Made by a program: the position numbers and the translations under genes. 64,000 nt of DNA from Candidatus Poribacteria bacterium. Lineage in GTDB: Bacteria > Poribacteria > WGA-4E > WGA-3G. The stretch spans positions 2,432,001 to 2,496,000 of the forward strand of contig CAXXLX010000001.1 of assembly GCA_963665235.2 (NCBI GenBank), written 5' to 3'. Positions 1 through 64,000 of the stretch are shown here, in pieces; the first letter of the stretch is position 1; each line of letters begins with the position of its first letter. Under the pieces are notes generated by a model that did no database searches, was not told where the DNA came from, and was given only the letters and a program-made list of their open reading frames with translations.

Positions 1-10
1 TACGGCTGTA

Positions 11-931
11 ATGGATTATGTTCAACGCCACAAAAAGGAATTGGACTCGCCGCAGACCAAGCGGACGCGCGACCGACGAGACGCACCGAAACAGGCACGG
101 GAGCAAGCTATCTCACGGTTGATGTGTTGGGCAGATACGGAGGGCATCTTACAGGTCGACCCTGCCCCTACCTTACCATACCTATTGGAGTTGATTGGCG
201 AACTGCCGGACGCAAATAGGGGGTGCCCGTTTCTCGTACCTGTGACGCTTGTTCAACGGATTCAAAACACCCTTGAGTCCACCTATCCTATCCATGCTTT
301 GGATGCATCCCTCGTCGCATCTGAAAACGTCCTTGCCCCACGTTCTCAGGAGACAGTTGAATGCTTTCAAGAGGCGTTGCAAAACGTGCGGGACAGCTTG
401 CCACCTAACCCTACAATTGTGGACATCGGTTGTGGCAGTGGATGCTTGACGTTGTTGGCGTGGCAGGAGCTGGGGGAAACAGCAGAAATATATGCATCTG
501 ACCTCCTTCCTGAAGCAGTGGCAACGACGAAATTGAACATTCAACGCCTCTTGTCACATTCGGACAATATCCATGTCATGCCCCCCGGTGACCTGTTTGC
601 GCCATTCAGTTCGCGTCAATTTGACGTAATTCTTTTCAATGCGCCGTGGGTTGTTGCCCGTGCACGCAACCGGGCAGAACTTGCTATACACGATGAAAAA
701 CAGCAAACCTTGCAACGTTTTTTTGAACAAGTGCCGAACTTCCTAAAACCTGAGGGTATGCTGCTGTTAGGTTACGCGGATGCCTCCGGACAGAAAGCAA
801 TTGCCAACCTTGAAAGAATAATCGCGGAGGCGCGGTTCGTGTGTAACGCGCGCTTCAAAAGACGGGTTGCAACGCATCGTTCTAAACGGAAGTGGGAACA
901 GATTCGGGTGTACGTTTTAGGGAGAGAATAG
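11..931 (+). CDS. Class I SAM-dependent methyltransferase (HemK/PrmC-like C-terminal domain); may start upstream of the window
   Basis: IVDIGCGSGC SAM-binding motif, DLLPEAV, FDVILFNAPW (NPPY-like); frame is open to the window edge. Confidence 0.8.
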   Translation: MDYVQRHKKELDSPQTKRTRDRRDAPKQAREQAISRLMCWADTEGILQVDPAPTLPYLLELIGELPDANRGCPFLVPVTLVQRIQNTLESTYPIHALDASLVASENVLAPRSQETVECFQEALQNVRDSLPPNPTIVDIGCGSGCLTLLAWQELGETAEIYASDLLPEAVATTKLNIQRLLSHSDNIHVMPPGDLFAPFSSRQFDVILFNAPWVVARARNRAELAIHDEKQQTLQRFFEQVPNFLKPEGMLLLGYADASGQKAIANLERIIAEARFVCNARFKRRVATHRSKRKWEQIRVYVLGRE

Positions 932-985
932 ATGAGTACGTTCAGGTATAATGTCGAGACAGCAATGACAGGACGCTCACCTATT

Positions 986-1008
986 GTAGGCGCGATAAGC
1001 GCACCTAC
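986..1008. repeat. GTAG-type REP-like palindrome
   Basis: GTAGGCGCGATAAGCGCACCTAC; related copies at about 22237-22262 and 63602-63628. Confidence 0.6.
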
Positions 1009-1048
1009 AACAGACTCGCGCGGTTAATTAGAGATACCTACCTTTTTA

Positions 1049-1379
1049 CTATAGTTTGGACAATATCCGTGAGTCGGATCCCCGCTTTCAAAGCATCTCT
1101 GATTTTTCTCTAAGTGCCTCACACAAATGCAAACAGGAGAAAAATGGTTTCCGCCGATGGGTTTCCAAAGCGCGGTTTCCCCAGTGGGGCGGAATGTTTA
1201 TAGAATGTTGGAAACCGTTGGAAACCGTTGGAAACCGTTAGCAAGAAGGTTGTGATGCTAAGCCTATCTCTGCTGCGCGTCAAAACCCTCTTCCCCGCTT
1301 CCACCCTTCCATTCTTCCAACCTTCCACCTATCCGTTTGACCAGAACGTTGTGCCTCCCTAAAATTGTCCAAACTTTAG
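1049..1379. mobile_element. 331-bp miniature inverted-repeat element (MITE)
   Basis: 16-bp TIR CTATAGTTTGGACAAT / ATTGTCCAAACTTTAG (1 mismatch); perfect 10-bp flanking direct repeat TACCTTTTTA at 1039-1048 and 1380-1389. Confidence 0.8.
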
Positions 1380-1386
1380 TACCTTT

Positions 1387-2097
1387 TTACCAGAGGCGTG
1401 TGAAATTCAATCTGCCGGTAAGTCCTGTTTCCTCATCACCTTTTTTAGTTTCATATCCAACATATATGCCGAGGGTGTTATTCTCACCGTAGCCGAGCTC
1501 CACACGTCCGCCGACGTTTAAATTCAACAGCTCACCCTCATCACCGAGCGTCATGAACGTTTCAATCTGCGGCCCGATTGCGATAGTATCGTTAAGGGAA
1601 TAGGTAATAAAATTGCGGGTGTAGAGAGAATCTGTCCTTTCGTCATCTAATACAGAAGCAACGGTGCTGTATGTCCAAGAGAAAAGGAACATCTTATCGA
1701 TGGATAAGAAAGCCAAGAATTGTGGATGCAATCTTTCCGGTCCATCCGCATTCTTATAATTAAAACCGATGCCGAGCATCGGGAGCAGGAAAAGTGACGA
1801 ATTGTCCTCGTAAAATGCGGGGACTGTGATGCCCATAGCAAACTCACCATCCGTGCCGTTTGCATAGATTTTAGAATCAAACGAGACGTTACCGAGCGGA
1901 TGGCTGGCTCCGACTAGGAAATAGGTGCCTAAGCTGTCCACGTCAACTTCGAACCATCCCGAAACCCCGCGTTCTTCTTCCTCTGTTTCTGCCTCGGTTT
2001 CATGAGCGTCCGCGAACGCAGTCGTGGAGAAACCGATGAAGCATACCATACACACTATCAGCAAGATAGCATGCAATTGAAATATTTCGATTTTCAT
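1387..2097 (-). CDS. Secreted hypothetical protein, probable outer-membrane beta-barrel
   Basis: Signal peptide (AFA-DA), amphipathic beta-strand pattern, terminal aromatic residue (NFTRLW), AAGGAG RBS. Confidence 0.6.
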   Translation of the reverse strand: MKIEIFQLHAILLIVCMVCFIGFSTTAFADAHETEAETEEEERGVSGWFEVDVDSLGTYFLVGASHPLGNVSFDSKIYANGTDGEFAMGITVPAFYEDNSSLFLLPMLGIGFNYKNADGPERLHPQFLAFLSIDKMFLFSWTYSTVASVLDDERTDSLYTRNFITYSLNDTIAIGPQIETFMTLGDEGELLNLNVGGRVELGYGENNTLGIYVGYETKKGDEETGLTGRLNFTRLW

Positions 2098-2242
2098 GTA
2101 AATCTCCTTTGTTGTGTGAATTAATCACATATATATTAGTATATCCTATTTTCCGAGAAGATTCAACAATTTTGGAGAATGCCTAGGCAGTTCGTCTGCT
2201 TTACCTCGCTTTGTGCCTACAGCGCAAAAATCCTTGCCTGAG

Positions 2243-2923
2243 TTAACCCGCTGCCTTGACCTGCCGCATCAACCGTTCCAGCTTATTTTTATCTTTGACA
2301 CCCTTCGATGCCTCCACACCGGAACAGAGGTCAATGCCGTGGGGTTGGATTGTCTCAATGGCTGCTTTGACGTTCTCCGGACGAATTCCCCCCGCAAAGA
2401 AAACCGGTAGCGGGCTTTCTGCGATAAGTGCAGCAGCAACATGCCAATCACAGGTTTTGCCTGTCCCACCATATCGGGGCGGTTCCTGGCTCATATCAAC
2501 AGTATCAAATAAGAGAAAATCGGCACCAGCATCCCGGTACGCGTCCATTTCTGCTTGAACTGCTAACATATCCACATTTTCTGGACTCCCCGCAGGCAGG
2601 TAAACCGATTTCCAGAGTTGACACGACACGTGTCCCTTAAGTGCTTCGACCTGTTGGGGCGGCTCCTGCCCGAGGAGCTGAACCGCAAACGGTTGAATTC
2701 GTGACACCGCTTCCTGAATCTCCGCCGTTGTTCGATTGTATAGCAGCAAAACCGTCGGAATGGGACTTACTTTAGCAATGTCTACCGCTTGTTCAGTGGT
2801 CAGCGACCGTTCTGAAGAGGCGACATCTACCAATACCCCAGAATAATCTGCACCGGCTTCAGCCGCTAGGTGGGCATCATGAATTGAGGTAGTGCCGCAG
2901 ATTTTGACAACGCACTTGTTCAT
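2243..2923 (-). CDS. trpF: Phosphoribosylanthranilate isomerase
   Basis: VKICG, LLFDT, YGGTGKTCDW, FAGGIRPENV, GIDLCSGVE motifs. Confidence 0.93.
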   Translation of the reverse strand: MNKCVVKICGTTSIHDAHLAAEAGADYSGVLVDVASSERSLTTEQAVDIAKVSPIPTVLLLYNRTTAEIQEAVSRIQPFAVQLLGQEPPQQVEALKGHVSCQLWKSVYLPAGSPENVDMLAVQAEMDAYRDAGADFLLFDTVDMSQEPPRYGGTGKTCDWHVAAALIAESPLPVFFAGGIRPENVKAAIETIQPHGIDLCSGVEASKGVKDKNKLERLMRQVKAAG

Positions 2924-2974
2924 TTTTCTCCTTTCTCCTATCGTAATAGCATCCCATTGCCTTCGACTCCAAGA

Positions 2975-4330
2975 CTAGCGAAACCCCTTCCGTTTAGGAG
3001 GCAGCAACGCCTTAAAAACTTTTGGAGCTCTCTTTTTCAGCTTGTCGAGTTGTCGTCCGATGAGTTTCCGAGTCGACTTATCTTCCTCTATCAATGTCAT
3101 CAATAATAGTATCCTGGCTTGTTCCTTTGCTGGAAATTCAGTTAGCTTATCAAGGATAGCATCTGTGTTTTCCTTCACCTCGTTTGGTTTTAGAAAACGG
3201 CGAATTGACCAAGACAACACAACTGCCATATAGATGTCATCTTGAGACTCGGAGGCTACCAATTCGTTGAGCATATCCTTTGTGTAAGGTTCCAAAAAAG
3301 CACTGTTAAAAGAGATGTCGCTTAGGGTCAGTGCAATGAAGTCAGAGAAAATATTAGGGATATTAACATCCATGGAAGCGAAGATTTCCTGGAATTTCTC
3401 ACGTACCTGGGGCGCATAACGAATTGCGTTTTTAAGCCCATAAGTGTGCTGTTGGGGCGGAGAGTGCCACCCCGCTTGGAGCAGCCGACCGCCAAGAAGT
3501 TTGCCAAGGTCGGCGGTGAGCTCCGTATCGGCATGCGAATAAATTTTTTCCAATAACGATTGACTTATCTCCCGCCGTAGCCCAATGTAAAAGAAGGCAA
3601 CCTCGCTCCAGAGGTCGTCGAAATAGGTGTCTACAATCAGGTCCTCATTTAGGTCCTCAACGTACCCCCAATTTTCATGGATGTAGAACGCAGCGAAGTA
3701 ATCAAGGAAAGACCTATGTTTGAAAATCACTTCCACCTGTCCATTTAAAATGCCTGCCCTCTCTATTTCTCGGACAAACCCCTTCAATTTTTCAGCGTCC
3801 CATCTATATTGCAGTGCATAAGCATTGAGAAACTGTTCAAATTCCTCGCGAGGCACTGCCAGCCTGTTTTTGTTCCGAAACTCTTGATAAGCGAGAACGC
3901 TCAGAAATTTCCTTTTCACGCGATAATCAAATAGCACCTCAATTCCTCTATCCCAATCTTCTGCACCTAGTGCCATGTCAAAAAACCGCTCGTAGAGTTC
4001 TGTGACAGATGCGGGAATCTCCTTATGTTCTTCAACCAACTCAACAAGTAGCATGAGGGAAAGCGGGACTAGCGGAATTTGTGCTTGTATTTTTTCAAGA
4101 CTTTCTTTCATGGCCGTCAACACGTTAGGGTCGCTTACCAATTTGGTAACCATTTTTAAAGCCTGACTGAATTCAAACGGAAGCAATTCATATTTCTGAT
4201 ATTTCTCAGGCAATGTGTTGAGAATGTCAATCTTCCGGCTGGTGAGAATATAGGAGCACCCTATTGATTCCGAAAATTCGTCCAATTTATCAATAACATC
4301 GCGTCGGTGGGGGGGATTCAATTTCATCAA
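2975..4330 (-). pseudogene. C-terminal part of an interrupted REase-NACHT (STAND) NTPase
   Basis: ILTSR sensor, ELLPF, VPLSL, winged-helix FKHRSFLDYFAA motifs; joins the 5631-6665 fragment across an insertion. Confidence 0.8.
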
Positions 4331-4455
4331 AATCTTAGGTGTGTAGACCCCGTTGCTTTAGCACGGGGAGGAAACACCGCTCCTATATTGAAAGTTCAAG
4401 CGTGTGAGGACTTGAAAATCTGTGCGTTTCGCACCCGTTGTGAGGCGTTCACCTT

Positions 4456-5424
4456 CTAAACTATAGATAGAAAACACCCCTTTCGCATTAATACCCGTCC
4501 TCGGTGGGAAGGACGTGTGATACCGTGTTTGCCGTGCTTTATCAGCGTGTTTTTCACAAGTCCTTCGCCTAACACAGTTCCGCCATATCTTGACCGTATT
4601 CCGCCCTTTGCTGGTTGTTCTCGGTGCAAGTTACGCCTTGCTACGGGTATCGGGGATATGCAAAACACGGCTGTATTGTCGGGTTTGAGTGCCATCGCTT
4701 TCTTTGTGTCACCATTGACAACCGAATGTGCCATCACCCAACTATCAACGCAGTGTGCATAGAAGTCATCAGAGAGTTTGTCTTGGCTCTTCTCTAATCC
4801 TAATGCCTTCCTCCGCGCGGAAGTCCACCTGCCTTTATAGCAAAACACATTTCCAACGCCATAGCGTGCTATCAACTCAGAGACAAACCAGCGTTTACCA
4901 ACCTCCAACGGACTAAAAGCTGTGTTCCATCGCTTCTTACCCGGTTTTGTTCTTGCCTTGATGTCCTCCAAACAGATTTTTGTGACAGGATACAAGTCAG
5001 ACACCCAATCCAGGATGCGGAGTTTCCAATCCCAACGGGCCCGGGTGCCTGCGGGGAGTTTCTGTCTGTTCGCACCTTTGTTGGTGCGGTTCTTGCGGTT
5101 GGGACACTTCCGAGAACGCCTACCTCGGCGGAGTTCACGTCTTTTCTCAACCTTCTTTCCAACTTTGTTATGTGCATCTGCCTGCACGTTCAGATACGTA
5201 TGCGTCGCAGATTTGACGGTAAATCCCTCTTTCTTACTTCCAGGATCTACACCGACAACGATGTCTTGTGTTTCTCTATCACTCGGTGCTTTGTTGAGAC
5301 GGACACAATAGACACCGTTGTTCCAATAAGGCGTTGCTTCACCGCGTTTGACAAGTTTCCTCGCACGTGCAGCATGCATCGGCATCAGCTGTTGTCCATC
5401 CTTTGTTTTGACTGGCACAAACAT
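4456..5424 (-). CDS. isrB: IsrB-like RNA-guided nickase (RRXRR/PLMP domain, split RuvC, no HNH); C-terminus probably frameshifted
   Basis: QLMP, VGVDPGSK (RuvC-I), Arg-rich bridge helix RRELRRGRRSRK, CLEDIK (RuvC-II), HCVDS (RuvC-III); no HNH or CxxC. Confidence 0.85.
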   Translation of the reverse strand: MFVPVKTKDGQQLMPMHAARARKLVKRGEATPYWNNGVYCVRLNKAPSDRETQDIVVGVDPGSKKEGFTVKSATHTYLNVQADAHNKVGKKVEKRRELRRGRRSRKCPNRKNRTNKGANRQKLPAGTRARWDWKLRILDWVSDLYPVTKICLEDIKARTKPGKKRWNTAFSPLEVGKRWFVSELIARYGVGNVFCYKGRWTSARRKALGLEKSQDKLSDDFYAHCVDSWVMAHSVVNGDTKKAMALKPDNTAVFCISPIPVARRNLHREQPAKGGIRSRYGGTVLGEGLVKNTLIKHGKHGITRPSHRGRVLMRKGCFLSIV

Positions 5425-5638
5425 AAGTTTGTTTTCTCCTTTCGGGTATATATTGCCCCATCCAGATCAGGGGTTCGTAGTGGAATCGGACTTGGGGAGC
5501 ATCCGAAACATACTTTAGGCTGCCACGCCCAGAACCCCCGATATATTACTGTAGTCAACAAGTTACCCTCGTCTCTGTGATAGCCTTGGCGGGCATCAAA
5601 GACAGGTTTCCCCTATGCTTTAGCTGGGGGTTATTGAC
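5425..5638 (-). ncRNA. omegaRNA (HEARO-like) scaffold
   Basis: Starts GTCAATAACCCCCAGCTAAAGC, can pair with downstream TTGTTGAC, contains GGATGCTCCCCAAGTCC; lies directly upstream of isrB. Confidence 0.8.
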
Positions 5639-6665
5639 CTAATCCATCAACGACCAATACATCTACGTGAAAACGTTTCTCGGTTTCATCGCATTCAAAG
5701 TGTGCTGACAGAAAACTGTCCACTGATTCTAATTCTAAGAATTGTCTTGCGGTGACGACGATAGGTACGGATATTTTTTTATCAGATTTTCCCGGTTTTT
5801 TCAACAAACGTTTGTAGGCATCTCGATACATACCAATGGCTAATTTCGCCATAGCACCTGTTTTACCGGTCCCCGGGTCACCTAATAAAATCAGTTTTTT
5901 CCGCTCCTTGGCGAAAATTTCTCGCAGATGCAAGAAAGAAAATTTCCTTTTTTTCAGTACCGTTCTTATACTCTTTTCATCAAATTTACGTTGCGCGGTG
6001 AGCGGTCTAATTAAGGGCTCAACGAAGTATTCGGACAAATTTTTACCCGATTCCCCACGCCGATGATTTGCCTCTAATTCGCTAATTTTCTTCTCAAGGA
6101 AACTGATAACTCTTCCTTCAAAGAAAATCTCCGGATAAAATTCGGTGAAATTGTCAATGAGCCAATTGATATCGAATACCTTAATTGTGGTTGCCGTTGT
6201 GAGTTCACTTGTAAGTCTTTTTCGCGCATTGTTACTACACTCCCCTGCTAACACAACGTAAACCGTGGAGACGGGTAAATCTTCAAGAATTGATTTCGTT
6301 TGAGCGGGATGTGCTTCAGCTTGTTCGATTTGGCTCTGAATTTCCGCTACTCTTTTCGCGGTGCTCCGCGAGAAAACAGCCTGAGTACGCGATTTTAAGT
6401 CGTCAACATCACCAAGAGTCTTACCGTTGATATGCCCACATTTCACCACAACCCCGATAACATGTGTGATAAGTCCGCTATTTTTAACCAGGACAAGGTC
6501 TTTCCCAAATTCCCGTGCGCCGTGGGTGATTTCTACTAGATAATCAGGCTCCATCGCTTGAAACAATTCTTTCAGGAGCTTATGCAAGTCCGTTTCCCGG
6601 TAATCCATAATGATTTGCCGTCGTAGAGCTTTTGGTAGAGATTGTGCTTTCTTCTTCAAATCCAT
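5631..6665 (-). pseudogene. N-terminal part of the interrupted Mrr-like REase + NACHT NTPase
   Basis: HGAREFGKDLV...VVVK nuclease-like motif, Walker A GDPGTGKT, Walker B VLVVDGL cut at the insertion. Confidence 0.82.
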
Positions 6666-6729
6666 TTTGCAGCTCCTTTTTTAGGAGAATAGGTGAGTAC
6701 AGAAACTCACCCTTACGGTTCGGCAAAAA

Positions 6730-7086
6730 CTACAAAAACACCGTTTGCCGGTCGGCATCCGAATAACAGATAATCATCGTCACAGGTTGCCAGCCGGTGT
6801 TGACAGCGTTGTGTTTTACGTTGCGCGGAATACGTAACATCATACCCGGTTTGAGCGGAATGACTTCATCTCCTAACGTATGGTCACATTCACCGGAGAG
6901 GACATAGATGAGCTCCTCACAGTTCGGATGATAGTGGGGTGGGTTTCCTTCGCCTGCATTAATGTAAACGACACCGAAAGTCATCTCAGCCGCCGGGTCG
7001 ATTTCGTTATTGCATAACCATTTAATGGCACCCCATGGAAATTCAAGAGCACCCGCCTCATTGCTATTGGTTAAGGTGATTTCCAT
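6730..7086 (-). CDS. Cupin domain protein
   Basis: HYHPNCEELIYVLSG and IPRNVKH cupin motifs. Confidence 0.88.
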   Translation of the reverse strand: MEITLTNSNEAGALEFPWGAIKWLCNNEIDPAAEMTFGVVYINAGEGNPPHYHPNCEELIYVLSGECDHTLGDEVIPLKPGMMLRIPRNVKHNAVNTGWQPVTMIICYSDADRQTVFL

Positions 7087-7119
7087 CGTCCTTTTCCTTT
7101 TATAGTAAGCGGCGTTTGT

Positions 7120-7956
7120 CTACACAGAAAAGCATGCCAATCTTTGTTGAACATACCCTTGTAGACCTACTGCCGGTTTTTCATGAAGATAGCCGATAGG
7201 TGCACAGATAGCTCTCACACTGTCGACCTGCTGGTTCACTTCATGATGTGTGTGCCCGAAGAGGACATGTGTGACAAGCGGTTCGTTACGGCAGCGCGCG
7301 CCGAGCCCTTCACTTCCCATGAACGCGCGAAAAAAGTCCCACGGCAACTCGCCGCGGTAGTGGATACACTCCCGAAACGGAACGTGATGTGTGACAACGA
7401 TGATACGCGATACCTGATTCCGGAGAAAATCGAGCTGCTTCCCAAGTTCCGCCTCAAAACGGTGGGCGATAGCTGGGTCGGTGTCGAGCCACCTGGCGTA
7501 GTGCTTATCACTCCAAACTGTCCCCATCAGCTGTTTTTCTGCGTATTGTTCGGTAGAAAAGTTGTAGCCTTCTGGGGCAAACGTATAATCATACCACCCG
7601 ATGGTACCACAGAATCCCACCGCTCCGATGAAATAGGGGGCATCCATGAGTGAAAAAAAACCATTGTCGTGACAAATTTCTGAAATTACCCGGCATTTTT
7701 GAGTGCTTGTCAGGCCAGCCTTTTCGCTAACCCAAATGTCGTGGTTGCCGGGAACGAAAAGCATCGGGCATGTCAAATCGGATTGTTTGAATTCACTAAG
7801 TATTTTGTAAAATTCGGATAAATTTGGCGTTATATCTCCAGCTAGGACAAAAACGTCAAGTTCTTCGGCTTCTATAGCATCGATAAGATACGGCACAATT
7901 GCGCTATTCGCTTCAGTTGCGTCTATATGTAGGTCAGAAATGAGTCCTATCTTCAT
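7120..7956 (-). CDS. Calcineurin-like metallophosphoesterase
   Basis: SDLH, AGD, GNHD, THH, GHTH motifs. Confidence 0.9.
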   Translation of the reverse strand: MKIGLISDLHIDATEANSAIVPYLIDAIEAEELDVFVLAGDITPNLSEFYKILSEFKQSDLTCPMLFVPGNHDIWVSEKAGLTSTQKCRVISEICHDNGFFSLMDAPYFIGAVGFCGTIGWYDYTFAPEGYNFSTEQYAEKQLMGTVWSDKHYARWLDTDPAIAHRFEAELGKQLDFLRNQVSRIIVVTHHVPFRECIHYRGELPWDFFRAFMGSEGLGARCRNEPLVTHVLFGHTHHEVNQQVDSVRAICAPIGYLHEKPAVGLQGYVQQRLACFSV

Positions 7957-8007
7957 TATCAGCAGTTAGCAATCAGGTAGCGGGTTTGCTATAACAGCAT
8001 CCCGCGT

Positions 8008-9447
8008 TTAGTTAGATGTGGTTGTTAAGCTTGTGAACACTTCATCAAGAAAGATACGAATAGCAGAGTTATCGCCTTGGAACCGCTGTCGTTGGCGTTC
8101 AAGTGCGCGAAGTGAGGCGGTATCGCCAATTTTTGCGAGAGCGTCAACTAGCGTTAATTGAATTGCGGGTGCTTCGGTAGTTTCAAGAGTCTTAATCAAA
8201 AAATTCCGTGCTTTCGTTCCACCGATGTGCCCGAGTGCGGAGACAGCAATATCTTTCGCCGAGGTATCCGCGTCATCAAAGGCGGCAATAAGTGCATCAA
8301 CCGCTGGCGCGCCAATCTGACTGAGTGCCAAGCCTGCTTGAAAACGGATACCCGGGATTTCATTTCGGTTTTTGAGGACTTTGACGAGCGGTTCAATTGC
8401 CGAAATAGGCTTAAGTGTTCCAAGGATAGTGAGACACGCTCGCCGAATTTCCTGCTCCGGCTCCGTCACAAGTTGCGTATACTGCTCAACAAGTTCCACA
8501 AGGGGCCCTTCATTGACCTTCTGGTACAATGCCTCGGAGCGGTGTCGAAATTGGGTGCCGAAGGGAGCTGCCAACGTTGCCGTGTTTTCTGTGAGGTTAA
8601 CCCGCAGCAGTCCGAGAATTTCAGCGGATTCCCGGTGCCGAGGCTCAAGTACGTCAGCAGGCAGCTGATTTGCATCGGCACGTTGAAACTGCTGAAATAG
8701 CGGGTTAAGTTTGCTGAAAGCGACAAGCCGTTCTAAGCTCCGCGCTGCTGCTTTTCGAAGCGAAAGCTCTGGACTGTTTTGGAGGACTTCAGCCAAAGCT
8801 TCCACAGCCCGGGCATCCCCTAAGTTGCCGAGGGCTGTAACAGCGGCAATTTTCACACCGATGAGTTCTGTTGTGCGAAACCGCAACGTGTTCCCCTGTT
8901 TTGAGAATTCCTTGACACTCTTTTTGTAGTCGCTGAGACTGTAAATTTTTCGCTCATCAACAATCTTTTCAACGATATTTCCGACCTGAATCATGTCAGT
9001 ATTCGCTGCCGGGGTGCCGGGTTTAATTTCTTTAATACGGGTAGTGCCGGTGCCTTCAACCTTTAAACCGACCTTGTCCCCAGTTTTTCGCGTTGCGATG
9101 CGGAGCGGCGGTTTACCTTTGAGGTATAGCAGCATATTATTATCTTTCGCTATTGCCTTTTTGACTGCATTCTTGAAATCCCCAGGGCTCTGAATTGGAT
9201 ATTCCCCAATTACGTAAGAAATCAGTTCTCCAGGTAGCAGGTTCGCTTTATCGGCGGGACCGTTCGGCGTAACAGTGCGGATAACAACTCCGCTTGTTGA
9301 CCATCGATTTTCGAGGTCACTATCAAGTTGTTGTACCTCCATTTGCAGCCGTTCATCGTAATAGCGGTTGTCACATCCTATTGTGATGCCTAGGACGACA
9401 AGCAGCAAGAGGGTTAGTATGTTTTTCAGCATCCGTGTTCCTTCCAT
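8008..9447 (-). CDS. Lipoprotein with PDZ-like domains and HEAT repeats
   Basis: Lipobox-like ITIGC; GPADKANL and GTPAA PDZ motifs; repeated ALGxLG HEAT units. Confidence 0.75.
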   Translation of the reverse strand: MEGTRMLKNILTLLLLVVLGITIGCDNRYYDERLQMEVQQLDSDLENRWSTSGVVIRTVTPNGPADKANLLPGELISYVIGEYPIQSPGDFKNAVKKAIAKDNNMLLYLKGKPPLRIATRKTGDKVGLKVEGTGTTRIKEIKPGTPAANTDMIQVGNIVEKIVDERKIYSLSDYKKSVKEFSKQGNTLRFRTTELIGVKIAAVTALGNLGDARAVEALAEVLQNSPELSLRKAAARSLERLVAFSKLNPLFQQFQRADANQLPADVLEPRHRESAEILGLLRVNLTENTATLAAPFGTQFRHRSEALYQKVNEGPLVELVEQYTQLVTEPEQEIRRACLTILGTLKPISAIEPLVKVLKNRNEIPGIRFQAGLALSQIGAPAVDALIAAFDDADTSAKDIAVSALGHIGGTKARNFLIKTLETTEAPAIQLTLVDALAKIGDTASLRALERQRQRFQGDNSAIRIFLDEVFTSLTTTSN

Positions 9448-9525
9448 TTTTTAGGTGCGATGTCGCTGTTGTTGGCATTACGTTTCTTAGGGCGTAGGCA
9501 TGCTATCTAAAATCATAAGCTCTGT

Positions 9526-10416
9526 TCAAAAATTCTTGAGTTGCACAACAGCTTCTCGGCTACTCTGCTCTTTCAATGCATCTAAAAGCGGGCGGACAGC
9601 TTTCTCATCGCCAAGTGTAGCGAGAGCGCGAATTGCATCAACTCGGAGCGAAGAGCCCTTATTCTGTGTAATTTTGACTAGCTCCGGCACCGCTTTCCCG
9701 CCAATCTTACCGAGCGCGGCGACCGCCAACTGGCGCACTGCAGGCTCCGCCCGGTCACTTTTCCGTCTCGCTGAGCCCGATTCTACCAATTCAGCGAGAA
9801 CGGGGATTGCCGCCTCACTTCCAATCTCACCGAGAGCTTTCACAACGTTCAAGCGCGTTTCCATACGATTGTGTTCAAGCAATTCAACCAAAATTGGAAC
9901 CAGTGTTGTCGGGTCGGATTTACCCAGCTGTGCTATGACCCATTGTGCATCGTGCCGGTCACGGTTATCTTTTGATTTAAGTGCCTTTTTAAGCTGCTTG
10001 AGAAGTTGATTGCGATTCCCTTCCTGGTAAATAAGCGTAAGTGCCTCCAGGGCCGCAAGTTGTATATCTACATCGTCTTCTCGGAGTGTCTCAAAGATGA
10101 GAATTTCAAGGTATTCGCGCTGTTTTTCCTGATATGCTCGGAACATGTGGTGCCCACGTGCTGAAATTGCAGCGGCATGCCACGCCGGCTGCTCGGTTTC
10201 ATAAAATTCCTGTGAGTCGTAGAATCCGAGTAAGTAGTGTGCTTCCGCGTTATTGCGTTCTTGCTGAATAGCCAATTTAAATTCGCGAACGGCTCGTTGC
10301 TCTTTCCGCCGTTTATCAGATTTAATTAAGGCTTTCCCTTTGGACAAGTGCTCGTTCTGTGCACCACAGCCAATGACAAAGAGGACAAGTCCGAGAGCGA
10401 GACAGATTTTTTGCAT
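9526..10416 (-). CDS. Lipoprotein with TPR and HEAT repeats
   Basis: Lipobox VIGC; NAEAHYLLG; ALGEIG/ALGKIG repeats. Confidence 0.75.
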   Translation of the reverse strand: MQKICLALGLVLFVIGCGAQNEHLSKGKALIKSDKRRKEQRAVREFKLAIQQERNNAEAHYLLGFYDSQEFYETEQPAWHAAAISARGHHMFRAYQEKQREYLEILIFETLREDDVDIQLAALEALTLIYQEGNRNQLLKQLKKALKSKDNRDRHDAQWVIAQLGKSDPTTLVPILVELLEHNRMETRLNVVKALGEIGSEAAIPVLAELVESGSARRKSDRAEPAVRQLAVAALGKIGGKAVPELVKITQNKGSSLRVDAIRALATLGDEKAVRPLLDALKEQSSREAVVQLKNF

Positions 10417-10482
10417 TACCTGTTTTCCTATCCTATTGAAGGTATATAGGCGGATATCCCGTTCCGCCTATATAGGTTCGTT

Positions 10483-11022
10483 TTATGAGCTGAGCAGTTC
10501 TTGCTGTTCCCCGACAGTAGGAGCTTCATCCGCCTCGGCTTCATCGGCATCCGGGGTATCCCCGTTTTCCTCTTCGCCGTTGAGCACTTTTTGGAGGGTG
10601 ACGAGCGGTTTTTCATCGAATCCCCAATCCTTATATCTCTGAATGACTGGAGCATCCGTTGGTGAAAGTTCTACTTCAAGGGTTTTCAAGCCGTTTTCTG
10701 TAGCGGTCCCTTCGGCTGCTTTAATAAGGTGGTCAGCTACACCTAACTGTCGAAAGGGACCAGAGACAGCAAGGTCGCCGACCTGTCCAATCTCACTGTT
10801 TATTGGATGCTGTGTCACCGTGATTTGCCCGATAGCGTAACCGCTGGCATCAGCGACAAGCCGGTGTGAACGGCTATCTTCTGCTAGGTCGGCTTTGAGT
10901 TCATCCGTTACCTGCTTTTTGGTTTTTTCGGGAAAGCAGTACGATTGTAAGTGTTGTGCATCGTCCTCCTCAGCAGGACGGACTTTAAGTTTGCCTGTCA
11001 AGTCGAAATCTTGGTTTGCCAT
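10483..11022 (-). CDS. GNAT family N-acetyltransferase
   Basis: VRPAEEDD, LAVSGPFRQLGVA motif A, YKDWGF; acidic tail. Confidence 0.8.
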   Translation of the reverse strand: MANQDFDLTGKLKVRPAEEDDAQHLQSYCFPEKTKKQVTDELKADLAEDSRSHRLVADASGYAIGQITVTQHPINSEIGQVGDLAVSGPFRQLGVADHLIKAAEGTATENGLKTLEVELSPTDAPVIQRYKDWGFDEKPLVTLQKVLNGEEENGDTPDADEAEADEAPTVGEQQELLSS

Positions 11023-11279
11023 TTTTTCTCTCCTTTATTCTAAAGTTAAATGTTGGAACAGAGTTCCTACTTTTCTTATACTTAAATGTAACATAATTTA
11101 TTCTTAATTGCAAGCAAAAAATAGGAATATCTAATTTTTCTGTGCCATTTCGTAAAAAATAGTGCATTTGGAATCAACGCGGCATCACGTTCGCATTGGA
11201 TTGTGTTGACCCAAGTTGCTACCTAATATTTGTAGCAGGGAAACCATGCATTGCCTGTCGATTCCCGAGCTATTTATTT

Positions 11280-11393
11280 CAGGACTTACGCAAATTTAGC
11301 AGAAACCTCGTAGGGGCGGGGTCTCCCCGCCCGCTAGGTCTGCCTCTAGATCCCACTATCATTAGGGTTTATCAACGCGCTGCGTAAGTCCTG
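11280..11393. mobile_element. 114-bp MITE carrying an internal GTAG REP
   Basis: Perfect 13-bp TIR CAGGACTTACGCA / TGCGTAAGTCCTG, TATTT on both flanks, internal GTAGGGGCGGGGTCTCCCCGCCC at 11310-11332. Confidence 0.75.
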
Positions 11394-11438
11394 TATTTAA
11401 ACTTCATACAGATTATGCTACAAAGGTGGTAACTTAGA

Positions 11439-13862
11439 CTACATTGGCTCCGGGACAATCTCCGCGGGGTCGTTCTGCGCGTCATCCTCGTCGGTTTTAA
11501 GCATGTTTTCCTGTCCGATTCGCAGTTGCCGTTCCGCATCGACAACATCTCTATTAATTTTACCGATGCAGCGATTTAATTTTTCAACGAGTGTGGTGTG
11601 GCCTGCCACTGCCCGGCGGATTTGTCGGAGTTGGTCAATCACAAGGCGAAAGATGCGAACGAAATCACCATCATCTATATTTGCATAGTCTGTCAAATCA
11701 TTGAACTGACAGCCGCGGCTCCATGCCAACATTGCGGCACACAACTGCGGTTCCAATGGCGGTGTCATTTCCGCAACTTTGTGCTTGTGTTCTACCTTTT
11801 GGATGTCCACAATTTCGTTCCAGGCTGCCTCTAGAATTTCCAAAAACCGTTCATCGATCAATTTTTTCGAAAAGCTATCTTTGCGGGCTTCAGTCACAAT
11901 AGCGACGAGGAGACAATTGATTTCATCCTCGGTTAAGCGTTCGAAAAAACCGCTGAGAAGCAGCTGCGTCAGTTGGAGTTCGTGGCCGTAGAGATGCGAT
12001 GCAGTTTTCCCGCGCGGAAGAAGCGTTTGTTCCCCAATATACCCGAGTGTTTCGAGCACCTTGAGACGTGCTGTTAACTGATTGGGTTTATAATTCTCAG
12101 CGCTTTGTTGCTGTTTCTTGATAGTTTGAACCTGTCTTTCCGATTTACGGATTTTTTGATACCGCCGCGTACACTCTTTACGCTTGTGGCATTCATGACA
12201 CAGATGTGATTCCGCTTGGGTGATAAGTTGGTTTATCTCGGAATGAAACTGTGAGATTTCCTTCTCCCGTTCCTTCCTATGTGATTTCCCGCGTGGGGTT
12301 TTCAATCTCAAGGCACTTATCTCTAGGTGTATCTGTTCGACTTTCTGGCCGGTTCTCCCCCTGAGCTGGTGATATTCCGTAATCTGTTTCATCCCTTCAA
12401 TGTTGTCATGAATACATTGGGGCGAGGGGAGGGCATCGAGTTTTTTCTCCAATGCCTCACTTTTCTTTTTAAGCTCCGCAATCCGCTTGTAATTTTGATA
12501 GTTGCTCAGGCTCATCGTGTAGACATCGTAAATATCCTCGCCATATTTTTCGTATAGATTGAGTATACTGGCGTACGAGAGATTGAATTGGCTGATAATC
12601 GGTTCAACTTTTTTGGAAGTAGTTTTATTAATCTCTTCCGCAACAGCGTAGCGTGGCACCACTTGTGCATAGACATAGCCGACTGTGTCAATCCCGCGTC
12701 TGCCAGCGCGCCCTGCCATTTGGTGGTATTCCTGTGCCTTGAGGTGCCGGAAACTGATTCCATCAAACTTCTCAAGACTGTCAAAAACGACTGAAGAGGC
12801 AGGCATGTTGATACCGACAGCGAACGTTTCTGTCGTAAAGAGGAGCTGAATTAAGCCTGAGGTGAATAGCCGCTCAACGACCTCTTTGAGTGTCGGTAAC
12901 ATACCAGCGTGATGATAGGCTATGCCTTTGCGGATTAATTCACGAAAATCTATAATTGTTTTTTCCTCAGCAATGTCAAATTGAAGGCAGAGTGCGTCAA
13001 ATTTTTCTAAAATTTCTGCCTGCTGCGCACTTTCTAGCAATTTGCACTGTGGCAAATTAGCGTAATAACGGGCGTTGACTTCGCATCCTTTGCGACTGAA
13101 GCAGAAATAGAGGCAGGGCAACTGCTTCTCCCGGGAAAGATACGGAATCAACCAGGTTTTTATTACCCCGCTCGCCTTCTGTAGTTTGTTGTTATCCGAA
13201 TTTTTAATACTCTCCCGTTTACGTCCATGCTGACTAGAGTTCTGCTGAAGTGAGCGAAGGTGTTTCAGTTTACCAATCCCGTACCCTTTGAAATAGAGGT
13301 TATGTTTCAAAGGCACGGGCCGTTTTAACTCTTCAATCACCTCAATATGAATCTCGCGAACGCTCTGCATCCACTCCGAAAACGAATTGATGTTCGAAAT
13401 TGTGGCACTTAGGCAAATGAATTTGATATGTTGTGGAGCAAAAATGATGCTTTCTTCCCAAACAGTGCCACGCGCAATATCGTTGATATAATGGATTTCG
13501 TCAAAGATGACGTGGGAGACATCCCGCAACCGCTCTATATCGTCGAAAATAGTGTTTCGGAAAACCTCCGTCGTCATCAACAGTACCTGCGCGTATGGAT
13601 TTAAAACCACGTCCCCAGTCACAATCCCGATTTTGTCGCCATATTCGGCATAAAAATCTCTATATTTTTGATTGCTCAGTGCCTTAATCGGGGCTGTATA
13701 GATAACGCGCTGATTCTCTCTGAGACACTTCTCAACCGCGTATTCAGCGATAACCGTTTTGCCCGCACCTGTCGGCGCAGTGACAACTACCGTGTTGTCA
13801 CGATTAATCGCATCAATTGCCTCCGCCTGAAACCGGTCCAATTCTAACCCTTTGTAATGCAT
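11439..13862 (-). CDS. Ski2/HelY-like DEAD/DEAH-box RNA helicase
   Basis: APTGAGKT, PIKALSNQK, DEIH, LSAT, HHAG, QMAGRAGRRG, DSHCT-like C-terminus. Confidence 0.93.
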   Translation of the reverse strand: MHYKGLELDRFQAEAIDAINRDNTVVVTAPTGAGKTVIAEYAVEKCLRENQRVIYTAPIKALSNQKYRDFYAEYGDKIGIVTGDVVLNPYAQVLLMTTEVFRNTIFDDIERLRDVSHVIFDEIHYINDIARGTVWEESIIFAPQHIKFICLSATISNINSFSEWMQSVREIHIEVIEELKRPVPLKHNLYFKGYGIGKLKHLRSLQQNSSQHGRKRESIKNSDNNKLQKASGVIKTWLIPYLSREKQLPCLYFCFSRKGCEVNARYYANLPQCKLLESAQQAEILEKFDALCLQFDIAEEKTIIDFRELIRKGIAYHHAGMLPTLKEVVERLFTSGLIQLLFTTETFAVGINMPASSVVFDSLEKFDGISFRHLKAQEYHQMAGRAGRRGIDTVGYVYAQVVPRYAVAEEINKTTSKKVEPIISQFNLSYASILNLYEKYGEDIYDVYTMSLSNYQNYKRIAELKKKSEALEKKLDALPSPQCIHDNIEGMKQITEYHQLRGRTGQKVEQIHLEISALRLKTPRGKSHRKEREKEISQFHSEINQLITQAESHLCHECHKRKECTRRYQKIRKSERQVQTIKKQQQSAENYKPNQLTARLKVLETLGYIGEQTLLPRGKTASHLYGHELQLTQLLLSGFFERLTEDEINCLLVAIVTEARKDSFSKKLIDERFLEILEAAWNEIVDIQKVEHKHKVAEMTPPLEPQLCAAMLAWSRGCQFNDLTDYANIDDGDFVRIFRLVIDQLRQIRRAVAGHTTLVEKLNRCIGKINRDVVDAERQLRIGQENMLKTDEDDAQNDPAEIVPEPM

Positions 13863-13979
13863 TCCGCCCTCCTTTACTTAAGATGTCACTTAATTAATTT
13901 AGTATAACAGATATCCGGTTTTTTGTCAAGTAATATTAACACGGTTTCCAGGGATGTGTAAAGTTTTTGTAATATGATA

Positions 13980-14528
13980 ACCTAAGTTGCCACATAGTAG
14001 CATAATCTTCCAGATTGTGCCTAGTAGCATAATCTTCCAGATTGTGCCTAGTAGCATAATCTTCCAGATTGTGCCTAGTAGCATAATCTTCCAGATTGTG
14101 CCTAGTAGCATAATCTTCCAGATTGTGCCTAGTAGCATAATCTTCCAGATTGTGCATATTTGTGTGCAAACTAAAAGTGGACGCTACAAATATTACTTAA
14201 TTATCAACGAGTTGTGCTAAATGACTTTTTGTCCAACATTATTTCACACAAACAGAACGTTTTGTCCGTGTTTCTCTTATGTTTGGACGCTCTTCAGTCC
14301 TGTATGGACGATATATTTATAGCGAAGCGTTCCCCCTTTCTCTTTAGTCCCATAGGGACGATATGTTTGTTCGACACCATCCAAATCTGTGACACCATCC
14401 AATTTTTGGTGTCTGTGAGAAACGAAAAAAAAAACAATCAGTTAACTGACACAAGTCGTTAATTATCAGCATATTTTCATTAAAGACGGTGTTTCCAGGT
14501 CTAAAAACTTATAAGTAGCAACTTGGGT
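13980..14528. mobile_element. Composite MITE containing a tandem array and a nested MITE
   Basis: TIR ACCTAAGTTGC / GCAACTTGGGT, flanking TATGATA duplication; inner element 14207-14459 with TIR ACGAGTTGTG / CACAAGTCGT and TAATTATCA duplication. Confidence 0.7.
13995..14155. repeat. Tandem array, 6 x 27-bp palindromic unit
   Basis: TAGTAGCATAATCTTCCAGATTGTGCC repeated without spacers; internal hairpin GCATAATCT / AGATTGTGC. Confidence 0.95.
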
Positions 14529-14648
14529 TATGATAGAGGAAAGGATGGAAAAGTGGATTTTGCATGTGTTGTCTGAATCGCAGATTTGCGCAGATTTTAG
14601 GGGGTGTGGATCACGGTTTTGGGGTTAAGGATGTTGTTTTTTTGATTG

Positions 14649-15062
14649 TTAATCAGCATCGTTAAGAAATTCTTCCAATTGGTTCGACTGCTGCGCGATG
14701 CGGTTCACTTGTCGACGGACCTCCGACCAAGAAATATCTCCAGCCTCCGCTGCAGCTGTAAGTTCTTTTATTCTTTTATTTCCTGCTATCAGTTCCCTCC
14801 CGATAACTTGCAGGGCCTCCAATCTTTCGACCGCTTCGATAATTTCTCTTTTCTGTTTGTCTCGAGTTTCTAGCAGTTCGAAGTAAATTTCTTTCAGTTC
14901 ATCAAAATCTTCGGTGTGGAGACCCCGTTGCTTTTGCTTCGTCTCCTCACCTACGACAATTTCGGGTTCCATGTCGTTATTCCGCTGTGTCAGCAGGGAA
15001 ACACCCGCCGTGAATAGAATAACAATGAGGATAACTATTCCCCAATACCATTTTCTACGCAT
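14649..15062 (-). CDS. Membrane-anchored coiled-coil hypothetical protein
   Basis: AAGGAGG RBS, N-terminal TM helix; N-terminus resembles the protein starting at 19564. Confidence 0.65.
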   Translation of the reverse strand: MRRKWYWGIVILIVILFTAGVSLLTQRNNDMEPEIVVGEETKQKQRGLHTEDFDELKEIYFELLETRDKQKREIIEAVERLEALQVIGRELIAGNKRIKELTAAAEAGDISWSEVRRQVNRIAQQSNQLEEFLNDAD

Positions 15063-15091
15063 TGTGAAGCCTCCTTATTTTCGACTATCCT

Positions 15092-17215
15092 TTATATCGC
15101 TGCGGTGCCGCGATAGAGGGTATTTGACGGAGCAACCTCATAATGTGAGAACTCTAATGTGAAAACGCCTCTGCCTTGTGTCATGGAGCGGAGCTGGGTC
15201 GTATATTGAAATGTCTCCGCCAGCGGGATAAGGGCGTTAATGAAATTGGACGTGTCTTCAGAAGTTGTTTCGTTGATTTGCGCACGGCGGGCATTCAGGT
15301 CTCCGATAACTTTCCCCACGTGTTCATCAGGCACAGTGATGTGTATTTGCATAATCGGTTCCAGGAGCAGGGGATGTGCTTGTCTGACCGCCTTTTCAAA
15401 GGCGAGCACGGCTGCTGCTTCAAAGGCAACTTCTGAGGAATCAGTAGCATGTGTGGAGCCCCCGATGAGTGTTACCTTAATATCTTGCAATGGATACCCC
15501 ATGAGCGCACCGTTACCCATTGCACCGTTTAGCGCGTCACGTATAAAAGGTATATATTGCCGTGGAATCTGTGTTTCATCGGTTTGGTCTTCGAATTGGA
15601 ATCCATCGTCCCGTTCCAAGGGGGCGACGGTGAGTTGCACATCGCCGTAGATGCCTTCCTCCTCCGTTTTATGGATATGTGTGCCGCGGGCTTCAGCAGC
15701 CGCACTAATCGTTTCTCGATATGCGACCTGAAGTTTACTGACACGCGCGTTCACCCCAAATTCCCTAATCATCCGGTCTGTGAGGATTTCTAGATGAAGT
15801 TCGCCCATGCCAGAGATAATCCGTTGTCCCGTCTCTTTATCGATACCGACGGTAAAGGTGGGGTCTTCGTCCATGAGTTTTTCGAGGGTTTCCTCAAGTG
15901 CGTCTGCGTCGCTGGCGCGCTCCGGTTCGATAGCGATGGAAATGACTGGCGGCGGAAAATCGATCGATTCAAGCAGAAGCGGATGTTGAACGTCTGTCAA
16001 TGTATGTCCTGTTTTGGTCGTTCGCATCCCAACGAGGGCGACGATATCACCTGCGTAAGCAGCATCACAACTCGCTTCTTTATTGGCGTGCATTTGTAGA
16101 ATTCGGTTGACCCGTTCCCGCTTTTCGGTGGCGACGTTATAGACAACTTGACCGCGCTTCAGCGTTCCAGAATAGATACGGCAGTAAACCAATTTATCGA
16201 CAGTGTCATGACTTGCAACTTTAAACGCCAATGCAGCAAAAGGAGCGGTATCGTCAGCCTCCCGAATCCCTCTTTTTGGGGGAGCAGGTGTATTTGCAAC
16301 GGCGCGTTTGGATTTTTTAGATGAGGCGGATGTCTTCAGAACGTCCCCTTGGATGGGCGGTACGTCAACAGGGGAAGGCAGATAGTCAACAACGGCATCA
16401 AGTAGTGGTTGAACCCCTCGGTTTTTTAGGGAGCTTCCGCAAAGAACTGGCACAAAGCTACCGTTAAGCGTTGCGTTGCGGATGCTTGGGAGCAACTCGG
16501 TTTTGGTAATTTCTTTACCATCGAGGTACTTTTCTAGAAGCACGTCATCTTCAGCTGCCACATTTTCCACAAGGGTTTCGTGTGCGATGTTGACTTTGTC
16601 AAGAAATTCGGGTGGAACGTCTACCGCTTGATACGTTTTGCCCTGGTCCCCTTCGTTCCAATGAATAGCTTTCATCGTGATGAGGTCAACGACTCCAGTA
16701 AAATCGCGTCCTTCTCCGAGAGGTATTTGAAGCGGGACAGGATTCGTCTGAAATCGTTCCTGCATCATCTGTAGGACGCGGTTGAAATTTGCGCCGACCC
16801 TATCCATCTTATTGACAAATGCGATACGTGGGATTTGGTAACGTTCAGCTTGATTCCAGACAGTTTCAGATTGCGGTTCCACCCCGCCGACAGCGCAGAA
16901 CAGCGCGATAGCCCCATCCAACACCCGCAATGAACGTTCGACTTCAACCGTGAAATCTACGTGGCCGGGCGTATCGATAAGGTGAATTGCGTGGTCCCGC
17001 CAGAAGCAGGTTGTCGCGGCAGCAGTAATTGTTACACCACGTTCACGTTCCTGTACCATCCAATCCATTTCAGCGGTACCGTCATCTACTGCCCCAATCT
17101 TATGTTTTTTACCGGTATAGAAAAGGATGCGTTCGGTAGTTGTTGTTTTACCAGCATCAATATGTGCCGCAATACCGATGTTGCGGACATTTTCAATAGG
17201 ATATTCGCGTGCCAT
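15092..17215 (-). CDS. fusA: Elongation factor G (stand-alone paralog)
   Basis: [51 protein letters not shown]; not flanked by rpsG/tuf. Confidence 0.93.
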
Positions 17216-17250
17216 CTTTTTCCCTTGAAGTAAGTCGTGAGGTATGTTTC

Positions 17251-18261
17251 CTATGCGCCAATGTTCCACTGAAGAACAACGCCGAGTAATTTAGGATTCC
17301 ATTCAATAAGCAGTTGATACGCCTTCGGTGCCTCATTCCCTGGCACTCGATGACTTATCAACGGGGCGACTATGAACCGTTTTTCTGCGATAAGCGATAA
17401 CATCAAACGACTGTCGTCTTCACTCGTCCAGAAATTCGGGGATGATTCCTGGCGAGGACGAATTGAGTTGTGCGCGCCGTATAGGATAAGTCCTTTTTTA
17501 TGCACATCCCGATAGAAGTTGACACTTGGCGTTTCACCCCGCGTGCTCGCTAACAGCACAACCCGGGCACCCCATCCCGCTACATCTAAGGCAGTGTTAA
17601 TCGCATCTGGATGTCCCGTTGCCTCAATAACAACCGTGGGCTTGTTGCCTCTTGCAGCATTGGTTAACTGCTTTGTAAAGTCAGCATCTTCGGGGTTTAG
17701 GGTATAATCTGCTCCGACATTTTTAGAGAATTCAAGTCGGCTATCGGTCAGGTCGGCTGCGATTACCGGTACTGCGCCGCTTAGTTTTGAGAGTTGCAGC
17801 GCAAGCAAACCGATAAGCCCTTGTCCCAAGACTAACGTCGGTTCACCCAATTCAATTCGGGCTTTTCGTACCCCTTGGAGTGCAATAGCACTCAGATTAA
17901 AAAAGACAGCCTCTTCAGCAGGCATATCCGATGATTCCACCTTGAGTAGGCGACTCGGTGATGTAACAAAGTGGCTGGTGTGTCCTTGTGTTGAGGCGAC
18001 CCGTTCGCCTCTTGTATATCCGGTGACATTTTTCCCGATTTCTATCACTCTCCCGATATTGCTGTACCCTGGGCGGGATGGGTACCTGCCTTGTGCATTC
18101 GGCAGCCCTAATAAAAACGCGCGTTCTGTACCGGGGCTGATAAGTGTGCATTCTGTTGCGACGAGAACATCGTTATCGCCAATAGGTGGTAATTCAAACG
18201 TTTCAATTTCAACTTTGGCGCGACTTGACCAAACAACCCGTTGTCCTTCCATGAAACTCAA
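17251..18261 (-). CDS. MDR-family (zinc-binding type) dehydrogenase
   Basis: LISPGTE, PGYSNIG, GQGLIG Rossmann motif, VIEATG. Confidence 0.88.
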
Positions 18262-19114
18262 ACCTCACAAAAAATAAAGGATAGTCGTTGTCAGAAAGTA
18301 TAACACAAAAACAACAATCCTTCAAGTTTTAATTTATACTAAACTTTAGAATTAATCGGACATTCTGTTCGTCCCCATGTAGTCGGTGTTGCTCGGAGGC
18401 TTGTGCTGTAGCACAAACTTTCTAGTTTGTGGCATAAGCGTGCAAACTGAAAGTGTGCTTCTACAACATGTCCCTTTAATTCTAGATATCACTATAATTT
18501 ATACTAAACTTTGGACAATTTTAGGAGTTTGCATTTGCGGTGTTGTCAGAATCGCGGAGGACACGGAGAACACAGAGAACGCGGGAAAAAAGGGTTTGGC
18601 TAAAATCTGTAACCTACTGACAAATAGAAACGTTAAGTTAAGTATGGTAGTTGAGGATACTGTTTCCGTTTCACACACAAAGTTCGGGGGAAGCGAAAGC
18701 TTACATCGCTGCTCATCATATTTTTCTAAATGAGGATTTACCGATTTACCAATGACTACCCGATATGTTAAGACAACAATTTATAAAGAGATGCGAAACA
18801 TCTACACCTTTGTTTTGCGTTCGAGTTCGGGGTTTCCCTCGGCAAATACTCACCGGTGTTGTTTTGGCTATTGGTTAATTACTCCCCCCCTCTTATTTCA
18901 CACTTGTTAATTATTCTATTTTTTTACAAGGTCGTATCGCAGCCGTTCGCCTCAGCCGCTGCAATAGCTTCGCGCCCGCACGCGCCCTTCGTCTCCCACG
19001 GAGTGCCGCGTCGCGGGCTTTTGTTGTTTATGGCCATAGCCTCGATTTATTGTAAATCAGTGCTAAACTTAGGCTCGATTTTACTTGAAAACTTTTAAGG
19101 GAGGTTATATAATT

Positions 19115-19552
19115 ATGAAAACGAAACTTTTTACCACAAACGTGGACGTGGCAGCAGTGGCTGCATTCGGTGGACTTATCGTGACGCTGATGTTCCCGCT
19201 CTTTTCAGTAGCCTACGGATACCACCTTAGTATAATTGCCCTTGCTATCACACTTTGGGGGTTTTTGTCCTTAAGACAAATGGACACACCCCGGAAAACG
19301 CAACGGGCTGAAGCGACTCCGCCTGTTTTTCACACCCCCAAACACTACAAGAACAAGCGGAGCCTCATCATCGCAGCGGTTATCGTTTTGATGAGCGGGG
19401 GTATTCTGTTCGGGACTATTAAAATGATTGGTGCGACCCAGACAGACACCCCTCCATGGACAAAGGAGGGGCAGCAATGGCCTTGTCCTCACCCACAATC
19501 CAAATCACATTGTACGCTATTGGGAGACAGCGGACAACGTGCACAACCTTAA
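19115..19552 (+). CDS. Hypothetical membrane protein
   Basis: GGGAGG RBS, three hydrophobic segments. Confidence 0.55.
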   Translation: MKTKLFTTNVDVAAVAAFGGLIVTLMFPLFSVAYGYHLSIIALAITLWGFLSLRQMDTPRKTQRAEATPPVFHTPKHYKNKRSLIIAAVIVLMSGGILFGTIKMIGATQTDTPPWTKEGQQWPCPHPQSKSHCTLLGDSGQRAQP

Positions 19553-19563
19553 GGAGTAGAAAA

Positions 19564-20352
19564 ATGAATAGGAAAAGAATAGTCGGCATTGTTCTCCTCA
19601 TCGTTTTCATCGGTATTGCCGGTGTTTTCTATCTGATACAGCGGAACACCGACACGGAACCGGATGTTGTTTTTGAACCACCATCCGATGAGGTTATCGA
19701 ACAGGTTAAGGAGGACATTGCGGAACGGAACGCGCAGGACGCTGATAAAACAACGTCTCCAGGGGAAAACTCAGAAACGGCGCATTGGCATGCAGATGGC
19801 ACTTGGCATGGGGATGAACACGATACAACTTCCGAAACGCCAACCACACCGTCAAAAAAGTTTACCGGGAAATTGACGTATCATAAGGAACTTCTACAAA
19901 CAAACCCTGTGGAAGCACTGCAAAATGCCTGATGATGTAGCCAGCAAAGCATAGAACGCGGACATTGGAGTGCAAAATGGATACCTCCATTCCCGCCTGA
20001 TGATGTAGAGGCACAAGCATTTGCCCGCAGCCAATATCTAATCATATACTATGAGAATATCGGAAAGAACGGGACTCCCGAAGATAAAGCGGCGATAGCG
20101 GAAAGACGTCGCCTCTTCCGCGCTATCCAAGCCTATCCGCATGGTGCCCGTGTATATGATTTGCTGAAATTAACATGGCAGAACTTCGAGGAACCGATTG
20201 CAATGTACGATGAACGTGGGGCCCGTCGGTATCCCTCAAACTTTTTTCCGCAATGGCGCTCTGAAGCGGAAAAAAGAAAAGCTTACGGTGACTTTTACGA
20301 GGTTTTCGAGACACTTCCCGAGCTAGAAGAGAAGGGGTTATCGCCGAAATAA
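19564..20352 (+). pseudogene. Membrane-anchored hypothetical protein interrupted by in-frame stops at about 19930
   Basis: AAGGAG RBS, TM helix, HWHADGTWH motif; same frame continues (QQSIERGHWSAKWIPPFPPDD) after an 18-nt stop-containing insert. Confidence 0.6.
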
Positions 20353-20365
20353 AGGAGTATTTCTT

Positions 20366-22045
20366 ATGTTTAAAAAATTAGTATCGATAAGCTTTATTGT
20401 TTTTGTGCTATCTCTATTTCTGTGGGAACCCAACGTATCTTTTGCTGATGAATCAGACGATAGAGCGATAGATGCCGCTATGGAGTTTGCAGAGAACAAA
20501 AGCAGAGATGTTGATCAAGAGATAAACAAATTGAAAATCCTGAAGGATGCTATGGACCTAATGATAAGTGAATGGGAGGGCAACAAGTCTGACATTGTGA
20601 ACGGTATAGAGCTAACGCTTGCCGGTGCGTTGGGGACAACTGCCTCCGCTGCCGTTAACGTTTTCTCCGGAGGGACACTCAGCATAACGACAAAGACCGC
20701 TGCCTTATTCACCTTGAAGAAGGCAATAGATGTTGGACTGGCGATTACCGCACATTCGGGGTATGTAGAGGCCATGGAAGCTGCTATCAACGCTGTGGAT
20801 TCGCAAATTGAGATGGTTGAAAAAGCGAAAGTGGTTTACTCCGAGGTTTATGACGACGACCCAAATACTTACAATGGCGCGTATGAAAGGTATTTAAATC
20901 GTCTCGCTGCACATACGGGTTGGACTGCAGAGGATATCGATGAACGTGTGAACACTTCTGATATAGATGACGATAAATTCCCACACAAAAAGAGTGTGAC
21001 ACCGAGCCATAAGCACTTTGGCGATGAGCGAAATGAGTTTGTGTATGAAGATCTTCCTTCTGATTATGAGTGTGACGGTCCCTGCTCTGACCTGTTCCGG
21101 TCACCACATAAAGCCTTCGCTGCACACCGCACAAAATGCGGCACCGAGATGGATGTTGATATAGCATCTATACGGTCAATGTCCTCTGGCGGAAAAACGT
21201 CAATAGCCCAAGAGCCTGGCGTGCCGACAACACCTATGTTTGCCCAGGAGATTCTTGACACTCGCACCGCGGAACAGGGCTGCGGTCGTAACTACTACGA
21301 TTGCCCAAGTGCCCCTGACACAGAACATAAGGTGCGGACTTGCAACAAGTGGATTTGGAAGAAGCGGTACGTGGACACTGCAATTAGGAAAGTGCGGGTT
21401 ATGCACTGTGGTGACTCCTACCGACGCTGCATGGCGCATAAGCGCGAGCATGGTTCTTCATGGTGGGAAACCAAGCATGACGATGATGCCTCTGATGCTA
21501 ATAAGCAAGCCTATTCGTACGATGAAGCACCCAACCCCGAGCCTCCAGATACCATAAGCAACATTCAAGACCTCACCCCTAACTGCGATTCTTGCACAAA
21601 TGGATGTTCTGCTTGTCCCACTGCAGGGCCCTGCGGACACACCTATTCATCTGCTGAATTTACCTCACATGTGGCAACAATGTGTTATGAAACAGATGCT
21701 TATGGAAATTACTGCACTGCCACAGATATCTATGTGTGTCAGACGCATACCCACCAATACCCAACGGGCAAGTGTGGGCGAATTCCCTGCACTATTCCTG
21801 TGAGTTATGCAAATCAACATAAGTTGACGTGCATAAACGGACATACGTATTGGAGCTGTGTGAGTTGGCAGCATGAGCTGCACCGAACCCGAGATCCTTG
21901 CACCCGGAACAAATGGACACCCTGGGAGTGGAGTCCATCGCATAACAGAGAAGTGCGTTTCTGGCAAGCATGTGGGGAGACTTGGGCAAATTGTGACACT
22001 CGCTGTGAAGATGGAAATGGTGCCGTGGGACAGCATCAGGAGTAG
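20366..22045 (+). CDS. Secreted protein with helical N-terminus and Cys/His-rich C-terminus
   Basis: AAGGAG RBS, signal peptide (SFA-DE), about 24 Cys confined to the C-terminal 60 percent. Confidence 0.75.
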   Translation: MFKKLVSISFIVFVLSLFLWEPNVSFADESDDRAIDAAMEFAENKSRDVDQEINKLKILKDAMDLMISEWEGNKSDIVNGIELTLAGALGTTASAAVNVFSGGTLSITTKTAALFTLKKAIDVGLAITAHSGYVEAMEAAINAVDSQIEMVEKAKVVYSEVYDDDPNTYNGAYERYLNRLAAHTGWTAEDIDERVNTSDIDDDKFPHKKSVTPSHKHFGDERNEFVYEDLPSDYECDGPCSDLFRSPHKAFAAHRTKCGTEMDVDIASIRSMSSGGKTSIAQEPGVPTTPMFAQEILDTRTAEQGCGRNYYDCPSAPDTEHKVRTCNKWIWKKRYVDTAIRKVRVMHCGDSYRRCMAHKREHGSSWWETKHDDDASDANKQAYSYDEAPNPEPPDTISNIQDLTPNCDSCTNGCSACPTAGPCGHTYSSAEFTSHVATMCYETDAYGNYCTATDIYVCQTHTHQYPTGKCGRIPCTIPVSYANQHKLTCINGHTYWSCVSWQHELHRTRDPCTRNKWTPWEWSPSHNREVRFWQACGETWANCDTRCEDGNGAVGQHQE

Positions 22046-22077
22046 CTCCCCCTTTTCACACGACGGATTTTTTCACG

Positions 22078-22116
22078 AATAGGCAGGTATTCCTATAAGG
22101 GATGCCTGCCTATTTT
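22078..22116 (+). terminator. Intrinsic terminator
   Basis: AATAGGCAGG...CCTGCCTATT hairpin followed by T run. Confidence 0.7.
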
Positions 22117-22325
22117 GCAATTCAGAAAAAAGATTGCTTCACTTCCATCCTTCCATTTCTCCCTTCTCCTTTTGCCAAAAAGGTTGTAGGAAGGAGGGAA
22201 GAATGAAAGGACAGCTCTTCGCCTAATTGAAACGTTTAGGCGCGCCTGCAAAGCGCGCCTACAAATACAAAGGGGAAACCTACGAAATTGACACCCATGG
22301 GTAGATATTGTAACCCGATAGGATT

Positions 22326-23900
22326 TTATCGGTCGTTTGAATTAATCTTTAGCGTTACATAATTCCCGCGGTCATTCGAATCCTTAACATAAACGAGGGC
22401 CAATTTTTCGTTGCTTTCTTTCAGCTTTTGGACGACTGCCTCGTAGTCTTTCATGTTTTCAATGGGGTTATAATCTATCTCCTTGATAAGATATCCCATT
22501 TGGATTCCCTGTTCTGCTGCGGGGCTCTCCGGCTCAATATGTGTGACAATAACCCCTGTTTGGTCTTTGTGAGCGTAACGTTTGGCGAGTTCGGGGGTCA
22601 ATTTTTGAACCTGCATTCCTGCAAATGCTTCCGTTTCTGGGAGTTCTTGAGGTACGACATAATCGGGGTCGACAGCAGTTCGAAAATTTGCCAGGGCTTC
22701 TTCAGTTCGTTCCTCTAATTTAACGGTGAAATGTTTCTCTTTTCCGTTCCGGAGGACTTTTATTTGGACAGATGTGCCAGCCGCTGTTGCACCGATAGTA
22801 TACATCAAATGGTATAAATCTCGAATAGGTTTCCCATCAAATTCGAGGATAACGTCGCCATGTCGGATACCCCCCTTTTCAGCCGGACTATTCGGACCTA
22901 CGGTAGTGACAAATACACCGCGTGGCTCACCAAGTTTCAGTTTTTCTGCTAAATCGTGGTTAACCGAAGCCATTGAGATTCCGAGCCAGCCGCGGACGAT
23001 TTCCCCATTTTCGATCAGCTGTGGTAAAAGGTCCCGGGCTATATTGCTCGGAATTGCAAAGCCAATCCCTATATTTCCATACCTGAGTCCATCGAGAGCA
23101 ATTAAGGTATTAATACCGACCAATTCGCCTCGTATGTTAATCAGCGCGCCGCCGCTGTTTCCTTGATTAATCGGTGCATCGGTTTGTATGAAGTTCCCGT
23201 ACTTAATACTGGCACTGGGTCGATTTTTCGCGCTTACGATACCCCGCGTCACAGTTTGTGAGAGGTTAAGCGGGGTGCCAATAGCAATAACCCACTCCCC
23301 GACTTGAAGTCTATCTGAGTCGCCGAACGGAAGGGCGGGCAGTCCCTTCTCATCAATTTTAAGCACAGCCAAATCTGTACCGCTCACATCTGTACCAGCA
23401 GGGTCGCGGCCCACCAAGTCCGCTTCATAATTTCGTCCGTTTGCGAGGGTGACAGTAATTTTTTCTGCACCTTCAATAACGTGGTTATTTGTAAGGACAT
23501 AGCCATCATCGCTAACAATAACCCCGGAGCCGACCCCTCTCGTCAATCTTCTCGGGGTCTCTGGCATGCGGTCCCTAAAAAGTTCGAACCATTCATCGCC
23601 GAAGAACCGTCTGAATTCTTCACCTTCTATTCTGAGCCGCTCGGTTCTTCTGGCTATGGTTTCAATTTGCACAATAGATGGGCGCGTTCGCGCTACGAGA
23701 TTAATGAATGCACGATTGGCACGTTCTAAGTACTGAAAATCTTCTGATTCTTGAGGTGTTTCGTTTGTTTCGCCGATTGCGGTTTGCACTGTGAACTTAT
23801 CTGGACCCCGGTCAATAAAAAGTCCTGCTGCGACAACAAGTCCAACTAAAACCAAAAGTATCACGCTATACCTGTAAAGTTTGGGTCTAAATTTTGACAT
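22326..23900 (-). CDS. degP: Do/DegP (HtrA) serine endoprotease with two PDZ domains
   Basis: GSGVI, TNNHV, TDLAVLK, IQTDAPINQGNSGGAL. Confidence 0.9.
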   Translation of the reverse strand: MSKFRPKLYRYSVILLVLVGLVVAAGLFIDRGPDKFTVQTAIGETNETPQESEDFQYLERANRAFINLVARTRPSIVQIETIARRTERLRIEGEEFRRFFGDEWFELFRDRMPETPRRLTRGVGSGVIVSDDGYVLTNNHVIEGAEKITVTLANGRNYEADLVGRDPAGTDVSGTDLAVLKIDEKGLPALPFGDSDRLQVGEWVIAIGTPLNLSQTVTRGIVSAKNRPSASIKYGNFIQTDAPINQGNSGGALINIRGELVGINTLIALDGLRYGNIGIGFAIPSNIARDLLPQLIENGEIVRGWLGISMASVNHDLAEKLKLGEPRGVFVTTVGPNSPAEKGGIRHGDVILEFDGKPIRDLYHLMYTIGATAAGTSVQIKVLRNGKEKHFTVKLEERTEEALANFRTAVDPDYVVPQELPETEAFAGMQVQKLTPELAKRYAHKDQTGVIVTHIEPESPAAEQGIQMGYLIKEIDYNPIENMKDYEAVVQKLKESNEKLALVYVKDSNDRGNYVTLKINSNDR

Positions 23901-24022
23901 CAGCTAAAACCTCCGTTTTAATTTTTCTGTTTGCACGTTTTTTAATTCTGGTATTTGCAATCTAAAAATACACCTATGCGTCAATAAAGTTGCAAAAAAA
24001 TTCTGTGTGTGAAAATGGCGTT

Positions 24023-24373
24023 TTATTTTTCTTGTGAAATTCGATTTACGTGTTCACGGACAATATCTTCTGGGCATAACCGGATGAATAGCCACGCGCC
24101 GGGCACCAAAATCAACAAAACGGCGATGACCAAATCATCTACGCGTCCAATCGGAAAAGGAAGAAAATCGAAATCGAGCGGATACACAAAGTATGCAATA
24201 GCAAGTGCTCCGGCAAGGATTTGGGCAACTATGAAAATCGCCTTCCGATAAATAGGGACGCGCTCGTCTTGGAAAAGCCGCCACGTCAGCCGGACGAAGT
24301 TCGGAAGATGCAAAAGGATACGTAAAAAGCGAAATGTGCCTCGCCCTTTACTGCCAAAGAAAAAAGAATTCAT
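24023..24373 (-). CDS. YkvA/DUF1232 family membrane protein
   Basis: LFQDERVP, YFVYPLDF...IGRVDD. Confidence 0.8.
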   Translation of the reverse strand: MNSFFFGSKGRGTFRFLRILLHLPNFVRLTWRLFQDERVPIYRKAIFIVAQILAGALAIAYFVYPLDFDFLPFPIGRVDDLVIAVLLILVPGAWLFIRLCPEDIVREHVNRISQEK

Positions 24374-24699
24374 AACATTTTAATTTTACCAAAACGTTTC
24401 TTTATGTGCAAATCAAATTTTAGACGATTAGATCGGGGTGTAAAGTTTTTGGAGGCCCAAAGGATAGATAGAGGGCTGGAGACGTGGAAAGCCAGAATGA
24501 CGTGTCCGTTTTTCGGGGATATGCCACCGTTATAGGCCCTGCCTAAGTTTCGACCCTAAATAGCACTCCGTCATTTTACAAACGGTGGAGAGCTACAGGG
24601 ACCCAAGTTTAGACGATTGCAAAATTTCTGCTTGACACAGGGCTGGACTTTCTAATATACTATATCAGAAATAGTGTATGTTATGCAGAAGGAGAAATT

Positions 24700-25464
24700 A
24701 TGGCAACACAAATAGCAGCGCAGCTCTATACGCTTAGAGCATTCACGAAAACTGAGGCGGACATTGCGGAGACAATGAAAAAGGTTAAGCAGCTCGGTTA
24801 TGAAGCTGTGCAATGCTCAGCACTTGGTCCGATTGCCCCTGAGGCACTGAAAAACATTATTGATAACGAAGGTATCACGATTTGCGCTACGCACACAAGT
24901 TATGCACGGATGCGTGATGAACCGCAAGCGGTCATTGATGAACACCAATTGTGGGGGTGTAAACACGCTGCAATTGGGGGCATTCCGGGTGAATACCGTA
25001 GCGCAGAGGGGTATGCGAAATTTGCGAAAGAAGCTTCCGAAGTCGGCGCGCGTCTGGCTGAAGGGGGTTTAACCTTTTCCTATCACAACCACAGTTTTGA
25101 ATTGGAAGAGTTTGATGGGCGGACAGGATTAGACATCTTATACGAGGAAAGTGATCCGAAATATTTTCACAGTGAGCTTGACACGTATTGGATACAGCAC
25201 GGTGGGGGCGACCCCGCGGAATGGATTCGTAAACTAAAGGACCGCGCGGCGATTATCCATCTGAAGGATATGGTGGTCCACAGTTCTGAAACACGATTTG
25301 CCGAAGTCGGCGAAGGCATCCTTGATTGGAAAGCGATTTTAGAGGCGTGTCTATATTCTGGCGTTGAATGGTATATCGTTGAGCAGGATTCGTGCTATGA
25401 ACGTGACCCGTTTGAGAGTTTAGGCATTAGCCTCAGAAATTTGCAAGGGATGGGTCTTTCGTAG
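24700..25464 (+). CDS. Sugar phosphate isomerase/epimerase (AP endonuclease 2 TIM barrel)
   Basis: QLYTLR, YHNH, ELDTYW, IHLKD, IVEQD. Confidence 0.88.
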   Translation: MATQIAAQLYTLRAFTKTEADIAETMKKVKQLGYEAVQCSALGPIAPEALKNIIDNEGITICATHTSYARMRDEPQAVIDEHQLWGCKHAAIGGIPGEYRSAEGYAKFAKEASEVGARLAEGGLTFSYHNHSFELEEFDGRTGLDILYEESDPKYFHSELDTYWIQHGGGDPAEWIRKLKDRAAIIHLKDMVVHSSETRFAEVGEGILDWKAILEACLYSGVEWYIVEQDSCYERDPFESLGISLRNLQGMGLS

Positions 25465-25558
25465 TGCGCAAAGCATCTAAAAGTGAAATCTGGCGAGAGT
25501 TTCCATGTTGATATTCCGCCAGATTTCTCCCTTGAATCGGTGTAAGCAACTTTTTTAC

Positions 25559-25587
25559 TTGACTTTTCCTAAAATTTGTGCTATCAT
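25559..25587 (+). promoter_or_regulatory. Sigma70-type promoter of tRNA-Pro
   Basis: TTGACT-N17-TATCAT with TG extended -10. Confidence 0.6.
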
Positions 25588-25608
25588 TAAAAGGTAGTTA
25601 ATTTTTAA

Positions 25609-25682
25609 CGGGGCGTGGCGCAGCCCGGAAGCGCGCTTGAATGGGGTTCAAGAGGTCGCTGGTTCGAATCCAGTCGCCCCGA
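25609..25682 (+). tRNA. tRNA-Pro(GGG), CCA not encoded
   Basis: Acceptor stem CGGGGCG/CGCCCCG, anticodon arm CTTGA-ATGGGGT-TCAAG, T-loop GGTTCGAATCC. Confidence 0.95.
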
Positions 25683-25766
25683 CTTCTATAAGTAAAAAAG
25701 TTTTAATATCTATCCGTTGGACACTAAAGCTAGTGAAAACCGACACAAAAAGGGACAATTGCAATT

Positions 25767-27089
25767 GTGGGTAAGTCGTGTATTAATATAGGCATCTTAG
25801 GATGGGGTACAGTTGGCACGGGTGTTTCCAAAATTCTGATAAATCAGAGAACGCTCATCACGCAAAACAGTGGTATCCAGTTGCATCTAAAAAAAATAGT
25901 GAAACGGACCCTTCCGGCTTCGCGAGAAGGGGTTGTGCTACCGCCGGACTGTTTAACGACAGAGCCTGCGGCGGTTGTTGATAATCCGGATATTGATATT
26001 GTTGTGGAGCTCATCGGTGGGACTTCGGAGGCGCGTTCGCTCATAAGTCGCGCGCTTCGAAATGGGAAGCACGTTGTGACAGCGAACAAAGCCCTCTTGG
26101 CTGAGCATGGCGTGGAACTGTTCCAGTTAGCACAGGCACATCAGGTAAGTCTGAATTTTGAAGCGAGTGTGGCGGGCGGTATCCCGATTATCAAAACGCT
26201 TCAGGAGAGTTTCACCGCCAATCAGATTCAATCCGTTTACGGTATCGTCAATGGGACCTGTAATTACATCCTGACAGAGATGCATGAACATGCGGTTGAT
26301 TTTTCCGATGTGCTTGCTGCTGCGCAGGAGAAGGGTTATGCAGAAGCCGATCCGGCATTTGATGTTGAAGGAATTGATGCGGCTCAGAAACTGATTCTAC
26401 TCATCGCGCTTGCTTACCAACGGAATATTCCCCTTCAACAGGTGTATATTGAAGGTATCACCGCTATTACCCCGCAAGAGATACAGTATGCACGTGAATT
26501 GGGTTACGTTATCAAGCTGCTTGCGATAGCGAAGTTGTCAGAGGATGGCCGTGTAGAGGCCCGCGTGCATCCCACCCTTTTGCCGGAGCGGAGTCTTCTC
26601 GCGAACGTCAGTGGTGCATTTAATGCAGTTTGCGTTATCGGCGATGCGATTGGGCCGACGCTTTTTTACGGGCAGGGGGCTGGGGAGATGCCGACAGCAA
26701 GTGCGGTTGTTGCCGATATTATTGATGCAGCGAAATCTATAGAACAGCAGGTGAATCCTGTGATTTCGCAAGCATGGTTTTCCGATGCCGATGCTGAGGT
26801 GGCTGTGAGCGCAATTGACGACATTGAAACCCGTTATTATCTTCGTTTTGTTGTTATCGATCGACCGGGAGTTTTGGCGAGAATCGGTACTATTTTGGGA
26901 AACTGTGAGATTAGCATCGCTTCCGTGATACAAAAGGAATCGCATTGTACCGATACGGTGCCGCTTGTTATGTTGACACACAAAGCGCGTGAAAAGAATA
27001 TGAAGATGGCACTTGACCAAATTTACACACTTGAAGACGTTAAGGGGACTGCGCATCTTATCAGAATTGAAGAAGAGGTTGCCTTTTAG
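25767..27089 (+). CDS. hom: Homoserine dehydrogenase with ACT domain
   Basis: GWGTVG, VVTANKA, FEASVAGGIP, NGTCNYIL, GYAEADP, DRPGVLA. Confidence 0.95.
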   Translation: MGKSCINIGILGWGTVGTGVSKILINQRTLITQNSGIQLHLKKIVKRTLPASREGVVLPPDCLTTEPAAVVDNPDIDIVVELIGGTSEARSLISRALRNGKHVVTANKALLAEHGVELFQLAQAHQVSLNFEASVAGGIPIIKTLQESFTANQIQSVYGIVNGTCNYILTEMHEHAVDFSDVLAAAQEKGYAEADPAFDVEGIDAAQKLILLIALAYQRNIPLQQVYIEGITAITPQEIQYARELGYVIKLLAIAKLSEDGRVEARVHPTLLPERSLLANVSGAFNAVCVIGDAIGPTLFYGQGAGEMPTASAVVADIIDAAKSIEQQVNPVISQAWFSDADAEVAVSAIDDIETRYYLRFVVIDRPGVLARIGTILGNCEISIASVIQKESHCTDTVPLVMLTHKAREKNMKMALDQIYTLEDVKGTAHLIRIEEEVAF

Positions 27090-28537
27090 ACCGCCCGGGC
27101 AGGACCATGAAGGGTCTTGCTTAACAATCCCAATGCTTTAGCGTTGGGTCCGACCCGTGTGTCTCGTGCAGCAGCGAAAACAGTTGACATGGGATATATC
27201 CCTGTGGTGTACTTATAGGACTGCCTCAGCGGCGGAGCGGTTACTCTGTCTCCGCCTTCACCGAGGCGAGTCAGCAACCTAACAGGAGTTCAGACGATGC
27301 CATACAAAACCCATAAGATTGCCTTAGCTCCGACTTTTAAGCAGCGGCGTTGGTTTAGCGCGCAATGCGGTTATGCCCGTTTTGCCTATAATATGGGTCT
27401 GACTGATTTTAAAGCGCATTTAGCTGAGGATACCTTCTTATCTACTTTCACGCTAAACACTCGTTTCAATGAGAAAAAGCGAGCGTATGATTGGACCTCA
27501 GCGCAAGATCAGCGTGCGGCTCTGTATGCTATCGACAATTTAGGGGCTGCCATCAAGAATTGGACTGATAACGGTTCAGGCTTTCCGCGTTTCAAAAAGC
27601 GTGGCAGTCGTCAATCCTACACGACAGACGAGCAATCGGTGAGAGTTGAAGGCAAACGGATTAGGTTGCCTAAAATAGGTTGGGTAAAGACGTTTCAGGA
27701 ATTACGGTTTGTAGGCAAAATCATAAAAGTGACCATAAGTCGCACGGCGCATCGTTGGTTCGTCTCTATCACCGTTAAAGTGGAGGACACCGAAGCTGTT
27801 GATGTATCAACACACCCCATAATCGGTATAGATGTCGGTATTAACACGTTAGCGACGTGTTCAGATGGGACGCGATATGAGAACCCGAGGCCTTTGAAAC
27901 GGTATGAGCGAAAGTTAGCCTGTGCCCAACGAAAGTTGAGCCGCCAAGTGCCGCAGTCTAAGAATTGGTTCAAGCAGAAGCGGATCGTTGAACGTATCCA
28001 CTATAAAGTCACCTCTATCCGCTGCGATGCGCACCAGAAAGCCAGCACGGATATTGTCAATCGTGCGTCAGGCATTGTTATTGAAACGCTAAAAGTGTCT
28101 AACCTGCTAAAGAATAGCAAACTTGCTAAAGCACTGAGTGATAGTGCCTTAGGCGGGTTCCTATCGCTGCTAAAGACCAAAGCCGAGGCACGCCGTATCC
28201 CTGTAACCGAAGCCTGCCAGTTCTTTGCATCCAGTAAGACGTGTAGCAGCTGCGGCCATAAGAAAACAGATTTAACATTATCCGATAGAACAGTATTCGG
28301 GCAAGCAGCCCGCTCTTCCATTGCAGTGTATGCCAATATAGAGCAGATAGAGACCTCAACGCTGCAATCAACTTGAGAAACCTCGCGGTAGGATATACCG
28401 AGAGCCTAAACGCCTGTGGAGCGCAAGTAAGACCTCAACCCACTTCTGTTTTTCAGAAGGAGGCACGAGACGCGGAAGCAGGAATCACATAGGAGGGTCG
28501 ATGTGCTAAAAGAAGCACACGGAGACCTCAGCCGTAG
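27090..28537 (+). mobile_element. Non-autonomous tnpB-only IS element (IS607/IS1341-like)
   Basis: Fills the hom-yceD gap; junctions TTTTAG|ACCG and CCGTAG|TGAGT suggest an empty site TTTTAGTGAGT; no transposase; ends inferred. Confidence 0.65.
27297..28492 (+). pseudogene. tnpB: TnpB RNA-guided endonuclease, frameshifted at about 28295-28315 (ORF track ends 28376)
   Basis: HTH ARFAYN, IGIDVGI, IVIETL, SSKTCSSCG; second CxxC and DRDLNAAINL lie in another frame ending at 28492. Confidence 0.88.
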
Positions 28538-29169
28538 TGAGTATCACAGACACGTTAACTTTTGACGTAAGACACATTCATGATGGGCACTTCAATGTAT
28601 ATGACGTAGAAGTTCCCGCATCGTTTCTTGAGTTCAACTTTGAAGATACGCGATTTATTACCGCGGTCTCCGGCACTGTTGCGCTGCTACGATATAACGA
28701 GGATAATGTCTATGTCAAAGCTGACGTAACCGCGGGCATCGAAATGCAATGCGGCAAATGCCTTGAACCCTTTAAAACGGACATTAACGCGACGTTTGAG
28801 TTGCAATTCTGCCCCGAAACAGGGGACAAAACGATTGACCCTGAGGGGGTAGAAGGTGGCGAACGCTGTTACGATGGTGAAACGTTTGACATATCTGACG
28901 ATGCACGCCAAGCCCTCGTTGTACAGGTACCCATTTGGCCGCTCTGCGGACAGACGTGTGAAGGGTTATGTACTGGATGTGGTGTAAATCTGAATGACGC
29001 AGCATGCACCTGTCCGGACTCCGATAATGCTGTGCTAAATGTGCAGGATACGCATTCCCCTTTTGCGGAACTTTCGCAAATGTTAGCGGAGACACGATTA
29101 GAGAAAGAACTTGAACCCCAAAACTGTAGTAAGGAGGTTGCCCCGAGAAATGGCACACCCAAAACGTAG
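28537..29169 (+). CDS. yceD: DUF177/YceD family protein
   Basis: CGKCLEP and LCGQTCEGLCTGCG motifs; upstream of rpmF. Confidence 0.88.
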   Translation: MSITDTLTFDVRHIHDGHFNVYDVEVPASFLEFNFEDTRFITAVSGTVALLRYNEDNVYVKADVTAGIEMQCGKCLEPFKTDINATFELQFCPETGDKTIDPEGVEGGERCYDGETFDISDDARQALVVQVPIWPLCGQTCEGLCTGCGVNLNDAACTCPDSDNAVLNVQDTHSPFAELSQMLAETRLEKELEPQNCSKEVAPRNGTPKT

Positions 29170-29335
29170 AACATCAAAATCCAAAAAAAGAATGCGGAGA
29201 AGTCATCATGCGCTCCGAAACAAGGTTATCACCGATTGCTCATATTGTGGAGAGATGATGGTGTCGCACCGAGTCTGTGTTCACTGTGGGCAGTATAAAG
29301 GGCGGTCGGTGCTAAAGTCTACAGAGACTTTGTAG
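29150..29335 (+). CDS. rpmF: 50S ribosomal protein L32 (zinc-binding form)
   Basis: MAHPKRRTSKSKKRMRRSH, CSYCG, HRVCVHCG. Confidence 0.95.
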   Translation: MAHPKRRTSKSKKRMRRSHHALRNKVITDCSYCGEMMVSHRVCVHCGQYKGRSVLKSTETL

Positions 29336-29360
29336 AAACAGCAAAGAAGGATACTTTAGC

Positions 29361-30350
29361 ATGACTCGATATGCAGCAATTACAGGAACGGGTGCTTACC
29401 TACCTGAGACCGTTTTAACTAACTTTGAACTTGAAAAAATGGTAGATACGAGCGATGAATGGATTCGGCAACGCACCGGGATTGCTGAGCGGCGCATCGC
29501 GGAGGAGCATGTTGCTACCTCAGACCTTAGCGTGCACGCTGCCCGATGGGCTATTAAAAGTGCACAAATTGATCCGCTTGACATTGAAATGATCCTCGTC
29601 GCTACCGTGACACCGGATACGTTTTTTCCTTCAACCGCTTGCTATGTCCAAAAAGGCATCGGCGCGAAAAACGCCGCCGCCATGGATATATCTGCAGCAT
29701 GTGCAGGATTTCTCTATGGACTTGACTTAGCGGATGGTTTGGTTAAATCCGGAAAATATGACACGATTCTTGTTGTCGGCGGAGAAGTTTTTAACAAAAT
29801 TATCGACTGGGACGATAGAAGTACTTGTGTACTCTTTGGCGATGGGGCAGGAGCCGCTATCGTTCAGGCAACTGATGAACCGAAAGGTATCCTCGCATCT
29901 TACATCGGCTCTGATGGAGATTATGCGGACATCGATTTACTCGGTATCCCCGCAGGCGGTTCAAGAATGCCTATCACAGCAGAGGCTATCGACCAAAAAC
30001 TCGATAAGATTCAGATGAATGGACGGGAAGTCTTCAAACTCGGCGTTCGACTCATGCCCGAAGCCGCACAACGCGTGCTACACAAAGCAAATATCACCGT
30101 CGAAGATATTGACCTGTTAATACCGCATCAAGCGAACTTGCGTATCATTGAAGCTGTCGGACAGAGGCTCGGCGTACCCCGGGAAAAGGTTTACGTTAAC
30201 GTTGACAAATACGGTAACACCTCTGCAGCAACGGTAATCATCGCGCTGGATGAAGCTATTCGTGAGGGACGCGCAAAACCGGGGGACCTCATTCTACTCG
30301 TAACTTTCGGTGCAGGTTTGACGTGGGGAAGTACGCTCTTACGCTTGTAA
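29361..30350 (+). CDS. fabH: Beta-ketoacyl-ACP synthase III
   Basis: AACAGF, LFGDGAGA, PHQAN, GNTSAA. Confidence 0.96.
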   Translation: MTRYAAITGTGAYLPETVLTNFELEKMVDTSDEWIRQRTGIAERRIAEEHVATSDLSVHAARWAIKSAQIDPLDIEMILVATVTPDTFFPSTACYVQKGIGAKNAAAMDISAACAGFLYGLDLADGLVKSGKYDTILVVGGEVFNKIIDWDDRSTCVLFGDGAGAAIVQATDEPKGILASYIGSDGDYADIDLLGIPAGGSRMPITAEAIDQKLDKIQMNGREVFKLGVRLMPEAAQRVLHKANITVEDIDLLIPHQANLRIIEAVGQRLGVPREKVYVNVDKYGNTSAATVIIALDEAIREGRAKPGDLILLVTFGAGLTWGSTLLRL

Positions 30351-30509
30351 ATTAGTTATCAAGATTGAAAAATTAACACATTTCGTGTATAATTTTAAAT
30401 AGGTATACGGTTGTAATTGTTCGACACTTAACAGAGAAAACCGTAAAAAGACTTCCGACAGGTTTTGGAAGAAAACGGGCTGGCAGAAATATAGCACACA
30501 CGAATAAAA

Positions 30510-31460
30510 ATGACGCAATTCGCTTGTATTTTTCCAGGGCAAGGGTCACAGAAAGTCGGCATGGGTGTTGACTTAGCACGAAACTCTACCATTGCTCATG
30601 AGGTTTTTCATACGGCAGACGTAACTTTAGACAAACCGATAACCCGCCTCTGTTTTGAGGGGCCGGAAATGGAACTAAAGCGGACAGAAAATACGCAACT
30701 TGCTGTTTTAACATGTAGCGTTGCAGCGTGGCATGCGCTAGTACAATTCAATGTCGCGCCGAAGGTGGTCGCGGGGCATAGTTTAGGCGAATACGCGGCA
30801 CTTGTGGCGGCCGGTGTCCTCAGTTTTGCTGATGCGCTGCGATTGGTAGATGCACGGGCACAATTCATGGCAGAAGCGAGTGAAGCACAAAGCGGCACAA
30901 TGGCTGCAATTCTCGGAATGGAAACTGAAAAACTTCAGCAGCTCTGTGAGAAGGTAGAAGGTGTGGTGAACATTGCCAATTACAACTGCCCCGGGCAATT
31001 GGTAATTTCAGGGGAGGTTGAAGCAGTCAATCAGGTCATCGAACTTGCTAAAGCTGACATCGGTGCAAGACGTTGTCGGCTGCTGCCGGTGAGTGGGGCA
31101 TTTCATTCGCCGTTGATGGCATCAGCACAGCAGAGGTTTCGAGAAACGCTTAGCACTGTAGCGTTGAAACCGCCTCATATAGGTATTGTGATGAACGTTA
31201 CGGGAGAATTTGCAACAGATGTCGATACCATCCGAGAGCTCCTATTTGAGCAGATAACACAGCCTGTCCAATGGGAAAAATCTCTGCACACTATTGCGAA
31301 AACCGGTATTTCCCATTTTGTGGAGGTCGGTCCTGGGAAGGTCTTGTGTGGGTTAGTCAACCGTACGCTCCCTGAAAGCAGTGTAATGAACGTTGAAGAT
31401 GCCAAAAGTCTTGAGGACACGCTCAAAAAGATTATCGGAGAGGAGGAGCCGCCTGCGTAG
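30510..31460 (+). CDS. fabD: Malonyl-CoA:ACP transacylase
   Basis: FPGQGSQ, GHSLGEY, VSGAFHS. Confidence 0.96.
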   Translation: MTQFACIFPGQGSQKVGMGVDLARNSTIAHEVFHTADVTLDKPITRLCFEGPEMELKRTENTQLAVLTCSVAAWHALVQFNVAPKVVAGHSLGEYAALVAAGVLSFADALRLVDARAQFMAEASEAQSGTMAAILGMETEKLQQLCEKVEGVVNIANYNCPGQLVISGEVEAVNQVIELAKADIGARRCRLLPVSGAFHSPLMASAQQRFRETLSTVALKPPHIGIVMNVTGEFATDVDTIRELLFEQITQPVQWEKSLHTIAKTGISHFVEVGPGKVLCGLVNRTLPESSVMNVEDAKSLEDTLKKIIGEEEPPA

Positions 31461-31485
31461 GCAGGATCGGTATTTGAGGAAAAAT

Positions 31486-32259
31486 ATGACTGCGGAATAT
31501 AAGTGTCCCTTTAGGGATGACATACTTAGAGGAAAGACAGCAATTGTTACAGGGGCATCGCGCGGTATTGGTGCTGCGATTGCCCGTACACTTTGTGAAG
31601 CCGGTGCGAACGTTGTACTCTGCTCGCGTTCTGCAGAGGCGGTCACCCAGGTCGCCGATACGTTGAAAGGTGAAGGCTATACCGCTGTCGCCACCGCTGC
31701 GGACATCTCCAAAAAATCGGATGTTGAGGGACTCATCCAGGGGGCACTTGACCAGTTTGCGCAGCTCGACATCCTTGTGAATAACGCTGGAATTACCCGC
31801 GATACGTTGCTGATGCGTCTCAAAGATGCCGATTGGGAGGCAGTCTTGCAAACCAACCTTACAGGCACTATGTATTGTACGCGCGCGGTCCTGCGGCCTA
31901 TGATACGGCAGAAGAGCGGACGAATTATCAACATTTCGTCAGTTGTTGGCCTTGTGGGAAATGCCGGACAAGCGAGTTACGCTGCGGCGAAAGCGGGCCT
32001 CCTTGGTTTTACGAAGACGATTGCAAAAGAGGTCGGTGCACGTGGCATTACCGTGAATGCTATTGCCCCAGGCTTTATTACGACCGACATGACGGCGCAA
32101 ATACCGGAAAAGAATCAGCAACAACTTCTTGACCTGATTCCCTTACGGCATTTTGGTAGCCCAGAAGATGTGGCAGATGCTGTCTGCTTTTTAGCATCTG
32201 ATGCCGCACGTTATATCACCGGTCAAACGTTTCAAGTTGACGGTGGGATGGTGATGTAA
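31486..32259 (+). CDS. fabG: 3-oxoacyl-ACP reductase
   Basis: TGASRGIG, NNAGITRD, YAAAK, VDGGM; ATG at 31486 follows GAGG. Confidence 0.95.
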   Translation: MTAEYKCPFRDDILRGKTAIVTGASRGIGAAIARTLCEAGANVVLCSRSAEAVTQVADTLKGEGYTAVATAADISKKSDVEGLIQGALDQFAQLDILVNNAGITRDTLLMRLKDADWEAVLQTNLTGTMYCTRAVLRPMIRQKSGRIINISSVVGLVGNAGQASYAAAKAGLLGFTKTIAKEVGARGITVNAIAPGFITTDMTAQIPEKNQQQLLDLIPLRHFGSPEDVADAVCFLASDAARYITGQTFQVDGGMVM

Positions 32260-32370
32260 CGGAGATAGTTGACGGAGCCACTCCGTCCTTATGAAATAGA
32301 TGCGGGTGAACCCAGCAAAACGAATTGCTGTTGATTCAACCGCCTAGCTGAGAGGAGATTAAAATCAATT

Positions 32371-32616
32371 ATGGCAACAACTCTGCAAGAAAATGAAGAA
32401 CGACTTATTGAAATTATTTCTGACCAACTCGGTGTTGATGCTGATAGCGTAACACCCGATTCTTCTTTTATGGAAGACCTTGGGGCAGATTCATTGGATA
32501 CCGTCGAATTGGTCATGGCACTTGAAGAAGAGTTTGAAATTGAAATACCGGACAGCGATGCTGAAAAGATTCAGACCGTTCAAGATGCCCTCAACTACTT
32601 AGACGAACACGTATAG
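32371..32616 (+). CDS. acpP: Acyl carrier protein
   Basis: [20 protein letters not shown]. Confidence 0.97.
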
Positions 32617-32704
32617 GTTCGCATGTTCTGATAACTCCCAGGGGGCTGTAGCTACGTGCTATAAGCCCTCTTCACTCACTTTACTTGAAAAAAGGATTGG
32701 TCTC

Positions 32705-33943
32705 GTGGAACGTGTAGTTATTACAGGAATCGGTGTTGTCAATGCAATTGGTAACACGAAGGAAGAATATTGGGATGCCCTCGCTAGCGGTAAAAACGGA
32801 GTTGGCCCTTTAACGTATTTTGATGCCACCGATTACCGGACCCGGATTGCCGCTGAAGTTAAAAACTTTCAAGCGGAAAAATATCTCGATAGGAAAGCGG
32901 TATCCCGTTTCCCACTTTTCATTCAGTATGCAATTGCCGCTGCTATGATGGCACATGAAGATTCAGGACTGGACCTGTCGAACGTAGACCCGTACCGGGC
33001 AGGTGTGCAAATTGGGGCGGGTGTTGGTGGTATCGGTGTGCTTGAAGAGAACGTGGCAATCCTTCTTGATAAGGGGCCTAAACGCGTCAGTCCATTTCTT
33101 GTGCCATTTATGATTATTAACATGGCATCGGGACAGGTGTCTATCCAATTTAACCTTAGGGGGCCAAATTCTGCTTCTGTTACGGCTTGTGCCTCTTCCA
33201 ACCATTCGGTGGGTGAATCATTTCGGTTGATTCAACGCGGGGATGTGGATGTAATGTTTACCGGTGGTGCTGAGTCTGCTATTACGCCTTCGGCTTTTGC
33301 GGGGTTCTGCTCAATGCGTGCGATGTCTGAGCGTAACGATGAACCCGAACGCGCCTCTCGTCCCTTCAACAAAGACCGTGATGGATTTGTAATGGGAGAT
33401 GGAGCTGGTATGCTTATCCTTGAATCGCTTGAGCATGCTAAAAAACGCGGGGCATATATTTATGCGGAGATAGTCGGTTTCGGCATGACTTCGGATGCAC
33501 ACGATATGGTGAGCCCGCCTGAAAACGGTGAAGGTGCAGCCAAAGCGATGGAATTCGCACTCAAGGACGCACAACTTCCGGTTGATGCTGTGGATTATAT
33601 CAGTGCACACGGAACTTCCACGCCCATCGGTGATGTCGCGGAAACGAATGCTATTAAATTGCTTTTCGCGGAACACGCCTACAAAATTCCGGTCAGTTCC
33701 ACGAAATCTATGGTCGGACATCTGCTCGGGGCAGCAGGGGCAGTAGAACTCATCGCCTGCCTTGGCGGAATGGAAAAAGGGTTTCTACCACCGACCCTCA
33801 ACTACGAGGTCCCAGATGAAGCATGCGATCTGGATTATGTGCCGAATGAGGCGCGTGAAGCAAAAATAGAGGTGGCACTCTCCAACGCATTCGGTTTTGG
33901 CGGACATAACACCTCTATCGCTATCCGAAAATTTTCCGGTTAA
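32705..33943 (+). CDS. fabF: Beta-ketoacyl-ACP synthase II
   Basis: [26 protein letters not shown]. Confidence 0.96.
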
Positions 33944-33951
33944 ATCACGGC

Positions 33952-34494
33952 ATGTCGGAGCATGCCTACTACTTTCTTGTGCATTTAGCGTACATCGGCT
34001 TTGGAAGCAACATCGGCGATAGGCTTTCGTCCATCCAGAAGGCCATCAATGCCTTATCACTAGTGGAGGAAATCGTGTTAAAAAAGATTTCCTCCCTTTA
34101 CAAAACTGCCCCGGTCGGATATGAAGCGCAGGCGGATTTCCTAAACGGGGTTGTTGCAATCGAAACAAGCCTTTCCCCTTACCCTCTGCTCCATACTTTA
34201 AAAGACATCGAAACTGCTGTTGGCAGAAAACACCGTGCCCGCTGGGGACCGAGAGAAATCGACCTAGATATCTTAATCTATGGAGACATATCCCTGCAAA
34301 CCTCGGACCTGACTATCCCGCATCCAGAGATGCATCTTCGCCATTTTGTGCTGGTACCGCTGATAGAAATTGCGCCGGCCCTTGTGCATCCTGTTTTCAA
34401 AGAGCCCATCCAAGTGCTACTCAGTCGCCTTGGAGAGGATAGGTCTGTTGTGAAAGCAGAAGATTCTGTTTTGTCGACTTGTCTTTCATGTTAA
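33952..34494 (+). CDS. folK: 2-amino-4-hydroxy-6-hydroxymethyldihydropteridine diphosphokinase (start may be GTG 33979)
   Basis: [27 protein letters not shown]. Confidence 0.93.
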
Positions 34495-34733
34495 TCAAGG
34501 GGGGTTCAAAATCAAGATAGGCCCTGCCTACGCTCATACCCCAAATGTCGCCTGGGCACCTAATAAACGGTGGCGAGCTACATGATAGATTGATACATAA
34601 GTACAAAATGTTTGCACACCCTGAGAAAATAAAAAAGTTGCTATTATTATTCAAGCATGGTATAATCTTTAAAATATCACACGTTGACGCATGCATGAAA
34701 GTCAAAGGAATTTTACGGGATATAGGAAAAGAA

Positions 34734-35918
34734 ATGAACATTCATGAATACCAGGCAAAAGAAATTTTAGAATCCTTCGGGGTGAATACACTCCCCGGCG
34801 AAGTTGCTGGAACCACTGAAGAAGCGGAAGCTGTCGCGAGAAAAATCGATTGTGCTAGATATGTTGTCAAAGCGCAAATTCATGCAGGCGGACGCGGAAA
34901 AGGCGGCGGTGTCAAACTTGCAAACACTGTCGATGAAGTTAAACAGCATGCCGACACGATGCTCGGAATGCAGCTCGTGACACCGCAGACCGGCCCCGAA
35001 GGAAAACGCGTCAGAAAAGTCCTAATTGCTGAAGCCGTTGAGATACAGAAAGAGTTCTACCTCGCTATATTGCTTGACCGGGAAACATCAAAGCTCACTC
35101 TCATCGGCAGTGAAGAGGGGGGTGTCAATATCGAGGAGGTTGCAGCCCAAACGCCTGCAAAGATTATTCGGGCAAAGATTCATCCCGCCTTTGGGTTAAC
35201 CGAATTTCACGCCCGGGATTTCGCATACAAATTGATTACAGATACCCGTTACCGGACACTTATTCCGGATGCAACCGCGTTGATTATCTCGCTTTACAAC
35301 GCGTTTCTTGGATATGATTGTTCGCTGATAGAAATTAATCCGTTGGCAATTGTTGGTCAAGCGGATGCCTTAGAAATTGTTGCCCTTGATTCCAAAGTCA
35401 ATCTTGACGACAACGCCCTTTGGCTGCATCCCGATATTTCTGATATGCGTGACCCGCATGAAGAAGACCCTAGCGAATTAGAGGCGAGCGAATCCGGCTT
35501 AAGCTACATCCGCCTTGATGGTAATATCGGGTGTATGGTGAACGGCGCAGGATTGGCTATGGCAACGATGGATATTATCAAACAGAAAGGGGGCGAGCCG
35601 GCGAACTTTCTTGATGTTGGAGGTGGTGCATCCGTTGAAGCTGTCGCGCATGCCTTCCGGCTTATCCTTGCCGATGAAAACGTAAAGGCTGTGCTCGTCA
35701 ATATCTTCGGGGGCATTATGAAATGCGACACTATCGCTACCGGTATTGTTGAGGCAGCAAAGCAGGTTGCGCTCAACGTGCCCCTTGTTGTCCGGTTAGA
35801 GGGGACAAACGTGGAACTCGGAAAACGAATTATTTCGGAATCGGAGCTGAATCTCCAGTTAGCGGAGGGGCTTTCTGAGGCAGCTGAACTCGCGGTAACC
35901 GCAGCAAATACTGCATAA
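34734..35918 (+). CDS. sucC: Succinyl-CoA ligase beta subunit
   Basis: MNIHEYQAK, GGRGKGGGV, NGAGLAMATMD, NFLDVGG. Confidence 0.96.
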   Translation: MNIHEYQAKEILESFGVNTLPGEVAGTTEEAEAVARKIDCARYVVKAQIHAGGRGKGGGVKLANTVDEVKQHADTMLGMQLVTPQTGPEGKRVRKVLIAEAVEIQKEFYLAILLDRETSKLTLIGSEEGGVNIEEVAAQTPAKIIRAKIHPAFGLTEFHARDFAYKLITDTRYRTLIPDATALIISLYNAFLGYDCSLIEINPLAIVGQADALEIVALDSKVNLDDNALWLHPDISDMRDPHEEDPSELEASESGLSYIRLDGNIGCMVNGAGLAMATMDIIKQKGGEPANFLDVGGGASVEAVAHAFRLILADENVKAVLVNIFGGIMKCDTIATGIVEAAKQVALNVPLVVRLEGTNVELGKRIISESELNLQLAEGLSEAAELAVTAANTA

Positions 35919-35940
35919 ATCTATTTTGTATACAAACAAT

Positions 35941-36942
35941 ATGAGAAACAATCGACGGCGAAGACGCACCACATCTGATGAGATAAATTTACCGCATCAA
36001 CAATACGACTTTGTGACGAGAAACCTGTTTTATGTCTTTCCTACAGATATGCTGGACCTCGCCATGAAGGGCAAGAATTACCAATTTGTCGAACATGTTG
36101 ACAGCGAATTAGTCTCTGTGGAAGCACGCACAATGGACATTTTGCTAAAGGTGTTGCTCGATGGAAAATATGTCTTAGTTCATTTTGAAATACAGACAGG
36201 CGATAGCGTGCACCCAAACATGGTAAGGCGGAATGTGGGGTATATCGGTAGATGCTATGAAAGATATGGGCTCCCTATTTACTCCTTTGTGATTTATCTC
36301 AATGAAGACGCAGGCAAAAAGGATGCGGGGGGGTATATCCAAGATGTGCCAGGACACCGTCTCATCGTTGAGTATAAGGTGATACGGCTGAGCCAGATTG
36401 ATGGTGAGGCGATACTTGAGACAAAGCAGCCCGGATTAATGCCGCTCACTCCGTTGATGCGCCCGCCTAAAGATATGTCAGCCTTGGAGTGGACGACTCG
36501 TTGTATTGAAGTGACGAAAACACTTGATATAGATGTGGACTTAAGGAATAATTTACTTGTGGAACAGTGGGTATTGAGCGGTTTGCGTCACGATCGGCAA
36601 TCGCTCCTAGATTCATTATCGGAGGATATTTTGAACAATTCATCTATTTACGACCTGATTATTGAACGTGGCGTGGAACGCGGTCGGCAAGAAGGCATTG
36701 AAGAGGGTCGGCAAGAAGGCATTGAAGAGGGCCGGCAGCTCGGTGCGAAAGAAAGCACTATTGAAAACATCCTCGGTTTACTCGACCGGCGTTTCAAAAT
36801 GGACACTGCGCCTGCTTTGACATCTCTGCTTGAACCGATTGATGATCTGCAACGTCTCCGTCAACTATTTTACGAAGCGTTAGACGTAGTGCATTTGGAG
36901 GATTTCATCCGAACGGTAACGGAAGGCAATGGGGCACAGTAA
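35941..36942 (+). CDS. Rpn/YhgA-like PD-(D/E)XK putative nuclease/transposase
   Basis: RTMD...LVHFEIQ motif; EEGRQEGI 24-bp tandem repeats near the C-terminus. Confidence 0.75.
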   Translation: MRNNRRRRRTTSDEINLPHQQYDFVTRNLFYVFPTDMLDLAMKGKNYQFVEHVDSELVSVEARTMDILLKVLLDGKYVLVHFEIQTGDSVHPNMVRRNVGYIGRCYERYGLPIYSFVIYLNEDAGKKDAGGYIQDVPGHRLIVEYKVIRLSQIDGEAILETKQPGLMPLTPLMRPPKDMSALEWTTRCIEVTKTLDIDVDLRNNLLVEQWVLSGLRHDRQSLLDSLSEDILNNSSIYDLIIERGVERGRQEGIEEGRQEGIEEGRQLGAKESTIENILGLLDRRFKMDTAPALTSLLEPIDDLQRLRQLFYEALDVVHLEDFIRTVTEGNGAQ

Positions 36943-36985
36943 TCCGAAAACCTAATTGATTAAGCGTTTCAAACACGAAAGAAAA

Positions 36986-38177
36986 ATGGCAAAACTACAA
37001 TTAACGGATATAAACGTAGCTGACAAACGGGTTCTCGTGCGCGTGGATTTTAACGTGCCACTGAAAGATGGTAAAATTACGGATGAAACCCGTATTACCG
37101 CTGCTTTGCCTACCCTGCTAGACCTCATTCACAGGGGGGCGAAAACCGTTCTCGTCACACATTTAGGCAGACCAACAGTTGGGGCATCTGCTGAACGCGA
37201 GGCTCTTTCTACTGCGCCAATTGCTATAGCACTTAGCCAAAAACTAGGCAAACGGGTCGCCCATGTTGACGATTGCATCGGTGAAACTGTGGAAAATGCT
37301 GTTGAGTCGTTGGAGAGTGGCGAAGTTTTGCTCCTTGAGAACGTCCGATTTTACGCTGAAGAGATAGATAACGACCCGGAGTTTGCAAAGCAGCTTGCGT
37401 CTCTCGCTGAAGTCTATGTCAACGATGCCTTCGGCACTGCACACCGTGCCCATGCTTCAACGGAAGGGAGTGACACATTACTTAACACCGTGCGTTGCGG
37501 GTTTGCTTATGGCACGCGAAATTCATTATCTCAGCATGACCCTTGAAAATCCTGAACGCCCATACGTAGCGATTCTTGGCGGTGCAAAAATATCGGATAA
37601 AATCACACTGATTGAGAAGCTATTAGGAAAAGTTGATACGTTGCTTATCGGTGGGGGTATGGCTTACACGTTCCTCTCTGCCATGGGCGTTGCTACTGGC
37701 AATTCGCTCGTTGAAACGGAGAAACTTGACGTAGCGGCATCCCTTATTGAGATGGAAGGTTTTTCAGATACCGTGCTCCTTCCGGCCGATCATGTTGTTG
37801 GGCGCGCGTTTGCACCTGATACTGAATTAAGGATTGTTGACGATGTGCATATCGCCGAAGGGTGGCAAGGATTGGATATCGGTCCCAAAACCGTCGCTGC
37901 CTTTAGTGAACAGCTCGCTTCCGCGAAAACGGTAGTGTGGAACGGTCCTTTAGGCGTTTACGAATTTGAAAAGTTTGCTCAAGGCACAATTGCGATTGCA
38001 AAACAGATTGCCGCCGCTGAAGCGACAAGCATTATCGGCGGCGGGGACTGCGTTGCAGCGATACAGCAGGCTGGTGTCGCCGATCGGATAACACATGTTT
38101 CCACTGGTGGCGGTGCATCATTAGAATTTTTAGAGGGTAAACCTTTGCCCGGAATTACGGCATTAACTGATAAATAG
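36986..38177 (+). CDS. pgk: Phosphoglycerate kinase, split by a +1 frameshift at about 37465 (likely sequencing error)
   Basis: [27 protein letters not shown] in the first frame; [21 protein letters not shown] in the second. Confidence 0.9.
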
Positions 38178-38200
38178 CCAAAAACCGAAACGGTAAAAAT

Positions 38201-39642
38201 ATGTTTGATAAAATTACACCCCGTAGTGAAGACTACTCAAAATGGTATACGCAGGTCATCCAGCAAGCCGAGATGGCAGATTACGCACCTGTGCGCGGGT
38301 GCATGGTAGTGCGTCCTTACGGTTACGCGCTCTGGGAAAATGTTAAGGAGCAACTGGATACCCGCTTTAAAGAGACAGGACACCAGAACGCTGCCTTTCC
38401 GCTTTTCATTCCGATGAGTTTCATTGAGAAAGAGGCAGAACACGTCGAAGGTTTCAAACCTGAACTGGCGGTTGTCACCCACGGTGGCGGAAAGAAATTG
38501 GAGGAGCCGCTCGTTGTCCGTCCGACATCTGAAACGATTATCGGCTATATGTATAGTCGGTGGATTCAATCCTATCGTGATCTCCCCGTGCTTATCAATC
38601 AGTGGGCGAACGTGGTGCGATGGGAGTTGCGTCCCCGTCTTTTCCTCCGAACGATGGAGTTCTTCTGGCAAGAGGGGCACACCGCGCATGCAACACATGC
38701 GGAAGCGGAAGAAGAAACACTTCGCATCCTTGACATTTATACCGATTTTGCAGTCAATGAAGCGGCAATACCTGTCATCCCCGGACGCAAAAGTGAAAAC
38801 GAAAAGTTTCCCGGTGCCGTGACTTCCTATACCATTGAAGCGATGATGGGGGATAAACGCGCTGCCCAAGCAGGTACAACACACGACCTCGGGCAAAACT
38901 TCGCCAAAGCGTTTGATATCCAATACCTCGACGCGAATCAGAAACAGCAGCACTGTTGGACAACCAGTTGGGGGGTTAGTACACGGATGATCGGCGTGAT
39001 TATCATGGCGCATGGCGATGACCAAGGTTTAGTTCTGCCGCCACGACTTGCCCCCACACAACTTGTTATCGTGCCAATTGTTCCGAAAAACAGGGACGCA
39101 GCAAAACAGGCAGTCGAACAAACCGTTGCGGCAATTTGTGAAACTTTAGGCGACATCCGATACCATGTTGATGACCGATATGAGTATTCACCCGGTTGGC
39201 GTTTCAACGAATGGGAACTCAAAGGCGTGCCTCTGCGGATTGAGATTGGTCCACGCGATATTGAAAACGAACAGGTTGTCTTTGCCAGACGCGATATGCC
39301 CGGTAAGGATGGCAAAACGTTTGTGCCAATTGCCGAGGTTGCCGAGACAGCAACGCAGCTGCTCGACACAATTCAGGCGGATATGCTCAGACGAGCAACG
39401 GAATTCCGAGATGCAAACACTTTTGAACCGACAGATTACGACTCTTACGACTCCTTTAAGGCGTGTGTCGAGAAAGGGTTTGTACGCGCATGGTGGTGCG
39501 GAAATGCTGAATGTGAAGATAAGGTCAAAACGGATGTGCGACTATCCGATGTATTCCGATGGAGCAGCCCGGTGGCGATGGTGAGTGTATTGTCTGTGGG
39601 ACGCAAGCGGAAGAGCTTGCAATTTTTTCACGGGCATACTAA
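38201..39642 (+). CDS. proS: Proline-tRNA ligase (archaeal/eukaryote-like type), frameshift at about 39535
   Basis: VRPTSET, FLRTMEFFWQEGHT, SWGVSTR; expected end ATIRCIP...CIVC...FSRAY* is in another frame. Confidence 0.93.
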
Positions 39643-39730
39643 ATCAAAGACAATCGAAAATGTGGAAAACTAAATGACCCTGACCCCTGGTTTTAATATA
39701 ATACCATTTCTAATTGAAAATGTCTCTTTC

Positions 39731-39939
39731 TTGTAGCATAAACTTCCAGTTTGTGCGGTTCTTGTAGCATAAACTTCCAGTTTGTGCGATTCTTGTAGCA
39801 TAAACTTTTAGTTTGTGCGGTTCTTGTAGCATAAACTTCCAGTTTGTGCGATTCTTGTAGCATAAACTTTTAGTTTGTGCGGTTCTTGTAGCATAAACTT
39901 CCAGTTTGTGCGATTCTTGTAGCATAAACTTCCAGTTTG
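39731..39939. repeat. Tandem array, about 7 x 31-bp palindromic unit
   Basis: TTGTAGCATAAACTT(CC/TT)AGTTTGTGCG(G/A)TTC; bounded by inverted ATACCATTT / AAATGGTAT at 39701 and 40005. Confidence 0.93.
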
Positions 39940-40019
39940 GGTCTTCCGTTCTCCGTTTCATTTCTAAACAACCGGTAATGATAGAATAATTAATAAAAAT
40001 GGTATAAGAAGGACTCGAC

Positions 40020-42080
40020 ATGCGCTACACATCACAGCAAGATGATTGGTTAGTTCAACCCTTTTGCCAACCCGCTTCAATCCAAGAAACGGACAATCAG
40101 CTTATTCTTGAGAATGGGCTCATTCAGCGAAGGTTCGTCACCGCACCGAATTTCGCTACGGTGGATTATGCCAATCAAATTACGGAGAGCAGTCTGCTTC
40201 GTGGCATCAAACCGGAGGCAGTCCTGACAATTGATGGACAGGAATTTGAGGTGGGCGGTTTGAAAGGACAGCCCGACTACGCTTATCTTGATTCGGAGTG
40301 GATTGCGGACTTGACCAGTGACGAGAACGCGTTTCAATTTCGCGAATATCGAGTCGGTAAACCTGAACCCCCCTATCCATGGGTTCAAAGACGTTCTAAT
40401 ACATCGTCAGTCTATCCGCCAGAGGGTGTGACGCTGACGGTTGTGTTTTCATCGCCTCCATCCGCCGACTCGCTTCAGGTTTGTGTGCATTATGAACTAT
40501 ACCAAGGCATTCCCGTACTCGCCAAGTGGATTACTGTTCACAATGAGAGTCAAAAACCGATTCAACTGGATACCTTAAGCTGTGAAATTCTTGCTGTCAA
40601 CGAGCAGGAGAAACATCGGCTGCATGTTGAGAGCGATTATGCTTTCAGTGGTATGGAAACGACACAGTGGGGACCAGATGCGGATTACAAGACGCAGGTC
40701 GATTATCACTATCGGATGCCGCTGTTGATGACAAGCCGCTATCCACTCGGTCCGGGGGTATCCCTTCAACCGGGCGAGACCTTCAAGAGTTTTCGCACCT
40801 TTGAGATTCTGCATGATAGCGATGACCGCGAGCGAAAAGGGCTTGCACGTCGCAAGATGTATCGCACGGTTGCACCGCAGGTCACGGAAAATCCAATCCT
40901 CATGCACGTTCGGAGTGCTCAACCTGAGGCAGTCCGTTTGGCAATCGAGCAGTGCGCTGAGGTCGGATTTGAGATGGTGATTATGACCTTCGGGAGCGGT
41001 TTCAATGTTGAGAGCGAAGACCCGGAATATATCGCTACAATGAAGGAATTGGCAGATTATGCCCATCAAAAAGGTATTCAGCTCGGGGGGTATACGTTGA
41101 TGTGTGCTTCGCGAGGGGTGGGTGAAGACTTCAACTGTATTGACCCAGACACCGGGCAACCCGGCAGTAAGTTTGGACAGAGTGCTTGTCTTGCAAGCAG
41201 CTGGGCAGATGGTTATGTCCAACGCGTGCTGAATTTCATGGATGCAACCGGGATGGATGTCATAGAGACAGATGGCCCGTATCATGGCGATGTTTGTGCT
41301 TCAACAACGCACGCCCATCATAACAGCTTGGCGGATTCGCAGTTGCGGCAGTGGGAAACGTGTGTGAGTTTTTATCACGAGTGCCGAAAACGCGGTATCT
41401 ATATCAATTCGCCAGATTTGTATTACCTCAACGGTTCGAACAAATGCGGTATGGGGTATCGAGAAACGAATTTCAGTTTGCCTCGCGAGCGGCAAATTTT
41501 AATCGCCCGGCAGAATATCTACGATGCGACATTCGAAAAAACGCCGAGTATGGGATGGATGTTTGTCCCGTTGGTGGAATATCACGGCGGTGGACAAGCC
41601 GCAACATTTGAACCGCTTTGTGAACACCTCGATGACTATGAAGCACATCTTGCACAGAACTTCGGGAGTGGCGTGATTGCGTGCTATCGCGGGCCTCGCC
41701 TTTTTGACACGGAACAGACGAAGGTTGTTGTTAAGAAATGGGTTGACTTCTACAAAAAGTATCGCCCGATATTGGAGTCCGATCTGATTCACGTGCGTCG
41801 TCCAGATGGACGCGCTATCGATTGTGTGCTCCACGCGAACGCGCAAATCAATCCCTGCGGATTAGCGATGCTCTATAATTCTACGAATACGGTGCAACAG
41901 ACTACGCTGAAATTGCCGGTCTATTATACAGGCTTGTCTGAAACTGCTAAGATTCGTGAAAGAGAGGGAGAGCCCACACTGTACAAAATCGACCGAAATT
42001 ACAACATTGAGATTCCAATCAAGATGGAGGCGAAGAGCGTTAGCTATCTCGTTATTGAATCTACAGCAATTAGCAATTAG
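40020..42080 (+). CDS. Putative alpha-galactosidase-like glycoside hydrolase
   Basis: N-terminal beta-sandwich, TIM-barrel segment (ADYAHQKGIQLGGY, ETDGPYHG) like GH27/36 clan. Confidence 0.65.
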   Translation: MRYTSQQDDWLVQPFCQPASIQETDNQLILENGLIQRRFVTAPNFATVDYANQITESSLLRGIKPEAVLTIDGQEFEVGGLKGQPDYAYLDSEWIADLTSDENAFQFREYRVGKPEPPYPWVQRRSNTSSVYPPEGVTLTVVFSSPPSADSLQVCVHYELYQGIPVLAKWITVHNESQKPIQLDTLSCEILAVNEQEKHRLHVESDYAFSGMETTQWGPDADYKTQVDYHYRMPLLMTSRYPLGPGVSLQPGETFKSFRTFEILHDSDDRERKGLARRKMYRTVAPQVTENPILMHVRSAQPEAVRLAIEQCAEVGFEMVIMTFGSGFNVESEDPEYIATMKELADYAHQKGIQLGGYTLMCASRGVGEDFNCIDPDTGQPGSKFGQSACLASSWADGYVQRVLNFMDATGMDVIETDGPYHGDVCASTTHAHHNSLADSQLRQWETCVSFYHECRKRGIYINSPDLYYLNGSNKCGMGYRETNFSLPRERQILIARQNIYDATFEKTPSMGWMFVPLVEYHGGGQAATFEPLCEHLDDYEAHLAQNFGSGVIACYRGPRLFDTEQTKVVVKKWVDFYKKYRPILESDLIHVRRPDGRAIDCVLHANAQINPCGLAMLYNSTNTVQQTTLKLPVYYTGLSETAKIREREGEPTLYKIDRNYNIEIPIKMEAKSVSYLVIESTAISN

Positions 42081-42245
42081 CAATTAGCAATTGGCAAGAG
42101 TTTGTGATTCTAAACAAACTTCTGACGCGCGTCAGAGACCTCCTCCTCTTTCTCTTGTTATAGGTTTCCAACGGTTTCCAATAGCCAACAGCTCGTAGGG
42201 GTTGGGTTTCCCAACCCGCAAATAGCCAACAGTTTCCAACAGCAT
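42065..42245. repeat. Heptamer repeats (GCAATTA)n with dispersed 60-bp core and a GTAG REP
   Basis: Core recurs inverted at 56662-56720 and, diverged, at about 1240-1293; REP GTAGGGGTTGGGTTTCCCAACCC at 42196. Confidence 0.7.
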
Positions 42246-42257
42246 AAGGAGGTAAAA

Positions 42258-43034
42258 ATGAGAGGCATCCAGCTAAAGAGAGCAATTTTGGTGTGCGGAA
42301 TACTAATCTGCTTTAGTTTCATGAGCACGGTGCTAAGTTTCGCCAAACTCGATTCGGACGCAGCTTTGGGAATATGGTTTTTTAATGAAGGTAAAGACGG
42401 TACAGCAAAAGATTCCTCCAAAAATGGCAATGATGGCGAGATTGTCGATGCCCAATGGGTCGAAGGTAAATTCGGTCAGGCACTAAAGTTTGAGGGGGGT
42501 GCTCATGTTGCTGTCGGTGATTTTTCTGACTATACGGATAAAGTGTCGATTGTTGCTTTGATTAAGACTCCTGCAGCCCCCGCATGGTCTGACATCATCG
42601 TAGGGCCCTGCGGCGACGTTATCTTGACATTACAGAACAACAAATTAAATTTCGCTGGACAGTGCGCCCAACCGATTCCCCATAATACATGGTCTACAAC
42701 TTTGTTGAATGATGACAAGTGGCATTATATTGCGGGGACTTACGACGGTAAAACAGTGAAGGTCTATGTGGATGGTGAATTAGAGGCATCTAATGCTGCC
42801 GCTGGTGCATTTAAAACGGGGCCCAAGTATATCGGCTCAAGAGACGATAGGCAGGAGGCTTTCACAGGTCTCATTGATGAGCTCGCGTTTTTCAATGTCG
42901 CACTCTCGGATAATGATGTGAAGGCGATTGCAGAGAGTGGATTATCTATCGCTCTCGGTTTTGCAGCGGTTTCTCCGCAAGCAAAACTAACCACGGTTTG
43001 GGGGAAATTGAAAAGCGAAAAAGGAGCTCGCTAG
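42258..43034 (+). CDS. Secreted LamG/concanavalin A-like domain protein
   Basis: Signal peptide, GKFGQALKF, WHYIAGTYDG, FTGLIDE; C-terminal AVSPQAKLTTVWGKLK. Confidence 0.85.
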   Translation: MRGIQLKRAILVCGILICFSFMSTVLSFAKLDSDAALGIWFFNEGKDGTAKDSSKNGNDGEIVDAQWVEGKFGQALKFEGGAHVAVGDFSDYTDKVSIVALIKTPAAPAWSDIIVGPCGDVILTLQNNKLNFAGQCAQPIPHNTWSTTLLNDDKWHYIAGTYDGKTVKVYVDGELEASNAAAGAFKTGPKYIGSRDDRQEAFTGLIDELAFFNVALSDNDVKAIAESGLSIALGFAAVSPQAKLTTVWGKLKSEKGAR

Positions 43035-43046
43035 AGGCATAGGAAC

Positions 43047-44021
43047 ATGAGCATACTTGTAAACGAAAACACAAAGGTAATTGTTCAAGGTATCACCGGA
43101 CGCTCCGGACGTTTTCACACGGAACAGTGCGTCAATTACGGCACGCAAATTGTTGCCGGGGCTGTTCCCGGTAGAGGCGGCACTGATGTGAACGGCATTC
43201 CGGTGTTCGACACCGTAGCAGAGGCGGTCGCAGAAACAGGTGCAGACACATCGCTGATTTTCGTTCCTGCACGCTTTAATGCTGCGGACTCTATTATGGA
43301 AGCTGCCGATGCTGGTATTGAATTAATTGTCTGTATTTCTGAACATATCCCTGTGCTTGATATGGTGAAGGCGAAAGCGTTCCTTGATAGTACCGAGGTT
43401 ATCGTGAAACGTGTCCTTGCGAGTACGTGGCGGGAGTCGACAGCGTTACAAGGTAGTAGGTATTCTCCAGAGCCTGTACCCCCTATCGGTCGGAACAAGA
43501 CACGCTTAATCGGTCCGAACTGTCCCGGTATCATTACCCCCGGTGAGTGTAAAATCGGTGTGATGCCTGCGTTTGCGTATACCCCCGGTAATGTCGGCAT
43601 TGTCTCACGAAGCGGAACGCTAACTTATGAGGCTGCCTATCAGCTCAAACAGCTCGGCATCGGTCAATCTACTTGTGTCGGTATTGGCGGCGACCCCGTA
43701 ATCGGGACAAACTTCGTTGATATTCTGGAGCTTTTTGAGGAGGACGATGACACGCATGCCGTTGTCTTAATCGGTGAAATTGGCGGGACTGCTGAGGAAA
43801 AGGCTGCACAGTTTGTCAAGTACAAAATGACAAAACCGGTGGTCGGTTTTATCGCTGGACAGACCGCACCGCCCGGTAAACGGATGGGACACGCGGGGGC
43901 AATCATTACCGGCGGACAGGGCACAGCTGCAGATAAAATCCGCGCACTCAAGGAGGCTGGCATTGCTGTAGCGGACGACCTCACCGCCATCGGAAAAACC
44001 GTGGCAGAAGTCTTGTCCTGA
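43047..44021 (+). CDS. sucD: Succinyl-CoA ligase alpha subunit with a ~34-aa in-frame insertion
   Basis: [30 protein letters not shown]. Confidence 0.96.
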
Positions 44022-44039
44022 TACCTGGGAGGGGGGCAC

Positions 44040-44654
44040 ATGGCATTTAGCGATTTTAAAGCAATCCCTGACGTTCAAGAGAGGTTTGGGATTAAACACG
44101 TTGATAATGACTTTATTGAGCTTGAGGACATTGCAGATACCCCTTCAGCACAATTTCGAGAGGAATTAGAATTTAGTCGGCAATACATTGATGTTTTTAT
44201 CTCCGAGGGGGCCCGGTGTGAAGCGATTATCTTCCCTATTTTGCGGGAGGTCTACAAAGGTTATGCTGACAAATGTGCCCTCTGGATAAAAAGACCGCTC
44301 ACCTACGACGAAACCTTGAGCGGCACGCCAGATTATTTTATCTCCACACGTTCCGACTTGGGCATGCTCGTCGTTGGGGTACCCCTGATAATGATGGTTG
44401 AGGCGAAGAAGAACGACTTTGAGCAGGGATGGGGGCAATGCCTCGCGGAATTGGTAGCCGCACAAAAAATAAGTGCCGATTCTGAGTCCCCTGTCTACGG
44501 AATTGTGAGCGATGGCACTCGGTGGCAATTCGGGTGCCTCCTCGGCGATGCCTTCACCCGAAACAGAACAAGTTTTAGCGTGGATGATTTGTCTATGCTC
44601 TTTCGCGCGATTCATGCTGTTTTCAAAGCTGCAAGCGAGGCGCCTAGGCAGTGA
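44040..44654 (+). CDS. PD-(D/E)XK restriction-endonuclease-like hypothetical protein
   Basis: LSGTPDY...VEAKK...GWGQC...YGIVSDG. Confidence 0.7.
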   Translation: MAFSDFKAIPDVQERFGIKHVDNDFIELEDIADTPSAQFREELEFSRQYIDVFISEGARCEAIIFPILREVYKGYADKCALWIKRPLTYDETLSGTPDYFISTRSDLGMLVVGVPLIMMVEAKKNDFEQGWGQCLAELVAAQKISADSESPVYGIVSDGTRWQFGCLLGDAFTRNRTSFSVDDLSMLFRAIHAVFKAASEAPRQ

Positions 44655-44671
44655 GAATATGAAATCTCTAG

Positions 44672-44740
44672 CGGGCGAGGTGACCTCGCCCCTATGATAG
44701 TTACGTTAACATGCGGCGGGCGAGGTGACCTCGCCCCTAC
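44672..44740. repeat. Pair of REP-like palindromes
   Basis: GGGCGAGGTGACCTCGCCCCTA(T/C) twice; related copies at 51140-51162 and 54462-54484. Confidence 0.8.
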
Positions 44741-44777
44741 GATATTACTGCGTTCCATCACCATTCGGAGACCTTCT

Positions 44778-45608
44778 GTGAAGAAAGACATCGGTTTCTT
44801 ACACGCGAAAAAACAGAAATGTGAACCTATCACCGTGCTAACCTGCTACGATTATCCCACCGCATGCATGCAGGATGAAGCTGGTATTGACATCGTTTTT
44901 GTTGGGGATAGCGTTGGGACAAATATCCTCGGTTATAAAAGCGAGATGGAGGTCACGATGGCGGATATGTTGCATCACCTCAAAGCAGTTCGCCGGGGTG
45001 TGACAAGCGCGTACCTTCTCGTTGATATGCCTTATGCCGCCGACCAGAACGGGAAGCAAGCCGTTGCAAATGCCAATCTTTTTTTAGACGCTGGGGCTGA
45101 TGGAGTTAAATTGGAGGGCGGGACAGAAAAAGTTCCCATTGTTACCGCGCTTACCGAGCAGGACATAGCGGTCTGCGCGCACATCGGACATAACCCGCAA
45201 ATCCACGGCACTAAAGCGACTACGCACGGCAAGACTTATGCGAAAGCGAAACAACTCATTGAAACCGCGTCAGCCCTTGAAGATGCGGGGGCAAAGCTCA
45301 TCGTGCTTGAGAAGATCACCGAAGAGGTGAGCCAAATCATTACCGACTCTCTATCAATTCCCACTATCGGCATTGGCGCAGGACGATTCTGTGACGGACA
45401 GGTGCTCGTTATCAACGATATACTGGGTATAGGGCCACCTTTCAAACACGCCAAACGTTATCAGGATTACAATCAACGGACCTTTGAGGCGATATGCCAA
45501 TATAAGCAGGAGGTAGAAAACGGGAGTTTTCCGACAGATGCGAACGTCGCACACATCGCCGCTGACAAGTTGGTGCGGGTTAAAAAGTGGTTGGAATCAG
45601 ATAGTTGA
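44778..45608 (+). CDS. panB: 3-methyl-2-oxobutanoate hydroxymethyltransferase
   Basis: TCYDY, VGDSVG, VDMPY, VKLEGG, TIGIGAG; GTG start after GGAG. Confidence 0.95.
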   Translation: MKKDIGFLHAKKQKCEPITVLTCYDYPTACMQDEAGIDIVFVGDSVGTNILGYKSEMEVTMADMLHHLKAVRRGVTSAYLLVDMPYAADQNGKQAVANANLFLDAGADGVKLEGGTEKVPIVTALTEQDIAVCAHIGHNPQIHGTKATTHGKTYAKAKQLIETASALEDAGAKLIVLEKITEEVSQIITDSLSIPTIGIGAGRFCDGQVLVINDILGIGPPFKHAKRYQDYNQRTFEAICQYKQEVENGSFPTDANVAHIAADKLVRVKKWLESDS

Positions 45609-45615
45609 CATCCAT

Positions 45616-48600
45616 CTACTCGGTAATTGGCACAAAACTTGGATATTCTGGTGGAATGGAATTGTTCAACCTATCTAACATTTGGATGTAACGTTCTTTG
45701 TCGTTTGCATTCTTGCTTGCCTCAGCGATCTGTTTCCAAAAATAATCCAATGAAGAATTGGCAGATATGACACTTAAAGCATATTTGTAATTTCTTAATG
45801 CATCCTCATAGAGTTCATTCGCAATGGACGCATGTCCAAGTGTCATGACGTAGTAATAACTTGTCCCCGTATTCCCTTGTAACGCACGTTTCGCATATTT
45901 TAGTGCTGTTTCTGGAAAGAGTCCTTTTTCAAGGAGTTCTTCAGCAAACCGACGTTGGTAATGTGCCCTCTGCCCGTTGACCTCTTTCTGTCGAAGTTCC
46001 AACCACTTCGCGTTGGCAATTTCAGCTTTATCGGAATCACCCGTTTTATTGTAGAGGTCCCCTAAAATTTCGTACATGACCACACTCTCCTGCATTTTAG
46101 GTGCTATTTTTTCAAGAGTAGCAACGAGTTTGTGCGCTTGTCCTTCGTCAGCGTAAAGTTCATATATAGCCCAAATCAGTGAATTATGGGTATCTTGTCT
46201 GAAAGGTGCGTCTAATGCTCGCATATATACCGCTTCAGCATCAGCAATCAGGTTCTGTTTTATATATAAATTTGCCAATAGCATGTAGGGTGTGTCCACA
46301 TCAGGTCTAAGTTCAATCGCTTTTTCATAAGCTGCTTTTGACAATGCCAATTGTTCTGGTCCGATAGCTTTATAGACTGTTCGTGAATAAGGTTCAAGTT
46401 TTGCCTCCCCTATGAGTTTACCGTGGTGGTTAAAAGGCGAAGTATCGGAGATGCGTCCATCAGTCTCTTCGTCAAATTTCCAATAACCAATTAAACCGGG
46501 TTCATCCCCTTTGAGGTGTCTATTCATATCCGCGCGAATCTGTTGCTCAGTACGTGCAACGTTCCACAGACGCATCTCATCAATTTGTCCGACAAAAGAG
46601 GCATGCTCCCACCATTCTTCTTCATGAGAAGAGCCAATACGGAATGGAAGTGTGGTTTTACGTAGTGTCTTCGCCTGTTTAAAGTCATTTCTTCCAACTT
46701 CATAGCCGTTGATATAAAACTTCATGATGTTTTCTTTAGCATCAATGGTTCCCGCAACCTGGTACCATTTATTTTTTTCAATCGCATTTGGCGGCGACCA
46801 AATAAATTTTTGTCGTTTTCCGCCCGGGGATACATTAAAGATAAGTCTACCTTCATCAAACAACCAAAGCGTGAATTGACGATGCGAAATGTCCGGAAGC
46901 CGTTTGTCCCCTTTGAAGAACACCGCTGTATAGGTGTTTAGAAAATCTGTCGGTCTGATCCAAGCAGAAATCGTAACCTGCTCGGAGATATTATTAATGA
47001 GCTCGCTGTCCGTGATTTCCACGAAACTCCCATCTCCATCTAAGCTGAGTGCATTACTTTCAATTACTTTGTCTATCGGACGCTCCACTTTTTGAAACAG
47101 CTCACCTAACTTTAGGTACCACCGGATATTTTTAGATTGCCGGATATTTTTAGATTGCAGTTCGGTAAGTTTTTGATACTGCTTAATTGCTTGTTTAATT
47201 TGATCTGTGGCTTCATAACTTTCAGCAAGTTCCAAGATTGTGTTGGGCGCGTTAGGGTTCATCTCAACCCGTTTCAGTTGTTCCGGTATCCATTTTTCAT
47301 AGAGCTTTCCCTCTTTGGCGATTTCACGGATTGCCTTTTTTGCCCTATTTCGTGTGTCTAATCTGCTGGTTTTACTTGCCATTTCCTGATATACATCAAA
47401 AGCTTCTCCGTAACGTTTTGTTTGATGGTAGCTTTTAGCAAGTATTTCGCGCAAAGTCCCTTGAATCCCACTATCGTTATCATCTTTATCAATAGCGGAT
47501 TTGGCGAGTTCAATCGCTGGTTCGGACATCCCATTTTCAATACAGATTGTTGCGAGTCTGCCGAGAAACCACACATTATCTTTTTCGCTGTGGGATGCAA
47601 GTGCTCCTTTAGCCTGTTTGAGCATCTGTTTGGCTAGTTCAGGCTGTTTGTTTTTTTTCAATGCAGCCGCAGCATGATAGAGATAACGGACATCGTTAGA
47701 TTCTGTTTTGCCAAGGGCTTCGGACATTTCAGCAGATTTTTGATACTCCTTTTCATCCCAATAGATTTTTGCCAATATTCTGAGTGCCACCGGATTATCT
47801 CTGTTTTTTCCAAGTTTACCCTCATAATACCTTTTCAACGCTTCAAGTTTATCTTGACTTTTGAAAGCACTCATCAAAGTCAAAGTATCCCGGGCATTCT
47901 CTACATCGGACCTTGCTACAATTCCTGACGAAATAATATAGGCAGGTGCTTTATCATCTGTGTTGGAATTCACCTGCGTTTCGTAGGCATCTACGGCTGA
48001 TTCTATTTTCCCAAGTGCCACATACACCTTGAGCAATTCAGCAAAGATTCTTTCTGTCTGATAAGAATCAGTTGCCATGTCGCGTGCTCTCTTATAGGCA
48101 TCAAGTGCTCTTTCCAATTCACCGATTTTGTAAAAGTATTCGGCACGTGCTTTCTGCATCTCGAATGTGATTGTGCCATCATCTTCAGCTTTTTGTAGCT
48201 TCTCTTCCAGATTCCCATGATAGCGATAGAAACTGATCAGTTGTTGTTCAACATTCTGCCGCTCTGATGCTGATGTGGCTGATAGAATTGCCTTCTTCAA
48301 TGCGATTTCAGCAGCATCTATGTCCTCATTGAAAAAATGAAGTCTTGCAAGTTTGAGGTACGTTTGTTTATCACTGTGCCCCAATTCAATTGCTTTTTTA
48401 TAGTTGGCGATGGCTGCGGTTTCATTACCATCGGCTTCATATAGTCTTGCGAGTCGGACATAATGGACACCAACTTCCGGCTGCGTTTGAATGTATATCT
48501 GCGCGTGCTCAAGTGCCTCGTGGACTTTGCCAGCAGTTTGTAAACTGCTAACAAGCGCGTCTTGATATTCTATGTTTTCTGGGTCAGTTTCAAGCAGTTC

Positions 48601-48879
48601 ATGGTAGGTTTGTGCAGCTTTTTCGTGCTGATTTATGCGGATGTAAAGCGTTGCAAGTTGCACGCGAGATTCATCGTCTTCAGGTGCCGCTATCACAATG
48701 CGTTCGTAGATTTCTATTGCTTTTTCTATTTTGCCAAGTTTTACGAATTCTTGTGCCGCTGTGATGAATTCTTGTACCCCGCTATTTTCCGTGTCTTGTG
48801 CTTCAAGTCCTGCTATGAAAGCACCCGCTGTGATTAACATGAGCACGCCTAAGAAGAGAGACAATTTTGAGTGTGCCAT
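45616..48879 (-). CDS. Secreted TPR-repeat protein with inserted LamG domain
   Basis: Signal peptide, many TPR units, ALSLDGDGS...FVGQIDEMRLWN. Confidence 0.85.
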   Translation of the reverse strand: MAHSKLSLFLGVLMLITAGAFIAGLEAQDTENSGVQEFITAAQEFVKLGKIEKAIEIYERIVIAAPEDDESRVQLATLYIRINQHEKAAQTYHELLETDPENIEYQDALVSSLQTAGKVHEALEHAQIYIQTQPEVGVHYVRLARLYEADGNETAAIANYKKAIELGHSDKQTYLKLARLHFFNEDIDAAEIALKKAILSATSASERQNVEQQLISFYRYHGNLEEKLQKAEDDGTITFEMQKARAEYFYKIGELERALDAYKRARDMATDSYQTERIFAELLKVYVALGKIESAVDAYETQVNSNTDDKAPAYIISSGIVARSDVENARDTLTLMSAFKSQDKLEALKRYYEGKLGKNRDNPVALRILAKIYWDEKEYQKSAEMSEALGKTESNDVRYLYHAAAALKKNKQPELAKQMLKQAKGALASHSEKDNVWFLGRLATICIENGMSEPAIELAKSAIDKDDNDSGIQGTLREILAKSYHQTKRYGEAFDVYQEMASKTSRLDTRNRAKKAIREIAKEGKLYEKWIPEQLKRVEMNPNAPNTILELAESYEATDQIKQAIKQYQKLTELQSKNIRQSKNIRWYLKLGELFQKVERPIDKVIESNALSLDGDGSFVEITDSELINNISEQVTISAWIRPTDFLNTYTAVFFKGDKRLPDISHRQFTLWLFDEGRLIFNVSPGGKRQKFIWSPPNAIEKNKWYQVAGTIDAKENIMKFYINGYEVGRNDFKQAKTLRKTTLPFRIGSSHEEEWWEHASFVGQIDEMRLWNVARTEQQIRADMNRHLKGDEPGLIGYWKFDEETDGRISDTSPFNHHGKLIGEAKLEPYSRTVYKAIGPEQLALSKAAYEKAIELRPDVDTPYMLLANLYIKQNLIADAEAVYMRALDAPFRQDTHNSLIWAIYELYADEGQAHKLVATLEKIAPKMQESVVMYEILGDLYNKTGDSDKAEIANAKWLELRQKEVNGQRAHYQRRFAEELLEKGLFPETALKYAKRALQGNTGTSYYYVMTLGHASIANELYEDALRNYKYALSVISANSSLDYFWKQIAEASKNANDKERYIQMLDRLNNSIPPEYPSFVPITE

Positions 48880-48892
48880 TGAGATATATTCC

Positions 48893-50950
48893 CTATTCCG
48901 GTATTTTGTTCATGGAAGAGATTTTATCCCAGTCCCACAAAAGTACAGTTCCATCTTTAGAACTACTTGCAAGCGTTTTGCCATCGTGAGAAAATCGGAG
49001 CGTTTCGATTTCATCTGAATGCCCGGGATAAGTAGCCAACCGCTCTGCTTTTTCCAGATGCCATAATTCAACTGCATAAATAGTATCATTTCTGTTCATT
49101 ACTAGTCTGTTCCCAGTAATGCCAACAAGGAGGGTTTTACTATCTGGGGAGAATGTTAAGGTATTCACCTTTGCCCACTTGAGTTGAATCAGATGCTCAG
49201 TAAGAATTGTACTGGGTTTTCGCCCGGTGTTAAGATTCCATAAATGGATTTCGGTGTGAGTGCCGATAGCAAGAATAGTGTTATCAGGTGAAAATGCCAA
49301 GCTCTGGGCACTTCCGATAGCAAGTGTCGCAAGTTTTTGACCTGTGTTTGCATTCCACACAAGGGTTTCGTTGAAATTTCCGCCTGTAGCTAGGAGCATA
49401 CTATCTGGTGAAAATGCTAACATCCTGTCACGAACCTTGGGAAAGCTCACGGTTTCACGTCCAGTACTCACCTCCCATAAACGTATTCCGCTAAAGGCTG
49501 TAGTTGTGGCGATTAGTCTGTTATTGGGAGTGAATGTTAGTGTATCCGGTCTAAATTTTACTTGGAGCGTGTCGATTTCGACTCTAGTGTTCAGATTCCA
49601 TAACCGAATTATATTAACATTTCCCCATCCGGCGGTGCGTCTCTCAACATGGTATCCGTTTCGTGCAGATACAATTGCAGCATGGGTTGGACTCATGTTA
49701 ACAAAGAGGGAGGCATCTGATGAAAGAGCCATTGCTTGGGTCAGCGCGATAGGTGCTACAGTAAATGAATTTAGTTTATCTCCAGTGTTGATATCCCATG
49801 TTTGGATTTTTCCATTAAAGGTCGCGGTGACACATAACTTGTTGTCCGGTGAGAACGCAACTGCCCGTGTGTCCATTATGTGTTCTGTAGCAATAATAGA
49901 CAATTCTTTACCTGTGTTTACGTTCCATAAGCGGATGGTACCATCTAGACTACCGCTTGCAAGTGTTTTCCCATCGGGTGCAAAGACGAGTGTATTGATA
50001 GTATGCGTATGCGCTTTAAGTGTAGTACGGAGTTGTCCTGTATGAGCATCCCACAAATGTATTGTTTTATCAATGTCACCACTTGCAAGGGTAGAATTAT
50101 CTTCAGTAAACGCTATGGCAGTAATCCATCCATTGTGTCCTTTGAGCGTAGCCCGTTCGGTGTGTGTGGCAGTATCCCACAATCGTACTATCCGCTTTCC
50201 ACCGCCAGTAGCAACGGTTTTGCCATCAGCTGAAAACGTCAGGGTCATAATTCCATGGCTGGCTCTGCGTTTCTCTTTATTTGCTTGCTTTAAAAATTGA
50301 AGAACAGATTTCGTTTTCCGAGTGAGAAAACCTTCTTGTTCGAGGGACTTTAGCGGCAATAAAGTAATTTTTCCATCTCGAGTAACACCAGCAAAGGTAC
50401 TATTATCTCTAGCACAAGCCAATGGACCGCCTACACCAGTACTTTCCTTTTGCAAAAGTCTTCTTCCGGTAGCAATCTCCCAGCGTATAAGGGTGTTTTC
50501 TTCAAGCCAATTGGCATGCAAGCCGATGAGGTTTTTCCCATCCTTTGAGAAGGTAAGGGCTACACCATCAATATTGGGATGAGAACGGAGAGTTTGAATG
50601 TTTTTACCTGTTTCCAGGTCCCACAACAGAATGACTGGACTGGAACACCCACTACTTGCAAGAATACGGCGGTCAGGGGAGAGCACTATATTGTCAACGC
50701 CACCGGGATGTGGCGTGAGTATATTCTTCACGTCTCCGGTGTTAACATCGTAAATCCAAACACCGATATCGGTACCTACGGCAAGCTGAGTCCCATCGGC
50801 CAAAAACTGCATTGTGGTAATTTTACCTTTACCGATGCGAGCTATGGCTCCGTTGGGTAAGTTAATTTGTGATTCCTGCTGCGCGTAGATAGGTGGCAGC
50901 AGCATCGAAACAGATAGGAACACAATACAAAACATTCGTTTTATCGCCAT
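48893..50950 (-). CDS. Secreted WD40-repeat protein
   Basis: Signal peptide, LPNGAIARIGKG, repeated FSPDGxxLASG...LWD units. Confidence 0.9.
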   Translation of the reverse strand: MAIKRMFCIVFLSVSMLLPPIYAQQESQINLPNGAIARIGKGKITTMQFLADGTQLAVGTDIGVWIYDVNTGDVKNILTPHPGGVDNIVLSPDRRILASSGCSSPVILLWDLETGKNIQTLRSHPNIDGVALTFSKDGKNLIGLHANWLEENTLIRWEIATGRRLLQKESTGVGGPLACARDNSTFAGVTRDGKITLLPLKSLEQEGFLTRKTKSVLQFLKQANKEKRRASHGIMTLTFSADGKTVATGGGKRIVRLWDTATHTERATLKGHNGWITAIAFTEDNSTLASGDIDKTIHLWDAHTGQLRTTLKAHTHTINTLVFAPDGKTLASGSLDGTIRLWNVNTGKELSIIATEHIMDTRAVAFSPDNKLCVTATFNGKIQTWDINTGDKLNSFTVAPIALTQAMALSSDASLFVNMSPTHAAIVSARNGYHVERRTAGWGNVNIIRLWNLNTRVEIDTLQVKFRPDTLTFTPNNRLIATTTAFSGIRLWEVSTGRETVSFPKVRDRMLAFSPDSMLLATGGNFNETLVWNANTGQKLATLAIGSAQSLAFSPDNTILAIGTHTEIHLWNLNTGRKPSTILTEHLIQLKWAKVNTLTFSPDSKTLLVGITGNRLVMNRNDTIYAVELWHLEKAERLATYPGHSDEIETLRFSHDGKTLASSSKDGTVLLWDWDKISSMNKIPE

Positions 50951-51291
50951 TTGTTAGTTCTCCACAAGGTTGTAGGGGTTGGACATCTTCTTGTATGCTA
51001 ATTTTCGCAGCGTATTCAGGGAAAAGGATTTCGTAGCGTTTCAGTTAACTCCAAATCTCTATTGGCTCCCTATCAATATAGGACGGACGCAGCGCGTTGA
51101 TGAGTCGATAGGATAATAGGATTTAGAGGGAGACCTAGCGGGCGAGGGGACCTCGCCCCTACAATGCGGTTTCTGATGTTCAGTATATCATTAATCTTCG
51201 AGGAATGTCAAATTTTTTATGAAAAAATGCTGATTTTTACGGAATTCCGCCGCGCCAATGCGTAAACTTGTTTATGGGATTTTTCGACAGG

Positions 51292-52044
51292 TTATATGTC
51301 CAACGGCACCACGTCGGCATATACATAGGTGGGTGCGGATTCGGTGTGAATTTGATCATCGCTATCTTCGGAGGCCGACACAATAGCTCTTTGCACGATT
51401 CTGCCCGGTTTCGCGGCAATAGGCGAATGAAACATCGGGCCAGCAATGACACATGTATGGAACTCGCCATTTTCCCCAAGCGGGTCTACGCCATCGGGCA
51501 AATCGGCGATGAGGTCCGTATCAAACCAGCGTCCTGCTAAATCAGCGGGAACTTTGGTGGGATTGAGAGCGGTGACAATTGCACGCAAGCCGGATGCAAT
51601 CATCGTTTGCGCGAGCTGCGTTGTGTCCTCTCCCCAGACCGGAAAAATAGGTGTGAAGCCGGTGCCGCGCAGCTTCTCCTCTCGGTATTCACGGATGTCC
51701 TCAAGAAACAGATCACCGAATGCAAAATGGGAGGCGGTCATATCCGCTGGCAACGTTGCCACTTCTGCAAGAAACGCGCGCATCGCGGCTTCGTATATCT
51801 CATTAGAGCACGGGTACGGAATCGGTATCTGGTACAACGGCACACCGAGCTTTTCCGCTTGCTGTTTCAGCACCCAGCCGGGGGTGGAATGGATAGAAAC
51901 CCGGTCAAACGTCTCCGTGACGGTGGTAAAAATGCCGCGCACGTCGTATCGTTCCGGTTGTTGACGCAGTGTGTGAAGTGTCCACGCTGAATCTTTGCCT
52001 GAAGACCAGGAGACCAGAACTGGGGTGGGTGTTATGTTGTTCAT
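51292..52044 (-). CDS. PP-loop ATPase, Dph6/MJ0570-related
   Basis: SWSSGKDS, FGDLFLED, DPLGENGEFHT. Confidence 0.88.
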   Translation of the reverse strand: MNNITPTPVLVSWSSGKDSAWTLHTLRQQPERYDVRGIFTTVTETFDRVSIHSTPGWVLKQQAEKLGVPLYQIPIPYPCSNEIYEAAMRAFLAEVATLPADMTASHFAFGDLFLEDIREYREEKLRGTGFTPIFPVWGEDTTQLAQTMIASGLRAIVTALNPTKVPADLAGRWFDTDLIADLPDGVDPLGENGEFHTCVIAGPMFHSPIAAKPGRIVQRAIVSASEDSDDQIHTESAPTYVYADVVPLDI

Positions 52045-52140
52045 CTCTTTTGCCGTGTTAGTACCATTGAGGTTTTACCGTGCATCAACTGCTCCGCGCG
52101 GACAACCTCAATGATACACTAAGGATAAAAGCAGAAAATC

Positions 52141-54339
52141 TTATTTCCGTATTAACATCTTGCGCGTAACGGTGAAATCGCCTGCGGTGAGGGTATAGAA
52201 ATACACGCCGCTTGCAACAGACTCACCGAGTGCGTTTTTGCCATCCCAATAGGCGGCACGGTTTCGACTGTGATAAATACCGGCACGTTGATGTCCTAAG
52301 TCTAAATCCCGCACGACGCGGCCGTTGATGTCATAAATCGTCAACTTTACGTCTGATGCTTTGGCCAGTTGGTAGGGTATCCAGGTCTCTGGGTTGAATG
52401 GGTTTGGATAGTTCGCTAAAAGTTCGGTCTCTTTAGGTGTTAGTGCTGCCAAGAGCTGCTCTAAAAAGAGAATACCCTGTTGAAAGGTTGCATCTGTCAA
52501 ATTTAGCTTCTGGGCTTGGGATAGCCACTGCTGTACATCCGATTTTCTAAACATGTTTTCATAGCGCGCCCAAGCTGCTGGTGCAGCAGCCTTATTACCC
52601 AATGCGCCTGCAACTAACACCAGATCCACAATATCAATAATCCCATCCTTATTGACATCTGCCGGATTGCGCGGACCAGGAACAGTAGACGTGATATTAT
52701 CCAAGATATCATACCAAGCACGTTGCTGACTACTAGATAAACCACCACTGCTATCTGCTGCTAAATCAAGTTCAAAATTTAAAATGCTAATCATAATCAG
52801 GTCGTCGATATCAATAACCCCATCCTTATTAACATCTCCTATTTCCATTATGTGTGTTACAGAACTTTTACCGAAACTTGCGGCGACGAGTGTCAAATCT
52901 AAAATGTCTACAACACCATCAAGGTTAACATCCTCTCGTAGTCGTGGCCCCCCAACAACCATTGAATTTACTTGATCAAAGTGGGGAAGGTGTTTACCAA
53001 CACTATTAACTATTCTTGAGCTGGACAAGGTTAGGGTTGATTCTTTGATAGCAATAAATTCAAATGTTAGGGTTGCAAGAGTGCCGTCACCGCTGCTGCT
53101 GTCATTAACAGAGGTCGCGCCAAGTAGAACTTCATTTCCATCGACAACTGGGGCCACAAAAAACGAATCGTCCGGTAAATAATCTCCGTTCGCACTTGAA
53201 ACATAGCGAAGTGCCGTTGTATCGAAAAGCACCTTAGCTTGAAAACCAGTGATGTCTTTACCTGAAGTAATATTGATGTTAAGAGTTAGCCTGTCTCCGA
53301 TAGCTGCGGCATCTATTGGTAATGCCGTGATGTTCACACGGGTAGCAGGTGCCTTCCACAATCGGATGGTTTTTTCAACACCTCGGATGGTTTTGTCAGA
53401 ACTCCCACTTGCCAGCATTGAACCATCCGGACTGAACGATACGCTCCTGACCCTATCCGTATGCCCCGTGAGTGTTCTGATGTGTTGTCCCGTAGTCGCA
53501 TCCCACAAGCGGATGGTTTTGTCAGAACTCCCACTTGCCAGCATTGAACCATCCGGACTGAACGATACGCTCCTGACCCTATCCGTATGCCCCGTGAGTG
53601 TTCTGATGTGTTGTCCCGTAGTCGCATCCCACAAGCGGATGGTTTTGTCAGAACTCCCACTTGCCAGCAGTGAACCATCCGGACTGAACGATACGCTCCT
53701 GACCCAATCCGTATGCCCCGTGAGTGTTCTGATGTGTTGTCCCGTAGTCGCATCCCACAAGCGGATGGTATTGTCAGAACTCCCACTTGCCAGCAGTGAA
53801 CCATCCGCCGGACTAAACGCTACGCTATTGACCCAATCCGTATGCCCCGTGAGTGTTCTGATGTGTTGTCCCGTAGTCGCATCCCACAAGCGGATGGTAT
53901 TGTCCCCACTCCCACTTGCCAGCAGTGAACCATCCGCCGGACTAAACGCTACGCTACTGACCCAATACGTATGTCCTGTGAGTGTTCTGATATGTTGACC
54001 CGTTGTCGCATCCCATAAGCGGATGGTGTCGTCCCCACTCCCACTTGCGAGCAGTGCCCCATCCGGACTAAACGCTACGCTCCAGACAGAAGCCGTATGT
54101 CCTGTGAGTGTTCTGATATGTTGACCCGTTGTCGCATCCCATAAGCGGATGGTGTCGTCCCCACTCCCACTTGCGAGCAGTGCCCCATCCGGACTAAACG
54201 CTACGCTCCAGACATAATCCGTATGCCCTTTAAGAGTCGTATAGGAAATCTCGTGGGCAAAGGTGTTGGGTAAATAGATCGTTAAAATCAGAAGTATCAT
54301 CAAAGAAATGGAAATTTGCGTTTTTTTCATTACAAACAT
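52141..54339 (-). CDS. Secreted WD40 + cohesin + dockerin-like + FlgD-Ig/T9SS-like C-terminal domain protein
   Basis: 7 near-identical WD40 repeats; GDGTLATLTFE cohesin-like domain; three DVNxDGxxDIxDL motifs; LLANYPNPFNPETWIPYQL. Confidence 0.88.
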   Translation of the reverse strand: MFVMKKTQISISLMILLILTIYLPNTFAHEISYTTLKGHTDYVWSVAFSPDGALLASGSGDDTIRLWDATTGQHIRTLTGHTASVWSVAFSPDGALLASGSGDDTIRLWDATTGQHIRTLTGHTYWVSSVAFSPADGSLLASGSGDNTIRLWDATTGQHIRTLTGHTDWVNSVAFSPADGSLLASGSSDNTIRLWDATTGQHIRTLTGHTDWVRSVSFSPDGSLLASGSSDKTIRLWDATTGQHIRTLTGHTDRVRSVSFSPDGSMLASGSSDKTIRLWDATTGQHIRTLTGHTDRVRSVSFSPDGSMLASGSSDKTIRGVEKTIRLWKAPATRVNITALPIDAAAIGDRLTLNINITSGKDITGFQAKVLFDTTALRYVSSANGDYLPDDSFFVAPVVDGNEVLLGATSVNDSSSGDGTLATLTFEFIAIKESTLTLSSSRIVNSVGKHLPHFDQVNSMVVGGPRLREDVNLDGVVDILDLTLVAASFGKSSVTHIMEIGDVNKDGVIDIDDLIMISILNFELDLAADSSGGLSSSQQRAWYDILDNITSTVPGPRNPADVNKDGIIDIVDLVLVAGALGNKAAAPAAWARYENMFRKSDVQQWLSQAQKLNLTDATFQQGILFLEQLLAALTPKETELLANYPNPFNPETWIPYQLAKASDVKLTIYDINGRVVRDLDLGHQRAGIYHSRNRAAYWDGKNALGESVASGVYFYTLTAGDFTVTRKMLIRK

Positions 54340-54498
54340 TCTCCTTTTTGGATTTGTATTTTCGGTCTAACGGGTTTGCGTTCGATATTTTAACTCAAGT
54401 TGCCATAATGATAGCATGGTTTGAATCATAGGTCAAATAAAATTTGCGATTGGGTGGTAAAGTAGGGGCGGGGTTTCCCCGCCCGATTAGAAACCTCA

Positions 54499-55062
54499 CT
54501 ATAGTGCCAAAAAGTTTGCTAAAAGACTCTTCCCAGCAGCAGTCAAAATAGACTCCGGATGAAACTGAACTCCCCAGACAGGCAGTGTTTTATGCCGAAG
54601 TCCCATGATTTCGTCCTGAGCTGTCCATGCGGTAATTTCCAAGCAATCTGGCAATGTGTCTTTTTTCACAATGAGCGAATGATAACGCGTCGCTTCAAAA
54701 GGGTTATCCAAACCGTCGAAAAGTTCTGTGCCGTTATGCAGTATCATTGAGGTTTTACCGTGCATCAACCGCTCCGCACGGACAACCTCACCGCCAAACA
54801 CGTCCCCGATACACTGATGCCCGAGGCAGACCCCCAGAATTGGCACTTTTCCAGCGAAATGTTTTATGACATCGTTGGATATGCCCGCTTCCCGTGGCGT
54901 GCAGGGGCCGGGTGAAATAACGATGCGTTCGGGAGAAAGCGCGTCTAACGCCTCTATACCTATCTTTCGGCTGCGATGAATTTCTAATTCAGCGCCGAGC
55001 TCTCCCAAATACTGCACGAGGTTGTAGGTAAACGAGTCGTAGTTGTCAATCATCAAGACCAT
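54499..55062 (-). CDS. trpG: Anthranilate/aminodeoxychorismate synthase component II
   Basis: [29 protein letters not shown]. Confidence 0.92.
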
Positions 55063-55073
55063 CTTTTTGCCTC

Positions 55074-56612
55074 CTATAACAACAGGCCGTGTTCTGCCAT
55101 CTCAATAGCTCTGAGCACGGCACGTGCCTTATTCATGGTTTCATAATACTCATTTTCGGGTATGGAATCAGCAACGACACCTCCACCCGCTTGCACGTAA
55201 GCGATGCCATCTTTGATGACAGCCGTTCGAATGGTTATGGCTGTGTCGGCACTGCCAGAAAAACTGAAATAACCGACTGCCCCGCCATACGTACCCCGAC
55301 GTGTCGGCTCTAATTCGTCAATTATCTCCATTGCGCGGATTTTAGGTGCCCCAGAGAGTGTCCCTGCCGGTAAACAGGCACGCATAACATCAAAAGCGGA
55401 AACATTCTCGCGCAACCGTCCGATAACATGCGATACAATGTGCATCACATGTGAGAAACGTTCGATTATCATCAGCTCGGTTACCTCAACGGTCCGATAT
55501 TCACACACCCGGCCGAAGTCGTTTCGTCCTAAATCGACGAGCATGACGTGTTCTGCCCGTTCCTTCGGATCATTAATAAGTGTCTGTGCTAGTTCGTGGT
55601 CTTCCTCGGTTGTCTTACCGCGGGGACACGTGCCGGCTATTGGACGGTGCTGTGCAATTCCATCTTCTACCCGTACCATCATCTCTGGCGATGCACCCAC
55701 AATGTCAAAACCACCCAGCTTTAAATAGTACATATATGGGGAGGGGTTGACTACTCGCAATGCCCGATAAATATCAAACGAGTCAACGGATACCGGGCAG
55801 CTAAATCGCTGTGAAGGCACAACCTGTATGATGTCGCCTGCGGCGATGTATTCTTTGGCGCGCCGTACTGCGTCTTCGTAAGCGGGTTTTGTAAAATTTG
55901 ATTGTAGCACGCGTGAGGATTTAGACAGCTGTTCAACCCCCATGTTCTCACTATCTGTAGGATTGGTTTGTCGGGTTTCTCTATGTTCAACCCGACCTAC
56001 AAGATCGGGAAAAACCTTTAGTTTTTCGACCAATGCATCAATTTTCTCTATAGCCTCAGCGTAAGCTGCATTTACATCCCCGTCAATATGTGCATTAGCG
56101 ACAACTTTAATCTGATGATTTACATGATCGAAAATTAGAATTGTCTCTGTGAGCATGAAAAAGCAATCGGGGAGCTGCAGTTCATCTTCGGTCTCATCGG
56201 GCAGTTCTTCGACAAAGCGCACCATGTCGTAACTCATATAGCCGACTGCCCCGCCGTGGAACTGCGGTAACCCTTCAACTTCAACGGGGTGATATTTCTG
56301 CATCATGTCTTCAAGGACTTGCAGCGGGTCATCGCAGGTTAGTGAAACCTTCTCCCCTTTTGACAGATATTCGATTGTTACCTGATGTCCTTTGCTGTGA
56401 AAAAGCACAGAGGGTTGACTTCCGAGAAACGAGTAGCGAGCGACCGTTTCGCCGCCTTCAACGCTTTCTAGCAAGAACGCAAAGGTATCGGGCATTAATT
56501 TGTAAAAGGCGGACACCGGTGTCTCCATATCCGCCAAAATTGGGCGATAGACCGGTATCATGTTGCCTATTTTCGCTTTATCCTGAAATTCCTCCAACGT
56601 CGGATAATACAT
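55074..56612 (-). CDS. trpE: Anthranilate synthase component I
   Basis: [37 protein letters not shown]. Confidence 0.95.
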
Positions 56613-56627
56613 GGATGTCTCCTTTGG

Positions 56628-56757
56628 CGATTAGCAATTGGCGATTAGCGATTAGCAATTGGCAAGAGAAAGAAGCCTCTGACGCGCATCAAAATTGTAG
56701 TCAGAATCACAAACTCTTGCTATTAGCCAATTGCCATTAGCCAACAGCCACTAGCCA
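56628..56757. repeat. Heptamer-flanked dispersed repeat
   Basis: (GCGATTA/GCAATTG)n, 60-bp core matching 42092-42158 inverted, (TAGCCAA)n. Confidence 0.7.
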
Positions 56758-57138
56758 TTAATACACTGCATCTGCTTCAAAAATTTTTTCACCTATAACA
56801 CGCGTTGCCGTTCCGTCGGGGGAGACTTCCCGAAAGAAGCAGGAACGGTAGCCGACATGACATGCTGCTACCTTCTGCTCAACCTTTATGAGCAGGGCAT
56901 CTCCATCGCAATCCACTGCGATAGATTTGACTGTCTGTGTATGCCCTGAAGTCTCCCCCTTTCGCCAGAGTTTTTGGCGGGAGCGGCTCCAGAAACAGAC
57001 ACGGCCGGTAGTCAGCGTCTCTTTTATCGCCTCCGTATTCATATAACCCAGCATCAACACTTCGTTATTTGTGTCGTCTTGGATTACTGCGGCGACTAAT
57101 CCATCGTTGTCATATTTTAGTTCGGATAAAATTTCCAT
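56758..57138 (-). CDS. hisI: Phosphoribosyl-AMP cyclohydrolase
   Basis: [33 protein letters not shown]. Confidence 0.96.
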
Positions 57139-57162
57139 GATTTCTCCTTAGGCTGTCATCTT

Positions 57163-57206
57163 AAAAACAGAAAACCTCATGCCACTGCGGGGTGTGCATA
57201 AGGTTT
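57163..57206 (-). terminator. Attenuator terminator upstream of hisI-trpE-trpG
   Basis: AAACCTTATGC(A)CAC-CCCGCA-GTGGCATGAGGTTT followed by TCTGTTTTT. Confidence 0.75.
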
Positions 57207-57245
57207 AAAGGTAACGTCAAAATCGGTATTGACAAATTCGCTTGC

Positions 57246-57338
57246 TTAGCGCGCACACTCCCCCTTATCGGAATTGGAATGCCACCAATGCCAATCGTGT
57301 CCATTTGTATTTAGAGCGGAATATGCAGCAAATAACAT
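57246..57338 (-). CDS. His/Trp-rich leader peptide MLFAAYSALNTNGHDWHWWHSNSDKGECAR
   Basis: AAGGA RBS, ATG at 57338, CAC GAT TGG CAT TGG TGG CAT at 57299-57279, TAA at 57248-57246. Confidence 0.8.
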   Translation of the reverse strand: MLFAAYSALNTNGHDWHWWHSNSDKGECAR

Positions 57339-57422
57339 CGTTTTTTCTTTCCTTATTTGAGATTCATTGTAATTACAAAATCTACCATAGCTCGCTGCAC
57401 TTATGCGGAATCTGAAGTTGAT

Positions 57423-57656
57423 TTATCGATGGGCCTCCATATACGCTCGAAGCACTGTATTCATCCGCGTGTAGTAATCTTGCCCTTGTGCTTTGAACCA
57501 TTCCAAGATTTCAGGTTCAATCTGAAGGTAATTTTCAGGAACAATCCGCCGAGCATTTTCCCAAAAATCATCGGATAGTTCAGGGATTTCTGACGTATCA
57601 ATTGCGTCCTCAGGCAAGTCCTCAATTTCAGAGAACCGTGTTTTTGACAGCTGCAT
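57423..57656 (-). CDS. brnA: BrnA-family antitoxin
   Basis: IDTSEIPEL, ILEWFKAQGQDYYTRMNTVLRAYM; overlaps the toxin gene. Confidence 0.88.
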   Translation of the reverse strand: MQLSKTRFSEIEDLPEDAIDTSEIPELSDDFWENARRIVPENYLQIEPEILEWFKAQGQDYYTRMNTVLRAYMEAHR

Positions 57657-57954
57657 GGTATCTTCTCCTTTCTTTGAGGGTTGCTTTTCTGGCGGAGATA
57701 ATTTGTGTCTGCCCGTTCCTATTTGTGTGACAAACTACCAACACCGCGCCACCTCCAAGCGTTCCAATGGTAATCTCTCGAATCTCGGTTCGCTTGTGTT
57801 CATCGTAATAATCTCTGGGGTCGACTCTCGTGAAATGAACACTTTGAAAAATACGTATTGCTTCTTCAAATCGAATTCCATGCTTTTTGAGGTTCATTCG
57901 GTTTTTCTGCGTGTCCCACTCAAATTCCATTTCTATAACGCTATCCCGGTTCAT
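57628..57954 (-). CDS. brnT: BrnT-family toxin
   Basis: FEWDTQKNRMNLKKHGIRFEEA, IISARKAT..ERRRY. Confidence 0.9.
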   Translation of the reverse strand: MNRDSVIEMEFEWDTQKNRMNLKKHGIRFEEAIRIFQSVHFTRVDPRDYYDEHKRTEIREITIGTLGGGAVLVVCHTNRNGQTQIISARKATLKERRRYHAAVKNTVL

Positions 57955-58073
57955 TTATAGTAAAATCTGAAAACACGTTGCGTTGACAGTGCCAGGGAAA
58001 TTAACCACCCTGCCTCGATGTCGAGAGGAAAACCAAAGATTGAGGTCTCCAAATAATTGTAGACTTGACTGTA

Positions 58074-58102
58074 ATTATACCCTATTCCCAGGCGAATGTC
58101 AA
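58074..58102 (-). promoter_or_regulatory. Consensus sigma70 promoter toward brnT
   Basis: TTGACA-N17-TATAAT on the minus strand. Confidence 0.75.
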
Positions 58103-58118
58103 ATTTTTCAGAAAAAAT

Positions 58119-58148
58119 TTGACAAAAAATGGGATAATGTGGTATAAT
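58119..58148 (+). promoter_or_regulatory. Consensus sigma70 promoter for the riboswitch operon
   Basis: TTGACA-N18-TATAAT with TG extended -10. Confidence 0.75.
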
Positions 58149-58175
58149 TAACTTGTAAACAATTAAATAAACGAA

Positions 58176-58362
58176 CGGTTCAGGTGCCGGATTACGGAGA
58201 ATAGGGAAGAGCGGTGAGAATCCGCCACGGCCCCGCCACTGTGAACGATTAATGATTTCCATAAAAAACGGGAAATTTTTCGCTGGCAAAAACCACTGTC
58301 AAAAATTGAGATGGGAAGGTGCAAGCGGAGATGTTCAGAAGTCAGGAGACCTGCCTGAATCG
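58176..58362 (+). promoter_or_regulatory. Cobalamin riboswitch
   Basis: CAGGTG...AATAGGGAA.GCGGTGAGAATCCGC.ACGGCCCCGCCACTGT...CCACTG...GGGAAGG...B12 box AGTCAGGAGACCTGCC. Confidence 0.93.
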
Positions 58363-58452
58363 TGTTTCACGCTTATGCTTTCGCGGGAAAGCGAGGAAAC
58401 AAAGCACAGCGAGCTCTTGTTAGGTTCAGATGTTCACAACGTGCTGTCTTGT

Positions 58453-58489
58453 CCCCTGTTTTCCATAGAAAGCAGGGGTTTCTTGTTTC
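58453..58489 (+). terminator. Putative riboswitch expression-platform terminator
   Basis: CCCCTGTTTTC-CATA-GAAAGCAGGGG followed by TTTCTTGTTT, just upstream of the GGAGG RBS. Confidence 0.65.
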
Positions 58490-58504
58490 ATTACGGAGGT
58501 TTTA

Positions 58505-59782
58505 ATGAATACAATCTTTTTCCTACGGCGGCACTTCTTATGCACAAAACGTTCACGGTTTCACACGTTTCTATTGATAAGCACACTACTTTTTATGCTC
58601 CTGATGGGTTCTGCTTTCGGACAAACCGAGGTTCAGAACATAGCGGTTGTTGTAAATGCGCTGACGCATTTTGACTTGGGCATCACCACATCTCTCTCCA
58701 TTATAGATTTAGCAGAATCGGATGCAAAGCGGGCTGTTACGAACGATGTTGTCCCGCTCGGCAATGTGCCGAACGACCTTGTGATTCGTGGGCATCTTGC
58801 CTACGTAACCAACGCCTTTAGTGACAATATCCTGATTATCAACCTACAGCACCGAGAAATTGTCGACACGATAGCATTCCGTTCAGGCGCGAATCCCCAA
58901 AAACTCGCTTTTGTAAACGAGAACAAGATGTATGTCACCTGTGAGGGGGCCAATGAGGTGCATGTTGTAGATGTCGCTGCGAGACGTGTGACGAAGACGA
59001 TTATCGATATATTCAATAAACCTTTCGGTATCACGATTCTCAACGGGAAGGCGTACGTGACAAATTCTGCCTGGGAATATGATGTGGTGGAAAAGGCAGT
59101 CCGTTATCATCAGAGCAGTGTCACCGTAATTGATACGGTAACGGACACCGTCCTAAAGACAGTTCCGATGCCAACAAACGCCGGGGAGATTCTCAACGAT
59201 GGCGAGTCTACTGTTATTGTCAAAACAACAGGCGATTACAATCTCATTCCTGGAAACCTCGTTTTCATTGACTCGACGACTGATGAAATTGTCAAAACGG
59301 TGAAGCTGAGAATGACCCCAGGGTCTTTTGCAATCAATTCACAGAAACACCTATTTATTCAGGGAAGATTTCCAAGCCGAGGCCTCTTCATTTACGATGT
59401 AGTGGATATGAATTGGATTCGCGGGCTGTATACGCCAATCGTAGATGAGAATGATGGCTGGGGAATGACTTTTGCCCCAGATGACACTCTCTACATCGCT
59501 TATCCCGATTGGGGTGGAGGCGGTCAGGATGTCGTTCGTGTTCTGGGCACTGATGAAACATTCCACCAAACGTACCGGGTTGGGCATGGGGCTTCCATTG
59601 TGGCAATTGCACAACTCGTAATTCGGCCTGAGGATGTCAACGACGATGGGCTGGTTGACATAAGGGATTTAGTGATGATCAGTCAGAATCTCGGGCAAAG
59701 GGGGCAAGGAGTCCGTGGCGATGTTAATAAGGATGGCAAGGTTGATATTCTCGACCTAGTTCGTGTTGTTCAGCATTTCTAA
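58505..59782 (+). CDS. YncE/YVTN-type beta-propeller with C-terminal dockerin-like domain (candidate cobalamin-binding protein)
   Basis: Signal peptide (AFG-Q), AYVTN and MYVTC repeats, two DVNxDGxVDIxDLV motifs; first gene after the riboswitch. Confidence 0.8.
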   Translation: MNTIFFLRRHFLCTKRSRFHTFLLISTLLFMLLMGSAFGQTEVQNIAVVVNALTHFDLGITTSLSIIDLAESDAKRAVTNDVVPLGNVPNDLVIRGHLAYVTNAFSDNILIINLQHREIVDTIAFRSGANPQKLAFVNENKMYVTCEGANEVHVVDVAARRVTKTIIDIFNKPFGITILNGKAYVTNSAWEYDVVEKAVRYHQSSVTVIDTVTDTVLKTVPMPTNAGEILNDGESTVIVKTTGDYNLIPGNLVFIDSTTDEIVKTVKLRMTPGSFAINSQKHLFIQGRFPSRGLFIYDVVDMNWIRGLYTPIVDENDGWGMTFAPDDTLYIAYPDWGGGGQDVVRVLGTDETFHQTYRVGHGASIVAIAQLVIRPEDVNDDGLVDIRDLVMISQNLGQRGQGVRGDVNKDGKVDILDLVRVVQHF

Positions 59783-59832
59783 CGCGGATGGTTTATGGAG
59801 TATCAGGGTTATTTCGTTTAAGGTTTTGGACT

Positions 59833-61816
59833 ATGCGTAAATGGGTCGTGCTCGGGAGCTCGCTCCTACTTTTAACGTTGCTCCTCACTGGGTGTACACC
59901 GAAGTCGGAAGATGCTTCCCTGGCATGGCAGATTACGTTTTTTCCGCTCGGTGCCAAGATACAGTTTGAGCAACGAATCGCCGGTGGCGCAGGTTTCAGC
60001 CTTTAGTGCCGATGGAACGTTGGTCGCTCAACTCAATTTTCCCACACCGCCGCGTCAGATAGAAGTGCTTTATTTTGAATGGCGCGAGGCGGAGGTGTAT
60101 AGATTTGAGGCGACCTTATCCACTGGACAGGTTCACGTCCAAAGTGTGACTGCGCCCCGTGAACCTCCCCGCGGCAGCATAGAACTTGCTATTCCTTACG
60201 GCGTAGCACAGAAGATAGAGGCGGTACATTCCGCCGCTGAACCCCTCACAAAGGCACTTGTCTTACAAGGAGGTGAAATGACAGCCACGGTCGTCGTCAC
60301 GAACGGAAATGCACCGAGTGCGTTTGAGGTAGAGCTCTGCCTCCCCTCAACGTTTTCCATTGTTCAGGTGCCTATAGGTTGGAAATCTGAAACAACTGGT
60401 GCCGAAACCTGTTTGTCTACGACTGGCACATTTCGGATTACCTCGGAGGTCTACTATCGTGAGTTCGTTCTAAAGATTCCTGTAGAAAACACAGTGCCGA
60501 ACGGTGTTCAGGACATGCCTGTTACAATTAGAGGGAGGGTTCGCTTTAAAACGGATGCAGGCGAGATATCCGAACAGACAACATCGGTAATGTTGAACAT
60601 GGCGACGATTTCGGAGATTGCCGGGCATCTCTCTATAGAATCTATTCAGATGCCTACGGATGCGGTGGGCATCGCTGCCCTTCAGCAGCGACCCGATACC
60701 ATCGTTATGTTACGGAAACCTACGGAGAATGTCTACTATCGTTGGTTGGAAAAATTTGGAATAAAACCCCGCACCTCCCAGATTGATGTGTTTGAGCCGA
60801 TAGCTCACCAGACAGTGCGGCTCCGTAATCGGAGCGAGGAGACTATCCATGTCGTTGTCTCTTCCATCAATCGAGACGCGAAGAGTGGCGAGCCTCTGCT
60901 GTTTCTTGCACCGCCGGACGCAGTTAGTGCGGGTACCGGACAGAGTGTCGCTTTCGCCAGCTTACCGGGTGAGACAGTGACAGCCATTCCTTTGCCTCTC
61001 TACCTTCATCCACAAGCAGCTAAGGCGGGAACATACCAGCGGGAGATTGAGGTAAAAGTCTGGGGAAGTAATGCCACAATTCTTCGGGAACAACGACCAC
61101 TCTATCTCATCGTCCCGAATAGACATGCGCTGTTTGTAAGTATGGTGGCTATTGTTGTCAGCGGTATCGGATTGGCAGTGCTTCTGTGGTTTCACCAACG
61201 ATTTTTTGCCCGTTGGACAACGAAACAACTTATCGTCATTGCACTCTTCGGTACAACGATTTTTGTAACAGTTGTCGTACCCTCAACACTGTTTTTGAAC
61301 CTCATCCGCGCACTTCTCGGCCCCTTTGCTGGGTTGTTGAGCGGACTGATTAACGAGACACTCTACTATGCGTTGCTGACCGCGTTGCTTATCTATATTA
61401 ACGGTGCCCCCAGCGGTACCCGGAAACAAAGACACAATAAATTGTGTGATGATGTGCCAAATATGCAAGGCGGTGTCATCCTACTTGTCTCTGCTGTCCG
61501 CTTACTTCTCGGCGGTGTCATGTTTGGCAGTTTCACGCCGATGGAAATTGTCTATACTGGGACAAGTGTCATCCTGCTTGAGACAGGATTCCTACTTGTT
61601 CGAAGGCGTGGTTTATTTGCATGGGCGTTCGTGCTCGCTATATGCGATGCAATCGCTGTATATGTTGAGTTCCAGCTCTCTATCCTGTTCTATCGTCTCT
61701 TTTTCGCCGATTGGTATATCGTCCTTCGAATTATAGTAGAGGGATTCACCTATACCTTTATCGGCGTACTTCTGGGGGCAAGGTTGGGACGTGGATTGTG
61801 GAAGGTGGCTGAATAG
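59833..61816 (+). CDS. Lipoprotein with large extracytoplasmic region and multi-TM C-terminus resembling an ECF S component; one frameshift near 59965
   Basis: Lipobox LLTGC in the 59788 ORF; body in the 59912 ORF; about 6-7 TM helices starting WTTKQLIVIALFG. Confidence 0.65.
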
Positions 61817-61874
61817 ACATGGATAACTTATGTTACGAAAACCTTAGGAGCGGGCTGCTTGCCCGAATATTGAA

Positions 61875-63530
61875 ATGAAAAAACATCAAATTTTTAGCAT
61901 CGTCTGCCTGCTTATCGCTTGGCATCTCAACGGGGCGGCAGCCGATATCGATGTCATTTGGGTTCGAGCAGGGGCAGTGCTTGAAATCCAGCAGGAACAC
62001 AACGTCGATAGTAAAATCAAAGTCGAAATGATGACTAATGGAACAGCACGTGAACTTGCTAAAACGCCAACAGTCCTGCGGATTGATGCTAAACGTGTCC
62101 TACTCCAATTTACATGGAAACCGAACCAACGTTATCAGTTTCGCCTAGAGAGGCATGTAACAGAGGCGACCTCGCCACTCAAACCGATGCCCTACTTAAT
62201 TCGTACGGTGCAACTGGATGGACTCTTATCGCTTTTGGAAAATCTCAGGCAGCCAGCGAAACCGACAACGGTCCTGTTTTCACCGGATGCGGAAAAACTT
62301 GCCATTGCAACCGACACCGGACACCTTGCAATTCTCCAACCGCTCACTGGCGAAATCCTTTGGAAAACCCGAATCTCCGAGGGCTATGTCAAATACATGG
62401 CATTTAGCACAGATAGCACTCGACTCTACATTGGCGAGCAGGCAGTGGATGGGTTTATCTATGCATACGACGTGTCGCAGTCTAAACCGACACGTCTCTG
62501 GAAATATCGCACAGCTGACGACATTGAAACCTCAACGCCGACTAATCCAGAAAACGTCTATGCCTGGATTAGCTACCCCGGTCCATCGTGCATGCGAACG
62601 CTAGCGAACGGTGACCTACTCGTTGCCAGCGTACACACATGGACTCAAAAGGACATATCGCATAGACAGTCTCAACTTTACCGGTTCAACGGGAAAACAG
62701 GCGAGCTCAGATGGAAATGGCCACGGGATGGGGCATTGCCGCGGATACTCCGTTGGTTTGACATCAGTGCTGATGGAAAAACACTCCCGCTTGTAACGGA
62801 TAAAAGCCGCCTGGGCAACGGAACGCTCTCTGTGCTCAATACTGAAACAGGAACAACACAGTGGCAGGCGAGTTTTGAACCGCTCACGCCATACTTTGAG
62901 GGTGTTAGTTTTTGGCGGGGAGTCAGTATATCACCGAATGGGAAGTTTATCAACATTACAGTGGATGATGGCCGTGCATACATCTTCGACGTGAATAAAC
63001 AGAAATCGATATGGCAGGACAATTTAACCACACCGCTTGAAATGGGTGGCATTCCAATCGTTGCAACTTCCGGCACGATAGGTGCAACGGATGCAGCCGC
63101 CCTCTTTGTAACAGGCGATACATATATTCCGTATCATCTCCAAAAGGGAGCACAACGGCCCTCGGCACTGCATCCAAACGGCATGACATTGTTTGCCTAT
63201 TCTTGGGAAGGGGAGAAAATATGGCAGTGGAAACTTGAGAATATGCCCCAAGGTTTACGAATTGATGGAAATGACCGATATGCTGTCCTTTCTGTCTCTA
63301 AAAAGAGCCGAAATCCGAATGAACACCTACACGGCGTTTCGGTATTTGACCTCACAGCGGCCGGCGGTGGCCTGTCGAAATATCTTTACACTTACCGCAC
63401 CGAGGGACAACTGCCCTATGATACGCTTGCTATCAGCGCGGATGGCAGTCTCATCGCTGTAGTTGAAATGCCGATTACGATGCCTGATAAGACCGTGCGC
63501 GGAAAAAATCGGGTGCATGTGCTATATTGA
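61875..63530 (+). CDS. Secreted PQQ/WD40-like beta-propeller protein
   Basis: Signal peptide, TGEILWK / TGELRWKW / GEKIWQW repeats, ISADG motifs. Confidence 0.8.
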   Translation: MKKHQIFSIVCLLIAWHLNGAAADIDVIWVRAGAVLEIQQEHNVDSKIKVEMMTNGTARELAKTPTVLRIDAKRVLLQFTWKPNQRYQFRLERHVTEATSPLKPMPYLIRTVQLDGLLSLLENLRQPAKPTTVLFSPDAEKLAIATDTGHLAILQPLTGEILWKTRISEGYVKYMAFSTDSTRLYIGEQAVDGFIYAYDVSQSKPTRLWKYRTADDIETSTPTNPENVYAWISYPGPSCMRTLANGDLLVASVHTWTQKDISHRQSQLYRFNGKTGELRWKWPRDGALPRILRWFDISADGKTLPLVTDKSRLGNGTLSVLNTETGTTQWQASFEPLTPYFEGVSFWRGVSISPNGKFINITVDDGRAYIFDVNKQKSIWQDNLTTPLEMGGIPIVATSGTIGATDAAALFVTGDTYIPYHLQKGAQRPSALHPNGMTLFAYSWEGEKIWQWKLENMPQGLRIDGNDRYAVLSVSKKSRNPNEHLHGVSVFDLTAAGGGLSKYLYTYRTEGQLPYDTLAISADGSLIAVVEMPITMPDKTVRGKNRVHVLY

Positions 63531-63680
63531 TTTTTTGTAGCACAATCGATTACTTCATGCCCTGGCTTACGCAAAATTGCAGAATATCGCTTAATCCAGC
63601 TGTAGGAGCGATTTCAAAACGCGCCTACCAGAGAATTGCACAAGTCCTAATTCCCTGATCAATTGCCATTTTTTTATCTG

Positions 63681-64000
63681 CTATAGGTTGTTCGATGGGC
63701 GTTCTTGTACCACAGGAATAACGTAACTCCGAATCGTCAAGCCATCTATCGATTCTGTCTCTGTTCGCGGTTCCGTTACTGCGCGGTGATCGAACACGAC
63801 ATAGTACCCCTCCGTTACGCCTTCTATTGCCAGATACGCGGCGAGTTGCTGCTTGCCTTGGGTATAACCTCTTTCACTTCTCCAAACCTTTGTTTCAACG
63901 ATATATTTTTTTTCGTTGTGAAGAATGAGCAGATCCATCCTGCCACGTCCGGTTGGAACTTCCATATACATTGCCCCGTTCACGCTAACAACGAACTGAT
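63681..64000 (-). CDS. C-terminal PD-(D/E)XK nuclease-like domain of a gene starting beyond the window
   Basis: GRGRMDL...YIVETK...QLAAYL...GYYVVFD; frame open to the window edge. Confidence 0.7.
   Translation of the reverse strand, partial: QFVVSVNGAMYMEVPTGRGRMDLLILHNEKKYIVETKVWRSERGYTQGKQQLAAYLAIEGVTEGYYVVFDHRAVTEPRTETESIDGLTIRSYVIPVVQERPSNNL

Follow-up and report, generated by a model that had tools for sequence, protein, structure and literature searches.

In a 64,000-nt stretch of Candidatus Poribacteria DNA (hereafter the window), a NACHT-type gene is interrupted by a small element encoding an IsrB protein, which raises the question of how the element came to lie there and whether it would act on intact alleles of the gene that it split. 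The host is a single-copy gene for a Mrr_cat-like/NACHT protein of ~790 a.a., read on the minus strand and split between the L and D codons of DGLDE. Its 5′ part (5639..6665, residues 1–342) comprises a Mrr_cat-like N-terminal domain and the Walker A motif GDPGTGKT and runs to VVDGL, and its 3′ part (2975..4327, also minus; ORF 2975..4330) holds the rest of the NACHT/STAND module and a C-terminal helical region. Removal of 4328–5638 brings the minus-strand flanks together (...GTCGTTGATGGATTAG followed by ATGAAATTGAA) and yields VVDGLDEIE; this rejoining, proposed in a sequence-only reading of the locus, is confirmed by the flanks, by intact homologues and by contigs of two public sequencing runs. 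Intact homologues in two related genomes have 794 and 782 open codons; the host 5′ part is 74% and 62% identical to their N-terminal 343 residues, and the 3′ part is 71% and 64% identical to residues ∼345–794. The motif D[GAS]xDE is unbroken in these homologues and in 114 of 121 database relatives. The rejoined frame nevertheless hits a stop unless one base is dropped from a 7-base run at 4309..4315 (C7 on the minus strand, G7 on the plus strand), after which it reads DEIESPHRRDVIDKLDEF where the intact homologues have IDPSYRRDMVDRLDEF and IESTNQGSVIDRLDEL. The run is one base longer than in alleles lacking the element and constitutes a second host-gene lesion, so that the proposal of an extra C breaking a ∼790-a.a. 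frame is borne out both by the homologue alignment and by the six bases of the empty alleles. As a frame-switch signature was found at only 1 of 516 G/C 7-runs genome-wide (both strands counted), a systematic homopolymer error is an unlikely origin of the extra C, a single error being possible.

Membership of the NACHT class is indicated by Walker A (GDPGTGKT) together with a Walker B of the form D[GAS]hDE (DGLDE once the element is removed), the latter given as the NACHT-defining signature in the cited portion of Kibby et al. (10.1101/2022.07.19.500537). The signature in relatives upholds the claim that the insertion lies in a NACHT Walker B. Pfam NACHT matched 25 of 38 relatives at E ≤ 0.001, reaching its cut-off only in some (P0026, 26.8 versus 26.7); the score was 23.5, under the cut-off, in the intact homologue P0001, and nSTAND_NTPase4 and NB-ARC matches in the host 3′ part were also under Pfam cut-offs. 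Mrr_cat domains carry a conserved D followed by (Q/E)xK; in the host-gene family, D56 is fully and K75 almost fully conserved, with V in the consensus two residues before K. Mrr_cat (PF04471) was detected in 15 of 38 relatives, above the Pfam cut-off in P0017, P0026, and P0106 (residues ∼25–79), while neither the window's own fragment (E ≤ 0.1) nor P0001 gave a match. The suggested REase-NACHT architecture is thus indicated at the level of the family and not for the window fragment itself. Judged by this architecture, the host is probably an anti-phage or immune gene. It is reminiscent of bNACHT25, described in the same preprint as an Mrr-like REase-NACHT anti-phage protein, in having an N-terminal Mrr-type nuclease domain and then NACHT with D[GAS]hDE, a likeness of domain architecture and not of compared sequence (10.1101/2022.07.19.500537, as cited in part). 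PADLOC returned no family for P0001, the NCBIfam model antiphage_EruA reached 33 bits where its cut-off is 1000, and a profile of the host-gene family found no PDB match at E ≤ 0.01.

The interrupting sequence (4328..5638, minus strand; 1311 nt) is a nonautonomous, ISC1-type element of the IS200/IS605 superfamily, in which an omegaRNA gene and then isrB lie between two subterminal hairpins. Full-length matches to other copies define its boundaries: four same-genome copies align over the full 1–1311 (identities 93–96% and 74%), and every copy starts GTCAATAACCCCC and finishes ...GAAGATTTTG. The genome contains 26 IsrB-coding loci, 19 of which are recovered as a single full-length HSP; many element subfamilies occur within this one genome (IsrB protein identity 64–100%), as do miniature copies with the omegaRNA only. 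The omegaRNA end has its hairpin at 5610..5630 (minus; CCCCCAGCTAAAGCATAGGGG, helix 2 of the covariation alignment), and the isrB-distal end has one at 4348..4368 (minus-strand sequence CCCCGTGCTAAAGCAACGGGG). These hairpins are accompanied by an absence of terminal inverted repeats and of target-site duplication, the contig from run X6 skipping exactly 1311 nt and ATGA occurring once in the empty allele. Insertion at a fixed tetranucleotide, ATGA, completes the features of the ISC group of IS200/IS605. In the window, this target-adjacent motif (TAM) and TnpA target site lies at 4324..4327 (minus) and spans host codons G/AT GA/A (D-E). The same tetranucleotide follows the 3′ ends of 27 of 30 elements in this genome (ends found by sequence pattern) and 31 of 32 element ends examined in a relative (G053), which answers the earlier suggestion that junctions of other copies be inspected for ATGA.

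The isrB ORF (4456..5424, minus; 322 codons, its C terminus lost through a frameshift) matched a single Pfam family, RRXRR, at 1.8e-29 and 103 bits (cut-off 25), as compared to 105.5 bits in an intact paralogue; intact IsrB paralogues in the genome are 359 a.a. long, and no HNH family was found by Pfam at E ≤ 1 in such a paralogue. Among solved structures, DtIsrB (8dmb; E 5.5e-25 across residues 3–296) is the best relative and aligns continuously, whereas IscB chains align at residues ∼4–119 only. QQLMPMH at residues 11–17 forms a PLMP-like N terminus, and VGVDPG, LEDIK, and AHCVDS align to LAVDPG, TEDVR, and THANDA of 8dmb. VGVDPG, LEDIK, and AHCVDS would carry the RuvC acidic and His residues. 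By these sequence comparisons, the product is identified as IsrB, an HNH-less IscB homologue, in agreement with the sequence-only reading.

Upstream of isrB, the omegaRNA scaffold occupies 5425..5638 (minus); its 3′ end is uncertain, the Rfam alignment extending to 5367. HEARO (RF02033) matched the window at 21.8 bits (E 0.13) over model positions 1–211, with the alignment starting at 5638, the element's first base, and with a shared GUCAA...UUGAC closing helix. Among 12 other copies searched, seven matched at 29–35 bits and five gave no match at E ≤ 1. Neither the window nor the seven matching copies reached the gathering score of 83, scores here being only 21.8–35 bits. Covariation was seen, with both-side changes in 24 of 48 pairs, and 90.8% of cells in the omegaRNA alignment were paired, as compared to 35–48% when the alignment was slid. 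A structured omegaRNA therefore starts at the element's first base. Contigs of an RNA run (X8) cover 4392–5580, deepest at 5480–5573, and none lie on the flanks; since the DNA run of the same study has the empty allele here, they come from other copies. They are a weak hint that the IsrB element family is transcribed, and show neither ends, strand nor level. A promoter and terminator scan of 2800–7200 found five promoter-like sites, none on the minus strand, against 5.7 expected, and is thus uninformative on omegaRNA transcription.

The predicted 20-nt guide, ATTGGTCGTTGATGGATTAG (5639..5658, minus), is host-gene sequence that abuts the first base of the scaffold on its 5′ side; the length of the guide is borrowed from DtIsrB (PMC9581776, cited in part). 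The 5′ flanks of other element copies all differ from one another. Given the intact DGLDE homologues, the exact joins of the empty alleles, and ATGA at element ends, the guide (5658..5639) and TAM (4327..4324) appear readable from the sequence at the predicted places, in the flank 5′ of the scaffold and at the element end. Two background statements of the sequence-only reading likewise agree with the literature as excerpted here: the NTGA TAM of DtIsrB (PMC9581776), and the position of the guide beyond the transposon, on the 5′ side of the scaffold (10.1101/2023.03.14.532601).

A search for the empty allele, likewise suggested in advance, was successful. Contigs of two public runs (X1 and X6) join 4327 to 5639 exactly and have six bases in the 4309–4315 run. 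The X6 contig skips exactly 4328–5638 and lacks one base at 4309; in the X1 contig, the 12 letters of 4316–4327 stand between 4314 and 5639, and the run is six G. Depth on the X1 empty-joint contig is 17.3, as compared to 17–20 on the flanks, and no contig spanning an occupied-allele junction was present among the public-run contig pieces listed. The insertion is polymorphic in nature, and related populations carry an intact gene. Seven differences between the occupied allele and both empty alleles cluster at 5676–5724, 38–86 nt from the junction; X1 differs from the window at few other places, and among the differences listed none falls at 5639–5675, the predicted guide target. Amino-acid states in the patch are mixed relative to relatives, across which the region is variable.

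The window copy itself is decaying. Deletions of 3 nt and 10 nt (4499..4511, minus), seen by alignment with its closest copies (at C1:120253 and C1:1443734) and outside any homopolymer, are the source of the isrB frameshift. The frame is lost after ...HGITRP, so that an intact C-terminal TAM-interacting domain is absent in this copy only, the paralogues being intact; the out-of-frame rest of that region persists at 4361..4498 (minus) as a second tblastn HSP (frame-0 translation ...GINAKGVFSIYSLEGERLTTGAKRTDFQVLTRLNFQYRSGVSSPC). In the omegaRNA-side hairpin, a C-A mismatch breaks pair 13–25 in the window row only, and at the other terminus two of the last 25 nt depart from ...GGGGTCTCCACACCGAAGATTTTG, the end common to most other copies. 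The copy also has a private AAA insertion (5607–5609), the 13-nt deletion, and 38 substitutions relative to its nearest copy. Any activity of the window copy would depend on intact paralogues of IsrB acting in trans.

The element entered immediately 5′ of an ATGA, splitting DGL/DE and leaving no target duplication. No copy contains tnpA, and the genome has 13 matches to PF01797; mobilization would be by a Y1 transposase (TnpA) in trans, for which same-genome TnpA-TnpB IS605 elements with the same hairpin would be the likeliest source. Three such TnpA-TnpB elements adjoin ATAA instead of ATGA, however, and may for that reason not be the mobilizing partners. Transcription from the host promoter would read the guide from the host gene, both lying on the same strand, and ATTGGTCGTTGATGGATTAG would find its match beside ATGA in the empty allele. 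If the system still acts, IsrB from an intact paralogue, together with omegaRNA, would nick the empty allele, and the nick would favor copying the element back by recombination, corresponding to the retention or homing function demonstrated for TnpB and IscB. The earlier statement that the element would target any intact allele can stand only in this conditional form, as the window IsrB is frameshifted and IsrB is a nickase, whereas the published retention experiments, as far as cited here, used double-strand cutters (10.1101/2023.03.14.532601).

Other copies of this family mostly lie exactly between a ribosome-binding site (RBS) and a start codon, a niche seen in two genomes, with the genes co-oriented with the element; of 23 copies, 9 are placed at start codons. 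The start codon is the usual site of the family, as opposed to the internal ATGA in the NACHT gene; the target-site figures of PMC4810608 (Figs S2–S6) may already show start-codon sites. Few copies seem to lie inside a gene, an open frame of 100 codons or more on the element strand preceding only 5 of the 30 5′ ends mapped. That a probable defense gene was hit is most likely chance, an ATGA happening to lie inside it.

It is unlikely that the locus instead records an active gene drive, in which RNA-guided nicking and recombination spread the element into intact NACHT alleles and loss of defense is driven. Such a drive would be served by the match of predicted guide and ATGA to a naturally coexisting empty allele and by intact IsrB paralogues (93–99% protein identity) that could act in trans, and the seven-difference cluster could be a co-conversion tract, X1 differing little elsewhere. 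The window's IsrB is frameshifted, however, with both end regions damaged; the second host-gene lesion is what an old, neutral pseudogene would show; the empty allele makes up the whole flank depth in X1; and the placement of copies (5/30 after open codons, 9/23 at start codons) gives no sign of defense-gene targeting. Variability of the 5676–5724 patch across relatives also counts against co-conversion. We see little chance that the occupied allele arose by RNA-guided homing into an anti-phage gene, an IsrB nickase with a guide taken from the NACHT gene converting intact alleles of the population and leaving the seven-SNP patch as co-converted flank. Were that so, the locus would be a natural gene drive removing immunity, and RBS/start-codon placement would secure guide transcription.

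Still less probable is a reversible switch, in which TnpA would repair the NACHT gene by excising the element precisely, so that the insertion turns a costly immune gene on and off. Excision of IS200/IS605 elements is scarless (10.1101/2023.03.14.532601, in the part cited), and the two flanks are rejoined exactly in the empty allele, but excision alone would not restore a gene with the +1 frameshift of the occupied allele, and the RE hairpin and LE terminus of the window copy are mutated. The empty alleles moreover differ from the window elsewhere and so represent other lineages, not excision products. That both occupied junctions and the 7-base run are known from the assembly, not from reads, and that at this locus X1 and X6 contain the empty allele alone, would fit a repeat copy misplaced in the NACHT gene with the extra C as a homopolymer error. 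This, too, we consider very improbable: the junctions fit the family rule exactly (GTCAAT start, ...TTTTG/ATGA end), homopolymer frame switches are rare genome-wide, and the AAA insertion, 13-nt deletion, and 38 substitutions are private to this copy. As a whole, the best explanation, which we hold with considerable confidence, joins the insertion and decay seen here to a presumed mobilization in trans, a guide read from the host, and an accidental hit.

Both the mechanism and the N/ATGA target are already published, and the window element is a clean but ordinary example that brings no new principle. Its value is that the occupied site, empty site, predicted guide, and TAM of one IsrB element are legible together in nature, and it could be used to ask whether an OMEGA system of the nickase type promotes the retention or homing of transposons in the way that double-strand cutters do. 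The RBS/start-codon niche is the more useful lead, as it could explain the orientation bias of IscB and guide transcription.

Comparison with known systems places the element among the ISC elements, for which 5′-GT termini, an N/ATGA target, antisense TnpB, and shared termini have been described (Kapitonov, Makarova, Koonin 2016, PMC4810608). Like ISC1-1_MA of Microcystis aeruginosa in that paper, it has an HNH-less IscB homologue as sole gene, a 5′-GT(CA) terminus, and subterminal hairpins; as for ISC1 transposons generally, insertion is at N/ATGA without target duplication, empty sites emerge from genome comparison, and termini are common to IS605-type elements with antisense tnpB. In contrast to the ISC1 transposons in the cited part of that paper, the elements here belong to another host lineage, differ in sequence, form many subfamilies, and include omegaRNA-only miniatures. 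DtIsrB of Desulfovirgula thermocuniculi (8DMB; Hirano et al. 2022, PMC9581776) nicks the non-target strand beside an NTGA/TTGA TAM and shares the PLMP-like N terminus, RuvC motifs, length of ∼350 a.a., a TAM ending TGA, and a guide 5′ of the scaffold (predicted here). According to the portion of that report cited, its boundary-to-start-codon scaffold is ∼262 nt as compared to 214 nt here, and its NTGA/TTGA was measured, whereas ATGA here comes from sequence (27/30 ends). For IscB, Meers et al. 2023 describe a guide that lies beyond the right end, transcription that enters from outside the element, cleavage of the donor joint, and a bias in orientation (10.1101/2023.03.14.532601). The IS605-family IscB and TnpB elements of Geobacillus stearothermophilus in that study are likewise nonautonomous, with a scaffold from the transposon end, a guide outside it that matches the donor joint or empty site (predicted here), a TAM common to transposase and nuclease, and a co-oriented upstream gene; in the experiments cited from it, the enzymes were tested double-strand cutters, in contrast to the nickase and broken copy of the present locus.

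On the minus strand the host gene is split into a 5′ open reading frame of 344 codons (6665..5631), ending ...VLVVDGLGQ*, and a 3′ one of 451 codons in a different frame (4330..2975), beginning ...HRRDVIDKLDEFSESIGCSYILTSRK, with the isrB ORF (5424..4456, minus strand, 322 codons) between them. When 4328–5638 is removed, the minus-strand flanks ...GTCGTTGATGGATTAG and ATGAAATTGAATCCCCCCCACCG are joined and encode VVDGLDEIE, as the sequence-only reading had claimed. The joined frame stays open only when one base is dropped from the 4309–4315 seven-base run; it then reads ...SPHRRDVIDKLDEF, and otherwise meets a stop. A DNA search of the genome with 4328–5638 returned 59 matching pieces, including four full-length copies (query 1–1311; 96, 95, 93, and 74% identity). 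Copies that have a 5′ end all begin with GTCAATAACCCCC, preceded by unrelated flank, and all 3′ ends read ...CCGAAGATTTTG or a near variant. Because the copies are repeated with common ends, 4328–5638 is a discrete mobile element, and the boundaries proposed earlier hold.

Contigs of four public runs were compared with window 3600–6400. In run X6, a 1030-nt contig (depth 15.1) passes from 4327 directly into 5639, leaving out exactly 1311 bases, and lacks one base at 4309. In run X1, a 695-nt contig (depth 17.3) connects 4314 to 5639 through the letters ATTCAATTTCAT. As ATTCAATTTCAT equals 4316–4327, the X1 contig represents this empty allele as well, its run having six G, and the six-base run leaves the reading frame intact in both. 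The predicted empty allele was thus recovered with an exact join, and the single extra base claimed for the window is likewise absent from it. Flank depth in X1 (17–20) equals that of its empty-joint contig. Among the pieces listed for the four runs over 3600–6400, none spans a junction of the occupied allele, so the insertion and the seventh base rest on the assembly only. A frame-switch signature was found at one of 516 G/C 7-runs genome-wide (both strands counted), making systematic homopolymer error unlikely; the extra base probably reflects genuine decay in a host gene that had already been broken. Seven differences in 49 nt (5676–5724), 38 to 86 nt from the insertion point, distinguish the window from both X1 and X6, X1 being otherwise nearly identical to the window; three are synonymous, and the others produce D326E, T328I, and K330S. 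This patch may reflect recombination or co-conversion, or may just be variable.

Uninterrupted homologues of the host gene, 794 and 782 open codons long (74 and 62% identity), came up in two of the 40 related genomes searched with the N-terminal fragment; they show IIVDGLDEIDPSYRRDMVDRLDEF and LMIDGLDEIESTNQGSVIDRLDEL without length difference at the join. Intact relatives do join at this motif: 114 of 121 from a protein search carry D[GAS]xDE at the join position (DGLDE 86, DALDE 24, DSLDE 4), and an alignment of 38 family sequences shows no change at D339, L341, D342, or E343. The DGLDE of the rejoined gene fits the D[GAS]hDE signature described as NACHT-defining (10.1101/2022.07.19.500537). 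STAND/NACHT-type Pfam matches of one intact homologue, P0001, fall just below cut-offs; at E ≤ 0.001, nSTAND_NTPase4, NACHT, and Mrr_cat match 31, 25, and 15 of 38 relatives, and Mrr_cat exceeds the Pfam cut-off at residues ∼25–79 in all three relatives checked. In that paper bNACHT25 is presented as a defence protein of the Mrr-like REase-NACHT type (10.1101/2022.07.19.500537). PADLOC returned no match for P0001, and no defence genes were found among the host gene's neighbors. We infer a possible defence role from domain architecture.

The isrB ORF matches Pfam RRXRR (1.8e-29) and, below cut-off, NCBIfam guided_IscB. Its best solved relative is DtIsrB from Desulfovirgula thermocuniculi (PDB 8dmb; 5.5e-25, residues 3–296), and IscB chains align over the first ∼115 residues only. 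An intact 359-aa paralogue matched RRXRR and no other Pfam family at E ≤ 1, HNH being absent. The protein is accordingly IsrB, in agreement with its original assignment. Compared with the closest copies, the window's isrB lacks 3 and 10 nt near 4511 and 4499, so the last ∼50 residues, which correspond to the TAM-interacting region of DtIsrB, are out of frame. By tblastn the genome holds 26 IsrB-coding loci, 19 of which align full-length in one HSP (64–100% identity).

Several variants of the element were observed. Miniature copies of 450 to 567 nt (source genome, C1:19462–19938, 337433–337901, 504553–505002, 532866–533432, 680877–681345, and 1154421–1154878) retain both ends and the omegaRNA scaffold, to which a ∼40-nt hairpin is added, and lack isrB; in the related genome G053, at least 17 of 21 paired copies (among 32 ends examined) are ∼415-nt miniatures. 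Between scaffold and isrB start codon, some copies are longer by ∼45–90 nt, a stretch in which a CATCCGTTTT motif recurs and a second AGGAG appears, and some have, close to the IsrB C terminus, an insert of 24 nt (about PRSHRGHP) that others lack; copies with extra sequence lie at C1:2520840–2522249, 3813622–3814966, 3020110–3021517, and 3598792–3600092. At 14903–14937 (minus strand) the isrB-distal end survives as a solitary 35-nt piece with ATGA after it, in frame within a 137-codon ORF (14649..15062, minus strand). Three tRNA genes lie ∼420–750 nt upstream of the copy at C1:1658347, on the opposite strand (L004:752–1078).

The HEARO model (Rfam RF02033) aligns over its whole length to 5638..5367, beginning at the element's first base, 5638, with 21.8 bits (E 0.13; gathering score 83); it was found in seven of 12 other copies searched, at 29 to 35 bits and likewise from the first base. 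From sixteen aligned scaffolds, comprising diverged subfamilies and miniature copies, RNAalifold gave 31 pairs, nine with compensatory changes. A 48-pair structure with nine helices, hand-drawn from the same sixteen scaffolds, had 90.8% of cells paired versus 35 to 48% with 3′ partners slid by 1–3 columns, 24 pairs changed on both sides, and a covariation score reached by 0 of 500 shuffles, a test that favors the structure because it was drawn from the tested sequences. Two putative pseudoknot helices show no variation at all across the aligned scaffolds. Since the scaffold starts at the element boundary and 5′ flanks differ among all copies, any guide must derive from the flank; the predicted guide here is ATTGGTCGTTGATGGATTAG (5658..5639). 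Metatranscriptome contigs of run X8 cover the element family over 4392–5580, the deepest short contigs (60–137) falling on 5486–5580 in the omegaRNA region and the ORF reaching 21–27; a DNA run of the same study gave ∼283 versus ∼55–75 for the same regions. The X8 depths are a weak hint of omegaRNA abundance.

ATGA follows 27 of 30 element 3′ ends found by pattern in the source genome (the others being AGGA, ATAC, and ATTG), 31 of 32 ends examined in G053 (out of 34 matches), and 5 of 5 in three further genomes, as anticipated for junctions of other copies. In the host gene ATGA is part of the D and E codons and occurs once in the empty alleles, identifying it as target rather than element sequence. 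No tnpA was found inside element copies. Three of the genome's 13 Y1_Tnp matches belong to ∼1.8-kb elements (C2:338532–340313, C1:31462–33239, and C1:3153045–3154819) with a 403-aa TnpB (OrfB_IS605 plus Cas12f1-like TNB), bounded by the IsrB elements' hairpin CCCCCAGCTAAAGCnnGGGGG; their genes run antisense to the direction of IsrB, and their flank is ATAA in place of ATGA. These three are candidate helpers for mobilization of the IsrB elements.

At 15 of 27 ATGA-flanked ends in the source genome, an ORF ≥100 codons long begins at that ATG, compared with 17.5% of all 39,677 ATGA sites. Of the other copies, 23 were mapped at both ends and are flanked by ATGA; nine of these also have GGAG, GAGG, or AGGA 4–17 nt before the insertion point, against a background of 3.5% (binomial p 4e-8, overstated because the copies are related); the pattern recurs in G053 (15 of 31 ends; seven of 21 paired copies). 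At such copies (e.g., C1:504553–505002, C1:672984–674247, C1:935821–934558, and C2:343511–342216; in G053, L043, L051, L061, L071, L073, and L074) the TAM is the start codon plus A, and the downstream gene is co-oriented. The gap between ribosome-binding site and start codon of a co-oriented gene is thus the family's usual niche, and the internal ATGA used in the NACHT gene is the exception. Many downstream proteins have signal-peptide-like N termini, and one is argJ.

Supplements aside, "start codon" is absent from the available text of PMC4810608 and occurs once, in an axis legend, in that of 10.1101/2023.03.14.532601. ISC elements have been described with HNH-less IscB, 5′-GT termini, subterminal hairpins, N|ATGA targets, antisense TnpB partners with common termini, and empty sites in related strains (Kapitonov et al. 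2016, PMC4810608). For IscB elements, the scaffold comes from the transposon end and the guide from outside, and transcription must begin outside the element; the elements are oriented like the upstream gene, and the guide targets the donor joint, by which the transposon is kept (Meers et al., 10.1101/2023.03.14.532601). DtIsrB nicks the non-target strand beside NTGA/TTGA (Hirano et al. 2022, PMC9581776). The window's element, a decayed copy, fits these published ISC, IscB, and DtIsrB features and belongs to a kind already known.

Follow-up and report, generated by a model that had tools for sequence, protein, structure and literature searches.

What signal governs an operon in which one histidine gene stands in front of two tryptophan genes? 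The locus lies on the minus strand of a 64,000-nucleotide stretch of Candidatus Poribacteria DNA, the whole of which is hereafter called the window, and comprises the following elements:

56758..57138, minus strand: hisI, monofunctional phosphoribosyl-AMP cyclohydrolase, start codon at 57138 (NF000768, 174 bits; cut-off 126)
56613..56757, minus strand: hisI-trpE spacer of 145 nt, a long inverted repeat of GCTAAT(C/G)GC-like units with no U-tract
55074..56612, minus strand: trpE, anthranilate synthase component I (TIGR00564, 585 bits; cut-off 518)
54499..55062, minus strand: trpG, glutamine amidotransferase component II (TIGR00566, 272 bits; cut-off 121)

HisI has a single match in its own genome (G000). 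The repeat of the spacer is dispersed through this genome, with AATTGCTAATCGC observed 80 times against 0.2 expected, and the segment 56624-56668 within it shows high depth and many loose ends in RNA-library contigs from one study. The trpB gene lies elsewhere in the genome, without a recognizable leader. A BrnT/BrnA pair sits directly upstream of the leader described below, and a perfect TTGACA-17-TATAAT is found at 58102-58074 on the minus strand, upstream of this pair. Transcription from this promoter might read through into the leader, immediately ahead of which a simple promoter scanner detected no canonical promoter within the window. That gap and the repeat-filled spacer between hisI and trpE count against the control of the operon proposed below.

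Ahead of hisI is a short open reading frame in which codons for tryptophan and histidine are clustered:

57354-57350, minus strand: AAGGA ribosome-binding site of the leader, as read from the sequence, with 11 nt between its end and the ATG
57338..57246, minus strand: leader open reading frame, ATG at 57338, 30 codons and TAA, translation MLFAAYSALNTNGHDWHWWHSNSDKGECAR
57299-57279, minus strand: regulatory codon run H14-D15-W16-H17-W18-W19-H20

Three Trp codons (W16, W18, and W19) and three His codons (H14, H17, and H20) thus precede an operon made up of hisI, trpE, and trpG. By our own arithmetic, which assumes uniform codons, about 0.002 seven-codon windows with three His and three Trp are expected per 64 kb in six frames, so a chance origin of the run is not credible. 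His and Trp make up 2.3% and 1.4% of codons in the long open reading frames of this genome, and low usage of regulatory codons is named as a source of hypersensitivity in the available text of PMC1183508. Purine-rich stretches stand at the position of the AAGGA in the leaders of relatives. A motif search of the genome found W-x-W-W together with strands 2 and 3 (listed below) at this locus only. A genome-wide scan for Trp- or His-rich short open reading frames followed by terminators recovered this leader and missed a further one, upstream of hisZ; that scan is consequently no basis for excluding additional attenuators.

The RNA downstream of the start codon contains the strands of an attenuator, together with a local hairpin around the regulatory codons:

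57313..57327, minus strand: strand 1 (anti-antiterminator), UGCAUAUUCC-G-CUCU, pairing with strand 2 in predicted folds of the untranslated RNA
57267..57295, minus strand: local hairpin AUUGG-C-AUUGG / CCAAU-U-CCGAU around the Trp and His codons, seen in minimum-free-energy folds
57253..57264, minus strand: strand 2 (antiterminator 5' strand), DNA GGGGGAGTGTGC, RNA GGGGGAGUGUGC, formed by the last leader codons
57189..57197, minus strand: strand 3, GCACACCCC, the top of the terminator 5' arm and the loop, complementary to strand 2
57163..57206, minus strand: intrinsic terminator, hairpin AAACCTTATGC...GCATGAGGTTT followed by TTTTCTGTTTTT

The open reading frame, the AAGGA, the codon run, strands 2 and 3, and the terminator of the preliminary description were all recovered in the sequence where it had placed them. 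The complementarity it had claimed between 57264-57253 and 57197-57189 also holds, and masking the RNA as a ribosome would produces the predicted switch in folding. The terminator has an 11-bp stem with a 3-bp extension, followed by UUUUCUGUUUUU; a simple terminator scanner did not list this hairpin, the loop of which is beyond the 3-8 nt limit of the tool. The minimum-free-energy fold of 57345-57150 consists of the terminator and a helix between leader codons 4-9 and GGGGGAGUGUGC (z = -2.4, with 5 of 200 shuffles as good). Pairing of strands 1 and 2 is present in such folds of this leader and of several relatives at a position that varies by family; in relatives the strand 1 position carries UUCACACUCC, read as the His-containing RSHS. 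The local hairpin may serve for pausing or synchronizing and would be melted by the translating ribosome; its CCAAU arm is confined to leaders of family f1.

The full-length minimum-free-energy fold keeps the terminator under every ribosome mask tried. The switch must therefore be kinetic, and equilibrium folding alone cannot show it. When masked folding places the ribosome at W19 and the polymerase before the terminator 3' arm, the antiterminator forms; with the ribosome at the stop codon it cannot. A scan of leaders with the polymerase so placed sets the 3' boundary of the productive window and not the 5' one. The Trp/His cluster directly precedes the codon at which masking of strand 2 begins in all 11 leaders scanned, and here H17 and H20, along with W16, W18, and W19, precede the boundary at codons 21-24. 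With H14 in the A site, a downstream GCAUUCC is free in masked folding to sequester strand 2, and H14 is for this reason probably unproductive, outside the stalling window. The antiterminator overlaps the terminator only partly, taking up the apical stem and loop and leaving about nine lower base pairs untouched.

From these elements we infer the order of folding, the ribosome footprints, and the response to starvation as follows. Transcription of the leader would be accompanied by ribosomal translation of its 30-codon open reading frame. With both amino acids plentiful, the ribosome at the stop codon would cover strand 2 (GGGGGAGUGUGC), strand 3 (GCACACCCC) would be free, the terminator would form, and transcription would stop in the U-tract near 57169-57163. 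Were Trp-tRNA or His-tRNA scarce, the ribosome would stall with a codon of W16-H17-W18-W19-H20 in its A site, and the unmasked strand 2 would pair with strand 3 before the 3' arm of the terminator is made, allowing polymerase to read on into hisI, trpE, and trpG. When there is no translation, strand 1 (UGCAUAUUCC) would sequester strand 2, and the default would be termination.

How widely is this arrangement kept? An unbiased set of 72 trpE/hisI loci was sampled through the HisI or TrpE protein and covers 30 of the 31 sampled genera of the phylum. A Trp-rich leader with a terminator is present in 63 of these loci, and the check proposed in the preliminary description, conservation of the open reading frame and of Trp/His codons in orthologous leaders, came out in its favor across the phylum. 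Nine loci without a leader were left out of the codon counts. No leader is present at L011, L012, and L021 (g2), L161 (g13), or L173 (g20); at L168 (g12) the leader frame, examined by eye, has no ATG, while L163 and L167 of the same genus keep leaders with a single Trp. At the other three the available upstream stretch is too short: 182 nt for L165, 56 nt for L174, and 107 nt for L197. Absent or decayed leaders in some hisI-first genomes (genera g2, g13, and g12) count against the attenuator reading. Public contigs matching the DNA pattern of the leader come from Candidatus Poribacteria, and all of those carry the leader open reading frame. Matches from other organisms, including five from Methylophilaceae, look like chance or coding matches and were dropped.

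The preliminary description had also asked for covariation in both helices. In the terminator stem 92.4% of cells are paired and both sides have changed in 7 of 12 pairs; none of 500 shuffles reaches the observed score, and slid controls are at most 47% paired. Strand 2 was misaligned by MAFFT (alignment A1), and the pair-by-pair count covers the terminator only. For the antiterminator, strands 2 and 3 change together between families, with compensatory pairs by lineage of GUGUGCG/UGCACAC, GUAUGCC/GGCAUAC, GUGUGUCC/GGACACA, AUGCCUGC/GUAGGCAU, and GCGUGCCCG/CGGGCAUGC. In 38 of 63 leaders the 2:3 duplex outperforms its shuffles (p<=0.05); per-sequence shuffling of strand 2 is not significant in the other 25 of 63, mostly from the G-rich f1 genus g6. 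Pairing of strands 2 and 3 from the same leader averages -17.96 kcal/mol, compared with -15.1 kcal/mol for foreign families' strands, and none of 5000 permutations is as low. A leader's own strand 3 is no better than most foreign ones in 6 of 22 leaders (L010, L009, L030, L183, L164, and L189), failures for which the fixed windows of this cross-family test partly account. We regard the hisI-trpE-trpG leader as very probably a genuine ribosome-mediated transcription attenuator.

The RNA data are assembled contigs of one study (runs X1 and X2, in small shares), and parts of the operon that they do not cover are uninformative. One contig of 178 nt covers 57345-57169, a stretch that runs from shortly ahead of the leader ATG to the U-tract, and another of 182 nt spans 57319-57139, bridging the terminator. 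Assembled contigs carry no information on transcript ends or strand, and RNA libraries can contain DNA; the pair is a weak hint of terminated and bridging RNA, not a measurement.

The phylum also contains a leader for histidine alone. In the same genome MLTLFFLKHHHSLHS (KHHHSLHS), found by eye, lies with a promoter and a terminator upstream of hisZ-hisG-hisS, and this type of leader is conserved in 21 of 23 f1 genomes. In the trpB, hisZG, and PRA-PH loci no Rfam family reached its gathering score. At the opposite extreme are trpE- or trpS-first operons, found in six genomes from four genera (g9, g29, g30, and g31), in which the central codon of the Trp cluster is CGT, TGC, and TGC (Arg or Cys). 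Four of these six leaders have no His at all, and L160 and L162 have one each, that of L160 inside the core window of the count and that of L162 noted by eye. In G041 the leader (L171) reads T-W-C-W-W, has no His, and precedes trpS and then trpE. HisI lies elsewhere in four of the five trpE/trpS-first genomes searched, and no leader was seen in the two hisI flanks read from such genomes. His-only, His-plus-Trp, and Trp-only leaders match the genes behind them, and leader codon content thus tracks operon content in three operon types.

Does the leader of hisI-trpE-trpG then read histidine as well as tryptophan? We favor, with some reserve, an attenuator that would read the charging of tRNA-Trp and tRNA-His as an OR gate. 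Among hisI-first leaders a His codon lies at most two codons from the Trp cluster in 54 of 57 (mean 2.28), and of the 46 that have W-x-W-W, 43 carry His at its center (CAT 41, CAC 2) and none carries Arg or Gln there. An ordinary trpL-type attenuator responding to Trp only, with hisI riding along under Trp control and the His codons neutral or by-products of RNA constraint, is less probable. It accords with the Trp codons, which are universal (63/63 leaders), and RNA pairing offers several routes to His: UGG-CAY yields a GGCAY that mimics strand 3 (GGCAYAC), the AU of CAU takes part in the AUUGG/CCAAU hairpin, and the CAC in strand 1 of relatives (UUCACACUCC) reads His in two of three frames. 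The codon after WW toggles between CAU (His, 20) and CGU, CGG, or CGA (Arg, 21), that is, GGCAU versus GGCGU, the pattern that pairing with strand 2 would produce were it the sole constraint, and the codon before the first Trp toggles between H, D, and N (NAU). Several of the His codons, H14 and the upstream CAC of relatives' strand 1 included, are better explained by such pairing. Yet at the W-x-W-W center the same account falters: His is kept there while neighboring positions vary freely, the C of the central codon is unpaired in the f1 hairpin, and CAT is used as well as CAC. In genera g9 and g29 strands 2 and 3 (GUGUGCC/GGCAUAC) are identical to those of the His-containing families f2 and f3, the operon lacks hisI, and the center is not His, so the helices do not force His; outgroup leaders carry W-R-W-W-W and W-C-W-W-W. 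Control by Trp alone would moreover leave the sole hisI copy, an essential step of the His pathway, answering to Trp in a lineage that demonstrably makes His-codon leaders for his genes. Three hisI-first leaders speak for Trp alone in having no His near the Trp cluster: L189 (g7), with ERWD, one Trp, and no His; L184 (g15), with W-Y-W-W; and L175 (g19), with WWPWW and a His three codons upstream. So does the single His retained by two of the three g9 leaders that have no hisI behind them. Low sensitivity is also to be expected of His codons that are sparse and not consecutive; sensitivity falls with the fraction of regulatory codons according to the available text of PMC1183508. A scatter of one to three such codons should respond less sensitively than the HHH run before hisZG. 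The association of His with hisI amounts to about two independent transitions, one between the class and outgroup families f10 and f11 and one in genus g9 inside f4, a count that rests on family and genus labels and TrpE identities, relatives not being independent. The claim in the preliminary description that one leader reads both amino acids is thus sustained as far as His codons track hisI and a separate His-only leader serves hisZ-hisG, and is weakened by the small number of contrasts, the three exceptions, and the His codons attributable to pairing; we infer a contribution of the remaining His codons on this footing.

Sensing of charged tRNA might alternatively play no part, the locus producing a nascent-chain arrest peptide (..S-N-H-W-H-W-W..), a trans-acting peptide, or a small RNA with targets of its own, with the terminator only defining the product. 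The core is unusually conserved, its non-Trp positions included, the discrete 178-nt contig fits a terminated form, and the attenuator RNA and leader peptide of the Sinorhizobium meliloti trpE(G) unit act in trans, as reported in the accessible portions of PMC6614838 and PMC7298713. Outside the W/H core, however, the peptide has wholly diverged between families (MLFAAYSALNTNG.. versus MQTLNRQPQFQIAS.. versus MPARIHTHGIL..), and conservation lies instead in how strands 2, 3, and 4 are placed with respect to the stop codon. A role in trans would also supplement the attenuator, not replace it, and we consider this explanation very improbable. For the attenuator itself, the balance tips slightly toward one ancestral scaffold that exists in three states, its codon content rewritten to fit the operon: Trp-only before trpE or trpS-trpE (W-R-W-W-W, W-C-W-W); His-only before hisZ-hisG; and His-plus-Trp where hisI stands between leader and trpE (W-H-W-W, HHWHWW, GHHHWCWWH). 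On this scaffold the His codons would have been lost or reduced again in the genus without hisI in the operon.

Attenuation by leader peptides is a textbook mechanism, described for the most part in Proteobacteria and in a few groups of Gram-positive bacteria; comparison now documents it across a candidate phylum that is uncultured. What sets this leader apart is the interleaving of codons for two amino acids whose biosyntheses are unrelated, which matches an operon of one his gene and trpEG. The phylum holds its own controls, in Trp-only leaders without hisI and in the His-only leader before hisZG, and because of these natural controls the dual-sensing hypothesis is directly testable by a simple reporter. 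The comparison suggests that, when genes are rearranged, one or two point mutations (CGT or TGC to CAT or CAC) can bring regulatory specificity into line. If true, this would be a natural case of a single-leader OR gate across two unrelated amino-acid pathways, and attenuator specificity would evolve by single-codon changes after a change in gene order. For annotation, two unannotated cis-regulatory elements are defined, neither of which matched Rfam in the searches run.

An Rfam covariance-model scan of 50000-64000 at E<=1 returned only a cobalamin riboswitch, with nothing at the leader and no match to Trp_leader or His_leader. The leader works like these families (RF00513 and RF00514, respectively) and is not a member of either. 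As in trpL of Escherichia coli and other Proteobacteria, a short open reading frame with clustered Trp codons is followed by strands that pair 2:3 and 3:4, with 1:2 pairing predicted by folding, and by a terminator before trpE; the ribosome at the stop codon would likewise mask strand 2, and the antiterminator is less stable than the terminator, making the choice kinetic. The general mechanism of trpL attenuation is given in the available text of PMC1183508. Unlike trpL, the leader described here interleaves His with Trp, has hisI as the first structural gene, belongs to the phylum Poribacteria, and uses the apical stem and loop of the terminator, in place of the whole 5' arm, to form its antiterminator. 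Its resemblance to hisL, shared by the hisZ-hisG leader of the same genome, is that His codons of a leader open reading frame would govern a gene of the histidine pathway. The classic his design is a long His run, in contrast to the three His here (one to four in the core of relatives), interspersed with Trp; his and trp leader designs are contrasted in the part of PMC1183508 consulted.

In S. meliloti the trp genes are scattered, and a leader open reading frame and attenuator occur only at the trpE(G) unit (PMC6614838, available text). The trpB of the present genome, apart from the trpE unit and with no recognizable leader, parallels this; the available text of PMC6614838 describes functions in trans and mentions no his gene or His codons for the S. 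meliloti unit, a difference from the operon described here. Classical attenuators before trpS and leuS are reported in the accessible portion of PMC1262725, and the trpS-trpE leader of G041 (L171) resembles those before trpS in its position and, being Trp-only, contrasts with the leaders of hisI operons. No leader combining His and Trp was found in the literature searched. The enterobacterial leaders thrL (Thr and Ile) and ilvL/ilvBN (Leu, Val, and Ile) exemplify multivalent attenuation by more than one amino acid. Like them, the leader of hisI-trpE-trpG carries candidate regulatory codons for more than one amino acid in one open reading frame; unlike them, where a single connected pathway family covers the amino acids concerned, its codons belong to separate pathways, and their mix mirrors an operon of hisI and trpEG.

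A 30-codon leader ORF and a terminator precede hisI-trpE-trpG on the minus strand, and sequence, translation and NCBIfam bear out the preliminary description at every coordinate, for the ORF, its ribosome-binding site, codon run, pairing strands, terminator and genes:

57354-57350, minus: AAGGA, 5' of the leader ORF
57338..57246, minus: leader ORF MLFAAYSALNTNGHDWHWWHSNSDKGECAR
57299-57279, minus: codon run H14-D-W-H-W-W-H20 (numbered from the ATG)
57264-57253, minus: strand 2, the 5' strand of the antiterminator, GGGGGAGTGTGC
57206-57163, minus: terminator hairpin, AAACCTTATGC...GCATGAGGTTT + TTTTCTGTTTTT
57197-57189, minus: strand 3, top of the terminator 5' arm and loop, GCACACCCC
56758-57138, minus: hisI, phosphoribosyl-AMP cyclohydrolase (NCBIfam, above cut-off; start at the next ATG, 57138)
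55074-56612, minus: trpE, anthranilate synthase component I (NCBIfam, above the TIGR00564 cut-off)
54499-55062, minus: trpG, anthranilate synthase component II (NCBIfam)
52141-54339: beta-propeller protein with a T9SS sorting tail, next after trpG
57423-57954, minus: BrnT/BrnA toxin-antitoxin pair (BrnT 108 aa, PF04365; BrnA 77 aa, PF14384), immediately upstream of the leader

Since the gene after trpG is unrelated, the unit is hisI-trpE-trpG. Three His and three Trp within seven codons would be expected about 0.002 times per 64-kb window (our own arithmetic, uniform codons); His and Trp account for 2.3% and 1.4% of codons in the long ORFs of this genome. The assembly is 5.3 Mb and its his and trp genes are dispersed, with trpB alone behind a dehydrogenase gene, hisZ-hisG-hisS at another place and a single match for hisI.

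A promoter scan of the window found no canonical promoter between the BrnT/BrnA pair and the leader; relatives carry TTGACA/TATAAT-like boxes where this genome has the pair, that is, at the leader's promoter position. The nearest strong promoter-like site on the leader's strand, 58102-58074 (minus), is one of two divergent, perfect 12/12 sigma-70-type matches within 58074-58148. The other, 58119-58148 (plus), leads into a cobalamin riboswitch (58165-58372, plus, 99.5 bits) upstream of a 425-aa protein gene (58505-59782, plus), whose product combines a dockerin domain with a weak match to DUF5074 and may be a B12-related surface protein. The hisI-trpE spacer (56613-56757, minus) contains a dispersed palindromic repeat, a long inverted repeat of GCTAAT(C/G)GC / GCCAATTGC units; AATTGCTAATCGC has 80 genome copies against 0.2 expected, and the spacer, especially 56624-56668, shows very high contig depth and many loose ends in DNA and RNA libraries alike.

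The alignment of leaders proposed in the preliminary description drew on loci collected through HisI in 41 related genomes and through TrpE across the phylum (174 of 176 genomes); the 72 loci examined represent 30 of the 31 genera of the phylum sample, g18 being left out. In 63 of them a short ORF carries a Trp cluster, and the U-tract of a hairpin terminator lies 60-121 nt further downstream. Outside the cluster the leader peptides diverge completely between families; the Trp cluster, the terminator and the C-terminal stretch that encodes strand 2 are kept. The other nine, which do not show this arrangement, comprise three loci truncated by contig ends and six from genera g2 (three genomes), g13, g12 and g20 (one each). 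We are confident that this is a genuine ribosome-mediated attenuator and that it is conserved across the phylum. A DNA pattern derived from the leader matches public contigs titled Candidatus Poribacteria, and also five Methylophilaceae contigs (L045, L065, L095, L116, L117) with a constant spacing of ~41 nt, which read YWHWW in the matched frame, L117 alone reading HWHWW, and which may represent either a conserved coding region or a leader. The g2 loci (L011, L012, L021) retain hisI-trpE with neither leader nor terminator in the 700 nt upstream; in L021 tandem GC-rich palindromic repeats stand in place of the leader.

Covariation, suggested earlier as a check, is borne out in both helices. 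In a 22-genus alignment 92.4% of terminator-stem cells are paired and 7 of 12 pairs have changed on both sides, a covariation score reached by 0/500 shuffles, and slid controls were at most 47% paired. Because MAFFT aligns the antiterminator poorly, it was tested by duplex energy, comparing the best duplex of the leader 3' part with the terminator 5' arm and loop against mononucleotide shuffles; of 63 leaders, 38 had a duplex better than the shuffles at p<=0.05. Across a 22 x 22 strand matrix, own pairs averaged -17.96 kcal/mol vs -15.1 between different families, with 0/5000 permutations as low. The own partner was best of all in L013, L181, L166, L170, L172 and L180, and six other lineages were not distinctive. 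The cores co-change by lineage: GUGUGCG/UGCACAC in family f1, GUGUGCC/GGCAUAC in f2-f4, GUAUGCC/GGCAUAC in genus g8, GUGUGUCC/GGACACA and GGAUACAC in f11 and f10, AUGCCUGC/GUAGGCAU in f9 and GCGUGCCCG/CGGGCAUGC in f5.

Masked folding upheld the proposed switch. In the naked window leader RNA, strand 1 (UGCAUAUUCC, codons 4-7), the candidate anti-antiterminator, pairs with strand 2 and the terminator also forms. Placing a ribosome footprint on W19 while the polymerase has yet to reach the 3' arm gives a predicted pairing of strands 2 and 3; moving the ribosome to the stop codon leaves strand 3 unpaired. The full-length minimum-free-energy fold retains the terminator under every mask, so the decision must be kinetic. 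An A-site scan of 11 leaders placed the loss of antiterminator pairing a few codons beyond the Trp/His cluster (codons 21-25 in the window leader); in these predictions the cluster lies before the masking boundary, as expected for regulatory codons. Near-identical contigs occur in two metatranscriptome runs of one study: one of 178 nt (57345-57169) extends from seven bases ahead of the leader ATG to six past the terminator stem, and one of 182 nt (57319-57139) crosses the terminator to the hisI start. Their match to terminated and read-through forms is a weak hint, as transcript ends and strand cannot be read from contigs and RNA libraries may contain DNA.

Which amino acids, then, does the leader sense? 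The His+Trp reading proposed in the preliminary description is the best supported, and we hold it to be probable. Among 57 hisI-first leaders (21 genera), 54 place His no more than two codons from the Trp cluster (mean 2.28), and W-x-W-W has His as its middle codon in 43 of 46 cases (CAT 41, CAC 2; Cys, Pro and Tyr once each). Three leaders depart from this: L189 (ERWD) has no His, L184 reads W-Y-W-W, and L175 reads WWPWW with His three codons upstream. In six genomes of four genera trpE or trpS comes first, and the leaders read FWRWWWR in g30, NWCWWWR in g31 and TWCWWR in g29 (middle codons CGT, TGC, TGC), and KRWWYT, RRWCH and SRWRHI in g9; four of these six leaders have no His whatsoever. 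Taxon labels place f10 and f11 outside the class, and g9 inside f4 of the window's order with order-typical TrpE identity (68-69%); this suggests one gain and one loss, only about two independent events. Four of the five trpE/trpS-first genomes searched have hisI at another locus (38-47% identity); the search gave no match in G042 (88% complete), and the hisI flanks of G030 and G043 showed a monofunctional gene and no visible leader. Two hisI kinds occur in the phylum, operon-linked (55-100% identical to the window's) and standalone (38-47%, L201-L204); G033 (g12) holds both, and its leader is decayed. In L171 (G041, f10) the Trp-only leader MISVIRLEKYIQGIGTWCWWRTEIGVCLKPG (~290-385) lies on the same scaffold before trpS (490-1488; tryptophanyl-tRNA synthetase-like, judged by eye from the translation), with trpE directly after, from 1501.

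A Trp-only attenuator with incidental His codons is a possibility to which we give less credence, and other roles of the element are very improbable. Some of the His codons are indeed explained by RNA pairing: relatives have UUCACACUCC as strand 1, translated R-S-H-S; the codon after WW alternates between CAU and CGU/CGG/CGA (His 20, Arg 21), preserving GGCRU pairing with strand 2; and the codon before the first Trp alternates between H, D and N. In folding, H14 in the A site leaves GCAUUCC available for sequestering strand 2, which makes a productive role for H14 unlikely. The His at the centre of W-H-W-W resists such an account: it is never replaced by Arg or Gln, the C of its codon is unpaired in the f1 hairpin, and it is absent from g9 and g29, which share strands 2 and 3 with His-containing families but have no hisI in the operon. 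For dual sensing, then, the tracking of hisI by His stands, qualified by the partial pairing confound, the few independent events and the three exceptions.

The same genome carries a putative second attenuator outside the window:

L040:11285-11332 (G000:C1:488284-488331), minus: His-only leader ORF MLTLFFLKHHHSLHS, upstream of hisZ-hisG-hisS

It lies between a TTGACT-17-TATAAT promoter and a long hairpin that ends in U9. The ..HHH[S/P]xH.. leader is conserved in 21 of 23 f1 genomes, with Trp codons in none of the 21; an Rfam search of the locus gave no family at gathering score. Together, the hisI-first, trpE/trpS-first and hisZ-hisG-hisS leaders indicate that leader codon content follows operon content in three operon types.

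Attenuators are described before trpS and leuS in a passage of PMC1262725. According to PMC1183508, sensitivity depends on the rarity of regulatory codons and their fraction in the control region. These rules would allow a few His and Trp codons to act jointly but speak for a weaker His response than a run of His codons would give. Rfam gave no family match at the window leader. A full-text literature search found no paper on attenuators in Poribacteria, the matching literature concerning RiPP natural products, and no leader combining His and Trp codons, as the preliminary description had also known of none. The phylum itself supplies matched natural controls for dual sensing, which is simple to test. 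Multivalent leaders are represented by thrL and ilvL, and the window device works as these do and as do the classical attenuators trpL and hisL.
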